Origin: Alphaproteobacteria bacterium
GTDB taxonomy: Bacteria; Pseudomonadota; Alphaproteobacteria; UBA7887
Direction of reading: 5' to 3'
Assembly: GCA_047517485.1 (NCBI GenBank)
Contig: JAKZSU010000050.1
Span: 1-57,197, forward strand
DNA: 57,197 nt
Shown: piece by piece, positions 1 to 57,197 of the stretch
Layout of the letters: each line of letters starts with the position of its first letter
How positions within the stretch are numbered: the first letter of the stretch is position 1
Translations under genes and position numbers: made by a program
The notes under the pieces: generated by a model
The model's input: only the letters and a program-made list of their open reading frames with translations
What the model was told of the DNA's origin: nothing
Databases searched by the model: none

Positions 1-130
1 ATGCCCAGTGGATCGTCGAAAAGAACGGCTACCTGAGCCCCGCTCAAGCTCGTCAGGCGTGGCACGCCGCGATCTCAATCAGGCCCGCCGCGTGAGACAA
101 ACTTGTGTCCAAGGAACCGGGTGCGCTACA
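1..130 (+). mobile_element. Right end of an IS3/IS481-type insertion sequence (transposase C-terminus plus terminal repeat), truncated by the window start
   Basis: Frame 3..95 reads AQWIVEKNGYLSPAQARQAWHAAISIRPAA*, like integrase-core transposase C-termini. It is followed by ...GTGTCCAAGGAACCGGGTGCGCTACA, ending in ACA at 130 (TGT on the reverse strand), typical of IS3/IS481 ends. Confidence 0.7.
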
Positions 131-242
131 AGGATTTCAGGCGCGTTGCAATCCGATACGACAAAAACGCTAACAACTTCATGGCCGCTCTGTGCCTCGC
201 TGCGCTCGTATGCTATTGGAATTGAATGAGTCTCGACCCTAG
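130..242 (+). mobile_element. IS5-family (IS427-like) transposase C-terminal remnant and right end
   Basis: 130..225 reads KDFRRVAIRYDKNANNFMAALCLAALVCYWN*, matching the IS5 DDE C-terminal motif (FRRxATRYDK...F.A...LA). It is followed by ATGAGTCTCGACCCTAG, resembling IS5/IS427 ends with a TA/TAG target. Confidence 0.8.
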
Positions 243-577
243 TGCGCCATGGTTGAAGAAGTAGGACATGTAGGTTCCTATTCGATAGCTGAAGTTCCGC
301 GATACTTCAGGCTATCAAAACGACAGTCATTTCCTATTTTCACAACCGTGGCGCTATTAAATGTGGAATCTACCATTTTCAATTGGCGAGGCAGACGTGT
401 TTTACTGATTAATCTGCGGGAATTCGAGGCAGTGGCTCTAAACTGAGACGACCTCAAATCGTACTTCTGACGATCCATGAATATTTCAGCGGTTGTATCC
501 TTTGACGGGTTCGCCCGTCAAGAGGGAGGCAGAATTGCGCATCACGGACCACGTAGTTTCAGAGAGCCGGGAGAAAA

Positions 578-2419
578 TTGAGTTTCCACAGGACTATAAA
601 ACGTAATGGGAGGACTCCGAAAGTGACACGATTTGGAAGAGTTGGCTGCACCATTGTGAGTGCGGCGATTTTGGCGACTACCGCTTGGTCTCAGAGCATG
701 GCCAATGAAGAGTTACTGGTGATGCAGGAAAACGCGTCGTGGTGGACGATGCAAAACGGCAACTACGACTCGAATCGATACTCGACGCTGACCCAGATCA
801 ACGCGGGCAATGTCGGCGATCTGCGCGTTTCCTGGACCTTTTCGACAGGCGTTCTGCGCGGTCACGAGGGGGGACCGTTGGTGATCGGCGACACCATGTA
901 CATCCATACGCCGTTCCCCAACATCGTCTTCGCGCTAGACCTCAACGACGATGGCCGGATTATCTGGAAATACGAACCCAAGCAGGATCCAAATGTTATC
1001 CCGGTGATGTGCTGTGACACGGTCAATCGCGGTGTCGCCTACGGTGGCGGTTTGATCATTCTTGCGCAATCCGATGCCACCGTGGTGGCCCTCGACGCCA
1101 AGACCGGCGCCGTGGCGTGGAGCGTGAGCAATGGCGACCCGAGTAGGGGAGCGACCATGACCAGCGCGCCGATGGTGGTGAAGGACAAGGTAATTGTCGG
1201 CATCAGCGGCGGCGAGTTCGGCGTGCACGGCCATATTACCGCTTACGACCTCGCATCCGGCGCCTTGATCTGGCGCGGCTACTCCATGGGCCCGGACACG
1301 GCCACCCTGATGGGGCCAAGCACCACCCATCTCGGCAAATCGGTGGGCAAGGATTCCGGAATCACTACCTGGGAAGGCGATCAGTGGAAAATCGGCGGCG
1401 GCACCACTTGGGGCTGGTACTCTTACGATCCCGATGAGAACCTGATCTATTACGGCACGGGTAACCCCAGCACCTGGAACCCCGCCCAGCGGCCCGGCGA
1501 CAATCGCTGGTCGATGACCGTCTTCGCGCGTGATGTCGATACTGGTCAGGCCAAATGGGTCTACCAGATGACGCCGCATGACGAATGGGACTTTGACGGC
1601 ATCAACGAGATGATCCTCGCCGACATCGACGTCGGTGGAGTGACTCGAAAGGTTCTGGTCCATTTCGACCGCAACGGCTTCGGCTATACCATCGATCGGG
1701 TCACCGGCGAATTGCTCGTCGCCGAAAAATTCGACCCGGCGGTCAACTGGGCGACTCATGTCGATATGGATACCGGCCGGCCGCAGGTGGTGGAGCGCTA
1801 CAGTACCGACGCCGCGGGTGAAGACGTCAACACCACCAACATCTGCCCGGCGGCACTCGGCAGCAAGGACCAACAACCGGCGGCGTACTCGCCCAAGACC
1901 GGTCTGTTCTACGTGCCGACCAACCATGTCTGCATGGACTACGAGCCGTTCCGTGTCTCGTACACCGCCGGCCAACCCTATGTTGGGGCGACGCTATCGA
2001 TGTTCCCGGCGCCCGGCGGCACCCACCTGGGCAACTTTATCGCCTGGGACGCCGGCACCGGCGAAATCGTCTGGTCGCTTCCCGAGCCGTTCTCGGTATG
2101 GAGCGGCGCGCTCGCGACCGGCGGTGGCGTGGTTTTCTACGGCACTCTCGAAGGCTACATCAAAGCGGTCGACGCCGACACCGGCGCCGAACTGTGGCGA
2201 TTCAAGACGCCGTCGGGGATTATCGGCAACGTCAACACCTATACCCATGGCGGCAAGCAGTACATCGCCGTTCTGTCGGGCATCGGTGGCTGGGCCGGCA
2301 TCGGCCTCGCGGCGGGTTTGACCGAGGACACCGCGGGCCTCGGTGCGGTCGGCGCATACAAAGCGCTCAACAGCTACACCAATCTCGGTGGCCAGTTGAC
2401 CGTATTCGAGCTGCCGTAA
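578..2419 (+). CDS. xoxF: Lanthanide-dependent PQQ methanol dehydrogenase XoxF (probably XoxF5 type); likely true start GTG at 623
   Basis: PQQ beta-propeller with vicinal cysteines ([10 protein letters not shown]), GGEFG, and [11 protein letters not shown] carrying the extra Ln-binding Asp (D-x-D; MxaF has D-x-A). Signal peptide present; GGGAGG Shine-Dalgarno at 608-613 precedes GTG 623. Confidence 0.95.
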
Positions 2420-2471
2420 ATCGGATCTAAGTCCCTATGACTATTCCCGGCATCGCGACCACGAGGGTCGC

Positions 2472-3008
2472 ATGCCGGGAACATTTTTGTCGGGTCGTGG
2501 ACGGACCAACGGCCCGCCGCGGCTCGGGGAGGTAAAATTGATCGACACCCCGACTGGCCGCCGGATGGCGAATTCGCCGCTGGCGGCGTCTCTCGCTTTG
2601 GCGATCTTGGTGGTAGTGCCGAGCCTGGCCCCGCCGGCCGTCGCCGAGGACGAAGACGCACCCTATACGATCATCGACGGCAAAGTGGATTTCGCCACTT
2701 ATAACGGTTTTCGCCGATATCACAGCTTCTGTCACGTCTGCCACGGTCCGGATGGGCTTGGCAGCTCCTATGCCCCGGCGCTCATCGATTCGCTCAAGAC
2801 CCTTTCCTATGACGACTATCTGGAAGTCGTGGTCAACGGACGCCAGAACGTCAACCAGGCGCAGCAGAGCGTCATGCCGCCGTTCGGCACGGTCATGGAC
2901 GTGATGCTCTACGTCGATGACATTTACGGCTATCTCAAGGCGCGTGCGGATGGCGTGTTGCCCCGCGGCCGCCCGGCGCGGTTGCCCAAACCGAAGGACG
3001 ATCCATAA
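2472..3008 (+). CDS. xoxG: c-type cytochrome XoxG, electron acceptor of XoxF (start probably TTG 2538 or ATG 2565)
   Basis: Single CxxCH motif (FCHVCHG), signal peptide, distal MPPFG, and position directly after xoxF. Confidence 0.85.
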   Translation: MPGTFLSGRGRTNGPPRLGEVKLIDTPTGRRMANSPLAASLALAILVVVPSLAPPAVAEDEDAPYTIIDGKVDFATYNGFRRYHSFCHVCHGPDGLGSSYAPALIDSLKTLSYDDYLEVVVNGRQNVNQAQQSVMPPFGTVMDVMLYVDDIYGYLKARADGVLPRGRPARLPKPKDDP

Positions 3009-3808
3009 TGCGGCCGCGCGTTTTCGCCGCGGTCGTGGCCGGTTGCGTGGCGCTGCTCATGGCGGCGGTGCGGGCCGACGACGCGGTGCCGGCGCGCCTT
3101 GAACTTCGGGTCTGTGCCGATCCGTCCAACATGCCGCTTTCCAATCAGTCCGAGGAAGGATTCGAAAACCGCATTGCCACGCTGCTGGGCGACCGGCTCG
3201 GTCTGCCCGTCGTCTATACTTGGTGGCCCAACACCATTGGCTTCTTCCGCAATACGCTGCGTGCCAAGAAATGCGATCTGGTAATGGGGGTGGTCGAGGG
3301 TTTTGAGCTCGCGGCAACCACAGCGCCCTATTACCGCTCGACCTATGTCATGGTGTATCGGTCCGATTCGGGCTTGACGCTCACCGGGCTTGACGATCCC
3401 GCGTTGCGGGATCTCGCGATCGCGGTCGTCGCCAATACGCCACCGGTCGATCTACTGGTCAAATACGGCCTTCTCGACCGGGTGCGGCCGTATAGCCTGG
3501 TGGTCGACACCAGGGTTGAAACGCCGGTCAAGGAGATGATCGAAGACGTCGCAAGCAGCACCGTCGACGTGGCGCTGGCATGGGGCCCAATCGCCGGCTA
3601 TCACGCCAAGCAGCAAGTCCCACCACTGACCGTGATCCTGCTCGACAGCGAGGCCGGTCAGCCCCCCTTTGCCTACTCGATTTCGGCGGCGGTGCGCCAT
3701 GGTGAGTCCGAATGGAAGCAAACGATCGAGACCCTGTTGGCGGATAACCGCGCCGAGATCAGCGCCATCCTCGCCGGCCACGGCGTTCCTTTGCTGGAAA
3801 TCCATTAG
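3008..3808 (+). CDS. xoxJ: XoxJ/MxaJ-like periplasmic solute-binding-fold protein
   Basis: LRVCADPSNMPLSN, GFENRIA, CDLVMG and PYYRSTYV motifs; start overlaps the xoxG stop; canonical xoxFGJ order. Confidence 0.88.
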   Translation: MRPRVFAAVVAGCVALLMAAVRADDAVPARLELRVCADPSNMPLSNQSEEGFENRIATLLGDRLGLPVVYTWWPNTIGFFRNTLRAKKCDLVMGVVEGFELAATTAPYYRSTYVMVYRSDSGLTLTGLDDPALRDLAIAVVANTPPVDLLVKYGLLDRVRPYSLVVDTRVETPVKEMIEDVASSTVDVALAWGPIAGYHAKQQVPPLTVILLDSEAGQPPFAYSISAAVRHGESEWKQTIETLLADNRAEISAILAGHGVPLLEIH

Positions 3809-4074
3809 AGCAGTTCAAGTCTAGTTTGCAGCGGTTTGACCGCGCTCCCGCGGCCCCTGGCTAGGCGCGCACCGCCGCGCGTTGTCGGGTGCGCACGCTA
3901 AGCCGCGCAACGAATCCAGGGGCCACGGGAGCACGGCCTACGGTGGGCCAAATCGGCCCTTCGCGTAGCTGGCGACGCTCTGCCGATGCACCCACATCGC
4001 CCGTCGCGCCGCGCCTACTCGAAAAGCCGATTTGGCCCATCAAACCGCTTCAAACTAGCCTTGAACTGCTCTAG
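3806..4074. repeat. MITE-like element, copy 1 (~269 bp, 33-bp terminal inverted repeats)
   Basis: Left arm AGAGCAGTTCAAGTCTAGTTTGCAGCGGTTTGA pairs at 31/33 positions with right arm TCAAACCGCTTCAAACTAGCCTTGAACTGCTCT. Flanked by T(AG) and (CT)AG; core shared with 6078..6379. Confidence 0.85.
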
Positions 4075-4087
4075 GTCTGAGCGTGTC

Positions 4088-4915
4088 CTAATCGATGAAG
4101 GCGCGCGACAAGTTGTGGGCGCGGTCAAGATTGGTGGTCTCGGCGCCGATCAGTGACCGGAGCTTGGCGGAGGTGACGTCGGCCATATTGAAATTGGCCC
4201 CGTTGACGCGGGCGCCCGTCAGATCGGCGCCGCCGAGGTTGGCGCGCATCAAGTTGGCACCCGAAAAGTCAGCGCCCTTGAGCGAGGCGAAAGAGAAATC
4301 GACACGGCTCAGATCGGCACCGGTGAAGTCGGCGCCGTCGAGCACCGCCGAGCGCAATACGCCACGCATCAGCCCCATCGACTGGTTCCGCATGTCGGCG
4401 CTGAGATTGGCTCCGACGAACGTGGCGCCGGTGGCGCGCGTGTTGGACAGGTTGCTGGCGACCAACGCGCCGGTAAAGTCGGCGGCCTCGAGAATCGAAC
4501 CCATCATCTGGGCTTGGAACAAGCTCGCCCCGCGCAGGCTGGCACCGGTCAGATCGGCTTCGAGCATCCAAGCCTGGTCAAGGACGGCGAGATCGAGTCT
4601 GGCGCCGGCGAGGTTGGTATGATTAAGCCGTGCCGCGCGCGGAACCACGCCGCGAAAATCGAGGCCTGACAAATCGAGCCCGGACAGTCTGACGCCGGTG
4701 AAATCGGCCGCCTGACCAGGCGTGGCGGCGGTCAATCGCGCCTCCACTTCCGCCCGCGACAACTCGGCCTCGGTCATTTCAGGTGAGTCGAGGTCGAGAT
4801 GTCGGAGCCAGTCCTGGGCCGCCGTCGGTCCCGCGACCAGCGCCACCGTCAACGCCACAGTCAACGCCACCGTCAACGCCGGCGTCAAGGCCACCTCGAT
4901 CCGTCCGATCTTCAT
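4088..4915 (-). CDS. Exported pentapeptide-repeat protein
   Basis: Many A(D/N)LxxA-type pentapeptides (GADFTGADLSRVDFSFASLKGADFSGANL), signal peptide, and AAGGAG RBS. Such proteins are known neighbours of PQQ alcohol dehydrogenase genes. Confidence 0.9.
   Translation of the reverse strand: MKIGRIEVALTPALTVALTVALTVALVAGPTAAQDWLRHLDLDSPEMTEAELSRAEVEARLTAATPGQAADFTGVRLSGLDLSGLDFRGVVPRAARLNHTNLAGARLDLAVLDQAWMLEADLTGASLRGASLFQAQMMGSILEAADFTGALVASNLSNTRATGATFVGANLSADMRNQSMGLMRGVLRSAVLDGADFTGADLSRVDFSFASLKGADFSGANLMRANLGGADLTGARVNGANFNMADVTSAKLRSLIGAETTNLDRAHNLSRAFID
4842..4895 (-). repeat. 12-bp tandem repeat (~4.5 copies) encoding (V/P)ALT in the signal peptide
   Basis: On the + strand: GCCACCGTCAAC GCCACAGTCAAC GCCACCGTCAAC GCCGGCGTCAAG GCCACC. 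Confidence 0.85.
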
Positions 4916-4964
4916 TGAGTGTCTCCTTCCCAGTCCATGACCCGGGATTTGGGATTACTTGGAC

Positions 4965-5474
4965 TCAATGGTCCTTCAGCAATCGGTGGCGCACCAGATA
5001 CGAGACGCCGCGCGACCAGGATTCAATAGTATTGCCGCGGATATCGACACTCGCCGCGCGAATGGCGCTCGGTTGATCGGCGGGCATCATGAAAATATTG
5101 ATGTTGAGGATCAAGTTGCTGACTTTCTGGACCGTGCCGGTCACGGCAAAGTCGGCGCCCAAGGATTTCGCGATGCCGGCGGCGCAGCCGTTGCAGCCAT
5201 ACAGATATCCGGCCGCGGCAATAGCGTCCCGCCGTGGCGCGATGTCGACAATCTCGAACCGACCCGACTCCGCGAGTTGTCGGCGCAATTGGTCGCTGAC
5301 GGCGGCAAGCCGTCCGGTTTCAGCCTCCTGGGGCCCGAGTAGCTCGCCTTCCAAGCTGGTGTCGATGAGTTCGAAATCGAACACCGCGACGCGCGTCGGT
5401 GGGTCCGCCAGCGCTTCCGCGGAACCGCCGATGATCGTCGCTAACAGAATGATTCCGGTGCCGAATCGTGTCAT
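4965..5474 (-). CDS. DUF3280/DUF2380-like exported protein
   Basis: Signal peptide, VAVFDFELIDTS, CNGCAAGIAKSLGAD and GTVQKVSNLILNIN motifs recalled for this family in methanol-dehydrogenase neighbourhoods. Confidence 0.7.
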   Translation of the reverse strand: MTRFGTGIILLATIIGGSAEALADPPTRVAVFDFELIDTSLEGELLGPQEAETGRLAAVSDQLRRQLAESGRFEIVDIAPRRDAIAAAGYLYGCNGCAAGIAKSLGADFAVTGTVQKVSNLILNINIFMMPADQPSAIRAASVDIRGNTIESWSRGVSYLVRHRLLKDH

Positions 5475-5836
5475 CTTCTATTTCCGAAACAGGCCGCCGT
5501 CGCCTTCTTTTCGACCGCTTCGAATTCCGCCAAGGCGTCACTCATCCACTGCACGTCGCGGAACAAGCCGGACCTTTCCCCGGACACCTGGCGCATGCGC
5601 AGAATGGTCTCGATCCGGTCATAGTCGTCGATCGAGACCTCGGAGGCGATATAGTCGATCGTGCAGGCGCAGCGGTACAAATTGTCACGGGAATTGTCAC
5701 GGCTCGCGAGACACGCGAGCACATACTCGACCCGCGTTACCGTGGGATACGCGATGACGGAAGCCGCCGAAGCAGGTTGCATCAGGCAGGCGACATACGC
5801 AATCGCGCACGGGAATATTTTCAGAAATTCAGTCAT
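5471..5836 (-). CDS. Conserved exported hypothetical protein (Cys-containing), MDH-cluster associated; start at ATG 5836
   Basis: YPTVTRVEYVLAC...RCACTIDYIAS...ETILRMRQ; hydrophobic N-terminus; ATGA overlap with the next gene. Confidence 0.65.
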   Translation of the reverse strand: MTEFLKIFPCAIAYVACLMQPASAASVIAYPTVTRVEYVLACLASRDNSRDNLYRCACTIDYIASEVSIDDYDRIETILRMRQVSGERSGLFRDVQWMSDALAEFEAVEKKATAACFGNRR

Positions 5837-6077
5837 TGCGCTGCCGTCCTCGCAAACAAAATTTGATCGGTGCCTACGCTTACGGACTGTCCGTGTAGCG
5901 GCCTGCCGCAAGCTATCATGTTACAAATGATAAGGAATTATGGCGAACGCGCAATAAATAGCGGATTTGCAATTTTTCAGAGCGGAACAGCAGAGTTTGC
6001 TTTGCCTTCAAGCGACATGGTCATTCTCACGAACGCGCACGGGGTCGGCACCAAGGATTGAATTCGATCTGCTTTGC

Positions 6078-6379
6078 AAGAGCATTTTCCGACCTAATGG
6101 GGTCGGTTTGACCACGCTCCCGCGACCCGTGGCTAGACGCGCGGTGCCGCGCGATGTGGGTGCGCACGCTAAGCCGCGCAACGACCTGACTTCGCCGAAG
6201 CGAAGCCTCAGCTTCGCGTCGGCAGGCACTGCGGCAGCGCGGCCTCCGGTAGGACAAGTTGGCATTTCGCGCAGCTGGCGACGCTCGGCCGATGCGCCAC
6301 ATCGCCCGTCGCGCCGAGCCTACTCGAAAAGACAATTTGCCCCATCAAACCGATTCCATTAGGTCGGAAAGTGCTCTAG
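6078..6379. repeat. MITE-like element, copy 2 (~302 bp), with an extra internal hairpin at 6185..6226
   Basis: Left arm AGAGCATTTTCCGACCTAATGGGGTCGGTTTGA pairs at 30/33 positions with right arm TCAAACCGATTCCATTAGGTCGGAAAGTGCTCT. Core blocks shared with copy 1 (GGGTGCGCACGCTAAGCCGCGCAACGA; GCTGGCGACGCTC; CACATCGCCCGTCGCGCCG; GCCTACTCGAAAAG). Inserted hairpin GCGAAGC-CTCA-GCTTCGC. Confidence 0.85.
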
Positions 6380-6400
6380 TTTGCCGCCGCATTACTCAAC

Positions 6401-7375
6401 TTGGGCCCATTGATGACACAAATTGACGCATCCTCGGAGGCGGCGAGCGCTGAACGACCCGCGGCAAGCGGGCTCGAAACTCTGTTGCGCGCCGGCACCT
6501 TCGTGGTGACCTCCGAGACCACGCCGCCGCTGTCGGCGGACGCCGAGGATATGCGCGCCCGGGTGGCGCCATTGGCGGGAATCGCCGACGCGGTCAACGT
6601 GACCGACGGCGCCGGGGCGCGGACGACCATGGCGAGCCTCGCCGCGACCGCGCTAATGGCGCGGGACGGCATCGAGCCGGTCCTTCAGTTCACCATGCGC
6701 GACCGCAATCGATTGGCGTTGCAAGCCGATCTGTTGGGCGCCGCGGCGCTCGGCATCGCCAATATCCTGTGCCTGCACGGCGACGACGTCGCCGGCGGCG
6801 ATCAGCCCGACGCCAAGCCGGTTTGGGATCTCGACAGCCGCGGCTTCATCGCCACCGCGGCGGCGATGCGCGACGATGCGGTGTTGCCGTCGGGGCGCGA
6901 GATCGCCGGTCCGCCGGCACTCTTCATCGGTGCCGCCGACACCCCACGCGATCCCGACCCGGACTGGAGCGCCGACGGTCTGCGGGCAAAAATCGCCGCG
7001 GGGGCGCAATTCTTCCAGACCCAATTTTGCTTCGATCCGGCGATCGTCTCGCGCTATATGGCACGGCTCGGCGACGAAGGGCTGCTTGACGAGGCGTCAT
7101 TCATCGTCGGCATCGGCCCGATCCGCTCGGGAAAATCGGCGCGCTGGATGAATGCCAACCTGTGGGGCGTCCATATTCCCGATCCGATCATCGCGCGCAT
7201 CGAGGGCGCGGACGACGAAGCCGAGGAAGGGATTCGCGTGTGCGCCGAATTGATCGCCGCGCTAAACGACATCCCCGGCGTCGCCGGCGCCCATGTCATG
7301 GGCCCGCGCTCCGAAGCGGCCTCGGCCGAGTCGATAAAGCGATCGGGCGTACTTGACGCGCGTAATGAGAGTTGA
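6401..7375 (+). CDS. metF: Methylenetetrahydrofolate reductase family protein (MetF-like)
   Basis: FVVTSETTPP, DAVNVTDG, CRDRN-like MRDRNRLALQADLLGAAALG, LCLHGDD, and KIAAGAQFFQTQFCFD motifs. Confidence 0.8.
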   Translation: MGPLMTQIDASSEAASAERPAASGLETLLRAGTFVVTSETTPPLSADAEDMRARVAPLAGIADAVNVTDGAGARTTMASLAATALMARDGIEPVLQFTMRDRNRLALQADLLGAAALGIANILCLHGDDVAGGDQPDAKPVWDLDSRGFIATAAAMRDDAVLPSGREIAGPPALFIGAADTPRDPDPDWSADGLRAKIAAGAQFFQTQFCFDPAIVSRYMARLGDEGLLDEASFIVGIGPIRSGKSARWMNANLWGVHIPDPIIARIEGADDEAEEGIRVCAELIAALNDIPGVAGAHVMGPRSEAASAESIKRSGVLDARNES

Positions 7376-7473
7376 AAGAGCGTTCAAGCGCCACGCAGGC
7401 TGGCCTCGCATAAGCTCGGGCGCGCGGTCGCGCTTGCCAAGCCGCACGAGCCGCGCAGCTTGGTTGGAAGTCA

Positions 7474-8658
7474 TTACCCAGGCAATCGCTCGACGACGAA
7501 GCTTTCATCGACGAACCATAACCCGCCATATTTCTGCAAAACGTCCCAGGTGGCCTGTAAATAGTCGTCGCCACGCAACGTCTCGGTCAGCTTTATATCC
7601 TCGATCTGAGCGACATAAACCGCGGCGTTCCATGCCGCCAGCAAAGTCGAGGTGCCGATATTGTTGCCGACTTCGCCCGGCAGGTGCTGCAGGTTGAAGC
7701 GAAACTCCGAGCGATGATCGGGATAGACGTGATAGCGGTAGGGGACCGGCGCGTCGGCCAATTCGGTCTCGAGCGATGCCATCAGATCATGCCGGGTGGC
7801 CTGGAACGGATCCTCGTCCGGCCAGATCGCGCGAATAATCTCGAGACCCGGGTCGCGCCCCGTCGACTGGATCGCGATCATCCGCCCACCCGGCGCGAGC
7901 GCGCGCACCAGCGGCGCCAACACGCGTTTGACCTTCAAATCCGCCGGCAGGCGCGCCTGGTAGGGCTGCGAGGCGACCACCAAATCATAGGCGAGGTCCG
8001 CCTGATGGGGCCGCGGGATCACCGATTCCAGCAGGAAACGGCGATCCTCGCGATAGATCACCAGCACCGAGGGCACGACATACAGTGGATTGCCGCTGGT
8101 CTCGCTGGTGCGCGTCCGCCAGCCCTCGGCGACCACCGGCTGGAGCGCGCGAATCTGCTCGTCGAACTCGTGACTCGATTGACCCTTGAGCGGGACCTCG
8201 TGCCAGTTGAGCGCGCTCACCTTGGCCGGACTCGGCGCCAGACCGGGCGCCTCGGTGTAGCGCATATTGGTGATCACCAGCACGGTCTCGGGATGCTCTA
8301 GAAAACGGTCGGCCATTTTTTCCAGGCCGAGGCGGACGTCTTCGAGACTGATTTCCTTGGCCACCGCGAGCAGCGGCACGGTGGGATGGCGCGCATGAAT
8401 CTGGCGCATCACCCGGGTCAGCACCGTGGCGTCGCCCATCCCGGCGTCGAACAGCCGCATCGCCGGCGGCGTCGGGGTGATTTGATCGAGTTCGAGACCA
8501 ACGCGATCGGCGACCACCCATTTCTCGCTGCAGGTGGTGACGAACAGGAGATATTTTTCGCGGTTGTCATAGAACCGGAACGGCTTGTCGTCGGATCGTT
8601 CGGGCGGCGGCGCCGGCGCGAAAGGAGAGGTTTCGACCTTATCGTTTCCCTGAACCAT
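7474..8658 (-). CDS. Conserved hypothetical protein with a class I SAM-binding-like motif (start probably ATG 8658)
   Basis: Long ORF with genome-like codon usage; LFDAGMGDATV resembles methyltransferase motif I; FRFYDNREKYLLFVTTCSEK N-terminal block. Confidence 0.6.
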   Translation of the reverse strand: MVQGNDKVETSPFAPAPPPERSDDKPFRFYDNREKYLLFVTTCSEKWVVADRVGLELDQITPTPPAMRLFDAGMGDATVLTRVMRQIHARHPTVPLLAVAKEISLEDVRLGLEKMADRFLEHPETVLVITNMRYTEAPGLAPSPAKVSALNWHEVPLKGQSSHEFDEQIRALQPVVAEGWRTRTSETSGNPLYVVPSVLVIYREDRRFLLESVIPRPHQADLAYDLVVASQPYQARLPADLKVKRVLAPLVRALAPGGRMIAIQSTGRDPGLEIIRAIWPDEDPFQATRHDLMASLETELADAPVPYRYHVYPDHRSEFRFNLQHLPGEVGNNIGTSTLLAAWNAAVYVAQIEDIKLTETLRGDDYLQATWDVLQKYGGLWFVDESFVVERLPG

Positions 8659-8839
8659 AACTCTCGTCGCCTTTCGACTACCGTGCCGGTGTCTTTTGAT
8701 GCCACTGGCCATGACGATAGCAGGGTCGGCGGCGGGAACGCACGCCGATTCGCTCGATACCGGCCAGCACGGCGGGACCATCCGGTTTCCCGCTCGGCAA
8801 TTTTTTTGACCCGACCTAACCCATGTTAAGGGCGGCCAG

Positions 8840-8928
8840 CACCGGTCTGCCTATGTTCGCCGTGTTGAGTTTTCTCTCCACGCGAACCTCGCACCGACTA
8901 AAGCCCCGCCTCGCGCGGGGCTTTTTTT
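8840..8928 (+). ncRNA. Candidate ~90-nt sRNA or terminated leader
   Basis: TTGACC (-35-like) at 8806-8811; hairpin GTTCGC(C)GTG-TT-GAG-TTTT-CTC-TC-CAC-GCGAAC; strong intrinsic terminator at 8900-8928. Confidence 0.4.
8900..8928 (+). terminator. Rho-independent terminator
   Basis: Stem AAAGCCCCGC / GCGGGGCTTT with a 5-nt loop and a T7 tail. Confidence 0.8.
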
Positions 8929-9062
8929 GCGTCCGGGCCGCCACCGGAGTAGTCTCTGTCGCGGCTACGGGCAGCGTCCGTGGCCGGGTCGGAGCGCTCG
9001 ACGTGAGCGGGGACAAATAAGAGCTAAGGGCCGAAATGGCCAAGTGAGAGGAGACCGCGTTA

Positions 9063-9158
9063 ATGAAGAATCCACTCGAATCGCTTCCCATGACCGTGCT
9101 CATGGGATTGGCCGTTACGGTGGTCATGATTCTTCTGGTCTCGGCAATCGGCGGCTGA
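9063..9158 (+). CDS. 31-aa single-TM small protein (MKNPLESLPMTVLMGLAVTVVMILLVSAIGG), absent from the ORF track
   Basis: GAGGAG RBS upstream of ATG 9063; one hydrophobic helix; directly precedes the PuuD-N gene, which has its own RBS. Confidence 0.6.
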   Translation: MKNPLESLPMTVLMGLAVTVVMILLVSAIGG

Positions 9159-9187
9159 CGCCAGGTTAGCCCGAGAGGAGGGGAACT

Positions 9188-9694
9188 ATGGAACTCGATT
9201 ATCAATATTGGGCATTTTTCGTACGCTGGCTGCATGTCATCAGCGGCGTCATGTGGATCGGCCTACTGTGGTACTTGAATTTCGTCCAAGTGCCGACGAT
9301 GCCGAAAATTCCGGACGATCTTAAACCGGCGATAAGCAAACATATTGCGCCCGAGGTGCTGTTCTGGTTTCGCTGGTCGGCGATGGCCACGGTGATCACC
9401 GGACTCGTTCTGGCGTGGATCAACGGTTATCTCTTGCATGCCTTGGGGCTTGGCCTCGCCGACGACGTGATCAAGCACACGGCGATCGGCTTCGGCATGT
9501 GGATGGGACTGATCATGGCCTTCAACGTGTGGGTGATCATCTGGCCCAACCAGCAAATCGTGCTCGGACTGGTCGAGGCGGAAGCCGACGCCAAACCGCC
9601 AGCGGCGCGTAAAGCGCTGCTCGCCTCACGCACCAACACGATGCTGTCGATCCCGATGCTGTACGCGATGGTATCGGCACAGAATCTCTATTAA
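9188..9694 (+). CDS. Urate hydroxylase PuuD N-terminal-domain family membrane protein (no cytochrome c domain)
   Basis: RWLHVISGVMWIGLLWYLNFVQ, LFWFRWSA and LASRTNTMLSIPML motifs; about four TM helices; strong GAGGAGG RBS. Confidence 0.75.
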   Translation: MELDYQYWAFFVRWLHVISGVMWIGLLWYLNFVQVPTMPKIPDDLKPAISKHIAPEVLFWFRWSAMATVITGLVLAWINGYLLHALGLGLADDVIKHTAIGFGMWMGLIMAFNVWVIIWPNQQIVLGLVEAEADAKPPAARKALLASRTNTMLSIPMLYAMVSAQNLY

Positions 9695-9712
9695 CCGACG
9701 AGACACGTGATT

Positions 9713-9754
9713 AAAGAGCCGGCTCGGGGGATCACCCTCCGGGCCGGTTTCTTT
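9713..9754. terminator. Probable bidirectional terminator between convergent genes
   Basis: AAAGAGCCGGCTCGG...CCGGGCCGGTTTCTTT inverted repeat with A and T tails. Confidence 0.65.
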
Positions 9755-10169
9755 ATCGACTTCTCTTTTCCGGATCGAAGTTTTCGCAGATCGGCTCGAT
9801 GACCGCCACCGCCTCGTCGTCGATACAGCGGTAGTGGATCTCGCAGCGAATCGTGATCAGATCCTGGTGACCGGTCTCGATCGCGGTGCCATCGACCGAA
9901 CACGCCTCGGCGGTTTCCTCGACGACGATGCCCCAGACTTCTTCACGCAGGGCGACGCCGGGCTCGACCCGGGCGGTTCGCAAGACACGCATCGCCGATT
10001 TCCAAGACTTGGCACAGCCGGCGGGGGGATCGAGTTCGGCATGGGCGCGTACGACGTCGCCGAGCAACGGCGCGGCGTCGCGAATGACGTCGCAACTCTG
10101 TCCGGCGCCGGCGGCACCCGCGAACAAGACCATCGCAGCTAGGCACGCGGCAAGCCGTCGTCCCATCAA
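9753..10169 (-). CDS. Exported Cys-rich hypothetical protein
   Basis: Signal peptide (RRLAACLAAMVLFAGAAGA); six Cys in the mature part. Confidence 0.6.
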   Translation of the reverse strand: MMGRRLAACLAAMVLFAGAAGAGQSCDVIRDAAPLLGDVVRAHAELDPPAGCAKSWKSAMRVLRTARVEPGVALREEVWGIVVEETAEACSVDGTAIETGHQDLITIRCEIHYRCIDDEAVAVIEPICENFDPEKRSR

Positions 10170-10351
10170 ATCCTCCAGGAGAAAATCTCAGAATGCATCG
10201 GCGCGCACTCTAAAGTCCTTCCGAGTCGATTGAAATCGGTTTGAGCGCGATCACGCGCGGTCACGATTGACGGCGTGGCGCAGCGGACGCTTGCAGGCGA
10301 CGGCCGCGACCGCCACAGTTCTCGGTATCGTTACCGAGTACGGGTATCGCA

Positions 10352-11335
<984 letters not shown>

Positions 11336-11363
11336 GGCGTCGCGATTTTCGAAGGGGTCCCCC

Positions 11364-11750
11364 TCACTCGTCATCATAGCGTGCGATTTCCACCAGGTTT
11401 TCGTCGGGGTCGCGGAAATAGACCGAGGTCATCGCGCCGCGGGCGCCGGTCTGCGGCATGGGGCCGAGTTCGATTTCGACGAGGAACTCGCCCAGGGTCG
11501 CCAGCACGTCGTCGATTGGCGTGTCGGTGACGAAGCAGACATCCGCCGTCCCCGGGCCCGCGGCGCGCGCGTTGGGGGTGATTTCGTTGCCGGCTTGGTG
11601 CAGATTGATCTTCTGATTGCCGAAGGTGAGCGCGCGACGATCGTCGCCGAAGGTCGCGATCTCCATGCCGAGAATGCGGCGATAGAAGTCGCACGTCCGC
11701 TCCATATCGCGGACGGTGAAGACGATATGGTCGAGCCCGGTGATGTTCAT
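11364..11750 (-). CDS. VOC/glyoxalase family protein
   Basis: GLDHIVFTVRD, QKINLHQ, GTADVCF and SVYFRDPDENLVEI motifs. Confidence 0.88.
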   Translation of the reverse strand: MNITGLDHIVFTVRDMERTCDFYRRILGMEIATFGDDRRALTFGNQKINLHQAGNEITPNARAAGPGTADVCFVTDTPIDDVLATLGEFLVEIELGPMPQTGARGAMTSVYFRDPDENLVEIARYDDE

Positions 11751-11810
11751 TGCGACGTCGCTCCCCTATGAGTGCCGCTATCAATGGCGCTTTTGCGCTA
11801 AACTTCCAAG

Positions 11811-12560
11811 ATGTTCGAGCTGTTAAACGTTCGCCGCGGGTTTGACGGCACCGCTTTGTTCGACGCGTTCGACCTGAGCATCGAGAGCGGGCGGACCACG
11901 GTGCTGATCGGGCCGTCGGGCTGCGGCAAGTCGACGCTTCTCCGCCTGCTGCTCGGCCTGCTCCGGCCCGAGGCGGGCACCGTCAGTTTTTCCGGCGCGG
12001 TGTTGACGCCGGAGACGATCCTGAGCGCGCGGCGGCGGATGGGTTATGTGATTCAGGGCGGCGGGCTATTTCCCCATCTGACCGCGCGCGAGAATGTGAC
12101 GGTGATGGCGCGTCATTTGGGCCAAACCACCGGCGCGATCGCCGCGCGGGTCGACGAGTTGGTGGCGCTGACGCAATTTCCCGCCGACGCGCTCGACCGC
12201 TATCCGCTGCAGATCTCCGGCGGCCAACGCCAGCGGGTGGCGGTGATGCGCGCGCTGATGCTCGATCCCGACGTCCTGCTGCTCGACGAGCCGTTCGGCG
12301 CGCTCGATCCGATGGTGCGCCACCGCCTGCAAACCGAGTTGCGCGAGATTTTTCGCGCTCTCGGCAAAACGGTGGTGATGGTCACCCACGACCTCGCCGA
12401 GGCGGGCACGTTCGCCGATCGCATCGTCCTGCTGCGCGACGGGCGGATCGTCCAAGCCGGCACCCTCGCCGACTTGAGCGAGCGCCCGGCCGAGCCCTTC
12501 GTCGCCGACTTCGTCGCGGCGCAAAAGAGCCTGGCCGAGGGATTGGCGGCGATGCCATGA
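11811..12560 (+). CDS. Osmoprotectant/betaine-type ABC transporter ATP-binding protein
   Basis: Walker A GPSGCGKST, signature ISGGQRQR, Walker B LLLDEPFGALD, H-loop VTHD. Confidence 0.9.
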   Translation: MFELLNVRRGFDGTALFDAFDLSIESGRTTVLIGPSGCGKSTLLRLLLGLLRPEAGTVSFSGAVLTPETILSARRRMGYVIQGGGLFPHLTARENVTVMARHLGQTTGAIAARVDELVALTQFPADALDRYPLQISGGQRQRVAVMRALMLDPDVLLLDEPFGALDPMVRHRLQTELREIFRALGKTVVMVTHDLAEAGTFADRIVLLRDGRIVQAGTLADLSERPAEPFVADFVAAQKSLAEGLAAMP

Positions 12561-14062
12561 GGATTGCCGGCGTAGCTTTGTCTTTATTGATGCTCGTCGC
12601 GCCAGCGACCGCAGAGTCCAGCGAAACCGTGACCGTGGGCTCGAAAGGCTTTACTGAATCGGTGGTGCTCGGCGAAATCCTCGGCCATCTCGCTAAACAA
12701 ACCGGCGCGACGGTCGCGCATCGCGCCGGGCTCGGCGGCACACGGGTGCTGTGGAGCGCGCTGCTCGCCGGCGAGATCGACCTCTATCCGGATTATACCG
12801 GCACCATCACCCACGAAATTTTAGCCAATGAAGGCGGCCCGGGCCTGGCCGACGAGGCGGCGATCAAATCAGCGCTCGCCGCGCACGGCGTCGGCATGAC
12901 GGCGTCGCTCGGGTTCAACAACACCTACGCGATGGGGATGCGCACGCAACGCGCGGCGGCGCTGGGGATCACGACTATCTCGGATTTGCGCGCCCATCCC
13001 GACCTGGCGTTCGGCTTTTCCAACGAGTTCATCGATCGCGGCGACGGCTGGCGGAGCCTGCGCGACCGCTATGGGCTGCCACAGACCGACGTCACCGGGC
13101 TCGACCACGACCTCGCCTATCGCGGGCTCGAGGCCGGCGATATCGACCTTATCGATTTGTACACGACCGATGCCGAGATCGCCTATTACGGGCTGGCGAC
13201 CCTGGCCGACGATCTCGGGCATTTTCCGATCTACAACGCGGTGATTCTCTATCGCTTAGACTTGGCGGAGCGCGCACCGGCGGTGGTTCGCGCCATCGCC
13301 CGGCTCGAAGGCCTGATCGACGAAACGGCGATGGCGGGGCTAAACGCGCGGGTCAAGATCGACGGCGAGAGCGAGACCGTCGTCGCCGCCGATTTCGTAT
13401 CCCAATCGCTGGGCGTGGTCGCCGAGACCCACGAACAAAGACTGATCGAGCGCTTGTGGCGGACCACCCTCGATCATCTGACCTTGGTGGCAATCTCGCT
13501 CGGCGCGGCGATCGTCGTCGCGCTGCCGCTCGGTATTCTCGCGGCACGGCGCGCCCGGCTCGGCCAGATCGTCTTGGGCGTCACCGCGGTAGTGCAGACC
13601 ATCCCGTCGCTGGCGCTGTTCGTGTTTATGATCCCGCTGCTCGGCATCGGCGGGCCGCCGGCGATCGCCGCGCTGTTCCTCTACAGCCTGCTGCCGATCG
13701 TCCGCAACACCCACGCCGGGCTGACCGGAATCGCCGCCGATATCATCGAGTCCGCCGACGCGGTGGGCCTCGATCGGGCCGCGCGGTTGCGCCTCATCGA
13801 GCTGCCGCTGGCCGCGCCGGCAATCCTCGCCGGGATCAAGACCGCGGCGGTGATCAATGTCGGCACCGCGACCCTGGGCGCGCTGATCGGCGCCGGGGGC
13901 TATGGACAGCCGATCCTCACCGGTATCCGCCTCGACGATGTCGGGCTGATCCTCGAAGGGGCGATCCCGGCGGCGTTGCTGGCGTTGGCGGTGCAGGGCC
14001 TGTTCGAACTCGTCGAACGCGGCATCGTTCCCGCCGGCTTGCGGGCGGGCGGTGAAAATTGA
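12557..14062 (+). CDS. Fused substrate-binding and permease subunit, glycine-betaine/osmoprotectant ABC family
   Basis: N-terminal OpuAC-like SBP (VGSKGFTES, GFNNTYA, DLYTTD) and C-terminal TM domain (QTIPSLAL, LPIVRNT, ATLGALIGAGGYG). Confidence 0.88.
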   Translation: MRIAGVALSLLMLVAPATAESSETVTVGSKGFTESVVLGEILGHLAKQTGATVAHRAGLGGTRVLWSALLAGEIDLYPDYTGTITHEILANEGGPGLADEAAIKSALAAHGVGMTASLGFNNTYAMGMRTQRAAALGITTISDLRAHPDLAFGFSNEFIDRGDGWRSLRDRYGLPQTDVTGLDHDLAYRGLEAGDIDLIDLYTTDAEIAYYGLATLADDLGHFPIYNAVILYRLDLAERAPAVVRAIARLEGLIDETAMAGLNARVKIDGESETVVAADFVSQSLGVVAETHEQRLIERLWRTTLDHLTLVAISLGAAIVVALPLGILAARRARLGQIVLGVTAVVQTIPSLALFVFMIPLLGIGGPPAIAALFLYSLLPIVRNTHAGLTGIAADIIESADAVGLDRAARLRLIELPLAAPAILAGIKTAAVINVGTATLGALIGAGGYGQPILTGIRLDDVGLILEGAIPAALLALAVQGLFELVERGIVPAGLRAGGEN

Positions 14063-14116
14063 CGTGGCCACCGATTTGACCATGATAGGCGCGGCAAATT
14101 TACGGAGAATGAGACG

Positions 14117-15115
14117 ATGACCGCGATTACCCGCCGCCGTGCGTTGGCGATCTTCGGTGCCGCCGCCGGCGTTGCCGCCATCCCGGTGCTGGCCGGCCGC
14201 GCGGCGCGCACCGCCCAGCTGCACGAATGGCAGGGCATCGCGCTCGGCGCCCCGGCGCGGATTAGCCTGGCGCACCCGGACGGCACGGAGGCGCAACGGC
14301 TGTTCGCGCTGTGCGCCGCCGAGATCGAGCGCCTGGAGGGCGAGTTCAGCCTGCACCGCGACGACAGCGCGTTGAGCATCCTAAACCGCGATGGCGTTCT
14401 CGATAATCCGAGCGCCGACATGGTGCGCTTGCTCAGCGAGACCGCGCGCTTCGCGGCGCTCACCGACGGCGCCTTCGACGTCACCGTGCAGCCGCTGTGG
14501 CGGCTCTACGCGGGGCATTTCTCGCAATTCCCTGGTGATCAAGCAGGTCCCGCCCAGGCCGACATCGACGCCGCGCGGGCGTTGGTCGACTATCGCCAAA
14601 TGACCATCGCCGCCGATCGTATCGGCTTCGCGACCCCGGGCATGGCGGTGACGCTCAACGGCATCGCCCAAGGCTATGTCACCGACCGCATCGCCGACAT
14701 CCTGCGCGCCAACGGCATCGTCAACGTCCTCGTCGATCTCGGCGAAACCATGGGCGTCGGCGAGCACCCGGACGCCCGCCCGTGGGCGATCGGCCTCACC
14801 GATCCGTTCAACCCGGCAACGTACGACACGGTGATCGAGCTCAGCGACCGCGCGGTCGCCACCTCGGGCGGCTACGGCACCCGCTTCAGCGCCGACGGCC
14901 GCCACCACCACCTGTTCGACCCGCGCCTCGGCGCCAGCGCCAACGCCCACGCCTCGGCCAGCGTGCTCGCGCCGAACGCGACGACGGCGGATGCGCTATC
15001 GACGGCGCTGTTCGTCGCGCCGACGGAAATGGCGGAACGCGTGGTGGCGGCGATGCCCGAAGTCGAGGTGTATCTGACGGCAACGGACGGGTCTAAGCGG
15101 CATATCGTGGGGTAA
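14117..15115 (+). CDS. apbE: FAD:protein FMN transferase (ApbE/NosX family), Tat-exported
   Basis: Twin-arginine RRRALAIFG; GAFDVTVQPLW, LNGIAQGY, AVATSGGYG, HHLFDP and ADALSTA motifs. Confidence 0.88.
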   Translation: MTAITRRRALAIFGAAAGVAAIPVLAGRAARTAQLHEWQGIALGAPARISLAHPDGTEAQRLFALCAAEIERLEGEFSLHRDDSALSILNRDGVLDNPSADMVRLLSETARFAALTDGAFDVTVQPLWRLYAGHFSQFPGDQAGPAQADIDAARALVDYRQMTIAADRIGFATPGMAVTLNGIAQGYVTDRIADILRANGIVNVLVDLGETMGVGEHPDARPWAIGLTDPFNPATYDTVIELSDRAVATSGGYGTRFSADGRHHHLFDPRLGASANAHASASVLAPNATTADALSTALFVAPTEMAERVVAAMPEVEVYLTATDGSKRHIVG

Positions 15116-15121
15116 ACCCAG

Positions 15122-15562
15122 TCAACCACCGCCCATGCGTAACCTCGCCGGCGTCCAGATTTTGCGTCGGCGTTGGCGTTTGGTGGCTTCGTTTTCACCG
15201 TCCAAATCGACCGGGCTTGGCTGGGGAAACCGGTCGCGGTCGTCCAGTACATTGACCATTACGTTGGCGTAGGCGGCGTCGCCGTCGTGCATGGTGGCGG
15301 AGACATAGACGCCGCATTTTCTGCACAGCAAAAATTCCGTCGCGCCGAGGCCGAAGCGGTAGCGTTCGAGTTGGTCTTGGTCGTGCACGGTGATCTCGAG
15401 GACGCCGGACGGGTCGGATACGGCGCGGGCGTCGTGCTTGCGGCAGAACGAGCATTGACACGCCCGCACCACCGCCTTTTCCGCCGCCACCGTCGTGCTG
15501 TAGTCGACTTCGAGGGCGCCGCAATGGCAGCCGCCGTGGAAGTGATGCATCGCGCCGGTCAA
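15122..15562 (-). CDS. GFA/CENP-V family Zn-binding protein
   Basis: GGCHCG, CQCSFCRK and LCRKCGV cysteine pattern. Confidence 0.85.
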   Translation of the reverse strand: MTGAMHHFHGGCHCGALEVDYSTTVAAEKAVVRACQCSFCRKHDARAVSDPSGVLEITVHDQDQLERYRFGLGATEFLLCRKCGVYVSATMHDGDAAYANVMVNVLDDRDRFPQPSPVDLDGENEATKRQRRRKIWTPARLRMGGG

Positions 15563-16113
15563 ACCCGCTCCGACAACCAGATTGCCAGTCTGGTTCCCGC
15601 CTTGATCGCGCCGGTGAGCACCGGGTAGGCCGGCGCGGCCTCGGCGCCTTGGACGAGCGCGGTGTCGCGGTGGGCGATTTCGTCTTGGCGGATCTCTTCG
15701 ATGGTGGCCTTGAGCTCGGCTTCGTCGTCACCGAGGGTCGCGGTTTGGCGCCGATAGTGGGCGTCGATGACCTCCTCGACCGCGACGGTACACGCCATCG
15801 CGGTTTTCGGCCCGGCGATCGCGGTGGCGGCGCCGAGGGCGAAGCCGGCGACATGCCAGAAGGGCGTCAGCGCGGTGGGACGGACGTGGCGTTCGACGAG
15901 CAAACGATCGAAAGTCTCCAGGTGGGCGCGTTCCTGCGCCGCCATTTCGCGGATGACCGCGCCGCTCTGCGTCGCGCCGAGGACCGCGAGTTGGCCATCG
16001 TAAATCCGCGCCGCGCCGTATTCGCCGGCGTGATCGACGCGGAGCGCGCGGGCGATCTTTTGTTCCTGGGTAAGATCGCCGGGCAAGCGGTTGTCGCCGG
16101 TGCGCTTGGTCAT
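15559..16113 (-). CDS. coq7: Demethoxyubiquinone hydroxylase (Coq7 di-iron family); start ATG 16113
   Basis: RVDHAGEYGAARIY, ERAH, RPTALTPFW, CTVAVEEVIDAHY and DEIAH di-iron ligands; ATGA overlap with dsbB. Confidence 0.9.
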   Translation of the reverse strand: MTKRTGDNRLPGDLTQEQKIARALRVDHAGEYGAARIYDGQLAVLGATQSGAVIREMAAQERAHLETFDRLLVERHVRPTALTPFWHVAGFALGAATAIAGPKTAMACTVAVEEVIDAHYRRQTATLGDDEAELKATIEEIRQDEIAHRDTALVQGAEAAPAYPVLTGAIKAGTRLAIWLSERV

Positions 16114-16643
16114 GCGCGCCGCCACCGGGTAATAGTCATCATCGAGGCCGCCGCCAGGGCAATCGCGAAAAGGCCGTTCCAGCCGGCCATCGAAATCCCC
16201 GCCATCGACCACGCGACCTCGTCGCAGCGCACCGCCGGCGCGTTGAGGATCGCCTCGTGCATCGCCTCGATACTCGAGGTGTCGATCGCATCGCCGACGC
16301 ACGAATCGGTGCCGGTCCACCAGCCCAATTCGACCCCGACGTGGAATCCGGCGATACCGGCATCGACGAGGAACGCCAGCGCGCACGCGGCGGCCAACAA
16401 CAGCGCCACTTTCGAAACCGGGCCGCCGTCGCGCGCGGCCACCACGCCGAGCAGTCCGAGGACGATCACCACCGCGTACGGGATGCGCTGATAAATGCAC
16501 AGCACGCAGGGATAAAGCTCGCCGGCATATTGGAAAGTGAAGGCGGCGCCGAGCATGGCGGCGCTCAAGCCCGCGGCGAGAAGAAAATAGCGCTGCGGCG
16601 TGAGCCCGGTCGGGGCAAGGTGATCGGCGTTCGAGACGGTCAT
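16110..16643 (-). CDS. dsbB: Disulfide bond formation protein B
   Basis: TM helices; PCVLCIYQR CxxC motif; FHVGVE, a second Cys pair (DSC...VRCDE) and GISMAGWN. Confidence 0.85.
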   Translation of the reverse strand: MTVSNADHLAPTGLTPQRYFLLAAGLSAAMLGAAFTFQYAGELYPCVLCIYQRIPYAVVIVLGLLGVVAARDGGPVSKVALLLAAACALAFLVDAGIAGFHVGVELGWWTGTDSCVGDAIDTSSIEAMHEAILNAPAVRCDEVAWSMAGISMAGWNGLFAIALAAASMMTITRWRRA

Positions 16644-16731
16644 GTTAGCGGCGTTTTACCACAGGACGCGGCGATTCCGTCAATTTCCGATGCCGGAAAT
16701 CACCCGCATTAAGCGCGTTTCCGCGGCTAAT

Positions 16732-16760
16732 TTTGCGAAACGCCATGCCAATCCCTATAT
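16732..16760 (+). promoter_or_regulatory. RpoH (sigma32)-type promoter upstream of the AAA operon
   Basis: TTTGCG-N16-CCTATAT, matching the alphaproteobacterial RpoH pattern CTTG(AA/CC)-N15/16-CCTAT(A/C)T. Confidence 0.6.
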
Positions 16761-16828
16761 ATTGGGCGCAAGCGTGGAGTCTCCGGTTGGAAACCACCCG
16801 ATCGGAGCGAAGTCCGAGGGGGTAACAC

Positions 16829-17914
16829 ATGAGTTCCATCGAGACATTCGAGCGGGAGATCGAGACCACCCAGCGCATGGTCGACGATATGCGCACCAAG
16901 ATCGACAGCGGCCGCCAGCTGATCGACACCATCGCCGAGAGCGAGAGCCTGACCGGCATGGATTTCGACATCGAGAACGCGCGCATCGAGGACGTTCTCG
17001 AACAGCAGCGCCTGATGGAATCCAACATCGCCGACCTGATCATCGGTCTGGAAGATGTCACCAACGCCTTCGGCGCCGAGTTCGACAGCATGCAGACCTA
17101 TAGTTTCTCGGAGAAACTGGTCGGCATATTTTCCAAGAAGAAGGCCCAATCGATGCGCAGCGACCGGGTGCGCACGACCTCGCTGGCGGGCAATTTGCAG
17201 GACTTGCTGGGCAAATCGAACACCATTGTCGGCATTCTCACCGACCAGCGCTCGGTGCTCGAATCGCGTTACGGCGCGTCCGAGGCGAGCTTGAAGAAAG
17301 TCATCGAGCGCCGGCAATCGATAACCGAGGAGATTCGCGCCACCCAAACACGTATCGAGGCGCTCAATCCGCGCCTGCTCGATGTCGAGAACCGTATCGC
17401 CGCCTCGACCGACCAGGCCGAGCGCGCGGCCCTCGAATCCGAGCGCTCCGAACTCGCGACCGAGTATAATCAGGCACAGGCCAAGGAGCAGGAACTGCTC
17501 GCCGCGTCGCAAACGCTGGAACGCTATACCTCGATGTTCCAGACTTTCGTCGACAGTCTGAACAACCAGATCGCGGCGCAGGAAACCCTGATCAACAAAC
17601 TCTCGATCGATACCGAGCAGCGCATCGTTTTGTACAAGGCGCTGGAGGATTCGCTGAAGACGTCGGCGCAACAGGATGTCGCGCACCAGATCAACACTAT
17701 CGGCAGCCGCGTCGATACCGCGGCGGAAGAGACCATGGCCGGGATCGGCGCGTCGGCGCAATCGCACATCGCCGATCTCTTGGAACTGCACGAACAGAGC
17801 ATGGTCGATACCAAGGAGATCCAGCGTCGCAAACGATTGGCCGACGACGCGTTTGCCCGACGCTTTGGCGAGGTGATGGAGAAGCACGAAGCTGCGCGCT
17901 ATCTCGCCAATTGA
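16829..17914 (+). CDS. Conserved coiled-coil protein, TelA/toxic-anion-resistance-like by eye
   Basis: All-helical heptad-rich sequence without TM; segment LINKL...RIVLYK...SLKTSAQQDVAH...VDTAAEE parallels the TelA core pattern (inference); GAGG RBS. Confidence 0.6.
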   Translation: MSSIETFEREIETTQRMVDDMRTKIDSGRQLIDTIAESESLTGMDFDIENARIEDVLEQQRLMESNIADLIIGLEDVTNAFGAEFDSMQTYSFSEKLVGIFSKKKAQSMRSDRVRTTSLAGNLQDLLGKSNTIVGILTDQRSVLESRYGASEASLKKVIERRQSITEEIRATQTRIEALNPRLLDVENRIAASTDQAERAALESERSELATEYNQAQAKEQELLAASQTLERYTSMFQTFVDSLNNQIAAQETLINKLSIDTEQRIVLYKALEDSLKTSAQQDVAHQINTIGSRVDTAAEETMAGIGASAQSHIADLLELHEQSMVDTKEIQRRKRLADDAFARRFGEVMEKHEAARYLAN

Positions 17915-17936
17915 TGCGCCGCGGGGAGTCGGGGGC

Positions 17937-19061
17937 ATGATCGACGCCTACATGCCGGCGATCCACGCGGCGTTTGCCGGCCTCGAAGGCGTCTATGCGC
18001 CGCAGGGGCCGTGGGCCAAACGCCACGACGTGATCCACAGCATTATCCGGCTTCATCTCGAACGCTTGCGCCACAGCTTCGCGGCGTGGGAAACACGCAT
18101 GCGGAGGGCCGCGGATTTCAAGATCGCCGCCACCGAATCGGGCTTTCCGATCTATCGCTTGGCGTTGCAGATCGCCGAGGACATGGCGCGCGCCGATGCG
18201 GTATTGGGAAATTTGCCGAGCCGCGAGACCATCGTCGAGGGCATGATCGACACCATGCTGGGGAAACAAAGTTTTCCCGCCGACGAGCAACGCGCGATGG
18301 CGGATCGGCTCTATTTCGAACTGTTGCGCCGGCGCCCGGCGTTTTCCGCGCATACCCCGCCGGTGACCATCCGCTATTCGCGCAACCCGCGTAGCAAGCG
18401 GCCGTATTACGTCGTGCATTGGTCGAGTTACGACGGCACCGCGCATCTGCCGATGATCTATATCGCGATTATCGAGGATTCGTCGGGCGACGTGAATCTG
18501 CCGCCGGCGCCGCCGCAACGAAAAATGGCCAAACGGTTCCGCCAGAGGCCGATCGACGGGCTGCCGAACGCGGAGTTGAGCAAGCCGTTCGCCGCATTCG
18601 CCGCCAGCCATGACGCCTATTCGCTGAACCTCACCTCGATCGCCACCGCGCTCGATCGCGACTTCGAATTTCTTCACCCCAAACAGATTCGCCGCGTCGT
18701 GCTGGGGCCGTTCTATCTCGGCGGGGTGACCAGCCATGGCCAGCGGGTGCAATCGATCCTCGATCACGCGCGCGACAAATCGCACGCCTGGCTGTTGACC
18801 TGGACGATGGAGGAGCTTCACTCGATGGAGGAGAAGCCGGCGCGCAGCGGCCTGTGGGGCGGCGCCCAGGCGGAAGAAATCTTCTACATCAACACCGACG
18901 ATGTCGACTGCGCGCGGCAAGGCGTGAGCGCGCAGGAGAAGCACGCGCTGGTGCCCCACGAGGCCTATCAGGCGGTGTTCGCCGAAGGCCGCGCGGAGGA
19001 CATATTCGCCGGCTACGACTGCCACATCCTGAGCGGCGATCAAGTCTTGCAACACGTATGA
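17937..19061 (+). CDS. Conserved hypothetical cytoplasmic protein
   Basis: 374-aa ORF with genome-like codon usage inside the operon; no motif recognised. Confidence 0.75.
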   Translation: MIDAYMPAIHAAFAGLEGVYAPQGPWAKRHDVIHSIIRLHLERLRHSFAAWETRMRRAADFKIAATESGFPIYRLALQIAEDMARADAVLGNLPSRETIVEGMIDTMLGKQSFPADEQRAMADRLYFELLRRRPAFSAHTPPVTIRYSRNPRSKRPYYVVHWSSYDGTAHLPMIYIAIIEDSSGDVNLPPAPPQRKMAKRFRQRPIDGLPNAELSKPFAAFAASHDAYSLNLTSIATALDRDFEFLHPKQIRRVVLGPFYLGGVTSHGQRVQSILDHARDKSHAWLLTWTMEELHSMEEKPARSGLWGGAQAEEIFYINTDDVDCARQGVSAQEKHALVPHEAYQAVFAEGRAEDIFAGYDCHILSGDQVLQHV

Positions 19062-19068
19062 GGACGCC

Positions 19069-20982
19069 ATGGACGTCGGTCTGACGACGCTGAACGAGAA
19101 GGATATCGCCAACTATCTCGCCACCGCGCAAGCGCTGGTGCAGCGCACCAATGTCACGGTGGCGGACGAGGACGCGCGGTCGAAATCGAAAATCGCCGGC
19201 ACTGGGCGTCGCTTCGTTTCCACCGTCTCGACCGGCGCGGTCCGGCGCACCATCGACGTCCGCGTCATCGACCGGATCAGCGCGGTCAGCGCCGACGATT
19301 CGATGCTGTCGCTGGCCCAGCACGGCCTCGCGTTCCGCTTGCGCCGCGGCATGGCGGTCGGTCTCGCGGTGCGCGACGTGTTCGCCCGGCGCACCGAACT
19401 CGAGGCACTGGCCGAGCGTAACAAGGCCTCGGCGCTCGCCGGCGACGACGCGGCGCTCTATCACGAACTGCAAGGCGCGACGGCGTTCGTCGCGCTGTTC
19501 GCGGCGGCGAGCTATCTGGTGCAGACGGTGGCGGGCGAGGCGGACGCGAACCAGGATCCCCCCGATCCGACGTTTGATTTCGACACTCCGCAGGATGCCT
19601 ACAAGAGCTTCCTCTATGGCCTCGACCAGACCCTAACCGACGTTGCCGACGACAGCCAGATGACGGCGCGGGCGCGGGCGTTCGCGCAAGCGGTGCTCGA
19701 GGGCCTGTTGTCGCGGCGCGCGCGCTTCCCCCGTCTCGCCGCGTTCGACGACGTCCATATCCGGCTCGACGCCGACGATTTCTCGCTGATCGGCTTCGAT
19801 ATCCAGCACCGGGTGCGCGCCAAGCCGCTGGTGATGACGTTCAAGAAACCGCACGAGGTGGTGGGCAATCACATCGCCAAATACCAGGCAATCAAGCTGT
19901 CGAAAATGCTCATGGCGTATGATTTCGACCGTGAAATGAACCCGTTCGTCGAACTCGGCGGCTTTCACTTCAGCTTCATCGGCGACGGCTTCCCCGGCAC
20001 CGGCAAGACCACCCTGATCCAGATGATCGCCGGCCTGATCAAGGACTATAGCGAGATCGCCGGCTACGCTTTCCATTACGAAAACTTTGGCGTCGATCAG
20101 GTGAACTCGTACCAGGGCAAATCGGGCCAGAACTGCAAGCAGTTCATCACCAATGTGACCGACCCTCGGGTCATCGGCTTCGGCACGGTCGACGATATCG
20201 ATCAAGTCGCCGCCAAACGCAGCGACGATCGTGCTTCGGCGGGGCAACACGAGATCACCGCGGTGCTGATGGAAAGCCTGTCCGGCACCAGCACGGTGGT
20301 GCGCGGCAATTGTTGCTTCGGCATGTTTTCCAATTATCCCGAGCACGTCGATGACGCGCTGCGCCAACGCGCCGGCGCGCGCTGGCTCGTCGACGGCCCG
20401 CAAACCCAAGCCGATTATGTCGATATCTTCGCCTTGCTCGCCGGCGACAATCATTCGATCCCGCTCGGAGATCACGACCTGTACGCGGCGCAGGAGATCA
20501 AGCGCGCGATCGAGGCCGCGTACGAGACCCACGACCGCCCCGAGGAAGACGAGCTCGCCAAGATCTACGACCGGGTGATCGGCGCCAACGGCGGTTTCGA
20601 GACCATGGCCGACATCGGCCGCTATCTCCACGCGATCAAGCAGGGCGAGTCGCGGTTTACCGGCCGCGCGATCAAGAACATCACCGACGCGATGAAAATG
20701 CGGGCGATGGATATCGAGCTGCCCGACGCGTGGTTCGAGACACCGGAGCCGTTTCTCCACAAGCCCTACGACGAGAAAGCGGCGATGATCGCCGAGCTGC
20801 GCGGCCCGATCACCCTGGACATGATGATCCAGGAGATCCACCGCTACGCCGATTCCGAATTCCGCTATACCAACAAATCCGACGACGCGGCGGTCGCCGA
20901 GATGATCCGCGATCAGCGCCTGCGCACGGCTGCGGCGAAAGAGATCCAGGCCTTGAAGGACGAAGGCCGATGGAACGACTGA
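19069..20982 (+). CDS. Classical-clade AAA+ ATPase with a long N-terminal domain
   Basis: Walker A GFPGTGKT, pore-loop-like NSYQGKSGQN, Walker B GTVDDIDQ, sensor/SRH FSNYPEHVDDALRQR, and helical lid FTGRAIKNI. Confidence 0.88.
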   Translation: MDVGLTTLNEKDIANYLATAQALVQRTNVTVADEDARSKSKIAGTGRRFVSTVSTGAVRRTIDVRVIDRISAVSADDSMLSLAQHGLAFRLRRGMAVGLAVRDVFARRTELEALAERNKASALAGDDAALYHELQGATAFVALFAAASYLVQTVAGEADANQDPPDPTFDFDTPQDAYKSFLYGLDQTLTDVADDSQMTARARAFAQAVLEGLLSRRARFPRLAAFDDVHIRLDADDFSLIGFDIQHRVRAKPLVMTFKKPHEVVGNHIAKYQAIKLSKMLMAYDFDREMNPFVELGGFHFSFIGDGFPGTGKTTLIQMIAGLIKDYSEIAGYAFHYENFGVDQVNSYQGKSGQNCKQFITNVTDPRVIGFGTVDDIDQVAAKRSDDRASAGQHEITAVLMESLSGTSTVVRGNCCFGMFSNYPEHVDDALRQRAGARWLVDGPQTQADYVDIFALLAGDNHSIPLGDHDLYAAQEIKRAIEAAYETHDRPEEDELAKIYDRVIGANGGFETMADIGRYLHAIKQGESRFTGRAIKNITDAMKMRAMDIELPDAWFETPEPFLHKPYDEKAAMIAELRGPITLDMMIQEIHRYADSEFRYTNKSDDAAVAEMIRDQRLRTAAAKEIQALKDEGRWND

Positions 20983-22304
20983 TCGAGGCCAAGCTGCTGC
21001 ATGGCGGCCTGATGCGCGTTCAAGAGCCGCATCTGATCGGCCGCTACAACGCCGCGCTCACCGCATTCGGCCTGCCGACGACCGAGCGCGCCTCGTTCTC
21101 GATCGACGCGACGGGCTATTCGCCGGAGATCGCCGCCGACCTCGAGGACGAGGATTATCTCGACACCCACGCGGTCAATCGGCGGTTCATCATTCTCAAC
21201 CCGGATCAGCAGAACCTGCCGATCGTGCATGTTCATTTTTCGTCGATCATCGATCATATGGCGGCATTCTTTCGTGACAATGCGAAGGCGCTGCACATGC
21301 TGACGCTCAAGGACGTGGTGTTCGGCGAAATCGAGGACGGCACCTACCGGGTCGATGGCATCGAAGACGTGCTGGCGATCCGCGAGGTCGAGTTTCGCGT
21401 GCGCACCGGCGACAATCTGATCACCTCGGCGCGCGAGCTCGAGGCACTGGTGACACGATTTCGCGCAGAGCACGACTCGTGGCAAAACGATGATCTGATC
21501 GCGGATATGCTCGGCCACGCACGCAAATGCGGCGATATTCGCCGCCTCGACATGGTGCCGCGGCAAACCCACTTCAGCCAGGGTTCGTTCTGGACCAAAC
21601 ACCTGGGCGGCATCTATGTCTTCCACGAAACGCACGATGACGACGATGACGATGACGATAATGACGGCGCCACCGTGCTCGGCTGGACCAAGCGGCCGAA
21701 ATTCGCCCGCGAGACCGATGCCATCGCGCGCTACATAGCGCTGAGTTCGGTGGGCTCGGTCTATCGCTTCCTGACCGCGGCGCATTGCGTCGAGACCGTC
21801 TCCGTCGATTGGCTGCGCGGCACCCGGCTGCTGGAAAAACGCATCGACTATCTGGTGCGCGCGGCGATCGCCCGATCGGACCCCGAAATCGACCTGGTGG
21901 CGATGCGACGGCCGGCGGTCAACACGTGGATTCACGCCAATCTCGACGCGTTGGCGGAGGACAGCCTGTTCCCCGCCCTGACCGAGCTCCGCCGCGCCGT
22001 GATGTCACAGAAAAAGATCGCCATCAGCCGGGTGCCCGGCGCGCTCAAATTTACCTTCCTGCGCGCCCATCCCGATCATCCCGACCGCGAGGTGATCAAC
22101 CGCCTGATCTCGGAATATGTGCCGTTCGATTTCGTCACCCGCTACGCGGTCAATCGCGAGGCGTTCTATCGCGACTACGAAACCTACCCCGAGAACCTGA
22201 AACAGTTCGTCATCCATACCTTGACGAGCGACGACCTCAAGGAGGCTCGCACCACGCGCGCCCAACTGTTCGGGGAGGCGCCGGTTTGGCACGGGTCGCA
22301 TTGA
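20970..22304 (+). CDS. DUF6638-like protein; start ATG 20970 (overlaps the ATPase stop)
   Basis: MERLIEAKLLHG...EPHLIGRYN...IDATGYSPEIA...NRRFIIL N-terminus recalled for DUF6638; internal poly-Asp loop. Confidence 0.7.
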   Translation: MERLIEAKLLHGGLMRVQEPHLIGRYNAALTAFGLPTTERASFSIDATGYSPEIAADLEDEDYLDTHAVNRRFIILNPDQQNLPIVHVHFSSIIDHMAAFFRDNAKALHMLTLKDVVFGEIEDGTYRVDGIEDVLAIREVEFRVRTGDNLITSARELEALVTRFRAEHDSWQNDDLIADMLGHARKCGDIRRLDMVPRQTHFSQGSFWTKHLGGIYVFHETHDDDDDDDDNDGATVLGWTKRPKFARETDAIARYIALSSVGSVYRFLTAAHCVETVSVDWLRGTRLLEKRIDYLVRAAIARSDPEIDLVAMRRPAVNTWIHANLDALAEDSLFPALTELRRAVMSQKKIAISRVPGALKFTFLRAHPDHPDREVINRLISEYVPFDFVTRYAVNREAFYRDYETYPENLKQFVIHTLTSDDLKEARTTRAQLFGEAPVWHGSH

Positions 22305-22325
22305 GGCACCGCAAACCCATCGGAG

Positions 22326-23471
22326 GTGGCGACCGTGCTTGATCCGATTTTCGAATGGCTGGGAAGACTGTTCGCCTCGCTGGGCGCCGCGGTGCGGGCG
22401 CTGGTGCGGGCGCTTACGGCGCCGTTTCGCAAAACCTGGGCCGCCTACCAACGGTCAAGCCGCGTCCTGCGTTACCTGATCGGCTTGATGATCCTGCCGT
22501 GGATCGTGTTCTACGCCTTGTTCATTTGGCATGCGGCGTGGATCCGTGGCTTCGACCTGGACTACGCCGATCGCCTGAGCGAGCGGCGCCCGAGCGTCGC
22601 CGCCGGCGAGCAAGTCGCGGTCGAAGGCGGGGCCAGCACGACCCGGACCTGCGCGCCCTCGGCGATCGTCGATGCCACCACCTATATCATCGATCTCAAC
22701 GTCAACCAGAACAAATGGATGTCGAGCCATCCGCTCTACAAGGCGGGGCTGTTTTGGTTGATCGAATGGGACGACACTTGGTTTCTCGATAATAAGGCGG
22801 CGTTTCAGCGCGGCGCGCATCAGGCCGCGTCACGCACCGCGGTTGAACTCGCGGACGTGCTCGGACGGGTGCGCGGCACCTCCGAGATCGATCCCGACCT
22901 GAAGATCGCCAAGGGCAACACCCAGTTCGATCAATACACTTGGTATTTTAACCCCTTCGATTCTCAGCCATTTGGCCCAACGACGCCGAGCCCGACCTAT
23001 TACCATAACGCGCTCGACTCTTTGCACGCCTACAACGCGCGACTGGCGGCGTGCGACGCGACGTTCGACGCCCGTACCGACAATCTGCTGCAGTTCCTCG
23101 ACCGTATCGCCAAGGACATCGGCTCGACCTCCGCCGCGATCAAGGACCGCGCCGAACAATACGACTCCGGCTGGTTCGATACCCGCGCCGACGATATCTT
23201 CATGCACGCGCGCGGCCAGCTCTACGCCTATTACGGTATCTTGCGCGCCGCCCGCGCCGATTTCGTCGATATCGTCGAAGAGAAAAAGTTGGACGATATC
23301 TGGGACCTGATGGACGCGCATCTGAAGAGCGCGATCGCGCTCGAGCCAGCCATCGTCTCGAACGGCGCCGAGGATGGCTGGCTGATGCCGACCCATCTCA
23401 CCAACATCGGATTCTACATTCTCCGCGCGCGCTCGAATCTGGTCGAGATCCGTTCGGTGATCGATCGTTAA
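22326..23471 (+). CDS. DUF2333-like membrane-anchored periplasmic protein (start probably GTG 22335)
   Basis: N-terminal amphipathic helix plus one TM; WFLDNKAAFQRG, FDARTDNL, GWFDTRADD, GQLYAYYG and PTHL...GFYILRAR motifs. Confidence 0.75.
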   Translation: MATVLDPIFEWLGRLFASLGAAVRALVRALTAPFRKTWAAYQRSSRVLRYLIGLMILPWIVFYALFIWHAAWIRGFDLDYADRLSERRPSVAAGEQVAVEGGASTTRTCAPSAIVDATTYIIDLNVNQNKWMSSHPLYKAGLFWLIEWDDTWFLDNKAAFQRGAHQAASRTAVELADVLGRVRGTSEIDPDLKIAKGNTQFDQYTWYFNPFDSQPFGPTTPSPTYYHNALDSLHAYNARLAACDATFDARTDNLLQFLDRIAKDIGSTSAAIKDRAEQYDSGWFDTRADDIFMHARGQLYAYYGILRAARADFVDIVEEKKLDDIWDLMDAHLKSAIALEPAIVSNGAEDGWLMPTHLTNIGFYILRARSNLVEIRSVIDR

Positions 23472-23474
23472 ACC

Positions 23475-24953
23475 ATGCCAATGATTTTGGCGATCGACCA
23501 GGGGACGACGAGCAGCCGGGCGATCGTCTTCGACGCCGACGGAGCGATCGTCGCCGCGCGCCAAGCCGAGTTCCCGCAACATTTTCCCGACACCGGATGG
23601 GTCGAGCATGATCCGGAGGATCTCTGGCGCACCACGCTTGAAGTCGCGCAACAGGCGCTCGCCGAAGCGGAAAAGACGGACGAACGGGTCGCCGCGATCG
23701 GCATCGCCAATCAACGCGAGACCACGCTGGTCTGGGACCGCGCGACCGGCGCGCCAATCCACAACGCGATCGTCTGGCAGGACCGGCGCACCGCCGACGT
23801 TTGCAAACGCTTGTCGGACGCGGGCGCGGAAGCGGAGGTGCGCGCGTCTACCGGGCTGCTGCTCGATCCCTATTTCTCGGCCACCAAAATCGCCTGGATT
23901 CTCGACCATGTCGACGGCGCGCGGGCACGCGCGAGCCGTGGTGAGCTGGCATTTGGTACCGTCGACTCTTTTCTGCTCTGGCGCCTCACCGGCGGCCAAT
24001 CGCATCTCACCGACGCGACCAACGCGAGCCGCACCAGCTTGTTCAATATCCACCACCAGGCCTGGGACGACGAACTGTTGCGGCTGTTCGAGGTGCCCGC
24101 CACCTGCCTCCCCGAGGTCCGCGACTGTGCTTCGAACTTTGGCGAGACCGACCCAGAACTGTTCGGCCGCGCGATCCCAATCCTTGGCATCGCCGGCGAT
24201 CAGCAAGCGGCGGCGATCGGCCAATCGTGCTTGGCGCCCGGCGCGATCAAAAGCACCTACGGCACCGGCTGTTTCGTCCTGGTCAATACCGGTGATCAGG
24301 CGGTGGTCTCAAGCAACCGGCTGTTGACCACGGTGGCTTATCGCCTCGACAGTAAAACCACCTACGCCATGGAAGGCTCGATTTTTACCGCCGGCGCGGC
24401 GGTACAATGGCTGCGCGATCAACTCGGCATCGTCGACAGCGCGGCGGAAACAGAAATCCTCGCGCGCTCGATCGCCGACACCGGCGGGGTCTATTTGGTC
24501 CCCGCGTTCACCGGGCTCGGCGCGCCGCATTGGGACTCGAGCGCCCGCGGCACCCTGGTCGGCCTGACCCGCGCCACCGGACGCGCCGAGCTCGCCCGCG
24601 CCGCGCTCGAAGCGGTGTGTTATCAGACCGCAGATCTGCTGCGCGCGATGGCCGACGACGGCGTCACCCCGACCGCGCTCAGGGTCGACGGCGGCATGGT
24701 GGCGAACGATTGGCTGCTGCAATATCTCGCCGACATTCTCGATCTGCCGGTCGATCGGCCGGCGATCATGGAAACCACCGCGCTCGGCGCCGCGACCCTG
24801 GCCGGATTGGGCGCCGGCCTCTACGACTCGGTCGACGACGTCGCGCGCCGCTGGCAGCGCGAGGTGCGCTTCGAACCGGCAATGGACGCCGCGACACGAG
24901 AAGTGCGGCTGGCGGGCTGGCAAGACGCGCTGCAACGGACGTTGAGCGGATAG
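23475..24953 (+). CDS. glpK: Glycerol kinase
   Basis: [51 protein letters not shown] and RVDGG motifs. Confidence 0.95.
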
Positions 24954-24958
24954 GCGCC

Positions 24959-26740
24959 ATGAAACTCGCCTCGCTGCGCGACATATTCGGTATCGATCTC
25001 AGGACGCTGGCGCTGTTCCGGGTCCTGCTCGGCGGCTTTCTCATCCTCGATCTGGCGCTCCGCGCGCGCGATATCAACGCGCATTACACCGATTTCGGCA
25101 TCATGCCGCGCGGTGTATTGATCCCCTATCTGTCGCCGGGCTCGTTCTCGCTTCACATGTTGAACGGCACGGCGGCGTTCCAAGTCGCGCTGTTCGTGCT
25201 CGCCGGGATTTTCGCGTTGATGCTGATCGCCGGGTGGCGGACACGCCTCGCCACCTTCGCGAGTTGGGTGCTTTTGCTCTCGCTGCAGAATCGCAACACC
25301 CAGATCCTGTCCGGCGAGGACAATCTGGTCATGCTGTTGCTGTTCTGGGCCCTGTTCCTGCCGCTGGGGGCGCGATACTCGGTCGACTCAGCGCTCGACA
25401 AGACCAGTTCGGCGGTGGCCAACGGGTATCTCTCGGTCGCCACCTTTGCCCTGCTGATCCAGGGCATGTCGGTGTATTTCTTCAGCGCGTTGCTGAAATC
25501 GGACGCGATGTGGATCCCCGACGGCACCGCGGTCTATTACGCGCTTCACCTCGACTATCTGGTCACCCCGTTCGGGTTGTGGTTCCGCCAGTTCGAATCC
25601 CTGTTGCCCGGCCTGACCTACGGTGTTTGGGCTTTGGAGTTGATCGGCCCGATTCTGATCTTTTCGCCGCTCCTCCAACGACCGCTGCGCGCCGCGATCA
25701 TGGCCGCCTTCATCGCCTTCCATATCGGCCTGTTCCTGTGTCTCGAGATCGGCATTTTCCCGCTGATCTCGATCATCATGAACCTGACCTTCATGCGCGG
25801 CTGGATGTGGGCTCGCCTGGCCAAGGCGTTGCGACGCGACGCGCAAGACAGCTTGGCGATCTGGTACGATCGGGACTGCGACTTCTGCCTCAAGACCGGC
25901 CGGCTGCTGCGAACCTTCCTGTTTCTCGACCGCGTACCGTTGGCGCCGGCGCAGGACGATCCCCGCATCGGCGCGCTGTTGTCGGCGCACAACAGCTGGG
26001 TGGTCACCAGCGGTGACGGCGCTACCCTCAAATGGGACGCGTTGTGCCGCGTCGTCGCCGCGTCGCCGGTGTTCTGGCCGCTGGCGACCGTGCTGTCGTG
26101 GCGCCCGTTGGCGGCGTTCGGCGATCGCGTCTACGCCTGGGTCGCCGACAACCGGCCGCGCCTGGCGGCGGTTAGCGATCGGTTTCTCCCCTGGCGATCC
26201 CGGCGCATCCGACCGACCATCGTCGGCAGCCTGCTCGCCACCGCGTTTCTCGCCTTCATCACGGTGCAAAACGTCTCGACCGTGCCGGCCACCGCGTTCC
26301 GCTTGCCCAAGACGTTCACCGTCGTCCGCCAGTACTTCGGCCTCTATCAATACTGGACCATGTTCGCGCCGCACCCCGACGTCGTCAGCCCGTGGCCGAT
26401 CATCGAGGGTACGCTCAAGGACGGCACCATCGTCGATGTCTTCAACCGCAAACCCGGCGCGCCGAGCTTCGCCAGGCCCGAAATCGTCTCGGCGGTCTAT
26501 GCTAACTATCGCTGGCGCAAGTACCTGTCGAATCTCGAGGACCAAACCACTCCCACCCGAAAACAACTCCTGGCGATCAATTATTCGAAATACCTCTGCC
26601 GCCTGTGGAACACCGACACCCCACGCCAACACCGGCTGCGGATCCTGACGATCACTTTCAACGTCGAGGAAACCCCGCCGCCCGGGGAGACTAGGCACGT
26701 CGAGACTCGCGATGTCTGGACCCACGATTGCTTCAAATAA
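24959..26740 (+). CDS. HTTM-domain membrane protein with an inserted DCC1-like (DUF393) thiol-disulfide oxidoreductase domain; start ATG 24959
   Basis: Multi-TM HTTM motifs (YTDFGIMPR, QNRN, YFFSALLK, FHIG...IGIFP), a central IWYDRDCDFC (DxxCxxC), and C-terminal QYWTMFAP / RWRKY. Confidence 0.78.
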   Translation: MKLASLRDIFGIDLRTLALFRVLLGGFLILDLALRARDINAHYTDFGIMPRGVLIPYLSPGSFSLHMLNGTAAFQVALFVLAGIFALMLIAGWRTRLATFASWVLLLSLQNRNTQILSGEDNLVMLLLFWALFLPLGARYSVDSALDKTSSAVANGYLSVATFALLIQGMSVYFFSALLKSDAMWIPDGTAVYYALHLDYLVTPFGLWFRQFESLLPGLTYGVWALELIGPILIFSPLLQRPLRAAIMAAFIAFHIGLFLCLEIGIFPLISIIMNLTFMRGWMWARLAKALRRDAQDSLAIWYDRDCDFCLKTGRLLRTFLFLDRVPLAPAQDDPRIGALLSAHNSWVVTSGDGATLKWDALCRVVAASPVFWPLATVLSWRPLAAFGDRVYAWVADNRPRLAAVSDRFLPWRSRRIRPTIVGSLLATAFLAFITVQNVSTVPATAFRLPKTFTVVRQYFGLYQYWTMFAPHPDVVSPWPIIEGTLKDGTIVDVFNRKPGAPSFARPEIVSAVYANYRWRKYLSNLEDQTTPTRKQLLAINYSKYLCRLWNTDTPRQHRLRILTITFNVEETPPPGETRHVETRDVWTHDCFK

Positions 26741-26754
26741 ACACCGAAGCGGTG

Positions 26755-26841
26755 TGGTGCCCCCAGTCGGACTCGAACCGACACTCTGTTGCCAGAACTG
26801 GATTTTGAATCCAGCGCGTCTACCAATTCCGCCACAGGGGC
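26755..26841 (-). tRNA. tRNA-Leu(CAA)
   Basis: Reverse complement GCCCCTGTGGCGGAATTGGTAGACGCGCTGGATTCAAAATCCAGTTCTGGCAACAGAGTGTCGGTTCGAGTCCGACTGGGGGCACCA: anticodon CAA, long variable arm, TTCGA T-loop, encoded CCA. Confidence 0.97.
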
Positions 26842-26981
26842 CCGTGGTCGCGCGGCGGTGACTTGACCGGCGCGGTTTAGCGGCTCGGATCATAGTCGCC
26901 GGCGCTCGCGGGTCAACCGGTTCCCTTCGGCGCGCGAGTCCTCTAAACAGCATCCGCAATCAGGGCTACACGGAGGGATCC

Positions 26982-27923
26982 ATGCCGGTGCACCCACACT
27001 GCCAGGCGGTGCTCGATGCCGCGGCCGCGGGCGGGACCGCGTTCGACACGCGCGATCCGATCGAGGCGCGGGCGCGGTACGAGGCCGGAACCGCCGCCTT
27101 CGCGCCGCCGACCCCGGCGCTCGATCATGTCGTCGAGGACATGCTCGACGGCCCGGCGGGGCCGTTGCCGATCCGGGTTTACCGGCCCCGGACCGACACG
27201 GTCGGCGCCCTGCCGGTCACCGTGTTTTTCCATGGCGGCGGTTGGGTTTTTGGCAGTATCGCCAGTCATGATCACATGGCACGCCAGCTCGCTCACGGCA
27301 GCGGCTCGCTGGTGATCTCGGTCGACTATCGCCTGGCGCCGGAACATCCCTTCCCGGCCGCCTATGACGACTGCCTGGCGGCGACCCGCCATTCGCTCGG
27401 ACACGCAGGCGACTTGGGCGGCGATCCGACGCGGCTCGGGGTCGCCGGCGACAGTGCCGGCGGCAATCTGGCGGCGGCGGTCTGCCTCGGCTTACGCGAC
27501 GCGGGCGGGCCCCAGCCGGTGTTTCAGCTGTTGATCTATCCGGCGGTCGATCTCGCCTGCGAAAGTCCGTCGCACACGGAACTCGGCGAGGGCTATCTGC
27601 TCACCGCCCAAGGCATTGATTCTTGCGTCTCGGCCTATCTCGGCGCCGATCGCGCCGCCGTCGGCGACTGGCGCGCCTCGCCGCTTAAAGCGCCCAGCTT
27701 GGCCTCCCTCCCGCCGGCGCTGGTGCAGACCGCCGAATTCGACCCGCTCAAGGACGAGGGCCGCGCCTATGCCGAGGCGCTGGAGCGTGCCGGGGTCGCG
27801 GTGACCCATACGCCCTACGCCGGGATGATCCACGGATTCGCCCGCATGGGCGCGCCGGTCAATACCGCCGGCGCGGCGCTCGACGAAGGCGCGGCGGCGC
27901 TGAAACGCGCGTTCAACACTTGA
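26982..27923 (+). CDS. HSL-family alpha/beta hydrolase (esterase/lipase)
   Basis: HGGGW, VDYRLAPEHPFPAA, GDSAGGNL, EFDPL and HGF motifs. Confidence 0.92.
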   Translation: MPVHPHCQAVLDAAAAGGTAFDTRDPIEARARYEAGTAAFAPPTPALDHVVEDMLDGPAGPLPIRVYRPRTDTVGALPVTVFFHGGGWVFGSIASHDHMARQLAHGSGSLVISVDYRLAPEHPFPAAYDDCLAATRHSLGHAGDLGGDPTRLGVAGDSAGGNLAAAVCLGLRDAGGPQPVFQLLIYPAVDLACESPSHTELGEGYLLTAQGIDSCVSAYLGADRAAVGDWRASPLKAPSLASLPPALVQTAEFDPLKDEGRAYAEALERAGVAVTHTPYAGMIHGFARMGAPVNTAGAALDEGAAALKRAFNT

Positions 27924-27949
27924 ATCGCGGGCCTGCGCTCCACACATCT
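27919..27949 (+). promoter_or_regulatory. RpoH-type promoter of htpG
   Basis: CTTGAA at 27919-27924 followed after 16 nt by CACACATCT; htpG is a canonical RpoH target. Confidence 0.5.
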
Positions 27950-27986
27950 CGCGCGGGCCAAAGATATTCAGGGGATCAATCCAGCG

Positions 27987-29900
27987 ATGACGACAGACAC
28001 CGAAAACCAATCGACCGCCGCGCCGGCGCCGGAGACCAAACCGTTCCAGGCCGAGGTCAGCCGTCTGCTCGACCTGATGGTCAACGCGTTGTATACCAAC
28101 AAGGAGATCTTTCTCCGCGAATTGATTTCGAACGCGTCGGATGCGTGCGACAAATTGCGCTACGCGTCGATCACCCAACCCGATCTACTCGGCGACGACT
28201 CGACACTCAAGGTGACGATCTCGGTCAACGCCAAGAAGCGCACGATCACCGTCGCCGACAACGGCATCGGCATGAACCATGACGATCTGGTCGACAATCT
28301 CGGCACCATCGCACGCTCTGGGACGACCGCGTTTGTCGAACAGATGACCGGCGACGAGACCAAGGACATGGGCCTGATCGGCCAGTTCGGGGTCGGCTTC
28401 TATTCCTCTTTCATGGTCGCCGACAAGGTCACCGTCACCTCGACTCGCGCCGGCGAGGACACCGCGTGGCGCTGGACTTCCGAGGGCGCCGGCGAATACA
28501 CCATTGAGGCGACTGGTGAAGCGCATCGCGGCACCACGGTGGAACTGCATCTCAGGCGTGGGATGAACGAGTATCTCGAGGCGGCGCGGTTGCGGACGAT
28601 CGTCAAGACCTACTCCGACCATATCGCCCTGCCGATCGCGTTCATCGCCGACGATGGCGAGGCCGAGACCATCAACGAGGCCTCGGCGCTGTGGACCCGG
28701 CCGCGTAAGGATATCACCGACGAGCAATACACCGAGTTCTACCATCACGTCGCGCACGCCTTCGACGAGCCGTGGCTGACCCTGCACAACAAGGCGGAAG
28801 GGCGCATCGAGTACACCAATTTGCTCTACGTGCCCACGTCGGCGCCGTTCGATCTGTTCCATCCCGACCGCAAGCATGGGGTCAAGCTCTACGTCAAACG
28901 GGTGTTCATCACCGACGATTGCGAAGGGCTGGTGCCGCGCTGGCTGCGCTTCGTACGCGGCGTGGTCGACAGCGAGGATCTGCCGCTCAACATCAGCCGC
29001 GAGATGCTGCAACACAATCCGGTGCTGGCGCGGATCAAGACCGCGCTGGTCAAGCGGGTGCTCGGCGAGCTGGAGAAGAAAGCGAAGAAGGCGCCCGACG
29101 AATACGCCGCCTTCTGGGGCAATTTCGGCCAGGTCCTGAAGGAAGGCGTATTCGAGGACAGCGAGTATCGCGACCGCCTGCTCGGCCTGGTGCGCGCGCA
29201 TTCGACCGACGGCGACGGCTTGACCAGCCTCGCGGATTACGTCGCGCGGATGAAAGAGGGGCAGGAAGAGATTTTTTACATCACCGGCGAGGATGTCGCG
29301 CAATTGCGCACCAGCCCGCAAATTGAGGGGTTCGCGGCGCGCGATATCGAGGTTCTGCTGTTCGCCGACCCGGTCGACGAGTTCTGGCTCGGCTCGGTCC
29401 CGGCGTTCGACGACAAGCCGTTCAAGTCGGCGACCCGCGGCGGTATCGATCTATCGAAGATCGCCGGCGAAGCGGATAAGGATGACGACGAGACCAAGCC
29501 CGACGAGGTTCAAGGCGAAGGGGTCGGCGAATTGATCGTCGCGTTCAAGGAGGCGCTCGGCGACGCGGTCAAGGATGTGCAGATCTCCGACCGCTTGACC
29601 GACAGCGCGGTATGCCTAGTCGCCGAGGAAGGCGCGCTCGATATGCACCTCGAGCGGCTGTTGAAACAGCACCAGCAATTGGGCGCGGAGTCGCGGAAGA
29701 TCCTCGAAATCAATCCGAAAAATGCGCTGATCGCGGCGCTGGCCGTGCGCGCCGCCGACAGCCCGTCGGCGCCGGAGATCGCCGAGGCGGCGCGGCTTCT
29801 GCTCGATCAGGCGCGGATTATCGAAGGCGAGCCGGTGCCCGATCCGGCGGCGTTCGCGCGGCGGATGACCGACGCGATGGCGAGCGCGCTGAAAACCTAG
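27987..29900 (+). CDS. htpG: Molecular chaperone HtpG (Hsp90)
   Basis: FQAEV, YTNKEIFLRELISNASDA, DNGIGM, NLGTIARSGT, IGQFGVGFYS and DLPLNISREMLQ motifs. Confidence 0.97.
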   Translation: MTTDTENQSTAAPAPETKPFQAEVSRLLDLMVNALYTNKEIFLRELISNASDACDKLRYASITQPDLLGDDSTLKVTISVNAKKRTITVADNGIGMNHDDLVDNLGTIARSGTTAFVEQMTGDETKDMGLIGQFGVGFYSSFMVADKVTVTSTRAGEDTAWRWTSEGAGEYTIEATGEAHRGTTVELHLRRGMNEYLEAARLRTIVKTYSDHIALPIAFIADDGEAETINEASALWTRPRKDITDEQYTEFYHHVAHAFDEPWLTLHNKAEGRIEYTNLLYVPTSAPFDLFHPDRKHGVKLYVKRVFITDDCEGLVPRWLRFVRGVVDSEDLPLNISREMLQHNPVLARIKTALVKRVLGELEKKAKKAPDEYAAFWGNFGQVLKEGVFEDSEYRDRLLGLVRAHSTDGDGLTSLADYVARMKEGQEEIFYITGEDVAQLRTSPQIEGFAARDIEVLLFADPVDEFWLGSVPAFDDKPFKSATRGGIDLSKIAGEADKDDDETKPDEVQGEGVGELIVAFKEALGDAVKDVQISDRLTDSAVCLVAEEGALDMHLERLLKQHQQLGAESRKILEINPKNALIAALAVRAADSPSAPEIAEAARLLLDQARIIEGEPVPDPAAFARRMTDAMASALKT

Positions 29901-29909
29901 AGCGATTCG

Positions 29910-30647
29910 TTAGCCGCCGATGGCGGCGGTGGCGAACTTGGCGACCGCGATGATCGGCCCGTGATTGGCGGCCTGGACGATCACCGCGCAGCCGTCTTGG
30001 CCATGCGCCGCGATCATCGTGGCGCTATCGAGCAAGATCTGCGTCGATTCGCCATCCCATGTGCCAACCCGGTGAAGCTGGCGCACCACATTGAAATTGG
30101 TCATCGTGCGACCGCTGTTTTCGCCGCGCGCGACTTCGGTGTCGTGGCGGCTGTCGAACTGCGCCAGCCAGACATCGGCCAGCCCGTCATAAGCGGCGGC
30201 GCCGAGGCTGATGCGGAATCGTTCGCCGGACCGCGAGATCGCGATCGCCGGGCCTTGGCCGGTCGAGCGCGCCAATTCGGCGATCGCGCGCCGGACCTCG
30301 ACTTCGTCCGAGCCCACCACATGGGTCGCGCCGCCGATCACCATTTGCGGGGTGTAGACGTTGCGCTGACCCAGCGCCTCGGCATAGTGATACTGGCGCT
30401 TGGTGGTCTGTTCCGTCGCGAACGGATCTTCCCAACCGATGTAATCCCAATAGTTGACGTGAAACGACAGCACGATGACGTCGTCCTGTTCGCTCAACCG
30501 CCCGGCCAGCGCATCCGCCGGCGGGCACGACGAGCAGCCTTGCGAGGTGAACAGCTCGACCAGCACCGGCGCCGAGTCGCCGGCGGGCGCGGCGGTGGCC
30601 CAAATCGTCATCAGTATCGCGAATACCAGACCCAACGGCCGCTTCAT
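29910..30647 (-). CDS. DUF1223 thioredoxin-like exported protein; start ATG 30647
   Basis: VLVELFTSQGCSSCPPAD, FHVNYWDYIGWEDPF and YTPQMVIGG motifs. Confidence 0.88.
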   Translation of the reverse strand: MKRPLGLVFAILMTIWATAAPAGDSAPVLVELFTSQGCSSCPPADALAGRLSEQDDVIVLSFHVNYWDYIGWEDPFATEQTTKRQYHYAEALGQRNVYTPQMVIGGATHVVGSDEVEVRRAIAELARSTGQGPAIAISRSGERFRISLGAAAYDGLADVWLAQFDSRHDTEVARGENSGRTMTNFNVVRQLHRVGTWDGESTQILLDSATMIAAHGQDGCAVIVQAANHGPIIAVAKFATAAIGG

Positions 30648-30752
30648 GCAGAATAGCCCCTTATTTATCTTGAGCCAAAGTAAGCACGGCCGTGGCGAGC
30701 GGCCAATCACTTCTGATTGAAGGCCCGTGATCCGTTACGCGAATCCTATGAT

Positions 30753-33443
30753 CTATGCCGCCGCGAGCTGCCGCAACACATAATTCAAAATGCCGCCATG
30801 GCGGTAGTAATCGATCTCGTTTTCGGTATCGATTCGGCTCAATAGCGTGATGTCCACGACCCGACCATCGGCGCGGGTGATCTCGCAAGCGACATCCATC
30901 CGCGGCCGCAAATCGCTCGCCAGCCCGGTGATGGTGACGGTCTCGCTACCGTCGAGTCCCAGGGTCTTGCGCGTCGCGCCGCCGGTAAATTGCAGCGGCA
31001 TGACCCCCATGCCGACCAGGTTCGAGCGGTGAATTCGCTCGAAGCTCTCGACGATCACCGCGCGGACGCCGAGCAGCTTGGTCCCCTTGGCGGCCCAATC
31101 GCGCGACGATCCGGTGCCGTATTCCTTGCCGCCGAAGACCACCAACGGCGTTGCCGCCTCGGCGTAGTGCATCGCCGCCTCGAAAATCGACATCACCTCG
31201 CCGCCGGGCATCAGCTTGGTCCAGCCGCCCTCGGTCCCCGGCGCCATTTCGTTGCGCAGACGGATATTGGCGAAAGTGCCGCGCATCATCACTTCGTGGT
31301 TGCCGCGCCGCGAACCATAGGAATTGAAATCCTTGCGGCCGACCTGGAGCGAGCGCAGATAGCTGCCCGCCGGGCTGTCGGGCGCGATGCCGCCGGCGGG
31401 CGAAATATGATCGGTGGTGACCGAGTCGCCGAGTACCGCGAGAACGCGGGCGTCGACGATGTCGGTCACCGGATCGGGCTCGGCGGTGATGCCTTCGAAA
31501 TACGGCGGATTGCGGACATAGGTCGACATCGGCCAGTTATAGATCATGCCGGCGGGGGTCTCGATCGCCTGCCATTCCGCGTCGCCGGTAAAGGCATCGG
31601 CATATTCGGTGTCGAACATCTCCGACGTCACCGCGTTGCGCACCGTGTCCGCCACCTCGACGCTGCTCGGCCAAATGTCCTTGAGATACACCGGCGCCCC
31701 ATCGGCGCCGTCGCCGAGCGGGTCGGTGAGCGGATCGACCCGCATCGAGCCGGCGAGCGCGTAGGCGACCACCAGCGGCGGCGAGGCGAGATAATTCGCC
31801 CGCACCTTTTGATGCACCCGGCCCTCGAAATTGCGGTTTCCCGAGAGCACCGCGGAGACCACCAGGTCGCCGTCGTCGATGGCCTGGCCGATCGGCTCCG
31901 GCAGCGGGCCGGAATTGCCGATGCAGGTGGTGCAGCCATAGCCCACCAGATTGAACCCGAGCGCGTCGAGATCGTCGTCGAGCCCGGCCTTGGCGAGATA
32001 GTCGGTGACCACTTTCGAGCCCGGCGCGAGCGAGGTCTTGACCCACGGCTTGACCGTCAGACCCTTGGCGCGGGCGTTGCGCGCGAGCAGACCGGCGCCG
32101 ATCATCACCGACGGGTTCGAGGTATTGGTGCAACTGGTGATCGCGGCGATGGTCACCGCTCCGTCGGTTAGTTCGTAATCCGCGCCTTCGACGGCGGCGC
32201 TGTTGACCGCACCGGCTTCGCGTCCGAATTCCTCGGTGAGCGCGGTCTCGAAGCCCGCCTTCGCGGCGCTCAAGGCGATCCGGTCCTGCGGACGCTTGGG
32301 CCCGGCGATACTCGATTCGACCGCGCCCATGTCGAGCGTCATCGTGTCGGTGAATTCGGGATCGGGCGCGCTTTCATCGCGCCACATGCCTTGCGCCTTG
32401 GCGTAGGCCTCGACCAGGGCGCAGCGGTCCGCGGCGCGCCCGGTGAACGAAAGATACTCGATGGTCGCGCCGTCGATCGGGAAGAAGCCGCAGGTCGCGC
32501 CATATTCCGGCGCCATGTTGGCGATCGTCGCGCGATCGGCGAGCGCCAGCTGATCGAGCCCTGGGCCATAAAATTCAACGAACTTGCCGACCACGCCCTT
32601 GGCGCGCAGCATGTTGGTGACGGTGAGCACCAGATCGGTCGCCGTGGTGCCTTCGCGCAGGGCGCCGGTGAGTTTGAAGCCGACCACTTCCGGCACCAGC
32701 ATCGAGATCGGTTGGCCGAGCATCGCCGCTTCCGCCTCGATGCCGCCGACGCCCCAGCCCAAGACCGCCAAGCCGTTGACCATGGTGGTGTGGCTATCGG
32801 TGCCGACCAGCGTATCGGGATAGGCGACGTCGCGGCCGTCCGCGCCTTCCGAGACCCACACGGTCTGCGCCAAATGCTCGAGATTGACCTGATGACAAAT
32901 GCCGGTGCCCGGCGGCACCACGCGGAAATTGTCGAACGCCCCCTGCCCCCAGCGGAGAAACGCATAGCGCTCGCGGTTGCGCTCCATCTCGATGCGCACA
33001 TTGTCGGCCAGGGCCGCGCCGCTGCCGAAGCTGTCGACCTGGACCGAATGATCGATCACCAGATCGGCGGGCACCAGCGGATTGATCCGCTTGGGATCGC
33101 CGCCCAACGCCGCCATGGCATCGCGCATCGCCGCCAGATCGACGACCGCGGGCACACCGGTGAAATCCTGCATCAGCACCCGCGCCGGGCGATAGGCGAT
33201 CTCGCGCTCGATGCGGCGTTCCGCCAGCCACCCGGCAAGCGCCTTGACGTCGTCGACGCTAACCGAGGTGCCGTCCTCGAAGCGCAACAGGTTCTCGAGC
33301 AGAACCTTGAGCGAATACGGCAGTCGGGCAACATCGCCGATCCCGGCCTCGACCGCGGCGGGAAGGCTGAAATAATCATAGTCGCGTCCGCCAACACTTA
33401 GCGTGCGACGAACATTCAAGCTGTCATGGCCAACACGGGACAC
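30753..33443 (-). CDS. acnA: Aconitate hydratase AcnA; start GTG 33443
   Basis: [46 protein letters not shown] and TTDHISPAG motifs; AGGAG RBS before the GTG. Confidence 0.97.
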
Positions 33444-33566
33444 GGGCAATCTCCTAGCATACGGTACACATGCGGAAGCCCCCTCCCGCACCCTAGTGGA
33501 AGTAGCACCGCACCCGGCTCAAGTCGAGGGGTGGGGGGCGTTTATCGGAGCGGCGGAACCGCCTCC

Positions 33567-34106
33567 CTAATACTTCCCCAGCGTGATCTTCGTTGTCTGG
33601 AGCACGGTATAGCGGCCGTCGGTCGCCACCTGCACCATTTGCACCGTCGCGGTGTACTTGTTGCCGATGCCGCCGGAGCATGGCGGGAGATACGCGGTGC
33701 CCGGGCTGTAGGCGGCGGACTTTGCCTTATGCGCCTTGACCATGATGACGTCGTCGGGAAGCTCGGTGGTCTCGCCGGCGATCGAGGGAATCCAGATCGG
33801 CCGTTCGGGGGTGATCATGAACAGGATGATTCCGTGGCCGCCCTTATCCATCGGGATATAGGATTCGTCGTTGAAGGCGACGACGATGCCGTTGGCCATA
33901 TCGGGGACGTCGTCGATGATCAGCGCGGGAGTCGCGCCGGAGCCGTCGAATTTCGAGCACCATTGCCCTTCGGGGATTGTGTCGCCGGTCCAGGCCTCGT
34001 CGGCGAAGCGCACTTTCATCTTGGCCTCGGCCGCGGGGGCGCCGGTGACGAGAAGCGCAAGCGCCGCGACAGCAACGGCGAAAAGTGAAAGTCTTGAACC
34101 GGTCAT
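33567..34106 (-). CDS. Exported hypothetical protein (possibly PEBP/YbhB-like fold)
   Basis: Signal peptide; TPALIIDDVP...IVVAFND...GGHG and YLPPCSGG loosely resemble YbhB/YbcL. Confidence 0.55.
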   Translation of the reverse strand: MTGSRLSLFAVAVAALALLVTGAPAAEAKMKVRFADEAWTGDTIPEGQWCSKFDGSGATPALIIDDVPDMANGIVVAFNDESYIPMDKGGHGIILFMITPERPIWIPSIAGETTELPDDVIMVKAHKAKSAAYSPGTAYLPPCSGGIGNKYTATVQMVQVATDGRYTVLQTTKITLGKY

Positions 34107-34124
34107 GGTACGTGTCCCTTGAAA

Positions 34125-34952
34125 TTAGTCGTTGGCGGGCCGGGGCCCAAATACGGCACCAATGAAACCGATCATCGCCTCGGATACAAGGTCGGTGGCT
34201 TCGGCATGGGGCGCGTGACCGCAGTCGGGCAGGAGCATGGTTTCGACCGGCCCGCTGACCGCGGCGCGGATCATGTCGAGCTGCGCCGGCGTGCCATAGG
34301 CATCATCCTCGCCTTGGAAGGCGAGCACTGGGCAGGTGATCGCGCGGAGATAGCCCTCGATATGAAACGCCTCGAAGTCCGGGTTCAGCCAGGCGTTGGC
34401 CCAGCCGTAGAAGGCGCTGTCGACGGTGTCTTTATGATACCGCGCGAGCTTGTCGCGCAAGTCGCCGACGCGATAGGCGGCGACCGCGTCCTCAATACTG
34501 GTAATCGATTCGGGTTCGACGAAAACATGCGCAGCCTCGGTGACCACCCCGCGAATCCGCGTATCCAAGGTCGCCGCCGCGAGCAGCGCGATCGATCCGC
34601 CATCGGAATGACCGACGAGGATGGCATCGCGCACCCCGGTTTGATCGAGCACCGCCGGCAGCACGTCGCGCGCCTCGACATGCATGAAATCCGGATCGCG
34701 CTCGTAGGGCGGCGCCAGCGGCTCGGACCCGCCATAGCCGTAGCGGTCATAGACCAGCGCCCCGCAGCGGCACGCCGCGGCCAGGGATTGCGGAAAATCC
34801 TTCCATTGTCCGACGCTGCCCAACCCTTCATGCAGGAAGACCAGGGTCGGCGCGTCCTCGGCCGGCGGGCCGAGCCACACCGAGTATAGCCGGCGGCCAC
34901 CGGCCACCAGCTCGAGCGATCGTGGCTCGACCGCGCCACTCTTATTCGCCAT
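34125..34952 (-). CDS. Alpha/beta fold hydrolase
   Basis: FLHEGLGS, YDRYGYGGS, nucleophile GHSDGGSI, QGEDDAYG and CGHAPH motifs. Confidence 0.9.
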   Translation of the reverse strand: MANKSGAVEPRSLELVAGGRRLYSVWLGPPAEDAPTLVFLHEGLGSVGQWKDFPQSLAAACRCGALVYDRYGYGGSEPLAPPYERDPDFMHVEARDVLPAVLDQTGVRDAILVGHSDGGSIALLAAATLDTRIRGVVTEAAHVFVEPESITSIEDAVAAYRVGDLRDKLARYHKDTVDSAFYGWANAWLNPDFEAFHIEGYLRAITCPVLAFQGEDDAYGTPAQLDMIRAAVSGPVETMLLPDCGHAPHAEATDLVSEAMIGFIGAVFGPRPAND

Positions 34953-35016
34953 CCACCGTCTCCCTCCAGACGGGGCGTAGTTTAGAGCGGATCATGTCTA
35001 GAGTCTGTTTCGGCTA

Positions 35017-35858
35017 TTACCAGCGCAGCGTGGTCCACATATTTTTGCGGACCAGCTTCACGTAGCCACTCATGTCATGATCATTGATCGCGTCCGGCCC
35101 CGGTTTGCCGAGGTCGTCGAGGCGGCCCCGGGCGCGGTCGAGCACGCGCATCCACACCGACATATCGCTGGTCGCCCGGCCGGCGCTGGTGAAATACACC
35201 AACTGCCCGGCATGGCTGTAGCCGAGCGAGCGCGGCGGCAGCCGGGGTACCAGGTCACTATTGTTCACTAGTCGATACATCCGCGCCATCGAATCGCGGT
35301 TGATCGCGGCGGCGAAATCGCCATTGCCGGTGCGCGGTTGGCCGAAAGTGGTGAGCCCGTGGACCGGTTTGTCCTCTTCGAAGCGCAGCCGCGCGTACGC
35401 CAGGGTGGCGAGCCCAGCGCCCAAACTGTGCCCAGTGAGCCACAGGGATTGCGGATTGGTCTTGTCGTCCTGAAAACTTCGGATCATTGGCCGCAAAGCC
35501 GGCCAGATGCCACCCAGCGCGGTGCGGAAACCGCGATGGACCTTGCCGACCCGCCCTTGACGAGGCGAAACCGGACATCGGTACGCCAATCCTTGAGCAC
35601 CGTGGGCTCGGTGCCGCGAAACGCGACGATCACTTTCTCGGCGTCGCCGACAATGAATGCCTCGGTCCCGCCTTTGGCGAAAAAGTGAAATCGGCCAAAC
35701 CCCCAGCGCGCTGTCTGGCGCTGAATCTTGGCCTTGTTCTCGTACGCAAGATTGGCCATCACCGCCATGCACAAGGCATTCGGACCGTGATAGGTGTCCG
35801 CTTGCGCGTCGAACGGATGGTTTGTCGGGCGGTAGCGCAAATCCCTTCGTGCCGTCAT
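35017..35858 (-). pseudogene. Class 3 lipase, frameshifted near 35550-35552
   Basis: The N-part (IVAFRGTE...DWRTD) and C-part (VHRGF, LTGHSLGAG, TFGQPRTG, VNNSDLVP, DH) lie in different frames, joined at a 3-G run that needs one extra base. Confidence 0.8.
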
Positions 35859-36082
35859 GACGCCGCCCCGTCCGAGATTCCCGGCCACGCATCGATGCCG
35901 CGTTCGGCACCGGTAAGGGAGCCAACAACCCCACCATCGGCATCCACGCCGAAGCGGGGGATTTGGAATTTGAGCACCGCGAACTGCATGCGCGGACCGA
36001 AGATCTCCAACTCGTCACGCGGCTCGATAAAGCGGTTGACCTCGAACAATCTGTTGAGCACGGCGTCGCTGAGTGTGAACAT
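35855..36082 (-). CDS. Small protein resembling a degenerate peptidoglycan-binding (PG_binding_1) domain
   Basis: EIFGPRMQFAVLKFQ...GVDADGGVVG resembles DGxFGxxTxxAVxxFQ...GLxxDGxVG; AGGAGG RBS; ATGA overlap with the lipase start. Confidence 0.5.
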   Translation of the reverse strand: MFTLSDAVLNRLFEVNRFIEPRDELEIFGPRMQFAVLKFQIPRFGVDADGGVVGSLTGAERGIDAWPGISDGAAS

Positions 36083-36255
36083 CGAGGTGAGCCTCCTTTC
36101 GATCACGCGACATGCGCGATCTATCGATTGGATAGAAAAACTTACTTTTACGACAATCTATAATTGTGGTTGACGGAGCCTGAATGTCGCCCGCTATACA
36201 AAGGCCGCCGCAAAGCTTGTACAAAGGGGGAGTTATCGCCGATCCGGAGATCACC

Positions 36256-37113
36256 ATGCCGCTGCGGACTCTCGCGCTATCGATCGAAGATCACGTCGCG
36301 CAGGTGCGGCTCGACCGCCCGCGCGAGCTCAACACCATGACCTTCGCGTTCTGGCACGACATGGTCACCGCGTTCGCGACCATCGACGACGATCCGCGGG
36401 TGCGCGCGGTGGTGCTGTCGTCGACCGGGCGACACTTCACCGCGGGTCTCGATCTATCGGTATTCGACTCGCTAGCCGCCGATCACGACACCGCCGACGC
36501 CGATGCGGGGCGTGTCGGCGAACGCTTGCGGCGCACCGTGCTCGACATGCAGGAAAGCTTTTCGGTGATCGACCGCTGCCGGGTGCCGGTGATCGCGGCG
36601 ATCCAGGGCGGCTGTATCGGCGGCGGGATCGATCTGGTATCGGCGTGCGATATCCGGGTGTGTACGGCGGACGCGTTTTTCTGCATCCAGGAGGTCAATG
36701 TCGGCATCGTCGCCGACGTCGGCACCTTGCAACGCTTGCCGTACTTGATCCCGGCGGGTCTGGTTCGCGAACTCGCCTATACCGGACGCCGCCTGGCGGC
36801 CGAGGAGGCACGCAGCGCGGGGCTGGTCAACGCTGTGTTCGAGTCGCACGACGCGATGGTGGCCGGCGCGCTGGCGATGGCCCAAACCATCGCGGAAAAA
36901 TCGCCGCTCGCTGTCACCGGCACCAAGGAAATGCTTAACTATGCCCGCGACCACACCATCGCCGACGGATTGAACCATGTCGCGACGTGGCAGGCCGGCA
37001 TGTTGCGGACCGACGACGTGGCCCGCCAGATCGCCGCCAACAAGGCCAAGTCCGCCGCGCAATTCGAGGATCTACTGGCGCCTAAACGGCCGGCGACACG
37101 GCCAGGCCAATAA
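36256..37113 (+). CDS. Enoyl-CoA hydratase/isomerase (crotonase, ECH1-like); start ATG 36256
   Basis: FTAGLDL, PVIAAIQGGCIGGGIDL and ADVGTLQRLP motifs; TTGACG-N17-GCTATAC promoter-like sequence at 36170-36199. Confidence 0.9.
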   Translation: MPLRTLALSIEDHVAQVRLDRPRELNTMTFAFWHDMVTAFATIDDDPRVRAVVLSSTGRHFTAGLDLSVFDSLAADHDTADADAGRVGERLRRTVLDMQESFSVIDRCRVPVIAAIQGGCIGGGIDLVSACDIRVCTADAFFCIQEVNVGIVADVGTLQRLPYLIPAGLVRELAYTGRRLAAEEARSAGLVNAVFESHDAMVAGALAMAQTIAEKSPLAVTGTKEMLNYARDHTIADGLNHVATWQAGMLRTDDVARQIAANKAKSAAQFEDLLAPKRPATRPGQ

Positions 37114-37132
37114 TTTTACCGGGAGAACGCGC

Positions 37133-38314
37133 ATGTCCGAGAATTGCTGGACCCGAATAGCGGGCGGATTGATGGTGGCGGTGGGAATGGCGATAGTCGC
37201 CGCGCCGACGGCGGCGGAAATGATGCTCGCCGGTATCGACAACAAGGTTTCTTTCGCCGGGGCCAGCACCGTGTTCGGACCGCCGGGCAAGGACTTTGTT
37301 TCGGTGATCGACATCGCCAATCCCTCGTCGCCGCGCATCATCGCCAATCTCCAACTCGATAATTCGCTGTTCGGGCCACCGACCAATTTGGCGATCACGC
37401 CCGACGGAAGCCTCGCGCTGATCAACAACGCGATGGCATGGAACGCCGAGGGTGACGGTTGGAAACCGGGGCCCGACAATCGTCTGTTTGTGGTCGATCT
37501 GACCGTCGATCCGCCGCAACTGATCGACACCGTCGAGGTTGGCGGGCAACCGTCGGGGATGGCGATCAATCGCGCCGGCGACCTGGCGCTGATCGCCCAT
37601 CGCGCCGACAATTCGATCGGCGTGCTCGAGATTTCCGGTAAATCGGTGCGTCTGGTGCAGACCCTGGATATGGGCGAGCAAGTCACCACGGTGGCGATCA
37701 CCCCCGACGGTCGCCGCGCGCTGGTGGCGAAATTCCCCGCCCACAAGATCGCCGTGCTCGATATCGAAAACGGGCGGATCAGCACGAACGCCGAACTCGA
37801 CATGCCGGTCGGCCGCTGGCCGTACAATGTCAAGATCACCCCCGACGGCACCTTGGCGCTGACCGCCGACAACGGCAATGCCGGGCGCTCCGACGGCCAT
37901 ATCGACACGGTAAGCGTTATCGACTTGACCGTCGAGCCGCCACGCGTCATCGACCGCATCGCCATCGGCGACGCGCCGGAAGGCCTGGCGATCAGTCCAA
38001 CCGGCGAGATCGCCGTCGCGATCCTGCTCAAGGGCAGTGCCGGTGTGCCCACCGACTCGTGGTTCTACAATCGTAACGGCAGTGTGGTGGTGCTCGCCAT
38101 CGACGGCAAATCGGTGACCCGGGTCGGCGAAGTCGAGGTTCGCGGTCTCCCCGAGGGCGTGGTGTTCAGCGCCGACGGCAGTCATCTCTACGTCGGCAAT
38201 TTCGTCGATGCGGACGTGTCGATCCTCGAAGTCGATGGCACCACGGTAACCAATACCGGACGCACCTTGTCGCTGCCCGGCACCCCGGGATCGATGGGCA
38301 GCAGCCAGCCCTGA
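37133..38314 (+). CDS. Exported YncE/lactonase-like beta-propeller; start ATG 37133
   Basis: Signal peptide; repeated (A/V)ITPDG and VGxxPxG blades; xVSVID repeats. Confidence 0.8.
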   Translation: MSENCWTRIAGGLMVAVGMAIVAAPTAAEMMLAGIDNKVSFAGASTVFGPPGKDFVSVIDIANPSSPRIIANLQLDNSLFGPPTNLAITPDGSLALINNAMAWNAEGDGWKPGPDNRLFVVDLTVDPPQLIDTVEVGGQPSGMAINRAGDLALIAHRADNSIGVLEISGKSVRLVQTLDMGEQVTTVAITPDGRRALVAKFPAHKIAVLDIENGRISTNAELDMPVGRWPYNVKITPDGTLALTADNGNAGRSDGHIDTVSVIDLTVEPPRVIDRIAIGDAPEGLAISPTGEIAVAILLKGSAGVPTDSWFYNRNGSVVVLAIDGKSVTRVGEVEVRGLPEGVVFSADGSHLYVGNFVDADVSILEVDGTTVTNTGRTLSLPGTPGSMGSSQP

Positions 38315-38362
38315 GCCTTGCGGCCTGTTCGAAAACCATGGTGGTCGTCTAACTTTTAACGG

Positions 38363-39778
38363 TCAGGCCAAACGCACATACTCGTACTCAATCGGCTGAC
38401 CGTTGATGCCGCGCGCCGGCGGCGCGATCCAATTCGCCATCTGTCCGGCGCCGGTCACCGGCTTCATGAGCGAGGCAATATAGGCGTGGTCGTCGTCGTC
38501 GGGAAGCCATTGGTTTCGTTCGCCAAGCCACGCCGCCTCGGCCATCGGCGCTCCTGTGGGTGAGAAGAACGCACCGGCGAAAGTGCCAATTTGGCGGTGA
38601 AAGGCGGAGGCCGGCAAACGCAGCTCGAACGCGATGTCGTGCGCCGCGATCACTTTGTTCCAGCGCGCCAGGCCGCGCGCGCAATCCGCCGTGTAATCGT
38701 CCCGCAGCCGCTCGTTCAGCGCCGACAAGGCGGGCACTTCGAGCGAACCGCCTTCGAGCGACGGCACTTGGTAAGCCTCTTCGCCAAGCACATGGTCGTC
38801 GTCGATCTTGCTCTCTTGATAGCGACCCTTGAGCCCCGCCGTATAGTAGTTCGCCGCGTTGGTCGATTGCTCGGCGCCGAACAGGTCGGCCGAGACGCTG
38901 TAATGAAAATTGATGTAGCGCTGCAGGGTTTCGAGGTCGATGCCGCCGTGCGCGCGGACCTCGGCCGGGTCGCTGATCTTGTGCTCTTTCATCAGCTCGC
39001 AGGCGCGCTGGACGATGCGGCCGACGCCGCTCTCGCCGACGAACATGTGGTGCGCCTCCTCAGTCAGCATGAAACGACAAGTGCGCGACAGCGGATCGAA
39101 AGCGGATTCCGCGAGCGACGCGAGCTGGTATTTGCCGTCGCGATCGGTGAAATAGGTGAACATGAAGAACGACAGCCAGTCCGGTGTCGCTTCGTTGAAG
39201 GCGCCGAGAATCCGCGGCTTGTCGGGATCGCCCGAATGACGGTCGAGCATCTCCTCCGCTTCCTCGCGCCCGTCGCGACCGAAGTGGGCGTCGAGCAAAT
39301 AGACCATCGCCCACAAATGCCGGCCTTCCTCGACATTGACCTGGAACAGGTTGCGCAGATCGTACAGCGACGGGCAGGTCTTCCCCAGCAGACGCTGCTG
39401 CTCGACCGATGCCGGTTCGGTATCGCCTTGGGTAACGATGAGCCGGCGCAAGGTCGAGCGATACTCGCCCGGCACATCTTGCCAAACCGCGTCACCCTTG
39501 TGCTCGCCGAAGCCGATGCGCCGGTCCTCGACCGCCGGGCTGAGAAAAATTCCCCAGCGATAATCGGGCATCTTGACGTAATCGAAATGCGCCCAGCCGC
39601 CCGACTCGACACTGATCGCGGTGCGCAAATAGACCTCGATGTCCTGATAGCCCTCGGGCCCGAGTTCGCGCCACCAATCGATGTAGCGCGGCTGCCACGC
39701 CTCCAAGGCCCGCTGCAGGCGCGCATTGTCGCTGAGTTGGACATTGTTGGGGATGAGTTCGGAATAATCGATCGCCAT
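38363..39778 (-). CDS. boxB: Benzoyl-CoA 2,3-epoxidase, di-iron subunit
   Basis: YRWGIF, QGDTEPASVEQQR, PSLYDLRNLFQVNVEEGRHLWAM and TEEAHHMFVG motifs. Confidence 0.95.
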   Translation of the reverse strand: MAIDYSELIPNNVQLSDNARLQRALEAWQPRYIDWWRELGPEGYQDIEVYLRTAISVESGGWAHFDYVKMPDYRWGIFLSPAVEDRRIGFGEHKGDAVWQDVPGEYRSTLRRLIVTQGDTEPASVEQQRLLGKTCPSLYDLRNLFQVNVEEGRHLWAMVYLLDAHFGRDGREEAEEMLDRHSGDPDKPRILGAFNEATPDWLSFFMFTYFTDRDGKYQLASLAESAFDPLSRTCRFMLTEEAHHMFVGESGVGRIVQRACELMKEHKISDPAEVRAHGGIDLETLQRYINFHYSVSADLFGAEQSTNAANYYTAGLKGRYQESKIDDDHVLGEEAYQVPSLEGGSLEVPALSALNERLRDDYTADCARGLARWNKVIAAHDIAFELRLPASAFHRQIGTFAGAFFSPTGAPMAEAAWLGERNQWLPDDDDHAYIASLMKPVTGAGQMANWIAPPARGINGQPIEYEYVRLA

Positions 39779-39781
39779 GGT

Positions 39782-41479
39782 TCACACCCTCTTCATATCG
39801 AATTCGCTGCGCCGACCGCTGCCGAAGAGGGTCAGCGCGCCGTCCGGCCCAACCGCGTTGGGACGCTGGAATATCCAGTTCTGCCAGGCGGTCAGGCGGC
39901 CGAAAATCTTGGTTTCCATGGTTTCCGGCCCGGCGAAGCGGAGGCTCGCCTCCATGCCGGTCAAGGCGTCGGGCGAAAAGCTCGCGCGTTCCTCCACCGC
40001 GAGCCGGACCTCGTCGTCCCAATCGATCGCATCGGGAATGAAGGTGACCAGACCGAGATCATCGGCGTCGGCCGCCGCCAGCGCGTCGCCGCATGCCGCA
40101 TGTGCCGCCGCCAGCGCCGCCTCGTCGTCGAGAAACCGGGTCGCCAATCGCGACAGGCCGTTTGCCATCGCCAGGGCGCCGAAATTCATTTCGCTCAGCG
40201 CGACGCTGGGCGCCGGCTCATCGTCGAGCATGTAGCTGCGATCGGCCGCCAGCACCAACTCGAACAAAGTGCCGGCGAAGCAGCTCCCGGGCTCGATCAA
40301 GGCGATCAGGCTGCGCGACGACATATCCAGGCGCTTGAGCACCCGCTTCCAGTACAGGGTGATCTCGCGCGCCAGCCAGTGGTCTTGGTTGGCGAGTAGA
40401 AATCCGTCGTGCGCCCCCACCAGGGCCCCGTCACCAGTGCTGTTCAGCACCCAGGTGCCGATTTCCGGGCGATTGGTGCGGAGATGGAGAATCGCATCGT
40501 CGAGCGCCCGGGCGAGCGCCAGCGCCCATACGCCGTCGCCCGCCCGGGCCAGATCATCGAGGCTCGCCGGCGGATCCTGGTCCGGTCCGGCAACGACAAA
40601 TGTCGCCACCCGCCGGTCGCCATCGATGGCGATGTCGAGAAACCGATAGCTCAGGCGCTCCGGATCGAGGGTGCGGGCGAGCGGCCCGAGCGCTATCCCC
40701 GTGCCGTCACGCGGGCGATCCGATTGCGCGGCGATCGTCTCGGCGCGGGCGCGCGCCTCGGCCATCAGGGTCGACGGCCGTGCCAAGGCATCGACCAGGC
40801 CCCAGTCGCGGGCGCGGCGGCCGCGCAGGCCTTCCGCCGTGGTGCACAGGAAATCCGCGCGATCGCGCCGCACCTTGCGCTTATCGACCAGGCGGGTCAG
40901 ACCGCCGGTGCCGGGCAACACCGCGAGCAAAGGCAGTTCGGGTAACGAGACCGCCGACGCGCCGTCATCGGCGAGGATGATTTCGTCACATGCGAGCGCC
41001 AGTTCGTAGCCGCCGCCGGACGCGGTGCCGTTGAGCACCGCGATATAGGTCTGGCGCGAGTATTCGCTGGCGTCTTCCATGCCGCAGCGCGTCTCGTTGG
41101 TGAACTTACAAAAATTCACTTTCTCGGCGTGCGCCGATTGACCGAGCATGCGGATGTTGGCACCGGCCGAAAAAACCTTGTCCTTGGCCGAGGTCAGAAT
41201 GACCGCGCCGACTTCCGGGTGCTCAAATCGCAGCCGCTGCACCGCGTCGTAGAGCTCGATATCGACGCCAAGGTCATACGAGTTGAGTTTGAGCTCGTAG
41301 CCTGGTTTGAGCGATCCCGCCTCGTCGACATCGAGGGCGAGGGTCGCCACCGCGCCGTCGAAGGCGAGTTTCCAGTGGCGATAGGCCTCGGGAGAGGTCC
41401 GAAAATCGATCGCCGAGTCGGTGTTCGACGCTGCCGCGCCCGGATCACCGGGCTGGACCTGACCCTCGTGTTCGGTCAT
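39782..41479 (-). CDS. boxC: 2,3-epoxybenzoyl-CoA dihydrolase; start probably ATG 41479
   Basis: YRHWKL, LKLNSYDLGVDIEL, FSAGANI, NFCKFTNETR, LAVLPGTGG and IFGRLTAWQNWIFQRPNA motifs. Confidence 0.95.
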   Translation of the reverse strand: MTEHEGQVQPGDPGAAASNTDSAIDFRTSPEAYRHWKLAFDGAVATLALDVDEAGSLKPGYELKLNSYDLGVDIELYDAVQRLRFEHPEVGAVILTSAKDKVFSAGANIRMLGQSAHAEKVNFCKFTNETRCGMEDASEYSRQTYIAVLNGTASGGGYELALACDEIILADDGASAVSLPELPLLAVLPGTGGLTRLVDKRKVRRDRADFLCTTAEGLRGRRARDWGLVDALARPSTLMAEARARAETIAAQSDRPRDGTGIALGPLARTLDPERLSYRFLDIAIDGDRRVATFVVAGPDQDPPASLDDLARAGDGVWALALARALDDAILHLRTNRPEIGTWVLNSTGDGALVGAHDGFLLANQDHWLAREITLYWKRVLKRLDMSSRSLIALIEPGSCFAGTLFELVLAADRSYMLDDEPAPSVALSEMNFGALAMANGLSRLATRFLDDEAALAAAHAACGDALAAADADDLGLVTFIPDAIDWDDEVRLAVEERASFSPDALTGMEASLRFAGPETMETKIFGRLTAWQNWIFQRPNAVGPDGALTLFGSGRRSEFDMKRV

Positions 41480-41494
41480 AGTCGGCTCCAATTA

Positions 41495-41508
41495 GGTATG
41501 GTTATACC
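41495..41508. promoter_or_regulatory. Candidate operator palindrome between the divergent boxC and GNAT genes
   Basis: GGTAT-GGTT-ATACC in an AT-rich ~50-bp divergent gap. Confidence 0.35.
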
Positions 41509-41530
41509 GATTTAGAAACAGGGTACCCCG

Positions 41531-42001
41531 ATGCCCCCAAGAGTCAAGCCGGGAGTGAACCCGGACCCGATCGCCATTCGCCCCATCCGCGACAGCGATC
41601 TCGCCGCGGTGGTGGCGCTCGACGCGCGGACCACGGGCGAGTCCAAAGCGGACTATTGGCGCGCCGCGTTCGATCGCTATGTCGCGACAACCGACCAGGC
41701 GTGCGCCTTCGCGGCGGTGCAAGGGGCGGACTTGGTCGGCTATGTAATGGGTGAGGTGCGCAGTTGGGAGTTCGGATCGCCGCCGTGCGGCTGGGTGTTC
41801 GCCGTCAACGTCGCGCCGGGGTGTCGCGAGGCCGGAATCGGCACGAAATTGTTCGCCGCCGCCGATGCCGCGTTTCGAAAAGCAGGGGTAAAGTCGATTC
41901 GCACGATGGTAGCGCGCGATGCGACGCTGCTAATGTCATTTTTTCGCGCCCAAGGCATGACCGCGGGGCCCTTTGTCGAGCTTGAATTGCCAATCGATTA
42001 G
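41531..42001 (+). CDS. GNAT acetyltransferase, BadL-like
   Basis: GEVRSWEFGSPPCGW, acetyl-CoA motif REAGIGTKL, and RTMVARD...SFFRAQG; divergent from boxC. Confidence 0.8.
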   Translation: MPPRVKPGVNPDPIAIRPIRDSDLAAVVALDARTTGESKADYWRAAFDRYVATTDQACAFAAVQGADLVGYVMGEVRSWEFGSPPCGWVFAVNVAPGCREAGIGTKLFAAADAAFRKAGVKSIRTMVARDATLLMSFFRAQGMTAGPFVELELPID

Positions 42002-42006
42002 ATCAA

Positions 42007-42115
42007 CTATCCACAGGAATTTAAACTCATATCTTATTGTTTTAGATTAATTAAATTCGAAATAATCGAGTTATCCATAGGATATATCTTAAAATTACCC
42101 ACAGACTGGGGATAA
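42007..42115. promoter_or_regulatory. AT-rich cluster of four DnaA-box-like nonamers
   Basis: CTATCCACA (42007), TTATCCATA (42071), TTACCCACA (42095) and TGGGGATAA (42107; reverse complement TTATCCCCA), each one mismatch from TTATCCACA, in the most AT-rich stretch of the window. Confidence 0.6.
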
Positions 42116-42215
42116 CTCTACGATAGAGACACGCCGAACCATACCGCATGTGTATTGTTCATAAAATAAACACTATCACTTCCGGTTGGCGGGGCAGGAA
42201 TGCGGGTGATAAACT

Positions 42216-43445
42216 ATGGCGGCTAAGGACGCCGACCAGGTGTCCGGCGGGCATCAATTGGCCCCAAGGATCGGCACACTCATGAGCCACGATAACGCGG
42301 CGGCAGGCATCGACGACAGCGCCGAACCATCGGCCGCCGCGCACGCCGCGCATCTCGGAATTTTGCCGCATCAGGCGCTCGCGTCCTTGATCGACGCCGG
42401 CGAAATATCCGCCGCCGCCGCGATCCTGCCGGAACAGGTCCAACCGGCGAGCCTCGACCTCCGTCTCGGCTCCGTGGCGTATCGCGTCCGCGCGAGTTTC
42501 ATGCCCGGCCCCGGCGTGCCGGTGCTCGACAAGATCGACCAATTCGGCATGCACTCGATTGGCCTGACCGGCGGCGCGGTTCTCGAACGCGGCTGCGTCT
42601 ATATCGTTCCGTTGCAGGAGACATTGGCGTTGGCGAGCCGGTTGTCGGCGTTCGCCAATCCCAAAAGCTCGATCGGCCGGCTCGACGTTTTCACCCGGGT
42701 TATCACCGACGGCGGCACCGCGTTCGACCGCGTCCCCGACGGCTATGACGGCCCGCTCTACGCCGAGATCGCGCCACGCACCTTTTCCATCCAGGTGCGC
42801 GAGGGCTCCAGGCTTTGCCAATTGCGACTGCGACGCGGCACGCCAAAGCTCGCCGCCGGCGCGCTGCGCGATCTGCATGAGCGCTACCGCCTGGTCGAGA
42901 GCGCCGCCGGTATCGCGCCGATTATCCGTGACGATCTGGTCGGCGTGACCCTCGATCTCGCGGCTTCGGGCGGCGACGGGCCGATCGGATTTCGGGCCCG
43001 CAAGCATACCGACATTATCGACGTAGATGCGCGAGGCGCCTACGATCCGGTGGAGTTTTGGGAGCCTATCACGCCGCACAAAGGCGGCGGCATCGTTCTC
43101 GACCCCGATGATTTTCACATCCTGGCCACCCGCGAACGGGTCGCCGTGCCGCCCGATTACGCCGCCGAGATGGTCGCCTACGATACCTTGGTTGGCGAGT
43201 TCCGCGTCCATTACGCCGGTTTCTTCGATCCCGGCTTCGGCTTCGGCGCCGGCGGCGCGTCACGCGCGGTTCTCGAAGTGCGCTCGCACGATGTGCCGTT
43301 CCTCCTCGAACACGGCCAGATCATCGGCTGGCTGCGCTATGAGAAACTCGCCGGCACGCCCGACCGAGTCTATGGCAGCGATATCGGCTCGTCCTATCAG
43401 GGCCAGGGCTTGAAGCTCGGCAAACAATTCACCCCCTGGCCGTAA
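42216..43445 (+). CDS. dcd: 2'-deoxycytidine 5'-triphosphate deaminase (long alphaproteobacterial type)
   Basis: QPASLDLRLG, ANPKSSIGRLDVF and EFRVHYAGFFDPGFG motifs; duplicated dUTPase-like fold. Confidence 0.88.
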   Translation: MAAKDADQVSGGHQLAPRIGTLMSHDNAAAGIDDSAEPSAAAHAAHLGILPHQALASLIDAGEISAAAAILPEQVQPASLDLRLGSVAYRVRASFMPGPGVPVLDKIDQFGMHSIGLTGGAVLERGCVYIVPLQETLALASRLSAFANPKSSIGRLDVFTRVITDGGTAFDRVPDGYDGPLYAEIAPRTFSIQVREGSRLCQLRLRRGTPKLAAGALRDLHERYRLVESAAGIAPIIRDDLVGVTLDLAASGGDGPIGFRARKHTDIIDVDARGAYDPVEFWEPITPHKGGGIVLDPDDFHILATRERVAVPPDYAAEMVAYDTLVGEFRVHYAGFFDPGFGFGAGGASRAVLEVRSHDVPFLLEHGQIIGWLRYEKLAGTPDRVYGSDIGSSYQGQGLKLGKQFTPWP

Positions 43446-43457
43446 TACCAGCTTGCG

Positions 43458-43868
43458 ATGAAACTTCAGACCGCGACTCGGCTCGCCTTATACGCGGTGA
43501 TCGATTTGGCCGGCGCGGCGGGCACCGCGCGCTCGGCGAGCGACATCGCGGCCAGCCACGGCGCCTCGGTCGCCCACATGGCCAAGGTCATGCAGACCCT
43601 CGCCCGCGCCGGCATCGTCGAGGCCACGCGCGGCGCGCGCGGTGGCTATCGCTTCGCCGCCAATCCACGCCGCACGTCCTTGCTCGACGTAATCGAATTG
43701 TTCGAACCGGTTGAAGTCACCGCGCATGCCGCGGCCAATCCTGGTCGTACCGACGCCGCGGTATCCGACGCGCTCGACCGCGTATTGGCGGAGATCGACG
43801 ACATTGCCCGCGCCACCCTCGGCTCGATCACCCTCGATACCCTGTTGAAGACGATTCGCGCCGCTTGA
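43458..43868 (+). CDS. Rrf2 family regulator lacking Fe-S cysteines (BadM-like)
   Basis: HMAKVMQTLARAGIVEATRGARGGYRF...SLLDVIELFE; no Cys in the sequence. Confidence 0.85.
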   Translation: MKLQTATRLALYAVIDLAGAAGTARSASDIAASHGASVAHMAKVMQTLARAGIVEATRGARGGYRFAANPRRTSLLDVIELFEPVEVTAHAAANPGRTDAAVSDALDRVLAEIDDIARATLGSITLDTLLKTIRAA

Positions 43869-43946
43869 CCAGCCATAGTCTAGCCTTTACCAACCGCGAC
43901 TATGGGGGATAGTCTCGGCGCGACGGTTACCAGGCAAGGCAAAAAA

Positions 43947-45203
43947 ATGACGCAACGCGGGGAACATTACGACGATCTGGAAATACGCGACCCGGAGCGG
44001 CGAGAAGCGGCGCAGTTCGAGGCGCTGCGCGACCAGATCACATCCGCCAAGCATCACAGCCCGGCCTGGGGCCGGATATTAAGCGGCATCGACGGCGAAG
44101 AAGTGACGTCGCGCAAGGCGCTGGCGGGTCTGCCGGTAACGCGAAAATCGGGACTGATCGAGCTGCAGAAAGCCAACCGCCCGCTCGGCGGCCTGACCAC
44201 GCGCCCGCCCGGCGAGATGAGCTGGGTGTTTTGCTCGCCGGGGCCGATTTATGAACCCGGCATTCAGCGCCGCGATTATTGGCGCATGGGCCGCGCGCTC
44301 TATGCGGCCGGATTGCGCCCTGGCGACATCGCCTACAACACGTTCGCCTACCATCTAACGCCGGCCGGTCATATGATGGAAGCTGGCGCCCATGCCTGCG
44401 GCTGCGCGGTGGTGCCGGGCGGCATCGGCAATACCGAGCAACAAATCCAGGCGATCAACGATATTCGACCCAACGCCTACATCGGCACCCCCTCGTTCTT
44501 GCGAATTCTCTTCGAACGCGCCCGCGAGGCCGGCCTCGATACCTCGAGCATCACCAAGGCTTCGGTCGGCGGCGAGGCGCTGCCGCCGAGCCTGCGCGAC
44601 ACCTTCAAGCAAGAGGGCGTGGCGGTCCTGCAATCCTACGGCACTGCCGATCTCGGCCTGATTGCCTATGAATCGCCGGCGCTCGAAGGCATGGTCATCG
44701 ATGAAGGGGTTATCGTCGAGATCGTCACGCCGGGAACCGGCGATCCGGTCGCCGAGGGCGAGGTCGGCGAAGTCGTGGTCAGCGTCCTCAATCCCGATTA
44801 TCCGCTGGTTCGTTTCGCCACCGGCGATTTGTCGGCGGTCCTCGCCGGCCAGTCAGCGTGCGGCCGAACCAATACCCGCCTCAAGGGCTGGATGGGCCGC
44901 GCCGACCAGACCACCAAGGTCCGCGGCATGTTTGTCCATCCGACTCAGGTCGGACAGGTGGTTTCCCGCCATCCGCAGATCGGCAAGGCGCGGCTGGTAA
45001 TCGACAACCCGGATCAGTCGGACCGCATGACCCTGCGCTGCGAGATCGCCGGCGATGTAAGCGCGGACCGCGCCGCCCTGATCGCGGAAATCGCCGGCTC
45101 GGTGCAAAGCCTTTGTAAGGTGCGCGGCGACGTCGAGCTCGTCGGTCCGGGTAGCCTCCCCGATGACGGCAAGGTTATCGACGACACAAGGGTCTATGAG
45201 TAG
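43947..45203 (+). CDS. Phenylacetate-CoA ligase (PaaK)-like AMP-dependent ligase
   Basis: SPGPIYEP, YIGTPSFL, QSYGTADLG, RFATGDLS and GRADQTTKVRGMF motifs. Confidence 0.85.
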   Translation: MTQRGEHYDDLEIRDPERREAAQFEALRDQITSAKHHSPAWGRILSGIDGEEVTSRKALAGLPVTRKSGLIELQKANRPLGGLTTRPPGEMSWVFCSPGPIYEPGIQRRDYWRMGRALYAAGLRPGDIAYNTFAYHLTPAGHMMEAGAHACGCAVVPGGIGNTEQQIQAINDIRPNAYIGTPSFLRILFERAREAGLDTSSITKASVGGEALPPSLRDTFKQEGVAVLQSYGTADLGLIAYESPALEGMVIDEGVIVEIVTPGTGDPVAEGEVGEVVVSVLNPDYPLVRFATGDLSAVLAGQSACGRTNTRLKGWMGRADQTTKVRGMFVHPTQVGQVVSRHPQIGKARLVIDNPDQSDRMTLRCEIAGDVSADRAALIAEIAGSVQSLCKVRGDVELVGPGSLPDDGKVIDDTRVYE

Positions 45204-45347
45204 CAATCGCTACCCCGCCGATCATGTCGCCCCTAGAGCGCTGATATAACACGAATTTTCGCCATTCGGTGACCACCGTCACAGTATCGTCGACAATTCG
45301 CGACTATCTCTTTGAGCATACAAAACTTGTTCTCGGGGATCGTCTTC

Positions 45348-45497
45348 ATGCCGCGCCATCATCACCACCGATCGCTTCACCGCGCGATCGGTCTCGCCGT
45401 CGCTACACTTTTCGTCCTCGGAATGTTCGCCGTTAGCCCGCTTTTCGCCGACGCCGAACAGTACCGAACGCCGCATTCCGCCGCCGGCCAATTCTAA
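45348..45497 (+). CDS. Possible 49-aa His-rich exported peptide
   Basis: MPRHHHHRSLHRAIGLAVATLFVLGMFAVSPLFA-DAEQYRTPHSAAGQF; GGGGA RBS-like sequence; signal-peptide-like architecture. Confidence 0.35.
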   Translation: MPRHHHHRSLHRAIGLAVATLFVLGMFAVSPLFADAEQYRTPHSAAGQF

Positions 45498-45642
45498 CAA
45501 TCGCTTGATCGACAGCTAAAAATCCTTCCGACCCAGACCGGATTTCGGTTTAGACTTAGATCGTGGCTGTTGGGGAAGTCGGCGCCGTTTCGATGGTTCG
45601 AGCCGGGCCGACCGTTTCCGCTATCGAAACGAGGTTGGGACA

Positions 45643-46347
45643 ATGTCGCTGGAAAGCAGGGACGATATACGCGCGATCCTGGGGCGGCATTTTTTGCTCC
45701 GGCATCTGGAGGCGAGCGAGCTCGATCAGTTGCTCAAATTCGCCAAGCTCAGGCATGGGCGACCGAACGAAGTGTTGTTTCAAAAGGGCGATCCCGGCGA
45801 CGGCCTGATCGCCATCATCGAAGGCCGAGTCAAGATCAGCACCATGTCCGCCGAAGGCAAGGAGATCGTGCTCAACATCCTCGGTCCCGGCGAACTGTTC
45901 GGTGAAATCGCGCTGATCGACGGCAAGGACCGCAGCGCCGACGCAACGGTGATGGAAAACGCCGAGCTGGTGGTCATCGACGTTCGCGACTTCATGCCCT
46001 TCCTCGAGGAGCGGCCGGAACTGGCGACCCGACTGTTGGTGATGCTGTGCGAACGGTTTCGCTGGGTCAACGATCTCTATGAGGATGCCATCTTCATGCA
46101 TCTTCCGGCGCGCCTGGCGAAACATTTGATCCGTCTCGGCGAATCGTTCGGCGACGAGTCCGACGACGGCGTGCGCATCGGCATCAAATTATCGCAACAG
46201 GATCTTGGTAATCTGATGGGAACCACCCGGGAAAGCGTCAACAAACAAATGCGCACCTGGATAAACAGCGGCATCGTCTCGGTCGACCACGGCATCATCA
46301 CCATTCTCGACCAAGACCAGTTGGAGCTGTTCTGCGATCCCTTTTGA
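45643..46347 (+). CDS. Crp/Fnr family transcriptional regulator
   Basis: cNMP-binding domain (LFQKGDPG, GELFGE, RSADA) and HTH LSQQDLGNLMGTTRESVNKQM. Confidence 0.92.
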   Translation: MSLESRDDIRAILGRHFLLRHLEASELDQLLKFAKLRHGRPNEVLFQKGDPGDGLIAIIEGRVKISTMSAEGKEIVLNILGPGELFGEIALIDGKDRSADATVMENAELVVIDVRDFMPFLEERPELATRLLVMLCERFRWVNDLYEDAIFMHLPARLAKHLIRLGESFGDESDDGVRIGIKLSQQDLGNLMGTTRESVNKQMRTWINSGIVSVDHGIITILDQDQLELFCDPF

Positions 46348-46581
46348 GGGCGCGCGCCGCGCGGGCATTGCCACACAATCGCCATCAAATCGACCTGAAG
46401 CCGCCCGATTTCGGACCCACTACGGCCGCAGTTTCGCCATACCTAGACCGCCGAGGGGACGTACTGTCGGGGGGTAATTCGGCGAGAGGCACATTCGGAC
46501 GTGTCGCATGCGATCGGCTTAGTCGAAATCGACACGAACAACGGGCACTCGCCCTCTTCCCCCATTTGGGGAGCAACAATC

Positions 46582-48189
46582 ATGACGCTTACGCAACTAC
46601 GACTTGCTGCCACGGCCGGCCTCTTGATCGCGGCCACGATACTTACTGCCTGCGATAAAACGCCCGATACATACGCGAATTATCGCGTCAGCTCGTCTTC
46701 CGCCGCACCAGCGGCGATGATTCACGCATCGATGGCGGACCACCCCAATCGCGAGCAATATCCCGCATTCGAGACGAGCCGGTTTCGCCGCGCCGACGAA
46801 GCGCCGGTCTCGACGTTCTCGGTCGACGTCGATACCGCCGCGTACAGCAATGTCCGTCGCATGCTGGTCGCCGGTCAGCTGCCGCCGCACGAAGCGGTGC
46901 GGGTCGAGGAGATGATCAATTATTTCGACTATGCCTACCCGACACCGGCGGATCCGTCGGTCCCGTTCGCCACCAGCGTCGCGGTGGTGCCGGCGCCGTG
47001 GAGCGAGCACAAATTGCTGCTCCACGTCGGCATAAAAGGCTACGAGACCGCGCCCGAGCAGCGCCCGCGCGCCAATCTGGTGCTTTTGATCGATGTTTCG
47101 GGCTCGATGTCGGGCCAAGGCCGGCTCGAACTGGTCAAGCAATCGTTCCGCCTCATGCTCAATCGGCTCGACGACCAAGATAGCGTCGCCATCGTCACCT
47201 ATGCCGGCCGCTCCGCGGTCGTGCTGGAGCCGACTCCGGCACACCAGCGCGCAAAAATCCTAAGCGTTCTGGGCTCTCTTCATTTCGGCGGGTAGACCGC
47301 CGGCGCGGCCGGGCTCGCCACCGCCTACCAACTTGCCCAACAAGAGTTCGATAGTGACGCAGTCAACCGGCTAATTTTGGCGACCGACGGCGATTTCAAT
47401 GTCGGGGTCTCCGATCCAAAAGCGCTCGAAAGAATGATCGCCGCCAAACGCAAAACCGGCATTTACCTTTCGGTCTTGACCGTCGGCCAAGGCAATCTTA
47501 ACGATCGCATCGCCCAGGCCTTGGCGCAGACCGGTAATGGCACCGCGGCGCACATCGACTCGCTGATGGAAGCCCGCAAGGTGCTCGACGACGAACTCGC
47601 GTCGACTCTCTTTCCGATCGCCAACGACGTGAAAATCCAGATCGAATTCAATCCGGCGCGGGTCGAGGCCTATCGGTTGATCGGCTATGAAACGCGCCTG
47701 CTGCGGCGCGACGATTTCGCCAACGATCGCATCGATGCCGGCGAGATCGGCAGTGGTCACGCGGTGACCGCGTTGTACAAAATCGTGCCGACAGAGGGCG
47801 GGCCGTGGCGCACCGAGCCCCTTCGCTATCAACCGGAAGCGGTCTTCATCGATCACGACGGGCAATCCGGCGAATATGCCTTCTTGAAAATTCGCTACAA
47901 GCGGCCGGGCCAATCCACCAGCCACCTCATTACCCGGCCGGTCGAGGATCTCGATCGCATCGACTCGCTCGACGCGGCCGGCATGGACGTCAAGTTCGCC
48001 GTCGCCGTCGCGGCTTTCGGATTGCGCCTGCGCGAAGATGCGGAACTGGCAGACCTGACTTATGCCAACATCGTTGCGATCGCCCAGCCGGCGCGCGGTG
48101 AAGACACCTATGGCTACCGCGCCGAGTTCATTCGCCTGGTACGGACCGCGGAAACCCTAACCGAAACCCAGATCAGCGATCGCCACTAA
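46582..48189 (+). pseudogene. YfbK-like VWA-domain lipoprotein interrupted by an in-frame TAG at 47293-47295
   Basis: Lipobox LTAC; STFSVDVDTAAY, VRVEEMINYF and MIDAS DVSGSM motifs. Reading continues in frame past GGG-TAG-ACC into TAG(A)...LILATDGDFNVG and a DUF3520-like C-terminus. Confidence 0.82.
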
Positions 48190-48261
48190 AGCATCGGCGA
48201 AAGCCCGGGCCCCGGTTCGATTTTATCTCGGGGGCTCGGGCCCGCTGGCCGCAAAGTTAGG

Positions 48262-48750
48262 TTACTCTCGCCACTGCCATTGGCCATGCCAGACGGTAAT
48301 CGTCTCCTGCGGCGCGAAGCCCGCGGCGTTCGACCATTCGCCGCCACCGGAGATATCGGCAAATTTGCCGGTGCCGCCGGAGAAATGCCAATCGCCGCCT
48401 TTCTGCGTGCCGGTCCAATGGATCCACCAATGATCGCCGTCCTTGGCGATGCCGGCGCAATAGCCCTGTCCGCCGAGGTTGACACCGGCGGCATCGAACG
48501 GGTGGCTGCCAAAACAATCGTACCGCGATTCATTGAGTATGCTCGCCGGATCGTCGGTATAGAACAGACCCCAGTCATGGAAGTTCACCAAGGTGTGACC
48601 GTTGGCGAGCGGCACCGAGTCGGTCGTTGTCGTGCTATAGGCGGTAAAACCGCGGCCGCTCTCGGAATGCGTTTCGACCGGCTGCGCGTGGGCGACGGCA
48701 CTGAACAACAAACCGCACAGCATGGCGGTCAAAAAAGCCAATCTTGGCAT
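48262..48750 (-). CDS. Exported beta-rich hypothetical protein (dirigent/AOC-like barrel possible)
   Basis: Signal peptide (AVAHA-Q); GGTGKFADISGGG motif; two Cys. Confidence 0.6.
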   Translation of the reverse strand: MPRLAFLTAMLCGLLFSAVAHAQPVETHSESGRGFTAYSTTTTDSVPLANGHTLVNFHDWGLFYTDDPASILNESRYDCFGSHPFDAAGVNLGGQGYCAGIAKDGDHWWIHWTGTQKGGDWHFSGGTGKFADISGGGEWSNAAGFAPQETITVWHGQWQWRE

Positions 48751-48837
48751 GGGATGTACTCTTGGATTGAGACGCGACGGCCGCGACGGTTCCCAAATGG
48801 TTCGGCCGCGACCGGATTACAAGAGCACTGACCCTCG

Positions 48838-49605
48838 TCAGGCGTTGCCGCCGCGCGCGACCTCGATTTCGCTGGTCGATGCCAACGCAAGAAGCCGGAA
48901 ATCGACCGCGATGGTGACGAACTGAAAGCCCTTGTCGATCTTGTGACGCGCCGAGGCGCCGTGCGGGCAATGAATGCCGGCGGCCACGTTATGGCGCTTC
49001 GCCGCCGCGAGAACGGTATCCACCGCCTCGATCACGTTCGCCGCGGTGGGTTCCGGATTAGGCGGATTGCCGAGGCTGATCGCCAAATCGTTGGGGCCGA
49101 TATAGATCGCGTCGAGCCCCTCGACCACCATGATCTCATCGACATTGGCGACCGCCTGCGCGGTTTCGATCATCGCCATGGTGACGATGGTGGTGTTGGC
49201 TTCGGCCGCATAGTCGGGGCCGCCGTAGAGCGCCGCCCGCGCCGGGCCGAAACTGCGATAGCCGGTCGGCGCATAGCGGCACGCGCCGACGAAACGCTCG
49301 CATTCCTCGGCAGTGTTGATCATCGGACAGATGATGCCGTAGGCGCCGGCGTCGAGCAGTTTCATGATCGCCGCCGGATCGTTCCACGGCACCCGGGCGA
49401 ACGGGGTCGGGCCGTATCCGGAAATCGCGCCCAGCATCGAGACGGCGTCGGGAAAATCGACCATGCCATGCTGGGTGTCGATGGTGATACTGTCATAGGG
49501 GGTCGCCGCCATGACCTCGGCGCTGAAGCTGCTCGGAATGCCGAGCCAGCCGTTGACCACAGCGCCGCCGTCGTTCCAGATCGTCCGAACTTTGTTTTCC
49601 CGCAT
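48838..49605 (-). CDS. HpcH/HpaI aldolase family protein
   Basis: IDTQHG, KLLDAGAYGIICPM, GYRSFG, MIET and IYIGPNDL motifs. Confidence 0.92.
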   Translation of the reverse strand: MRENKVRTIWNDGGAVVNGWLGIPSSFSAEVMAATPYDSITIDTQHGMVDFPDAVSMLGAISGYGPTPFARVPWNDPAAIMKLLDAGAYGIICPMINTAEECERFVGACRYAPTGYRSFGPARAALYGGPDYAAEANTTIVTMAMIETAQAVANVDEIMVVEGLDAIYIGPNDLAISLGNPPNPEPTAANVIEAVDTVLAAAKRHNVAAGIHCPHGASARHKIDKGFQFVTIAVDFRLLALASTSEIEVARGGNA

Positions 49606-49625
49606 GCCCTGCCTCCGATGCCGGT

Positions 49626-49835
49626 TTATTGATCGAGCGTAATTTCGCCGGTGATGGTTTCATCGAGATCGACCCCGGCGATCGTCACCCGGGCCTCGAC
49701 CGCCAGCGTTTCCGAGCCCGACAAGCGTCCGTCGGCCACCGCCGCGCGCACCGCCTGTTCGATCTCGCGTTGACTGGTGACGCCGACCGTCTTGAGAAAC
49801 TTGCGAATGCTCATATTGAATGCGTCTTCGTTCAT
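49626..49835 (-). CDS. DUF6494-like small protein
   Basis: MNEDAFNMSIRKFLKTVGVTSQREIE motif (recalled). Confidence 0.75.
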   Translation of the reverse strand: MNEDAFNMSIRKFLKTVGVTSQREIEQAVRAAVADGRLSGSETLAVEARVTIAGVDLDETITGEITLDQ

Positions 49836-49958
49836 CGCCCGTCTCCATCAACAAAAAGTGAATGCATTTTCCGGCGCCCGCGAACCGCCCGCCGACAGTT
49901 GGCGCGAGCGAATACGTGTGATAAGCCCTCGCGGTCCTGTCGGCAAGGAGGACCGGCC

Positions 49959-50591
49959 ATTTCAACACCCTGGAGGCTCGAGGGAATCGACCTCGCCTGC
50001 GTGCGCGGCGAACGCCTGGTGTTCGCGGGCGTGTCGTTCGCCGTCGCCGGCGGCGAGGCCTTGGTGTTGCGCGGCGCCAACGGCAGCGGCAAATCGACCT
50101 TGTTGCGGCTCATCGCCGGCCTGCTGCGACGCTCGGCGGGCAGCCTCACTTGGCGCGGCGCGGAGACTACCGAAGACCCCGAGCAATGGCACGCCGCGCT
50201 GCGTTTCGTCGGCCATCTCGACGCCGTCAAGCCGCTGTTCACGGTCGCCGAGAATCTCTCGTTCTGGGCCGCGATCGGCGGCGGAAAATCCGACAAATTG
50301 GCTCCGGCGTTGGCGCACTTCGGGCTGGCGACCCTGGCCGACGTCCCGGCGCGTTTTCTCTCCGCCGGCCAACGCCGCCGCCTCGGTCTCGCGCGGCTGA
50401 TCGCCGCCCCGGCGCCGGTCTGGCTGCTCGACGAGCCGACCGTCAGCCTCGATGCCGACTCGGTCGCGGCGCTTGGCCTTGCGATGGCAGAACACCGCGC
50501 CGGCGGCGGCTTGGTGATCGCCGCGACCCACGCCGATCTCGGCCTGGAAGCCGCGCAAACCCTCACTCTTGGCGCGGCGGGGGCGGCATGA
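49959..50591 (+). CDS. ccmA: Heme ABC exporter ATPase CcmA; apparent start at ATT 49959
   Basis: DLACVRG, GANGSGKST, LSAGQRRR, WLLDEP and ATH motifs. AAGGAGG lies 7 nt before an in-frame ATT, with no ATG/GTG nearby. Confidence 0.9.
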   Translation: MSTPWRLEGIDLACVRGERLVFAGVSFAVAGGEALVLRGANGSGKSTLLRLIAGLLRRSAGSLTWRGAETTEDPEQWHAALRFVGHLDAVKPLFTVAENLSFWAAIGGGKSDKLAPALAHFGLATLADVPARFLSAGQRRRLGLARLIAAPAPVWLLDEPTVSLDADSVAALGLAMAEHRAGGGLVIAATHADLGLEAAQTLTLGAAGAA

Positions 50592-51265
50592 GAACGATCC
50601 TCGCCGGCGCCTGGGAAATCCTCCGACGCGACGTGCGCCTGGCGCTCAGGAGCGCCGGCGACACGGTCGCCATGGTCACCTTTTTCGTCATCGCCATCGT
50701 GCTGTTCCCGCTCGCCGTCGGACCCGAGCTTGGGGTGCTGTCGCGCATCGCCTCCGGGGTGATCTGGGTCGCCGCGCTGCTCGCCGCGATGCTGTCGCTC
50801 GAGCGCCTGTTCCTCGCCGATCACGAGGACGGCAGCTTAGACCTTATCATACTCGCGCCGATCCCCCTCGAAGCGGTGGTGCTCGCCAAATGTCTGGCCC
50901 ACTGGCTGGTCACCGGGGTGCCGCTGATCGTCGCCGCGCCGCTGCTGGCGATCCTGATGAATTTGAGTTTCGACGGCTTCGCGACCCTGATTCTGGCGAT
51001 GGCGCTCGGCACGCCGACCTTGAGCCTGGTCGGCGCGATCGGCGCCGCCTTGACGGTCGGGGTGCGCCGGGGCGGGACACTCGTGCCATTGTTGGTCTTG
51101 CCCTTGGTCATCCCGGTGCTGATATTCGGGGTGGCCGCGATCGACGCCGCGGTGGCCGGCACGCCGGCCGACGGCGCCTTGATGGTACTCGGCGCGATGC
51201 TGCTGGCGGCGCTGGTTCTGGCGCCATGGGCGACCGCTGCCGCCTTGCGCCTGTCGACGGAATGA
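50588..51265 (+). CDS. ccmB: Heme exporter CcmB
   Basis: LFPLAVGP, DHEDGSLD, KCLAHWL and LVLPLVIPVLIFG motifs. Confidence 0.93.
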   Translation: MRTILAGAWEILRRDVRLALRSAGDTVAMVTFFVIAIVLFPLAVGPELGVLSRIASGVIWVAALLAAMLSLERLFLADHEDGSLDLIILAPIPLEAVVLAKCLAHWLVTGVPLIVAAPLLAILMNLSFDGFATLILAMALGTPTLSLVGAIGAALTVGVRRGGTLVPLLVLPLVIPVLIFGVAAIDAAVAGTPADGALMVLGAMLLAALVLAPWATAAALRLSTE

Positions 51266-51278
51266 GTTTAGGAAAGGG

Positions 51279-52046
51279 GTGATGGCTTCTTCTTTGCACC
51301 GCTTCGCCAATCCGGCCCGCTTCATGCGGCTCAGCCGGGTGGTCCTGCCCTGGGCCGCCGGGCTGACGCTGGTGCTGTTTCCGGTCGGCCTATGGCTCGC
51401 CCTGGTCGCCTCGCCGGCGGATTATCAGCAGGGCGACAGCGTGCGCATCATGTATGTCCACGTCCCCGCCGCGTGGATGGCGATGTTCGTTTACGGCGTG
51501 ATGGCGGCAGCCAGCGCGGTGGCGTTGATCTGGCGGCATCCGCTGGCCGACATCGCCGCCCGCGCCGCCTCGCCGATCGGCGCCGGGTTCACCTTCGTCG
51601 CGCTCGCCACCGGCGCGCTATGGGGGCAGCCGATGTGGGGCACCTGGTGGGTGTGGGACGCGCGGCTGACCTCGGTCCTCATCCTGTTCTTCCTTTATCT
51701 CGGCCACATGGCGATCTACGACGCCTTCGACGATCCGACCAAGGGCGCGCGCGCGGCGGCGATCCTCGCCCTGGTCGGCGCGATCAACGTGCCGATCATT
51801 CATTTTTCGGTCGACTGGTGGAATACGCTGCATCAGCCGGCCAGCGTGTTCCGCGGCGACGGACCGACGATCGCCGCCTCGATGCTGTGGCCGCTCGGCA
51901 TCATGGCCTTGGCGTTCAAGTCCTATTTCGTCACCATCCTGCTGGTGCGCATGGGCGCGGAAATCAACGCCGCCAAGATCCGCGGCCTGCGGCGCGCCCA
52001 AGCCGCGGACAGCGAGATCGGCTTGCGCGCGGAGACCAGCCGATGA
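51279..52046 (+). CDS. ccmC: Heme exporter CcmC
   Basis: RIMYVHVP, TGALWGQPMWGTWWVWDARLT (WWD motif) and VDWWNTLHQ. Confidence 0.96.
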   Translation: MMASSLHRFANPARFMRLSRVVLPWAAGLTLVLFPVGLWLALVASPADYQQGDSVRIMYVHVPAAWMAMFVYGVMAAASAVALIWRHPLADIAARAASPIGAGFTFVALATGALWGQPMWGTWWVWDARLTSVLILFFLYLGHMAIYDAFDDPTKGARAAAILALVGAINVPIIHFSVDWWNTLHQPASVFRGDGPTIAASMLWPLGIMALAFKSYFVTILLVRMGAEINAAKIRGLRRAQAADSEIGLRAETSR

Positions 52047-52222
52047 ACGGCGCCGACGGATATTTCGCCATGGGCGGTTATGCGACATACGTGTGGTCGG
52101 CCTACGCGGTCGCGGCGGCGGTCTTAATCGGTCTCGCCGCCTTTGCCATAATGCGCGCCCGCGCCCGCGGCGCCGAACTCGAGGCGCTGCAAACCACCCT
52201 CGGCCGCGAGCGCCGGCGATGA
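52043..52222 (+). CDS. ccmD: Heme exporter protein CcmD
   Basis: MGGYATYVWSAY, a single TM and a basic tail; sits between ccmC and ccmE with overlaps. Confidence 0.88.
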   Translation: MNGADGYFAMGGYATYVWSAYAVAAAVLIGLAAFAIMRARARGAELEALQTTLGRERRR

Positions 52223-52665
52223 CCCGCAAAAAACGTCGCCTCTACGCCGTGCTCGCCGGCATGACGGTGCTCGGCATCGCCGCCGCCCTGGTGCTCACCG
52301 CGTTCGAGGACAATCTGGTGTTTTTCTTCAGCCCGACCGAAATGCAGACTAAACAATTGGCGGAGGGCCAAGTGATCCGTGTCGGCGGCCTGGTGGAGAT
52401 GGAGAGCGTCGAACGGCTGGACGACGGCTTGACCGTCAGTTTCGTGTTGACCGACACCGCGAACACGTTACCGGTACGCTTCACCGGGGTGCTCCCCGAT
52501 CTGTTCCGCGAGGGCCAGGGGGTGGTCGCCGAGGGCTCGATGGGAGCTGATGGCGTGTTCGTCGCGCGTGACATTCTCGCCAAACATGACGAAAATTATA
52601 TGCCGCGCGAGGTCGCCGACGCGATCAAGGATGCCGGCCATTGGCAAGCGGAGGACGGCGAATGA
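52219..52665 (+). CDS. ccmE: Heme chaperone CcmE
   Basis: IRVGGLV, PDLFREGQGVVAEG and LAKHDENYMP motifs. Confidence 0.96.
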   Translation: MTRKKRRLYAVLAGMTVLGIAAALVLTAFEDNLVFFFSPTEMQTKQLAEGQVIRVGGLVEMESVERLDDGLTVSFVLTDTANTLPVRFTGVLPDLFREGQGVVAEGSMGADGVFVARDILAKHDENYMPREVADAIKDAGHWQAEDGE

Positions 52666-54653
52666 TCGTCGAGACCGGACATTTCATTCTCATCGTGGCG
52701 CTCGCGGTGGCGCTGGTCCAGGCCACCGTGCCATTGGTCGGCGCGCACCGCGGTAATCTGCAGTGGATGGCGATCGCGCGCCCCGCCGCGGCGGTGCAGT
52801 TCGTCGCCGTCGCCTGTGCCTTCGCGATCCTCACCCACGCCTTCGTGACCTCGGATTTTTCCGTCCTGGTGGTCGCCAACAATTCGCATTCGGCTAAGCC
52901 GATGCTCTACAAAATTAGCGGCGTGTGGGGCAACCACGAGGGCTCGCTGCTGCTCTGGGTGCTGATCCTCTCGCTGTTCGGCGCCGCGGTCGCGGCGTTC
53001 GGCGGCAATCTGCCACCCGCGCTTCGCGCCCGCGTGCTCAGCGTCCAGGCGATGATCGCGGTCGGCTTCCTGTGCTTCACCCTGTTCACCTCGAACCCGT
53101 TCGAGCGGATGTTTCCGGCGCCGCTGGACGGCGCCAGTCTCAACCCGTTATTGCAGGATCCCGGCCTGGCGTTTCACCCGCCGTTCCTCTATCTCGGCTA
53201 TGTCGGCTTCTCGATCACCTTCGCCTTCGCCATCGCCGCGCTGATCGAGGGCCGGGTCGACGCCGCCTGGGCGCGCTGGGTGCGGCCGTGGGCGCTGGCG
53301 GCGTGGAGTTTTCTCACCATCGGTATCGCTTTGGGAAGCTGGTGGGCGTATTACGAGCTCGGCTGGGGCGGCTGGTGGTTCTGGGATCCGGTGGAGAACG
53401 CCTCGTTCATGCCGTGGCTGGTGGGCACCGCGTTGCTGCATTCGTCGGTGGTCTGCGAAAAACGCGACGCGCTCAAGAGCTGGACGGTATTGCTCGCCAT
53501 CATCGCCTTTTCGTTCAGCCTGCTGGGAACCTTCATCGTGCGCTCGGGCGTGCTCACGTCGGTGCACGCCTTCGCCACCGATCCGACGCGCGGCATCTTC
53601 ATCCTGGCGTTCCTCGTCTTCGTCATCGGCGGCTCGCTGATCCTCTACGCGGTGCGCGCGCCGGCGCTCAAGGCCGGCGGCCTGTTCGCGCCGATCAGCC
53701 GCGAGGGCAGCCTGGTGCTCAACAATCTGTTGTTCGCCGCCGCCGCCGGCGTGGTGTTGCTCGGCACGCTCTATCCGCTGCTCATCGAGGCGCTCGATGC
53801 CGGCAAGGTGTCGGTCGGCGCGCCCTATTTCAACATGGTGTTCGTGCCGCTGATGACGCCGCTGATCATTCTCTCCGGCCTGACCCCGATGATGGCGTGG
53901 AAGCGCGCCGACCTGCCCGGCGTGTTCGGCCGCCTCAAGTGGGCGTTCTTCGCCGCCGTGATCATCGCCCTCGCGTCCTACGGCTATCATAGCGACGGCC
54001 CGCCCCTCGCGCCGTTCGGGATCTTGCTCGCCGCCTGGCTGGCATCGGCGATGGCGGTCGAATGGGCGACCCGCGTCAACTTATTCAGAACCTCGCCGGG
54101 CGACAGCCTGCGCCGCGCCCTAGGCTTGCCGCGCGCCGCCTATGGCATGAGCCTGGCGCATCTCGGTGCCGCGATGTTGGTCGCCGGGATCACCGCCTCG
54201 AGCGCGTGGAAAGTCGAGAGTTTCCAGGTCATGCGTCCAGGAGAGACCATCACCGTCGCCGGCTACGACTATCTGTTCGGCGGCATCGAGGACATCCAGG
54301 GGCCGAACTACCTTGCCCAGCGCGGCCACTTCACGGTGACCCGCGACGGTGACCCGATCGCCGAGCTGTGGCCCGAGAAACGCGATTATCCGGTATCGCA
54401 AATGCCGACCACCGAGGCCGCGATCCACACCACCTGGCTCGCCGATCTTTACACGGTGGTCGGCGACCCGGATGGCAAGGGCGGCTGGAGCACGCGGATC
54501 TATTACAATCCGCTAGTGCCCTGGATCTGGCTCGGCGCGGTGATCATGGCGCTCGGCGGCACCTTGTCGCTGTCCGATCGCCGCCATCGCGTCGGTGCGC
54601 CGTCGCGCCGTCGCCGCGCCTCGGCGAAACCGGCACCGCAAGCCGGCGCCTGA
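52662..54653 (+). CDS. ccmF: Heme lyase CcmF
   Basis: WGNHEGS, LNPLLQDP...HPP and WAYYELGWGGWWFWDPVENAS motifs. Confidence 0.97.
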   Translation: MIVETGHFILIVALAVALVQATVPLVGAHRGNLQWMAIARPAAAVQFVAVACAFAILTHAFVTSDFSVLVVANNSHSAKPMLYKISGVWGNHEGSLLLWVLILSLFGAAVAAFGGNLPPALRARVLSVQAMIAVGFLCFTLFTSNPFERMFPAPLDGASLNPLLQDPGLAFHPPFLYLGYVGFSITFAFAIAALIEGRVDAAWARWVRPWALAAWSFLTIGIALGSWWAYYELGWGGWWFWDPVENASFMPWLVGTALLHSSVVCEKRDALKSWTVLLAIIAFSFSLLGTFIVRSGVLTSVHAFATDPTRGIFILAFLVFVIGGSLILYAVRAPALKAGGLFAPISREGSLVLNNLLFAAAAGVVLLGTLYPLLIEALDAGKVSVGAPYFNMVFVPLMTPLIILSGLTPMMAWKRADLPGVFGRLKWAFFAAVIIALASYGYHSDGPPLAPFGILLAAWLASAMAVEWATRVNLFRTSPGDSLRRALGLPRAAYGMSLAHLGAAMLVAGITASSAWKVESFQVMRPGETITVAGYDYLFGGIEDIQGPNYLAQRGHFTVTRDGDPIAELWPEKRDYPVSQMPTTEAAIHTTWLADLYTVVGDPDGKGGWSTRIYYNPLVPWIWLGAVIMALGGTLSLSDRRHRVGAPSRRRRASAKPAPQAGA

Positions 54654-54654
54654 G

Positions 54655-55194
54655 ATGCAGTTGCGACGACTGCTCTACATCGTCCCGGCGCTCGCTTTCA
54701 TCTTGCTCGCGATGCTGCTCGCCTGGGGCCTGACCAACGACCCGTCGGAAGTGCCGACCGCCCTGCTCGACCAGAGCGTTCCAACTTTTGAACTCGCGGC
54801 GCTCGACTCGGCGACCCAAGGCCTCGCCACCAGCAACCTGCGCGCCGGCGAGATCAGCGTGATCAATGTCTGGGCGTCGTGGTGCGTGCCGTGCCGCGCC
54901 GAGCATCCCCGGCTCGAGGAAATCGCCCAAGTCGCGGGGGTCGCGCTCTACGGCATCGCCTACAAGGACACGCCCGAGGCGGCGCGCGCCTTTCTCGATG
55001 AACTCGGCGACCCGTTCCAACGCATTGGCGCCGATTTTGACGGCCGCGCGGGAATCGAGCTCGGCGTCTACGGTGTGCCCGAGACCTTTATTGTCGGCCC
55101 CGACGGGAGAATTCGCTACAAGCACATCGGCCCGATCTCGCCGCGCGACATGGACGTACAAATTCTCCCGCTGCTCGAGCAAATCCGGCAATGA
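54655..55194 (+). CDS. ccmG: Thiol:disulfide interchange protein CcmG/DsbE
   Basis: NVWASWCVPCRAEHP, YKD and GVYGVPETF motifs. Confidence 0.95.
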   Translation: MQLRRLLYIVPALAFILLAMLLAWGLTNDPSEVPTALLDQSVPTFELAALDSATQGLATSNLRAGEISVINVWASWCVPCRAEHPRLEEIAQVAGVALYGIAYKDTPEAARAFLDELGDPFQRIGADFDGRAGIELGVYGVPETFIVGPDGRIRYKHIGPISPRDMDVQILPLLEQIRQ

Positions 55195-55667
55195 CCCGCG
55201 CGCTGATCATCGCCGCCCTGGTCTTCATAGTGGGCGCCACGGCCGCCGTGGCGTTCGAGAACGACGTTGCCTTCGACGATCCGGCGATGGAAGCGCGCGC
55301 GGTCGATTTGGCCAAGGAGCTGCGCTGCCTGGTGTGCCAGAACCAGTCGATCATGGAGTCCGACGCGCCGCTGGCCCGCGACCTGCGGCAAATCGTCCGT
55401 GAACAGGTCGCGGCGGGCCGGAGCAACGACGAAATCAAGGAGTACGTCGTCGCCCGCTATGGCGATTTCGTGCTATTGCGCCCGCCGTTCAAGCCCAAGA
55501 CCTGGGTGCTGTGGTTCGGCCCGCCGTTGATGGTCGGCGGCGCGCTGATCTGCCTTTTCGTGTTCTGGCGGCGGCGCTCGACCGCCCCGGCGGCAGCCGC
55601 GCAGGGACTCAGTGCCGAGGAACGCAAGCGCCTCGACCGGTTGCTTGGAGACGGGCGCGAAGGATGA
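55191..55667 (+). CDS. ccmH: Cytochrome c biogenesis protein CcmH
   Basis: LRCLVCQNQSI and RYGDFVLLRPP motifs. Confidence 0.95.
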   Translation: MTRALIIAALVFIVGATAAVAFENDVAFDDPAMEARAVDLAKELRCLVCQNQSIMESDAPLARDLRQIVREQVAAGRSNDEIKEYVVARYGDFVLLRPPFKPKTWVLWFGPPLMVGGALICLFVFWRRRSTAPAAAAQGLSAEERKRLDRLLGDGREG

Positions 55668-57061
55668 CGTCCTGGTTGGTGTTTTTCGCCATCGCCGCGG
55701 TCGCGGCGCTGGTTGTCGCGCTGCCCTCGCTGCGCCGGTTCGGCGGCGTGGATCAACGTGACGCCTTCGATCTCGAAGTGTTTCGCCGCCAGCTTTCCGA
55801 GGTCGATGCCGATTTGGCGCGCGGCGTGCTCGACGAGACCGAGGCGGCCGCGGCGCGGCTCGAGATCGAGCGACGCATTCTCACGCTCGCCGACACCAAG
55901 GTTCCCAAAAAGGCCCCGCCGGCACCGCTCTGGCGCGGCCTTGGCGTCGCACTAATACTCGTCGTCATACCCGGACTGAGCCTGCTAATTTATAGCGGTA
56001 TCGGCGCCCCCGGCGCGCCCGACCGGCCGCTGGCGGAACGCGCGGACGAGGCGCCCGCCGCGATGCCCGGCGACGTCGACGAGATGATCGCCAAGCTCGC
56101 CGCCAAACTCGAGGAAGACCCGGACAATCTCGAAGGCTGGATGCTGCTGGGCCGGTCCTTCGCCTTCATGGAGCGCTACCAGGACGCCGCCACCGCCTTC
56201 GCCTCGGCCGCCGCGTTGGCGCCCGACAACGACGACATCGTCATCTCCTATGGCGAGGCCCTGACCTACGCCGCCGGCGGGGCGATACCCCCCGCCGCGC
56301 GCCAGCAGTTCACCACCGTGCTCGCGCGCAATCCCGACCATGAGGGCGCACGCTTTTTCTCCGGCAAGATGCAGGCCCAGGACGGCGATTTGCCGGGGGC
56401 GCTGGCGACCTGGACGGCGCTCGCCCAAGCCGCCGATCCCGCCGCGCCGTGGTTGCCCGGTTTGGTCGAACAGCTGCGATCGCTAGCCGCCGAGATCGGT
56501 GTCGAGGCGCCCGACATCGCGGTTGCCGACGCCCCACCGCCGCCGGCGACAAGGTCCCCGGCCCCCGGACCCGATGCCGCCGACATCGAAATGGCCGCCG
56601 AGATGTCGCCGGATGAGCAGGCGGACATGATCAACAGCATGGTCGCGCGGCTCGAAGCGCGGCTCATCGACGAGCCCGACGACGTCGACGGCTGGAAACG
56701 CCTCGGCAAGGCCAAGCGGGTGCTCGACAATCTGCCCGGCGCGCGCGATGCCTATGCCAACGCGGTCGATGAGGCGCCCGACGACATCGAGGCGCTGGGC
56801 GGTCTCGCCGAGGCCGAGATGCTGCTCGGCGATCCCGCCGCGCCGCTGCCGCATCAGGCCATCGCGCTCTACCAGCGCATGCTGGCGCTCAACGAACGTC
56901 AGCCCGACGCGCTGTGGTTTCTCGGTCTCGCCGCCAAGCAAGCCGGTCGGACAAGCGAAGCGGGCGCGCTGTGGACCAAGCTTCTCGACATGCTGCCCCC
57001 GGGTAGCGACGAGCATGACATGCTTTCCAGCCGCATCGCCGAACTCGCTACGGCGGAGTAA
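55664..57061 (+). CDS. ccmI: Cytochrome c biogenesis protein CcmI/CycH with two TPR modules
   Basis: N-terminal TM with FRRQLSEV...LEIERR; two related blocks (LEEDPDNLEGWMLLGR and LIDEPDDVDGWKRLGK). Confidence 0.88.
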   Translation: MTSWLVFFAIAAVAALVVALPSLRRFGGVDQRDAFDLEVFRRQLSEVDADLARGVLDETEAAAARLEIERRILTLADTKVPKKAPPAPLWRGLGVALILVVIPGLSLLIYSGIGAPGAPDRPLAERADEAPAAMPGDVDEMIAKLAAKLEEDPDNLEGWMLLGRSFAFMERYQDAATAFASAAALAPDNDDIVISYGEALTYAAGGAIPPAARQQFTTVLARNPDHEGARFFSGKMQAQDGDLPGALATWTALAQAADPAAPWLPGLVEQLRSLAAEIGVEAPDIAVADAPPPPATRSPAPGPDAADIEMAAEMSPDEQADMINSMVARLEARLIDEPDDVDGWKRLGKAKRVLDNLPGARDAYANAVDEAPDDIEALGGLAEAEMLLGDPAAPLPHQAIALYQRMLALNERQPDALWFLGLAAKQAGRTSEAGALWTKLLDMLPPGSDEHDMLSSRIAELATAE

Positions 57062-57197
57062 TACCACCGAGCGGAATGCCTGACTCACGTTGGGGATTCC
57101 CAAGCGGTCCGATCTCTGACTCAATGTGGTGAACCAATGAGGTTCGCCATGGCAGCGCCTATCGACTTACGGAACGATTTTGACAGCGTCTCACTGC
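57061..57197 (+). mobile_element. Left end of an IS630-family element, truncated by the window end; transposase starts at ATG 57149
   Basis: Follows TA at 57059-57060 (IS630 target); MAAPIDLRNDFDSVSL matches recalled IS630-type N-termini (MAAPIxLRxDYDAxxLR). Confidence 0.7.

Follow-up and report, generated by a model that had tools for sequence, protein, structure and literature searches.

A patchily distributed operon module of a classical AAA ATPase and three unrelated soluble proteins, usually accompanied by a membrane-protein gene, in an alphaproteobacterial genome

Classical AAA ATPases drive proteolysis, membrane fission and the recycling of fusion complexes, and the locus described here raises the question of what such an ATPase does when three unrelated proteins accompany it throughout a range of at least four bacterial phyla. 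Three of the four proteins of this core lie outside any characterised family, and one of them, g4, yields a confident structural model without a solved relative. The locus belongs to an alphaproteobacterial contig (JAKZSU010000050.1), of which we analysed a stretch of 57,197 nucleotides, called the window throughout. We found no functional study of the gene set in the literature under its Pfam names or its S. meliloti (SMc) locus tags, and no account of the set in the papers and libraries searched, which agrees with the initial annotation of this DNA, whose author knew of no functional description.

Positions 16829-23471 of the window hold five co-oriented open reading frames on the forward strand, g1 to g5, with intergenic gaps of 22, 7, -13 and 21 nt, exactly as first annotated. 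The same five-gene order is present in all related loci whose length allows it to be seen (approximately 70 loci), and the genes that flank the operon in the window, which are housekeeping genes, are not conserved across these loci. Pairwise-distance correlations among g1-g4 range from r = 0.90 to r = 0.98, with g2 and g4 at 0.978. Chance clustering is ruled out by this synteny and co-evolution; g1-g5 are a genuine operon, co-inherited as a unit, a point on which the initial annotation had made its interpretation depend, and g1-g4 are a tightly co-evolving core. Profile-profile comparison among the subunits revealed no internal homology, and searches of NCBIfam, PADLOC and PHROGs with the operon proteins returned no informative matches.

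We found the core in Alphaproteobacteria, on Vibrio megaplasmids and in Bacteroidota, Patescibacteria and Deinococcota. The order g1-g2-AAA-DUF6638 is kept on the Vibrio megaplasmids, in Ca. Buchananbacteria, in Constantimarinum furrinae and in a Trueperaceae MAG, and the clusters in other phyla open with a homologue of g1 (hhalign probability 99%). Occurrence is patchy: in the order to which the window belongs two of 23 genomes carry the module, and in one family (f94) 138 of 301 do. Rhizobiaceae-type loci (n = 48) keep a stable site: tdk precedes the operon in 30 of them and fhs follows it in 39. The window holds one copy of this module, which is old, patchy in distribution, made up of four soluble proteins and usually accompanied by a membrane-protein gene.

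The ATPase, g3 (19069-20982, forward strand; 637 aa; SMc02733 in S. meliloti), comprises an N-domain of approximately 250 aa, an AAA module at residues ~255-550 and a C-terminal extension. Its match to PF00004 (AAA) covers residues 307-437 (E = 2.6e-11; 44.5 bits, cut-off 21.2) and, with the pore loop and second region of homology (SRH), places it in the classical clade to which it had been provisionally assigned. GFPGTGKT at residues 307-314 forms the Walker A motif, Y348-Q-G350 (in the context S-Y-Q-G-K-S) the pore loop and N422 sensor-1, and the SRH carries ALRQR (430-434) with arginines R432, R434 and R438; all four features are invariant in 20 sequences and kept in the Vibrio copy, at 37% identity. 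The initial annotation had recognised the Walker A motif, the aromatic pore loop and the SRH arginine, and these stand, but the Walker B motif that it called intact reads FGTVDD (371-376), D375-D376 replacing the canonical DE. The Asp pair is invariant from rhizobia to Vibrio in all copies examined, and its presence in every copy suggests that g3 may turn ATP over slowly or that its ATP may play a purely structural part. The nearest solved relatives of g3 are Afg2, Rpt2 and fidgetin-like 1 (E ~1e-3). In Pfam it matches only PF00004 and, weakly, some P-loop families, with no MIT or Vps4 C-terminal domain; its N- and C-terminal domains had no matches, and sequence-profile searches of the PDB gave nothing useful with either the g3 or the g1 alignment.

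The first gene, g1 (16829-17914, forward strand; SMc02735), encodes an acidic protein of 361 aa without Cys or Trp. No other member of the set is as conserved: identity is 67-82% among Hyphomicrobiales-type loci and 39-46% with Rhodobacteraceae-type copies, and the g1 C-terminus is conserved as ADDAFARRF...H...Y. The protein is soluble, with no TM segment, and all-helical by prediction, as had been supposed; an AlphaFold model places long helices at residues 119-192, 196-275 and 281-360. Its supposed family did not hold up. Pfam has no family for g1; there was no match to TelA (PF05816) at E <= 0.1, the TelA HMM found nothing in the whole genome, and the g1 alignment, compared by hhalign with four TelA sequences from Alphaproteobacteria, returned a probability of 0.13%, so that the label 'TelA-like' is withdrawn. 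The kinship with PspA and ESCRT-III that had also been suggested finds no support, there being no Snf7 (PF03357) or PspA_IM30 (PF04012) match at E <= 0.1 and no ESCRT-III, PspA or Vipp1 chain either at E <= 1e-3 or within the 50 best Foldseek matches, a fold comparison that is weak because the g1 model reaches only pLDDT 63. The Foldseek matches were generic helical bundles, those to syntaxin being non-significant (E = 0.06), and g1 showed no significant similarity to any filament former.

Two large soluble proteins complete the core. The product of g2 (17937-19061, forward strand; SMc02734), a protein of 374 aa that had been listed as unknown, is indeed an orphan, without a match in Pfam, NCBIfam, PHROG or PADLOC. 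Its family amounts to 619 clusters at 50% identity among 1.84 billion proteins, the clusters listed having lengths of at most ~415 aa, and its conserved motifs are SGFP, YVVHW..YDG, EDSS and LHPKQLRR..GP. The product of g4 (20970-22304, forward strand; 444 aa), which is alpha/beta in its N-terminal and helical in its C-terminal part, had been called DUF6638-like, and the match to PF20343 (DUF6638) bears this out (E = 3e-70; 237.7 bits, cut-off 27); since Rhodobacteraceae-type copies score 650-840 bits, g4 represents a divergent branch of that family. Its AlphaFold model is confident (pLDDT 91, pTM 0.86), and Foldseek found no match for it among solved or viral structures (best E = 2.6 in the PDB and 1.7 in BFVD). 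The gene overlaps g3 by 13 nt, and the same overlap recurs where g3 and g4 abut, in six of 12 resolved Hyphomicrobiales-type loci (L002, L003, L006, L011, L014 and L027) and also in L019.

The last gene, g5 (22326-23471, forward strand), encodes a DUF2333 paralogue of 381 aa (PF10095; E = 5e-20, 72.2 bits, cut-off 22) with a cytoplasmic N-tail, a single TM helix at ~47-70 and then a probable periplasmic domain of ~310 aa. C109 and C243 are conserved at 95% or more in 80 orthologues, a Cys pair that fits a periplasmic domain, and the description of g5 as a membrane-anchored DUF2333-like protein is upheld, with a probable periplasmic location of its main domain. The part of integral sensor once proposed for it is contradicted by the comparison of lineages. 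In all nine Rhodobacteraceae-type loci a DUF1523 protein with two TM helices stands in its place, and profile-profile comparison found no homology between DUF1523 and DUF2333; in L108 and L109 the core is accompanied by a 3-TM protein and a membrane protein of ~560 aa. A membrane gene follows the core in most lineages, these membrane proteins being mutually unrelated, and no membrane gene lies beside the core on the Vibrio plasmids or the Trueperaceae contig. DUF2333 also co-evolves only loosely with g1-g4, and a stand-alone paralogue is encoded elsewhere in the same genome. We conclude that g5 is an exchangeable membrane partner of the g1-g4 core.

How the operon is controlled bears on what it might do. 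A promoter-like site, TTTGCG-N16-CCTATAT, of sigma-32 or sigma-70 type as judged from its sequence, lies at 16731-16759 on the forward strand, ~70 nt before the g1 start, and resembles the clpB, dnaK, rpoH and htpG promoters of the same genome. A relaxed form of this pattern occurs 54 times in 7.4 Mb, its matches including dnaK and an rpoH-like ORF (named by eye) as well as CnoX-like, YccA-like and SPFH-like genes. A -10 element similar to that of the window precedes g1 in 55 of 71 loci. A strict RpoH regular expression matched only two of 64 loci; a relaxed alignment of the g1 upstream regions reveals a common -10 together with a CTT(T/G)(C/A)A -35, a combination that does not tell sigma-32 from sigma-70. 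In S. meliloti 1021, where DUF6638 and DUF2333 genes lie downstream of them, SMc02735-SMc02733 belong to an experimentally supported operon co-transcribed with tdk, whose mapped transcription start site is listed as RpoD-type and whose promoter is absent from the accessible portion of the RpoH1 sheet (PMC3616915). From promoter resemblance, the operon in the window's organism probably responds to heat or proteotoxic stress, a response that is not universal, because the mapped S. meliloti promoter is classed as housekeeping.

Our preferred reading, to which we give somewhat less than an even chance, is that the module is a membrane-tethered protein-remodelling machine. In such a machine g3 would form a ring whose Tyr-Gln-Gly pore loop pulls on a protein, and the most plausible target would be an assembly of g1, its most conserved partner, with the conserved tail at its C-terminus. 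The products of g2 and g4, which co-evolve almost in lockstep, would probably act jointly as an adaptor or regulator pair, a label that is a guess given that neither has a recognisable domain, and the short cytoplasmic tail of g5 could hold the machine at the inner membrane or couple it to the periplasm. The conserved gene order, the co-evolution of g1-g4, the recurring membrane genes and the AAA motifs of g3 speak for this reading. The Asp pair in Walker B, the want of any significant similarity of g1 to ESCRT-III, PspA, TelA or other filament formers, the Vibrio and Trueperaceae cores that have no adjacent membrane gene, and the RpoD-type listing in S. meliloti speak against it.

The same ATPase might instead serve other clients. 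It could be a stress-induced extractor or unfoldase of damaged membrane or cytosolic proteins (Msp1/ATAD1-, FtsH- or Cdc48-like), for which g1 would not be the target and would share with g2 and g4 the roles of scaffold and substrate selectors, the membrane partner offering a docking site. The classical clade of g3 and its nearest solved relatives would suit this alternative, as would the interchangeable membrane partners, the possibly heat-shock-type promoter with its dnaK-, rpoH-, CnoX-, YccA- and SPFH-like company, and the position of htpG, 4.5 kb downstream of the operon in the window. We nevertheless think it unlikely: the conservation of g1 (67-82% identity) better fits a specific partner or substrate than a general selector, the operon includes no protease or ubiquitin-like partner, and the promoter in S. 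meliloti is of the housekeeping class.

Patchy occurrence and horizontal spread to Vibrio megaplasmids and other phyla might also mark a conflict system, anti-phage or abortive, in which the AAA protein would detect a phage structure or take it apart and the membrane partner would be the effector; an anti-phage role had been left open by the initial annotation, and we judge it distinctly unlikely. A gene with an AbiJ_NTD4 domain does lie between g3 and g4 in L083, inserts of 0.8-1.05 kb occupy the same site in four more of the seven f94/f51 loci, and PIN, Fic, DUF559 and IS insertions lie within rhizobial copies of the operon, but the flanks of the operon are housekeeping genes, not defence islands, and many Rhizobiaceae genera keep it at a stable chromosomal site. 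Defence genes seldom show such high sequence conservation, the cluster is retained in a small-genome CPR lineage, and no nuclease, protease, NADase or pore-forming domain was recognisable. No defence-system model matched in the PADLOC check, which yielded no positive evidence; hits in PADLOC-DB v2 were weak and generic, both to the coiled-coil proteins LmuB and JetC (E = 0.002-0.04) and, for the AAA, to TRIP13 (E = 5e-4) and IetA (E = 0.016). PHROGs gave weak AAA matches to g3 only, a phage genome collection contained no match to the window g3 or to the Vibrio g3 and g4, and a pattern scan of IMG/VR found no relative.

That the module works on DNA or the nucleoid, with the membrane genes as mere neighbours, is highly improbable. 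Thymidine kinase shares the operon's transcript in S. meliloti, on Vibrio plasmids the core is followed by mfd, dprA lies near it in the Trueperaceae contig, and SMC/Rad50 coiled coils (g1) and MukF (g4) are among the best structure matches; but those matches are all non-significant, Pfam detects no DNA-binding or nuclease domain, tdk adjacency is limited to one family, and membrane genes recur next to the core in unrelated lineages.

The membrane-tethered remodelling machine that we prefer can be taken a step further, to a proposal that we hold to be doubtful: the core would represent an ancient kind of ATP-driven machine at the cytoplasmic membrane that has so far gone undescribed and that rhizobia, flavobacteria, Deinococcota and CPR organisms have in common. 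Its AAA unfoldase would repeatedly build up and take apart a g1 polymer or bundle for membrane repair or reshaping. If true, the core would do the work of ESCRT-III/Vps4 or NSF/SNARE with unrelated components, among them g4, for which no solved structure matches. S. meliloti 1021 is genetically tractable and harmless, and its operon is known to be transcribed, which makes the function of the set directly testable.

Several known systems invite comparison. In LiaI-LiaH and PspA-PspBC a soluble helical protein is likewise recruited to a small membrane anchor, and the window operon stands behind a promoter that resembles stress-type ones; no homology to the operon proteins was detected, however, and those operons have no dedicated classical AAA unfoldase, PspF being an enhancer-binding AAA+ protein. 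Cdc48/p97, Afg2/Drg1, Rpt/PAN and the fidgetin type are the nearest AAA relatives of g3 by sequence and share the layout of its pore loop and SRH, although the similarity is weak (E ~1e-3) and the operon partners are unrelated to their cofactors. NSF with alpha-SNAP offers an analogy only, in that a classical AAA and its adaptors dismantle long helical bundles, the SNAREs, at a membrane. In NSF-D2, too, an Asp replaces the catalytic Glu; g3 differs in that it has only one AAA module, and the operon showed no SNAP-like or SNARE motifs. From Vps4/ESCRT-III (with CdvB/CdvC and PspA/Vipp1) the module is set apart by a g1 that matches neither Snf7 nor PspA_IM30 and is longer (361 aa, with helices of 74-80 residues), by a g3 with the Asp pair in Walker B and no detectable MIT domain, and by two more large orphans, g2 and g4, that are obligatory in the operon. 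Common to both are a classical AAA ATPase that bears an aromatic pore loop and an additional N-domain, a conserved all-helical soluble protein encoded next to it, and the link of the two to a membrane anchor; the set may prove to be a variant of such a known combination, in which an AAA remodeller is paired with a helical assembly.

The operon comprises five co-oriented genes on the forward strand, g1 (16829-17914, 361 aa), g2 (17937-19061, 374 aa), g3 (19069-20982, 637 aa), g4 (20970-22304, 444 aa) and g5 (22326-23471, 381 aa), with successive spacings of 22 nt, 7 nt, -13 nt (an overlap) and 21 nt; re-reading of the ORFs returned exactly the positions of the initial annotation. Its flanks are genes of ordinary metabolism, with a COQ7 gene upstream on the opposite strand. 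Downstream, an FGGY sugar kinase (23475-24953) starts 3 nt past the g5 stop and is followed by an HTTM/DCC1 protein, an esterase and htpG. Since no terminator-like site was found in the window between the operon genes or after g5, the kinase may be co-transcribed with the operon here; it adjoins the cassette in no other related locus compared.

When one genome per species was scanned, at least 559 species encoded a relative of g4 (DUF6638), and we compared synteny across the best 80 of these loci. The five-gene order was the same wherever the contig was long enough, while the window's flanking genes were absent from all 80. Identity to the window was highest for g1 (67–82%), followed by g3 (60–74%), g5 (38–69%), g2 (38–58%) and g4 (38–48%). 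Pairwise-distance matrices of g1 to g4 correlate closely (r 0.90–0.98; 0.978 for g2 versus g4), and those of g5 with this core at only 0.60–0.69. The operon genes are one inherited unit, which bears out their initial grouping as a single system. Among 48 Rhizobiaceae-type loci the chromosomal site is also stable, with thymidine kinase upstream in 30 and formate-tetrahydrofolate ligase downstream in 39.

Beyond these loci it is the membrane gene that varies. The order g1-g2-g3-g4, without DUF2333 (the family of g5), is retained in the families f94 (taken to be Rhodobacteraceae), f51 and f221, and also in one non-alphaproteobacterial genome; a two-TM DUF1523 protein, unrelated to DUF2333, follows g4 in all nine such loci. 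In a plasmid collection, the core was found on four megaplasmids of Vibrio, each ~0.9 Mb (g3 at 37% identity), where mfd follows it and no membrane gene adjoins. In phage DNA no copy was recovered, neither the window's g3 nor the Vibrio g3 and g4 matching anything in a phage genome collection. The g2 family forms 619 clusters at 50% identity, and its divergent members in Ca. Buchananbacteria, Constantimarinum furrinae (Bacteroidota) and a Trueperaceae MAG lie on contigs ordered g1-like, g2-like, AAA, DUF6638, the longer first gene of these clusters being homologous to g1 (hhalign probability 99%). In the first two, two proteins follow the core, one with three TM helices and the other a membrane protein of ~560 aa. 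Given this order across lineages and the variable genes that follow, the core is four genes, old or widely transferred, and its membrane partner is usual, yet non-homologous between lineages.

The AAA label first given to g3 agrees with Pfam (PF00004, E 2.6e-11). Of the ATPase motifs named initially, Walker A (GFPGTGKT, residues 307-314), the pore loop (Y348-Q-G350) and ALRQR (430-434) are there, together with a sensor-1 Asn (residue 422), but Walker B, originally described as intact, reads FGTVDD, with Asp at the second acidic position, normally the catalytic Glu. All 20 aligned copies have this DD pair, and so does the Vibrio copy. Because the SRH and pore-loop layout fit, its sequence places g3 in the classical AAA clade; with Afg2, Rpt2 and fidgetin-like 1 as its closest solved relatives, at an E of only about 1e-3, the ATPase module is best described as a divergent classical AAA protein. 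Neither the N-domain (~250 aa) nor the C-terminal extension matched anything. Within the N-domain, residues 137-155 (window 19477-19533) form an Ala-rich helix of borderline hydrophobicity (a Kyte-Doolittle mean of 1.65 over 19 residues). This helix, similar in character in the copies from S. meliloti, Rhodobacteraceae-type loci and Vibrio, could either be buried or contact the membrane.

Neither g1 nor g2 matched any Pfam, NCBIfam, PHROGs or PADLOC family. The g1 protein is acidic, lacks Cys, Trp and any hydrophobic segment, and is predicted to be all-helical; its AlphaFold model (pLDDT 63, pTM 0.50) contains three helices of 74–80 residues. The proposal that g1 is TelA-like is ruled out: Pfam gave no match, hhalign against TelA returned a probability of 0.13%, and the TelA model matched nothing in the whole window genome. 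A kinship with PspA or ESCRT-III found no support, no such chain occurring among the 50 Foldseek matches listed; those matches are of a generic long-helix kind (chemoreceptors, SMC arms, ClyA-type toxins, syntaxin), none of those listed reaching E <= 1e-3.

Pfam upheld the initial assignments of g4 to DUF6638 (E 3e-70) and g5 to DUF2333 (E 5e-20), and a profile comparison of the operon's proteins found no homology between subunits. The g4 model is of high confidence (pLDDT 91, pTM 0.86), and in fold searches the best match reached only E 2.6 (TM 0.10) against the PDB and E 1.7 against a viral library. Residues 223-232 of g4 (window 21636-21665) are eight consecutive Asp followed by Asn-Asp, a run absent from all 69 other aligned DUF6638 members, including the same-genus copy; it is probably a loop insertion, as AlphaFold confidence falls to 63 there. 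The g5 protein has one hydrophobic helix (~residues 47-70) with a basic stretch N-terminal to it, and C109 and C243, at least 95% conserved in 80 orthologues, fit a disulfide-bonded periplasmic domain. A second DUF2333 gene of the same genome (contig C48, 7590-8612, minus strand), encoding a 340-aa protein with a single TM and 38% identity to g5, adjoins trpS and a TauE-like membrane protein, with no AAA or DUF6638 gene nearby. Because this copy stands alone beside trpS, DUF2333 is an independent family, recruited by the window's operon variant.

The operon may be under stress control. About 70 nt before g1 lies TTTGCG-N16-CCTATAT, which resembles motifs before the window genome's own heat-shock genes clpB (TTTGCG-N15-CACATAT), dnaK (GTTGCA-N16-CCCATAT), htpG (CTTGAA-N16-CACACAT) and hslV (CTTGAA-N16-CCAATAC). 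Across 7.4 Mb, counting both strands, a relaxed pattern matches only 54 times; by eye, the downstream ORFs include g1, dnaK, rpoH, a CnoX-like thioredoxin, a YccA-like and an SPFH-like protein. This resemblance and rarity make a heat-shock-type promoter before g1 plausible in this genome. Upstream sequences elsewhere indicate that it is not a general property of the operon: a -10 element, C(C/A)TATAT, is common to 55 of 71 loci, with a -35 mostly CTTTCA or CTTTAA. Both groES genes of the window genome (contigs C72 and C239) are preceded by CIRCE-like inverted repeats (for example, TTGGCACTC-N9-AAGTGCTAA) instead of such a promoter, so chaperone genes in this organism seem to be split between HrcA and sigma-32-type control. 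Five Rhodobacteraceae-type loci (L082-L085 and L088) carry an inverted repeat, ATGTAAA-N5-TTTACAT, ~40–70 nt before g1, perfect in L088 and, in f94, directly upstream of a CCCCATAT -10-like element; it looks like a candidate operator.

In S. meliloti 1021, SMc02735, SMc02734 and SMc02733 correspond to g1, g2 and g3, and SMc02732 is a DUF559 insert. ExoS/ChvI is an envelope-stress regulator. A gel-shift screen recovered a piece of SMc02733 (chromosome 2587012-2587177) as ChvI-binding DNA, a site that was not followed up by its authors (PMC3687685). An experimentally supported operon runs from tdk (SMc02736) to SMc02732, and a transcription start has been mapped 57 nt upstream of SMc02735; the promoter of this start is in the RpoD table and was not found in the available part of the RpoH1 sheet (Schlueter et al. 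2013, PMC3616915).

Tentatively, we read the operon as a membrane-tethered protein-remodelling machine. A g3 ring would pull on a protein through its pore loop, its most probable target or track being g1, as the most conserved partner and one with a conserved tail; g2 and g4 might work as a pair, and the exchangeable membrane protein would tether the machine or couple it to the envelope. Of this, the sequences show the gene set, its motifs, topology and conservation; the contacts, substrate and stress control are inferred. The classical-clade affinity of g3 and the heat-shock-type promoter would also suit an unfoldase or extractor that acts on clients and uses g1 as its scaffold, which we consider unlikely, there being no protease partner and g1 being too conserved for a general selector.

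DUF6638 is patchy, occurring in 2 of 23 genomes of the window's order (both in its genus), 5 of 401 in a class-wide sample (three families) and 138 of 301 in f94. In locus L083, a 340-aa gene between the AAA and DUF6638 genes (10553-11575, minus strand) encodes an AbiJ_NTD4 domain (PF18863, E 1.8e-9); four more of seven f94/f51 loci (L084, L085, L086, L088) have g3-g4 inserts of 0.8–1.05 kb, known by size alone, and L082, L087, L104 and L105 have none. Rhizobial operons hold small selfish genes in their gaps (for example, L035, L040, L039 and L106), including an endonuclease-like DUF559 gene (15 loci) or PIN toxin (six) between g3 and g4, a Fic protein between g2 and g3 (five) and, in S. meliloti Ak57, an ISRm16 copy. 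Evidently, the operon can accommodate insertions in its intergenic gaps. Patchiness, plasmid carriage and the AbiJ_NTD4 and toxin insertions would accord with a conflict or anti-phage system, an improbable reading given that no defence model matched, that housekeeping genes flank an operon of high sequence conservation and stable site in Rhizobiaceae, and that it is present in a CPR genome. A DNA- or nucleoid-linked role, whose sole basis is that tdk, mfd and dprA are neighbours and that SMC and MukF gave matches short of significance, is very improbable indeed.

Our literature search found no paper describing the gene set, and public annotations call its proteins hypothetical, 'ATP-binding protein', DUF6638 or DUF2333. 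The set may yet turn out to be another case of the familiar pairing of AAA remodeller and helical assembly. It does not belong to the Vps4/ESCRT-III, NSF/SNARE, LiaIH or Psp systems, for each of which a defining feature that was looked for is absent: unlike ESCRT-III and Psp proteins, g1 shows neither a Snf7 nor a PspA domain, nor such a fold among the Foldseek matches listed; unlike Vps4, g3 has no MIT domain; and the operon lacks SNARE or SNAP features. The nearest working analogies are Vps4 with ESCRT-III, NSF with its SNAP and SNARE partners, and the modules LiaIH and Psp.

Follow-up and report, generated by a model that had tools for sequence, protein, structure and literature searches.

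What controls the aerobic box genes of a bacterium that has no BoxR? The question is raised by a 57,197-nucleotide stretch of alphaproteobacterial DNA (the window), in which boxC and boxB lie beside a gene for a GNAT acetyltransferase and, further on, a gene for an Rrf2-family regulator. The sequence-only reading of this locus proposed BadL/BadM-like control of the aerobic box genes, and our analysis supports that proposal: we think it probable (about 0.72) that in this lineage the aerobic box pathway has come under a BadL/BadM-type cassette in BoxR's stead. The features on which this rests were established directly, namely the identities of the genes, the co-inheritance of the pair and the contexts in which it is found, the fact that it and BoxR exclude each other, the lack of a benzoyl-CoA reductase and a palindrome that is both conserved and unique; reductase-linked relatives and the terminal residues of the proteins add to them.

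The box locus and its missing regulator

The BoxB epoxidase and the BoxC dihydrolase are both present, with scores above the cut-offs (Table 1). As had been described from the sequence, the GNAT gene is divergent from boxCB, on the strand opposite to boxC and across a spacer of ~50 bp. The start of boxC is an ATG at 41480 with GGAG ahead of it, and the reading frame stays open as far as a TTG at 41491. No homologues of boxA or boxD were found by tblastn in the window's own genome (a MAG of 3.69 Mb, 92% complete), where the box pathway may be incomplete, and this counts against the preferred reading; no match to TIGR03224 in this genome reaches the cut-off (the best is 36 bits), and many alphaproteobacterial box loci lack boxA and have a flavodoxin instead. 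The α/β-fold hydrolase has 42% identity to a hydrolase family seen in many of the 77 alphaproteobacterial box loci that we surveyed, and the same gene occurs in the closely related loci L107 and L109, the latter of which also has the crotonase-family gene. The beta-propeller reading frame overlaps that of the crotonase by 137 nt, and the true start of the protein is probably downstream of the start of the frame. The best PDB relatives of the PaaK-like ligase are phenylacetate-CoA ligases; in L109 its orthologue comes after Rrf2 and an ABC transporter, in G003 after dcd.

Table 1. Features of the box locus and its surroundings (positions in the window).
Feature	Position	Strand	Basis
α/β-fold hydrolase, box-cluster accessory gene	34125-34952	-	Pfam Abhydrolase_1/6
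Crotonase/enoyl-CoA hydratase family protein	36184-37113	+	NF004794, 345 bits
Beta-propeller (lactonase-like) protein	36977-38314	+	Weak Pfam Lactonase match; homologue in L109
boxB, benzoyl-CoA 2,3-epoxidase oxygenase subunit	38363-39778	-	TIGR03225, 834.6 bits (cut-off 499)
boxC, 2,3-epoxybenzoyl-CoA dihydrolase	39782-41480/41491	-	TIGR03222, 877 bits (cut-off 712)
Predicted Rrf2 operator AATTAGGTATGGTTATACCGATTTAG, palindromic core GGTAT-N4-ATACC	41490-41515	.	Conserved motif and PWM
BadL-type GNAT acetyltransferase, 156 aa	41531-42001	+	PF00583, E = 8.7e-10
AT-rich spacer, probable own promoter region of dcd	42002-42215	.	37% G+C, four near-consensus DnaA boxes and a GTTC-N7 element
dcd, two-domain dCTP deaminase, housekeeping	42216-43445	+	NF005734, 524 bits
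BadM-type Rrf2 repressor, 136 aa	43458-43868	+	PF02082, 92.5 bits; TIGR00738, 94.9 bits (cut-off 73.3)
PaaK-family aryl-CoA ligase	43902-45203	+	NF041878, 153 bits, below the PaaK cut-off of 700

The BoxR proteins of related box loci consist of HTH_3 and SKI domains. A regulator of this BoxR/BzdR type (HTH_3 with shikimate kinase) had been reported missing from the window, and the observation extends to the whole 3.69-Mb genome, in which tblastn with a BoxR query from related loci found none. Among the 77 box loci, 37 have BoxR and eight (~10%) have the GNAT-Rrf2 pair divergent from boxC, and none has both (Fisher p = 0.0055). The sequence-only reading, which had suggested such a survey of box clusters, took the pairing of this switch with box genes to be undescribed; the link to box stands, but it is not unique to the window, being found in that tenth of the sampled alphaproteobacterial loci. 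Benzoyl-CoA reductase is absent from all ten tested genomes with a box-linked pair; these include the window's own, in which tblastn found no reductase subunits. TIGR02260 (reductase subunit B) has no match in G000, in G004 or in any of the eight sampled genomes with a box-linked pair.

The GNAT-Rrf2 cassette

GNAT homologues are followed directly by an Rrf2 gene in 125 of 128 loci (gap of at most 206 nt, median 23.5 nt), and in one sample of 80 loci the Rrf2 homologue is the next gene in 78; this co-occurrence is far above chance. The trees of the two proteins are congruent, and both group the window with L109 and L107 at 100% support; the GNAT and Rrf2 proteins of the window are thus original partners. 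The usual home of the cassette is an anaerobic benzoyl-CoA cluster that has a badDEFG-type reductase. Such reductase-linked cassettes were found in at least 22 loci, one of them (G007) from the window's own family, and in L054 reductase subunits C, B, A and D adjoin the cassette, all scoring above curated cut-offs. The badDEFG-type neighbourhood taken as a mark of BadL is therefore seen at the level of the family and not in the window's genome. Linkage to box turns up at about six places on the tree.

In the window the pair keeps the usual family order (GNAT first) and a common strand, though it is split. A cysteine-free Rrf2 regulator had been placed ~1.5 kb beyond the GNAT gene, and the distance is right (1,457 nt from the GNAT stop to the Rrf2 start), but it is not a mere gap: dcd, the sole dCTP deaminase gene of the genome, has split what is normally an adjacent operon. 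This arrangement occurs only in the window and its close relatives L107 and L109. The whole window has six DnaA boxes with one mismatch, four of which fall within the AT-rich spacer before dcd, and perfect TTATCCACA boxes stand at the equivalent place in L107 and L109. Since dcd splits the pair, a separate promoter for the repressor is probable. Only 12 nt separate the dcd stop from the Rrf2 gene, no terminator was found between the two, and the Rrf2 gene is probably co-transcribed with dcd. A repressor gene behind dcd is unlike any described badLM operon and counts against the preferred reading. In all three loci the GNAT gene is still beside the predicted operator described below, and the split makes a neat natural case of regulatory rewiring.

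The inducer would be made by the GNAT, a member of a closely knit family marked by the motif GEVRxWEFGSPPCGWVFA, by an acetyl-CoA loop RxxGxG and by a C-terminal F-V-E-L-E-L-P-I-D. The loop (R99-E-A-G102-I-G104) is kept throughout the family, and the GNAT fold expected of a BadL is present. A Phe occupies the position of the catalytic Tyr of many GNATs (SFFRxQGM), which counts against the preferred reading. In the GNAT tree a rather long branch (0.55 changes per column) leads to the window clade, which has only 45-57% identity to the remaining members; its ligand specificity may be altered.

The comparison with the Rhodopseudomonas palustris proteins was made through six to eight terminal residues each (gene ends encoded in published primers), together with synteny and one depositor's name. 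The primer-encoded C-termini of BadL are ..MEKNLD in R. palustris, ..FIQFEKDL in Magnetospirillum magneticum and ..IELEKPLD in Geobacter metallireducens. They agree with the ending F/Y-I-x-L-E-x-x-L-D, which is present in 116 of 128 family members and which the 30 GNAT paralogues of reductase clusters all lack; many cluster representatives end in ..YIQLEKDL. The published deletion primers place badL immediately upstream of badM. For one box-linked GNAT the depositor chose the name 'putative acetyltransferases BadL'.

The Rrf2 protein, with 44-57% identity to the Rrf2 partners of GNAT homologues, has no cysteine in its 136 residues, as had been noticed from the sequence. Of the 128 family members 108 likewise have none, no member has three and a three-cysteine motif is found in no member. 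The Fe-S-coordinating cysteines of IscR, NsrR and RirA are missing from the window protein, which would thus carry no Fe-S cluster; BadM has also been described as being without them (bioRxiv 10.64898/2026.06.27.734994). The N-terminus is MPMRLQKS in R. palustris BadM (primer-encoded), MKLQTA in the window and (M/V/L)(K/R)LQ in ~120 of the 128 members; the C-terminal tails are variable and uninformative.

A predicted operator and the switch it would serve

Between the predicted operator and the two ATG start codons there are 10 nt on the boxC side and 16 nt on the GNAT side. Its conserved palindrome (consensus AATTnGGTAy-N4-wTACC) is found in the same register in 11 of the 12 box-linked loci as well as in several that are reductase-linked. 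When the 3.69-Mb genome was scanned with a leave-one-out PWM, the spacer palindrome was the top site at 35.4 bits, against 16.4 bits for the next unrelated one. The motif stands 5' of boxC in ten of the 11 box loci whose genome has the pair (all eight pair-adjacent loci and two of the three that have the pair elsewhere in the genome and no BoxR), compared with none of the 56 other box loci; in particular, it was found in none of 36 BoxR-type loci. A sigma-70 scan of the 50-bp spacer found no promoter, which counts against the preferred reading, and the spacer is too short for two classical promoters.

In the switch that we infer, an Rrf2 dimer would sit on the palindrome AATTAGGTAT-N4-ATACCGATTT, filling the boxC-GNAT spacer, and would repress boxCB and the divergent GNAT gene alike. 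The substrate of the GNAT would be a small aromatic amine, an aminobenzoate if BadL is a guide, and the acetylated product would bind Rrf2, take it off the DNA and so derepress boxCB. Because the operator lies in the GNAT-boxC spacer, the GNAT gene itself would be under the switch, and derepression would give more GNAT and hence positive feedback. In the window clade the repressor would be made with dcd from the DnaA-box promoter region, and its supply would then be independent of the operator. A wider form of this proposal, which we regard as speculative and rather unlikely as a whole, would make the cassette not a regulator of anaerobic benzoate breakdown but a sensor, tied to no one pathway, of the flux that passes through the benzoyl-CoA funnel. 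It would move among clusters for the reductase, for hydroxybenzoyl-CoA reductase, of the phenylacetyl-CoA type and of box genes; its signal would be an acetylated metabolite common to these routes, not necessarily an aminobenzoate, and the window clade would be a rewired one, with the GNAT under the operator and in positive feedback and the dosage of the repressor tied, through dcd and the DnaA-box promoter, to replication or dNTP metabolism.

The Rrf2 protein might instead repress boxCB through the same palindrome but sense a pathway metabolite, benzoyl-CoA or benzoate, with the GNAT as an accessory (in aromatic-amine detoxification, protein acetylation or fine-tuning) and not as an obligatory maker of the inducer. 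Benzoyl-CoA is indeed the signal to which the established box and bzd regulators, BoxR and BzdR, respond; the R. palustris literature calls it unclear why acetamidobenzoates accumulate only with benzoate, the effects in its EMSA needed 10 mM ligand, and the GNAT family is without the usual catalytic Tyr. We nevertheless consider such direct sensing unlikely. The two genes are co-inherited across classes in 125 of 128 loci and co-evolve, which argues for an obligatory functional partnership; genetic work in R. palustris shows that derepression needs badL as long as badM is present; and the GNAT gene has stayed beside the operator despite the dcd split.

It is very unlikely that the pair is a leftover of an anaerobic or hydroxybenzoate cluster beside boxCB, with Rrf2 controlling only the genes downstream of it (the PaaK-like ligase, and the ABC transporter in relatives) and boxCB under other control. 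The window Rrf2 gene is immediately upstream of the ligase gene, and in relatives an ABC transporter and a CoA ligase follow Rrf2, as in the R. palustris order badM-badL-hbaHGFE-hbaA; an Agrobacterium plasmid shows the same order. Against this, the motif has its sole genome-wide match in the boxC-GNAT spacer and not 5' of the ligase, the motif upstream of boxC follows the pair (10/11 versus 0/56 loci), in box loci the pair and BoxR are mutually exclusive, the genomes with a box-linked pair are entirely without the reductase, and box linkage is seen again and again, at about six places on the tree. That the palindrome serves another, unlinked regulator or is a promoter element, and that the co-occurrence of GNAT/Rrf2 with box has no regulatory meaning, is hardly credible: the motif is AT-rich and its TTTAC end could be part of a -35-like element, but it stands 5' of the GNAT gene in settings that share only GNAT and Rrf2 (box-linked, reductase-linked and plasmid), is missing from all 36 BoxR-type loci and forms a dyad of ~26 bp, the size typical of Rrf2 operators.

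Comparison with known systems

To our knowledge, BadL/BadM is the only described catabolic repressor system in which release depends on a small molecule that must first be acetylated by a dedicated acetyltransferase, and we know of its study only in connection with the oxygen-sensitive benzoyl-CoA reductase of a phototroph. With the cassette on aerobic box genes in about one tenth of alphaproteobacterial box clusters, never with BoxR and with no reductase, the switch would reach beyond the one pathway where it has been studied, there is now a definite candidate for box control in BoxR-less bacteria, complete with a predicted operator sequence, and the search for the physiological ligand becomes simpler in aerobic organisms.

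The window Rrf2 shares its winged-helix N-terminal domain and dimerisation helix with the ligand- or cluster-sensing regulators IscR, NsrR, CymR and RsrR (PDB entries 4cic, 4hf1, 5n08, 2y75 and 6hsd), which have a palindromic operator of ~26 bp like the one predicted here. The similarity to these structures is only 24-39 bits, and the window protein differs from them in its subfamily-specific M(K/R)LQ N-terminus.

BoxR and BzdR are XRE-HTH repressors with a shikimate-kinase-like domain that act on box and bzd genes (Azoarcus sp. CIB; Betaproteobacteria survey PMC6449761; BCL survey PMC10803450). They have in common with the window a repressor gene near boxC that acts, here by prediction, at the box promoter region. 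The fold (HTH_3 and SKI, against the wHTH of Rrf2) is unrelated and the operator is also different; moreover, BoxR never occurs together with the pair in the 77 box loci and is not in the window's genome. BoxR senses benzoyl-CoA directly, whereas a BadM-type repressor depends on a partner enzyme for its ligand.

The pairs that have been studied are BadL/BadM of R. palustris and the homologues of M. magneticum (amb3392) and G. metallireducens (Gmet_2096) (VanDrisse and Escalante-Semerena, 2018, PMC6191541). The window departs from them in its predicted target, an oxygen-dependent boxCB operon in a genome without benzoyl-CoA reductase, in the splitting of the pair by a housekeeping dcd gene and in the placing of the predicted operator in the GNAT-boxC spacer. 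It shares with them a small GNAT gene followed on the same strand by the gene for a cysteine-poor Rrf2 repressor, and a setting within a benzoyl-CoA catabolic cluster; downstream, the window's relatives have genes for an ABC transporter and an aryl-CoA ligase. The terminal residues of the studied proteins are consistent with the window's family, and relatives of the window pair directly adjoin badDEFG-type reductase genes.

Gene order and the interrupted GNAT–Rrf2 pair

Gene calls and profile matches agree with the sequence-only reading in placing a GNAT gene divergent from boxCB and, further on, a gene for an Rrf2 regulator that contains no cysteines. The distance of ~1.5 kb given there for the two genes also stands (1.46 kb); the gene within it, which had been left unnamed, is dcd. 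The genome has no other dcd, which rules out a second, specialised copy. In the MAG (3.69 Mb, 92% complete) the window is contig C50, and the flanks of the locus are housekeeping genes (acnA, htpG and ccmBCEF). A start for the CoA ligase at ATG 43948 was rejected as out of frame.

Features of the locus, with profile matches or placement
Feature	Position	Strand	Profile match or placement
boxB	38363-39778	-	TIGR03225, 834.6 bits (cut-off 499)
boxC	39782-41480/41491	-	TIGR03222, 877 bits (cut-off 712)
Predicted operator AATTAGGTATGGTTATACCGATTTAG	41490-41515		10 nt from boxC ATG, 16 nt from GNAT ATG
GNAT, 156 aa	41531-42001	+	PF00583
dcd, two-domain dCTP deaminase	42216-43445	+	NF005734, 524 bits
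Rrf2 regulator, 136 aa	43458-43868	+	PF02082, 92.5 bits
PaaK-family CoA ligase	43902-45203		Directly after the Rrf2 gene

The window's GNAT belongs to a tight family of 879 matches, whose members in other classes are 50–57% identical and whose conserved motifs are GEVRxWEFGSPPCGWVFA, an RxxGxG loop and SFFRxQGM. PDB searches with the GNAT and with the Rrf2 protein returned distant relatives only. In 78 of the 80 genome loci fetched, the gene directly 3' of the GNAT encodes a protein homologous to the window's Rrf2 (43–57% identity); the remaining two stop at a contig edge. The gap between the two genes has a median of 23.5 nt over 128 loci, with a largest normal value of 206 nt, and reaches ~1.5 kb only in the window and its closest relatives, L107 (a metagenomic contig, 4.78 Mb) and L109, in all three of which dcd fills it. 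The GNAT tree and the partner-Rrf2 tree agree in their groupings, and the three loci group together with 100% support in both. From the gap and synteny counts and the matching trees, we infer that the split pair is the original pair and not two unrelated genes.

The spacer between GNAT and dcd (42002–42215) is AT-rich (37% G+C) and holds four near-consensus DnaA boxes (CTATCCACA, TTATCCATA, TTACCCACA and TTATCCCCA), out of only six in the 57 kb window, as well as a TGTTCA-type element; the TTATCCACA boxes at the same place in L107 and L109 are perfect and inverted, and are accompanied by a GTTC-N7-GAAC dyad. With such a spacer 5' of it, dcd is thus predicted to have its own promoter region, and the boxes suggest DnaA control, perhaps also an SOS-like control. 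The absence of a GC-skew switch rules out a replication origin here. The Rrf2 gene starts 12 nt past the end of dcd and no terminator separates the two (41300–45700 was scanned for terminators and sigma-70 sites); the repressor is therefore probably made together with dcd, the GNAT gene remaining beside the operator.

Two observations concern the region downstream. The gap from the end of the Rrf2 gene to the start codon of the ligase gene is spanned by an inverted repeat at 43873–43915, CCATAGTC-N17-GACTATGG with a third ATAGTC after it; the repeat has no relation to the GGTA/TACC motif described below, and may act as a further operator or as a hairpin in the RNA. Further on, a YfbK-type protein is spread over two adjacent same-strand ORFs, its N-terminal part (vWF_A, VWA) in 46501–47295 and its C-terminal part (YfbK_C) in 47377–48189; the two may be one gene that is frameshifted or mis-assembled.

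Relation to BadL and BadM

BadL acetylates aminobenzoates, and the products free the badDEFGAB promoter of the Rrf2 repressor BadM; the enzymology used homologous GNAT–Rrf2 pairs of M. magneticum and G. metallireducens (PMC6191541), and the BadL proteins of these two species have also been used in complementing R. palustris deletion mutants. The primer table of the same paper places badL directly upstream of badM, and its primers give the BadL C-termini (..MEKNLD in R. palustris, ..FIQFEKDL in M. magneticum and ..IELEKPLD in G. metallireducens) and the R. palustris BadM N-terminus (MPMRLQKS). The comparison with R. palustris BadL and BadM was made with these gene ends. F/Y-I-x-L-E-x-x-L-D ends 116 of the 128 GNAT-family members, the window's GNAT ending in FVELELPID; ..ELEKNLD or ..LELEKPLD is found in some members and ..YIQLEKDL in many cluster representatives. 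About 120 of the 128 partner Rrf2 proteins begin (M/V/L)(K/R)LQ, and none has three cysteines. The exact BadL/BadM termini were not found among the 50%-identity representatives, all 12 matches to the R. palustris badM 5' primer in a scan of metagenomes are unrelated to Rrf2, and the GNAT and Rrf2 homologue lists hold no Rhodopseudomonas names. One box-linked GNAT was deposited under the name 'putative acetyltransferases BadL'. Context and terminal sequences thus support membership in the BadL/BadM family, well in the case of context and, at the gene ends compared, partly in the case of sequence.

Weaker GNAT paralogues (24–34% identity to the window's GNAT) occur, one or two each, inside benzoyl-CoA reductase/Hcr clusters (L234, L236, L220, L235, L237, L238 and others), often as tandem or two-domain fusions and without an Rrf2 partner. 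They were considered as the true BadL orthologue, a reading rejected for the window's family on their C-termini (..GFxPSQRLxF.. or ..GFxLAPRxVLER..), which do not resemble those of the three BadL proteins; the 30 from reductase clusters that were compared all depart clearly from the family ending.

The pair at box loci and its predicted operator

Box clusters were surveyed for the pair, as the sequence-only reading had proposed, in 401 genomes of the class (Alphaproteobacteria), ~80 of which have boxB; 77 box loci were fetched. A GNAT–Rrf2 pair divergent from boxC is present in eight of these and BoxR, the usual regulator of box genes (HTH_3 plus SKI domain), in 37, but the two never occur together (0/77; Fisher p = 0.0055). 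The lack of BoxR first noticed in the window extends to its whole genome (tblastn; MAG 92% complete), where tblastn found no benzoyl-CoA reductase subunits either. The eight genomes with a box-linked pair have no second copy of it, and reductase subunit B was found neither in them nor in G000 and G004; two genomes of the window's own family, G003 and G007, have the reductase and carry the pair elsewhere than at box. An Enhydrobacter sp. genome, the source of L163, is an example of a cultured aerobe whose pair is box-linked. Box-linked pairs occupy about six positions, interspersed with reductase-linked ones, in the GNAT and Rrf2 trees. In a published survey, BadM was seen with anaerobic clusters alone, and box clusters went with BoxR (PMC10803450); full-text literature searches returned no paper that connects box genes with BadM or another Rrf2 protein.

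The boxC–GNAT spacers of the box-linked loci share, in register, the motif AATTnGGTAy-N4-wTACCnATTTAs. Its core, RGTAY-N4-WTACY, lies upstream of GNAT in 11 of 12 box-linked loci and recurs in reductase-linked loci (L054, L056, L076, L079 and L101) and on an Agrobacterium plasmid; 28 of 68 core matches in 1.89 Mb fall within the 3.4% of sequence just upstream of GNAT genes. Scored with a PWM built from 13 sites, all from other genomes, the window's site (35.4 bits) is the best in the 3.69 Mb genome, the next unrelated site scoring 16.4. In G003 (L167, C119, 4069–8295), boxB-boxC is followed by the motif and then by dcd and the ligase, with neither GNAT nor Rrf2; the operator-like motifs between boxC and dcd are AGTACTAAAATACC and AGTACTGTTTTACC, the PaaK-like ligase is 69% identical to the window's, and the pair of this genome is on another contig (L103).

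We favour, with a probability of roughly 0.7, a BadM-type repressor that would sit on the boxC/GNAT spacer and be freed from it by the product of the BadL-type GNAT; release would also raise expression of the GNAT gene, a positive feedback. A rival reading, the main one and in our view much less probable though worth weighing, keeps the repressor–operator link and doubts that the ligand is an acetamidobenzoate. The core is found upstream of boxC in all eight pair-adjacent loci and in two of three loci that lack BoxR and have the pair elsewhere in the genome (G340 and G003), but in none of 36 BoxR loci and none of 20 loci without either regulator. That the Rrf2 protein would act on boxCB is supported most strongly by this distribution. 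A bystander role for the pair is unlikely; that a different protein binds the motif we consider unlikelier still.

Other features of box gene content were seen. The window's genome (92%-complete MAG) has no boxA or boxD homologue, though boxB and boxC are present; boxA homologues occur in only ~14 of the 77 box loci (L141–L217), and many have a flavodoxin gene beside BoxR instead. A PnbB-like gene (4-hydroxylaminobenzoate lyase, PF16155) in ~20 of the 77 is an odd tie of box clusters to amino-/hydroxylamino-benzoate chemistry. The window's genome, without benzoyl-CoA reductase, also encodes a homologue of 4-hydroxybenzoyl-CoA reductase subunit alpha (C166:21277-23514; 66% identical to L005 HcrA), and the aerobic box route may receive 4-hydroxybenzoyl-CoA.

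Other genomic contexts of the cassette

Reductase genes of the badDEFG type adjoin the cassette in at least 22 loci, including that of G007; the four subunits at L054 all exceed their cut-offs (C 711, B 852, A 712 and D 432 bits). Benzoate-CoA ligase genes are also among the neighbours, as are, in Burkholderiales, HcrA, a PaaK ligase and a Mo-bisPGD enzyme. In 48 surveyed loci, mostly Burkholderiales (survey of L004–L083 and L100–L106; for example L005:6471-9209 and L008:5883-6527), the pair is divergent from a ~912-aa Mo-bisPGD oxidoreductase that is distantly PhsA/DmsA-like, with an NrfC/DsrO-type Fe–S subunit and often a PaaK ligase and HcrA nearby. The NCBIfam matches of this enzyme all stay below the curated cut-offs; a phenylacetyl-CoA oxidoreductase resembling PadBCD is one possibility.

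Agrobacterium tumefaciens provides a named aerobic host that can be cultured: on a conjugative At plasmid (NZ_CP123840.1, 232519–256884; L251), hcrABC-like genes are divergent from the GNAT–Rrf2 pair, whose GNAT gene has the core motif upstream. A liv-type ABC transporter and then a benzoate-CoA ligase follow the pair. This order resembles that of R. palustris, badM-badL-hbaHGFE-hbaA.
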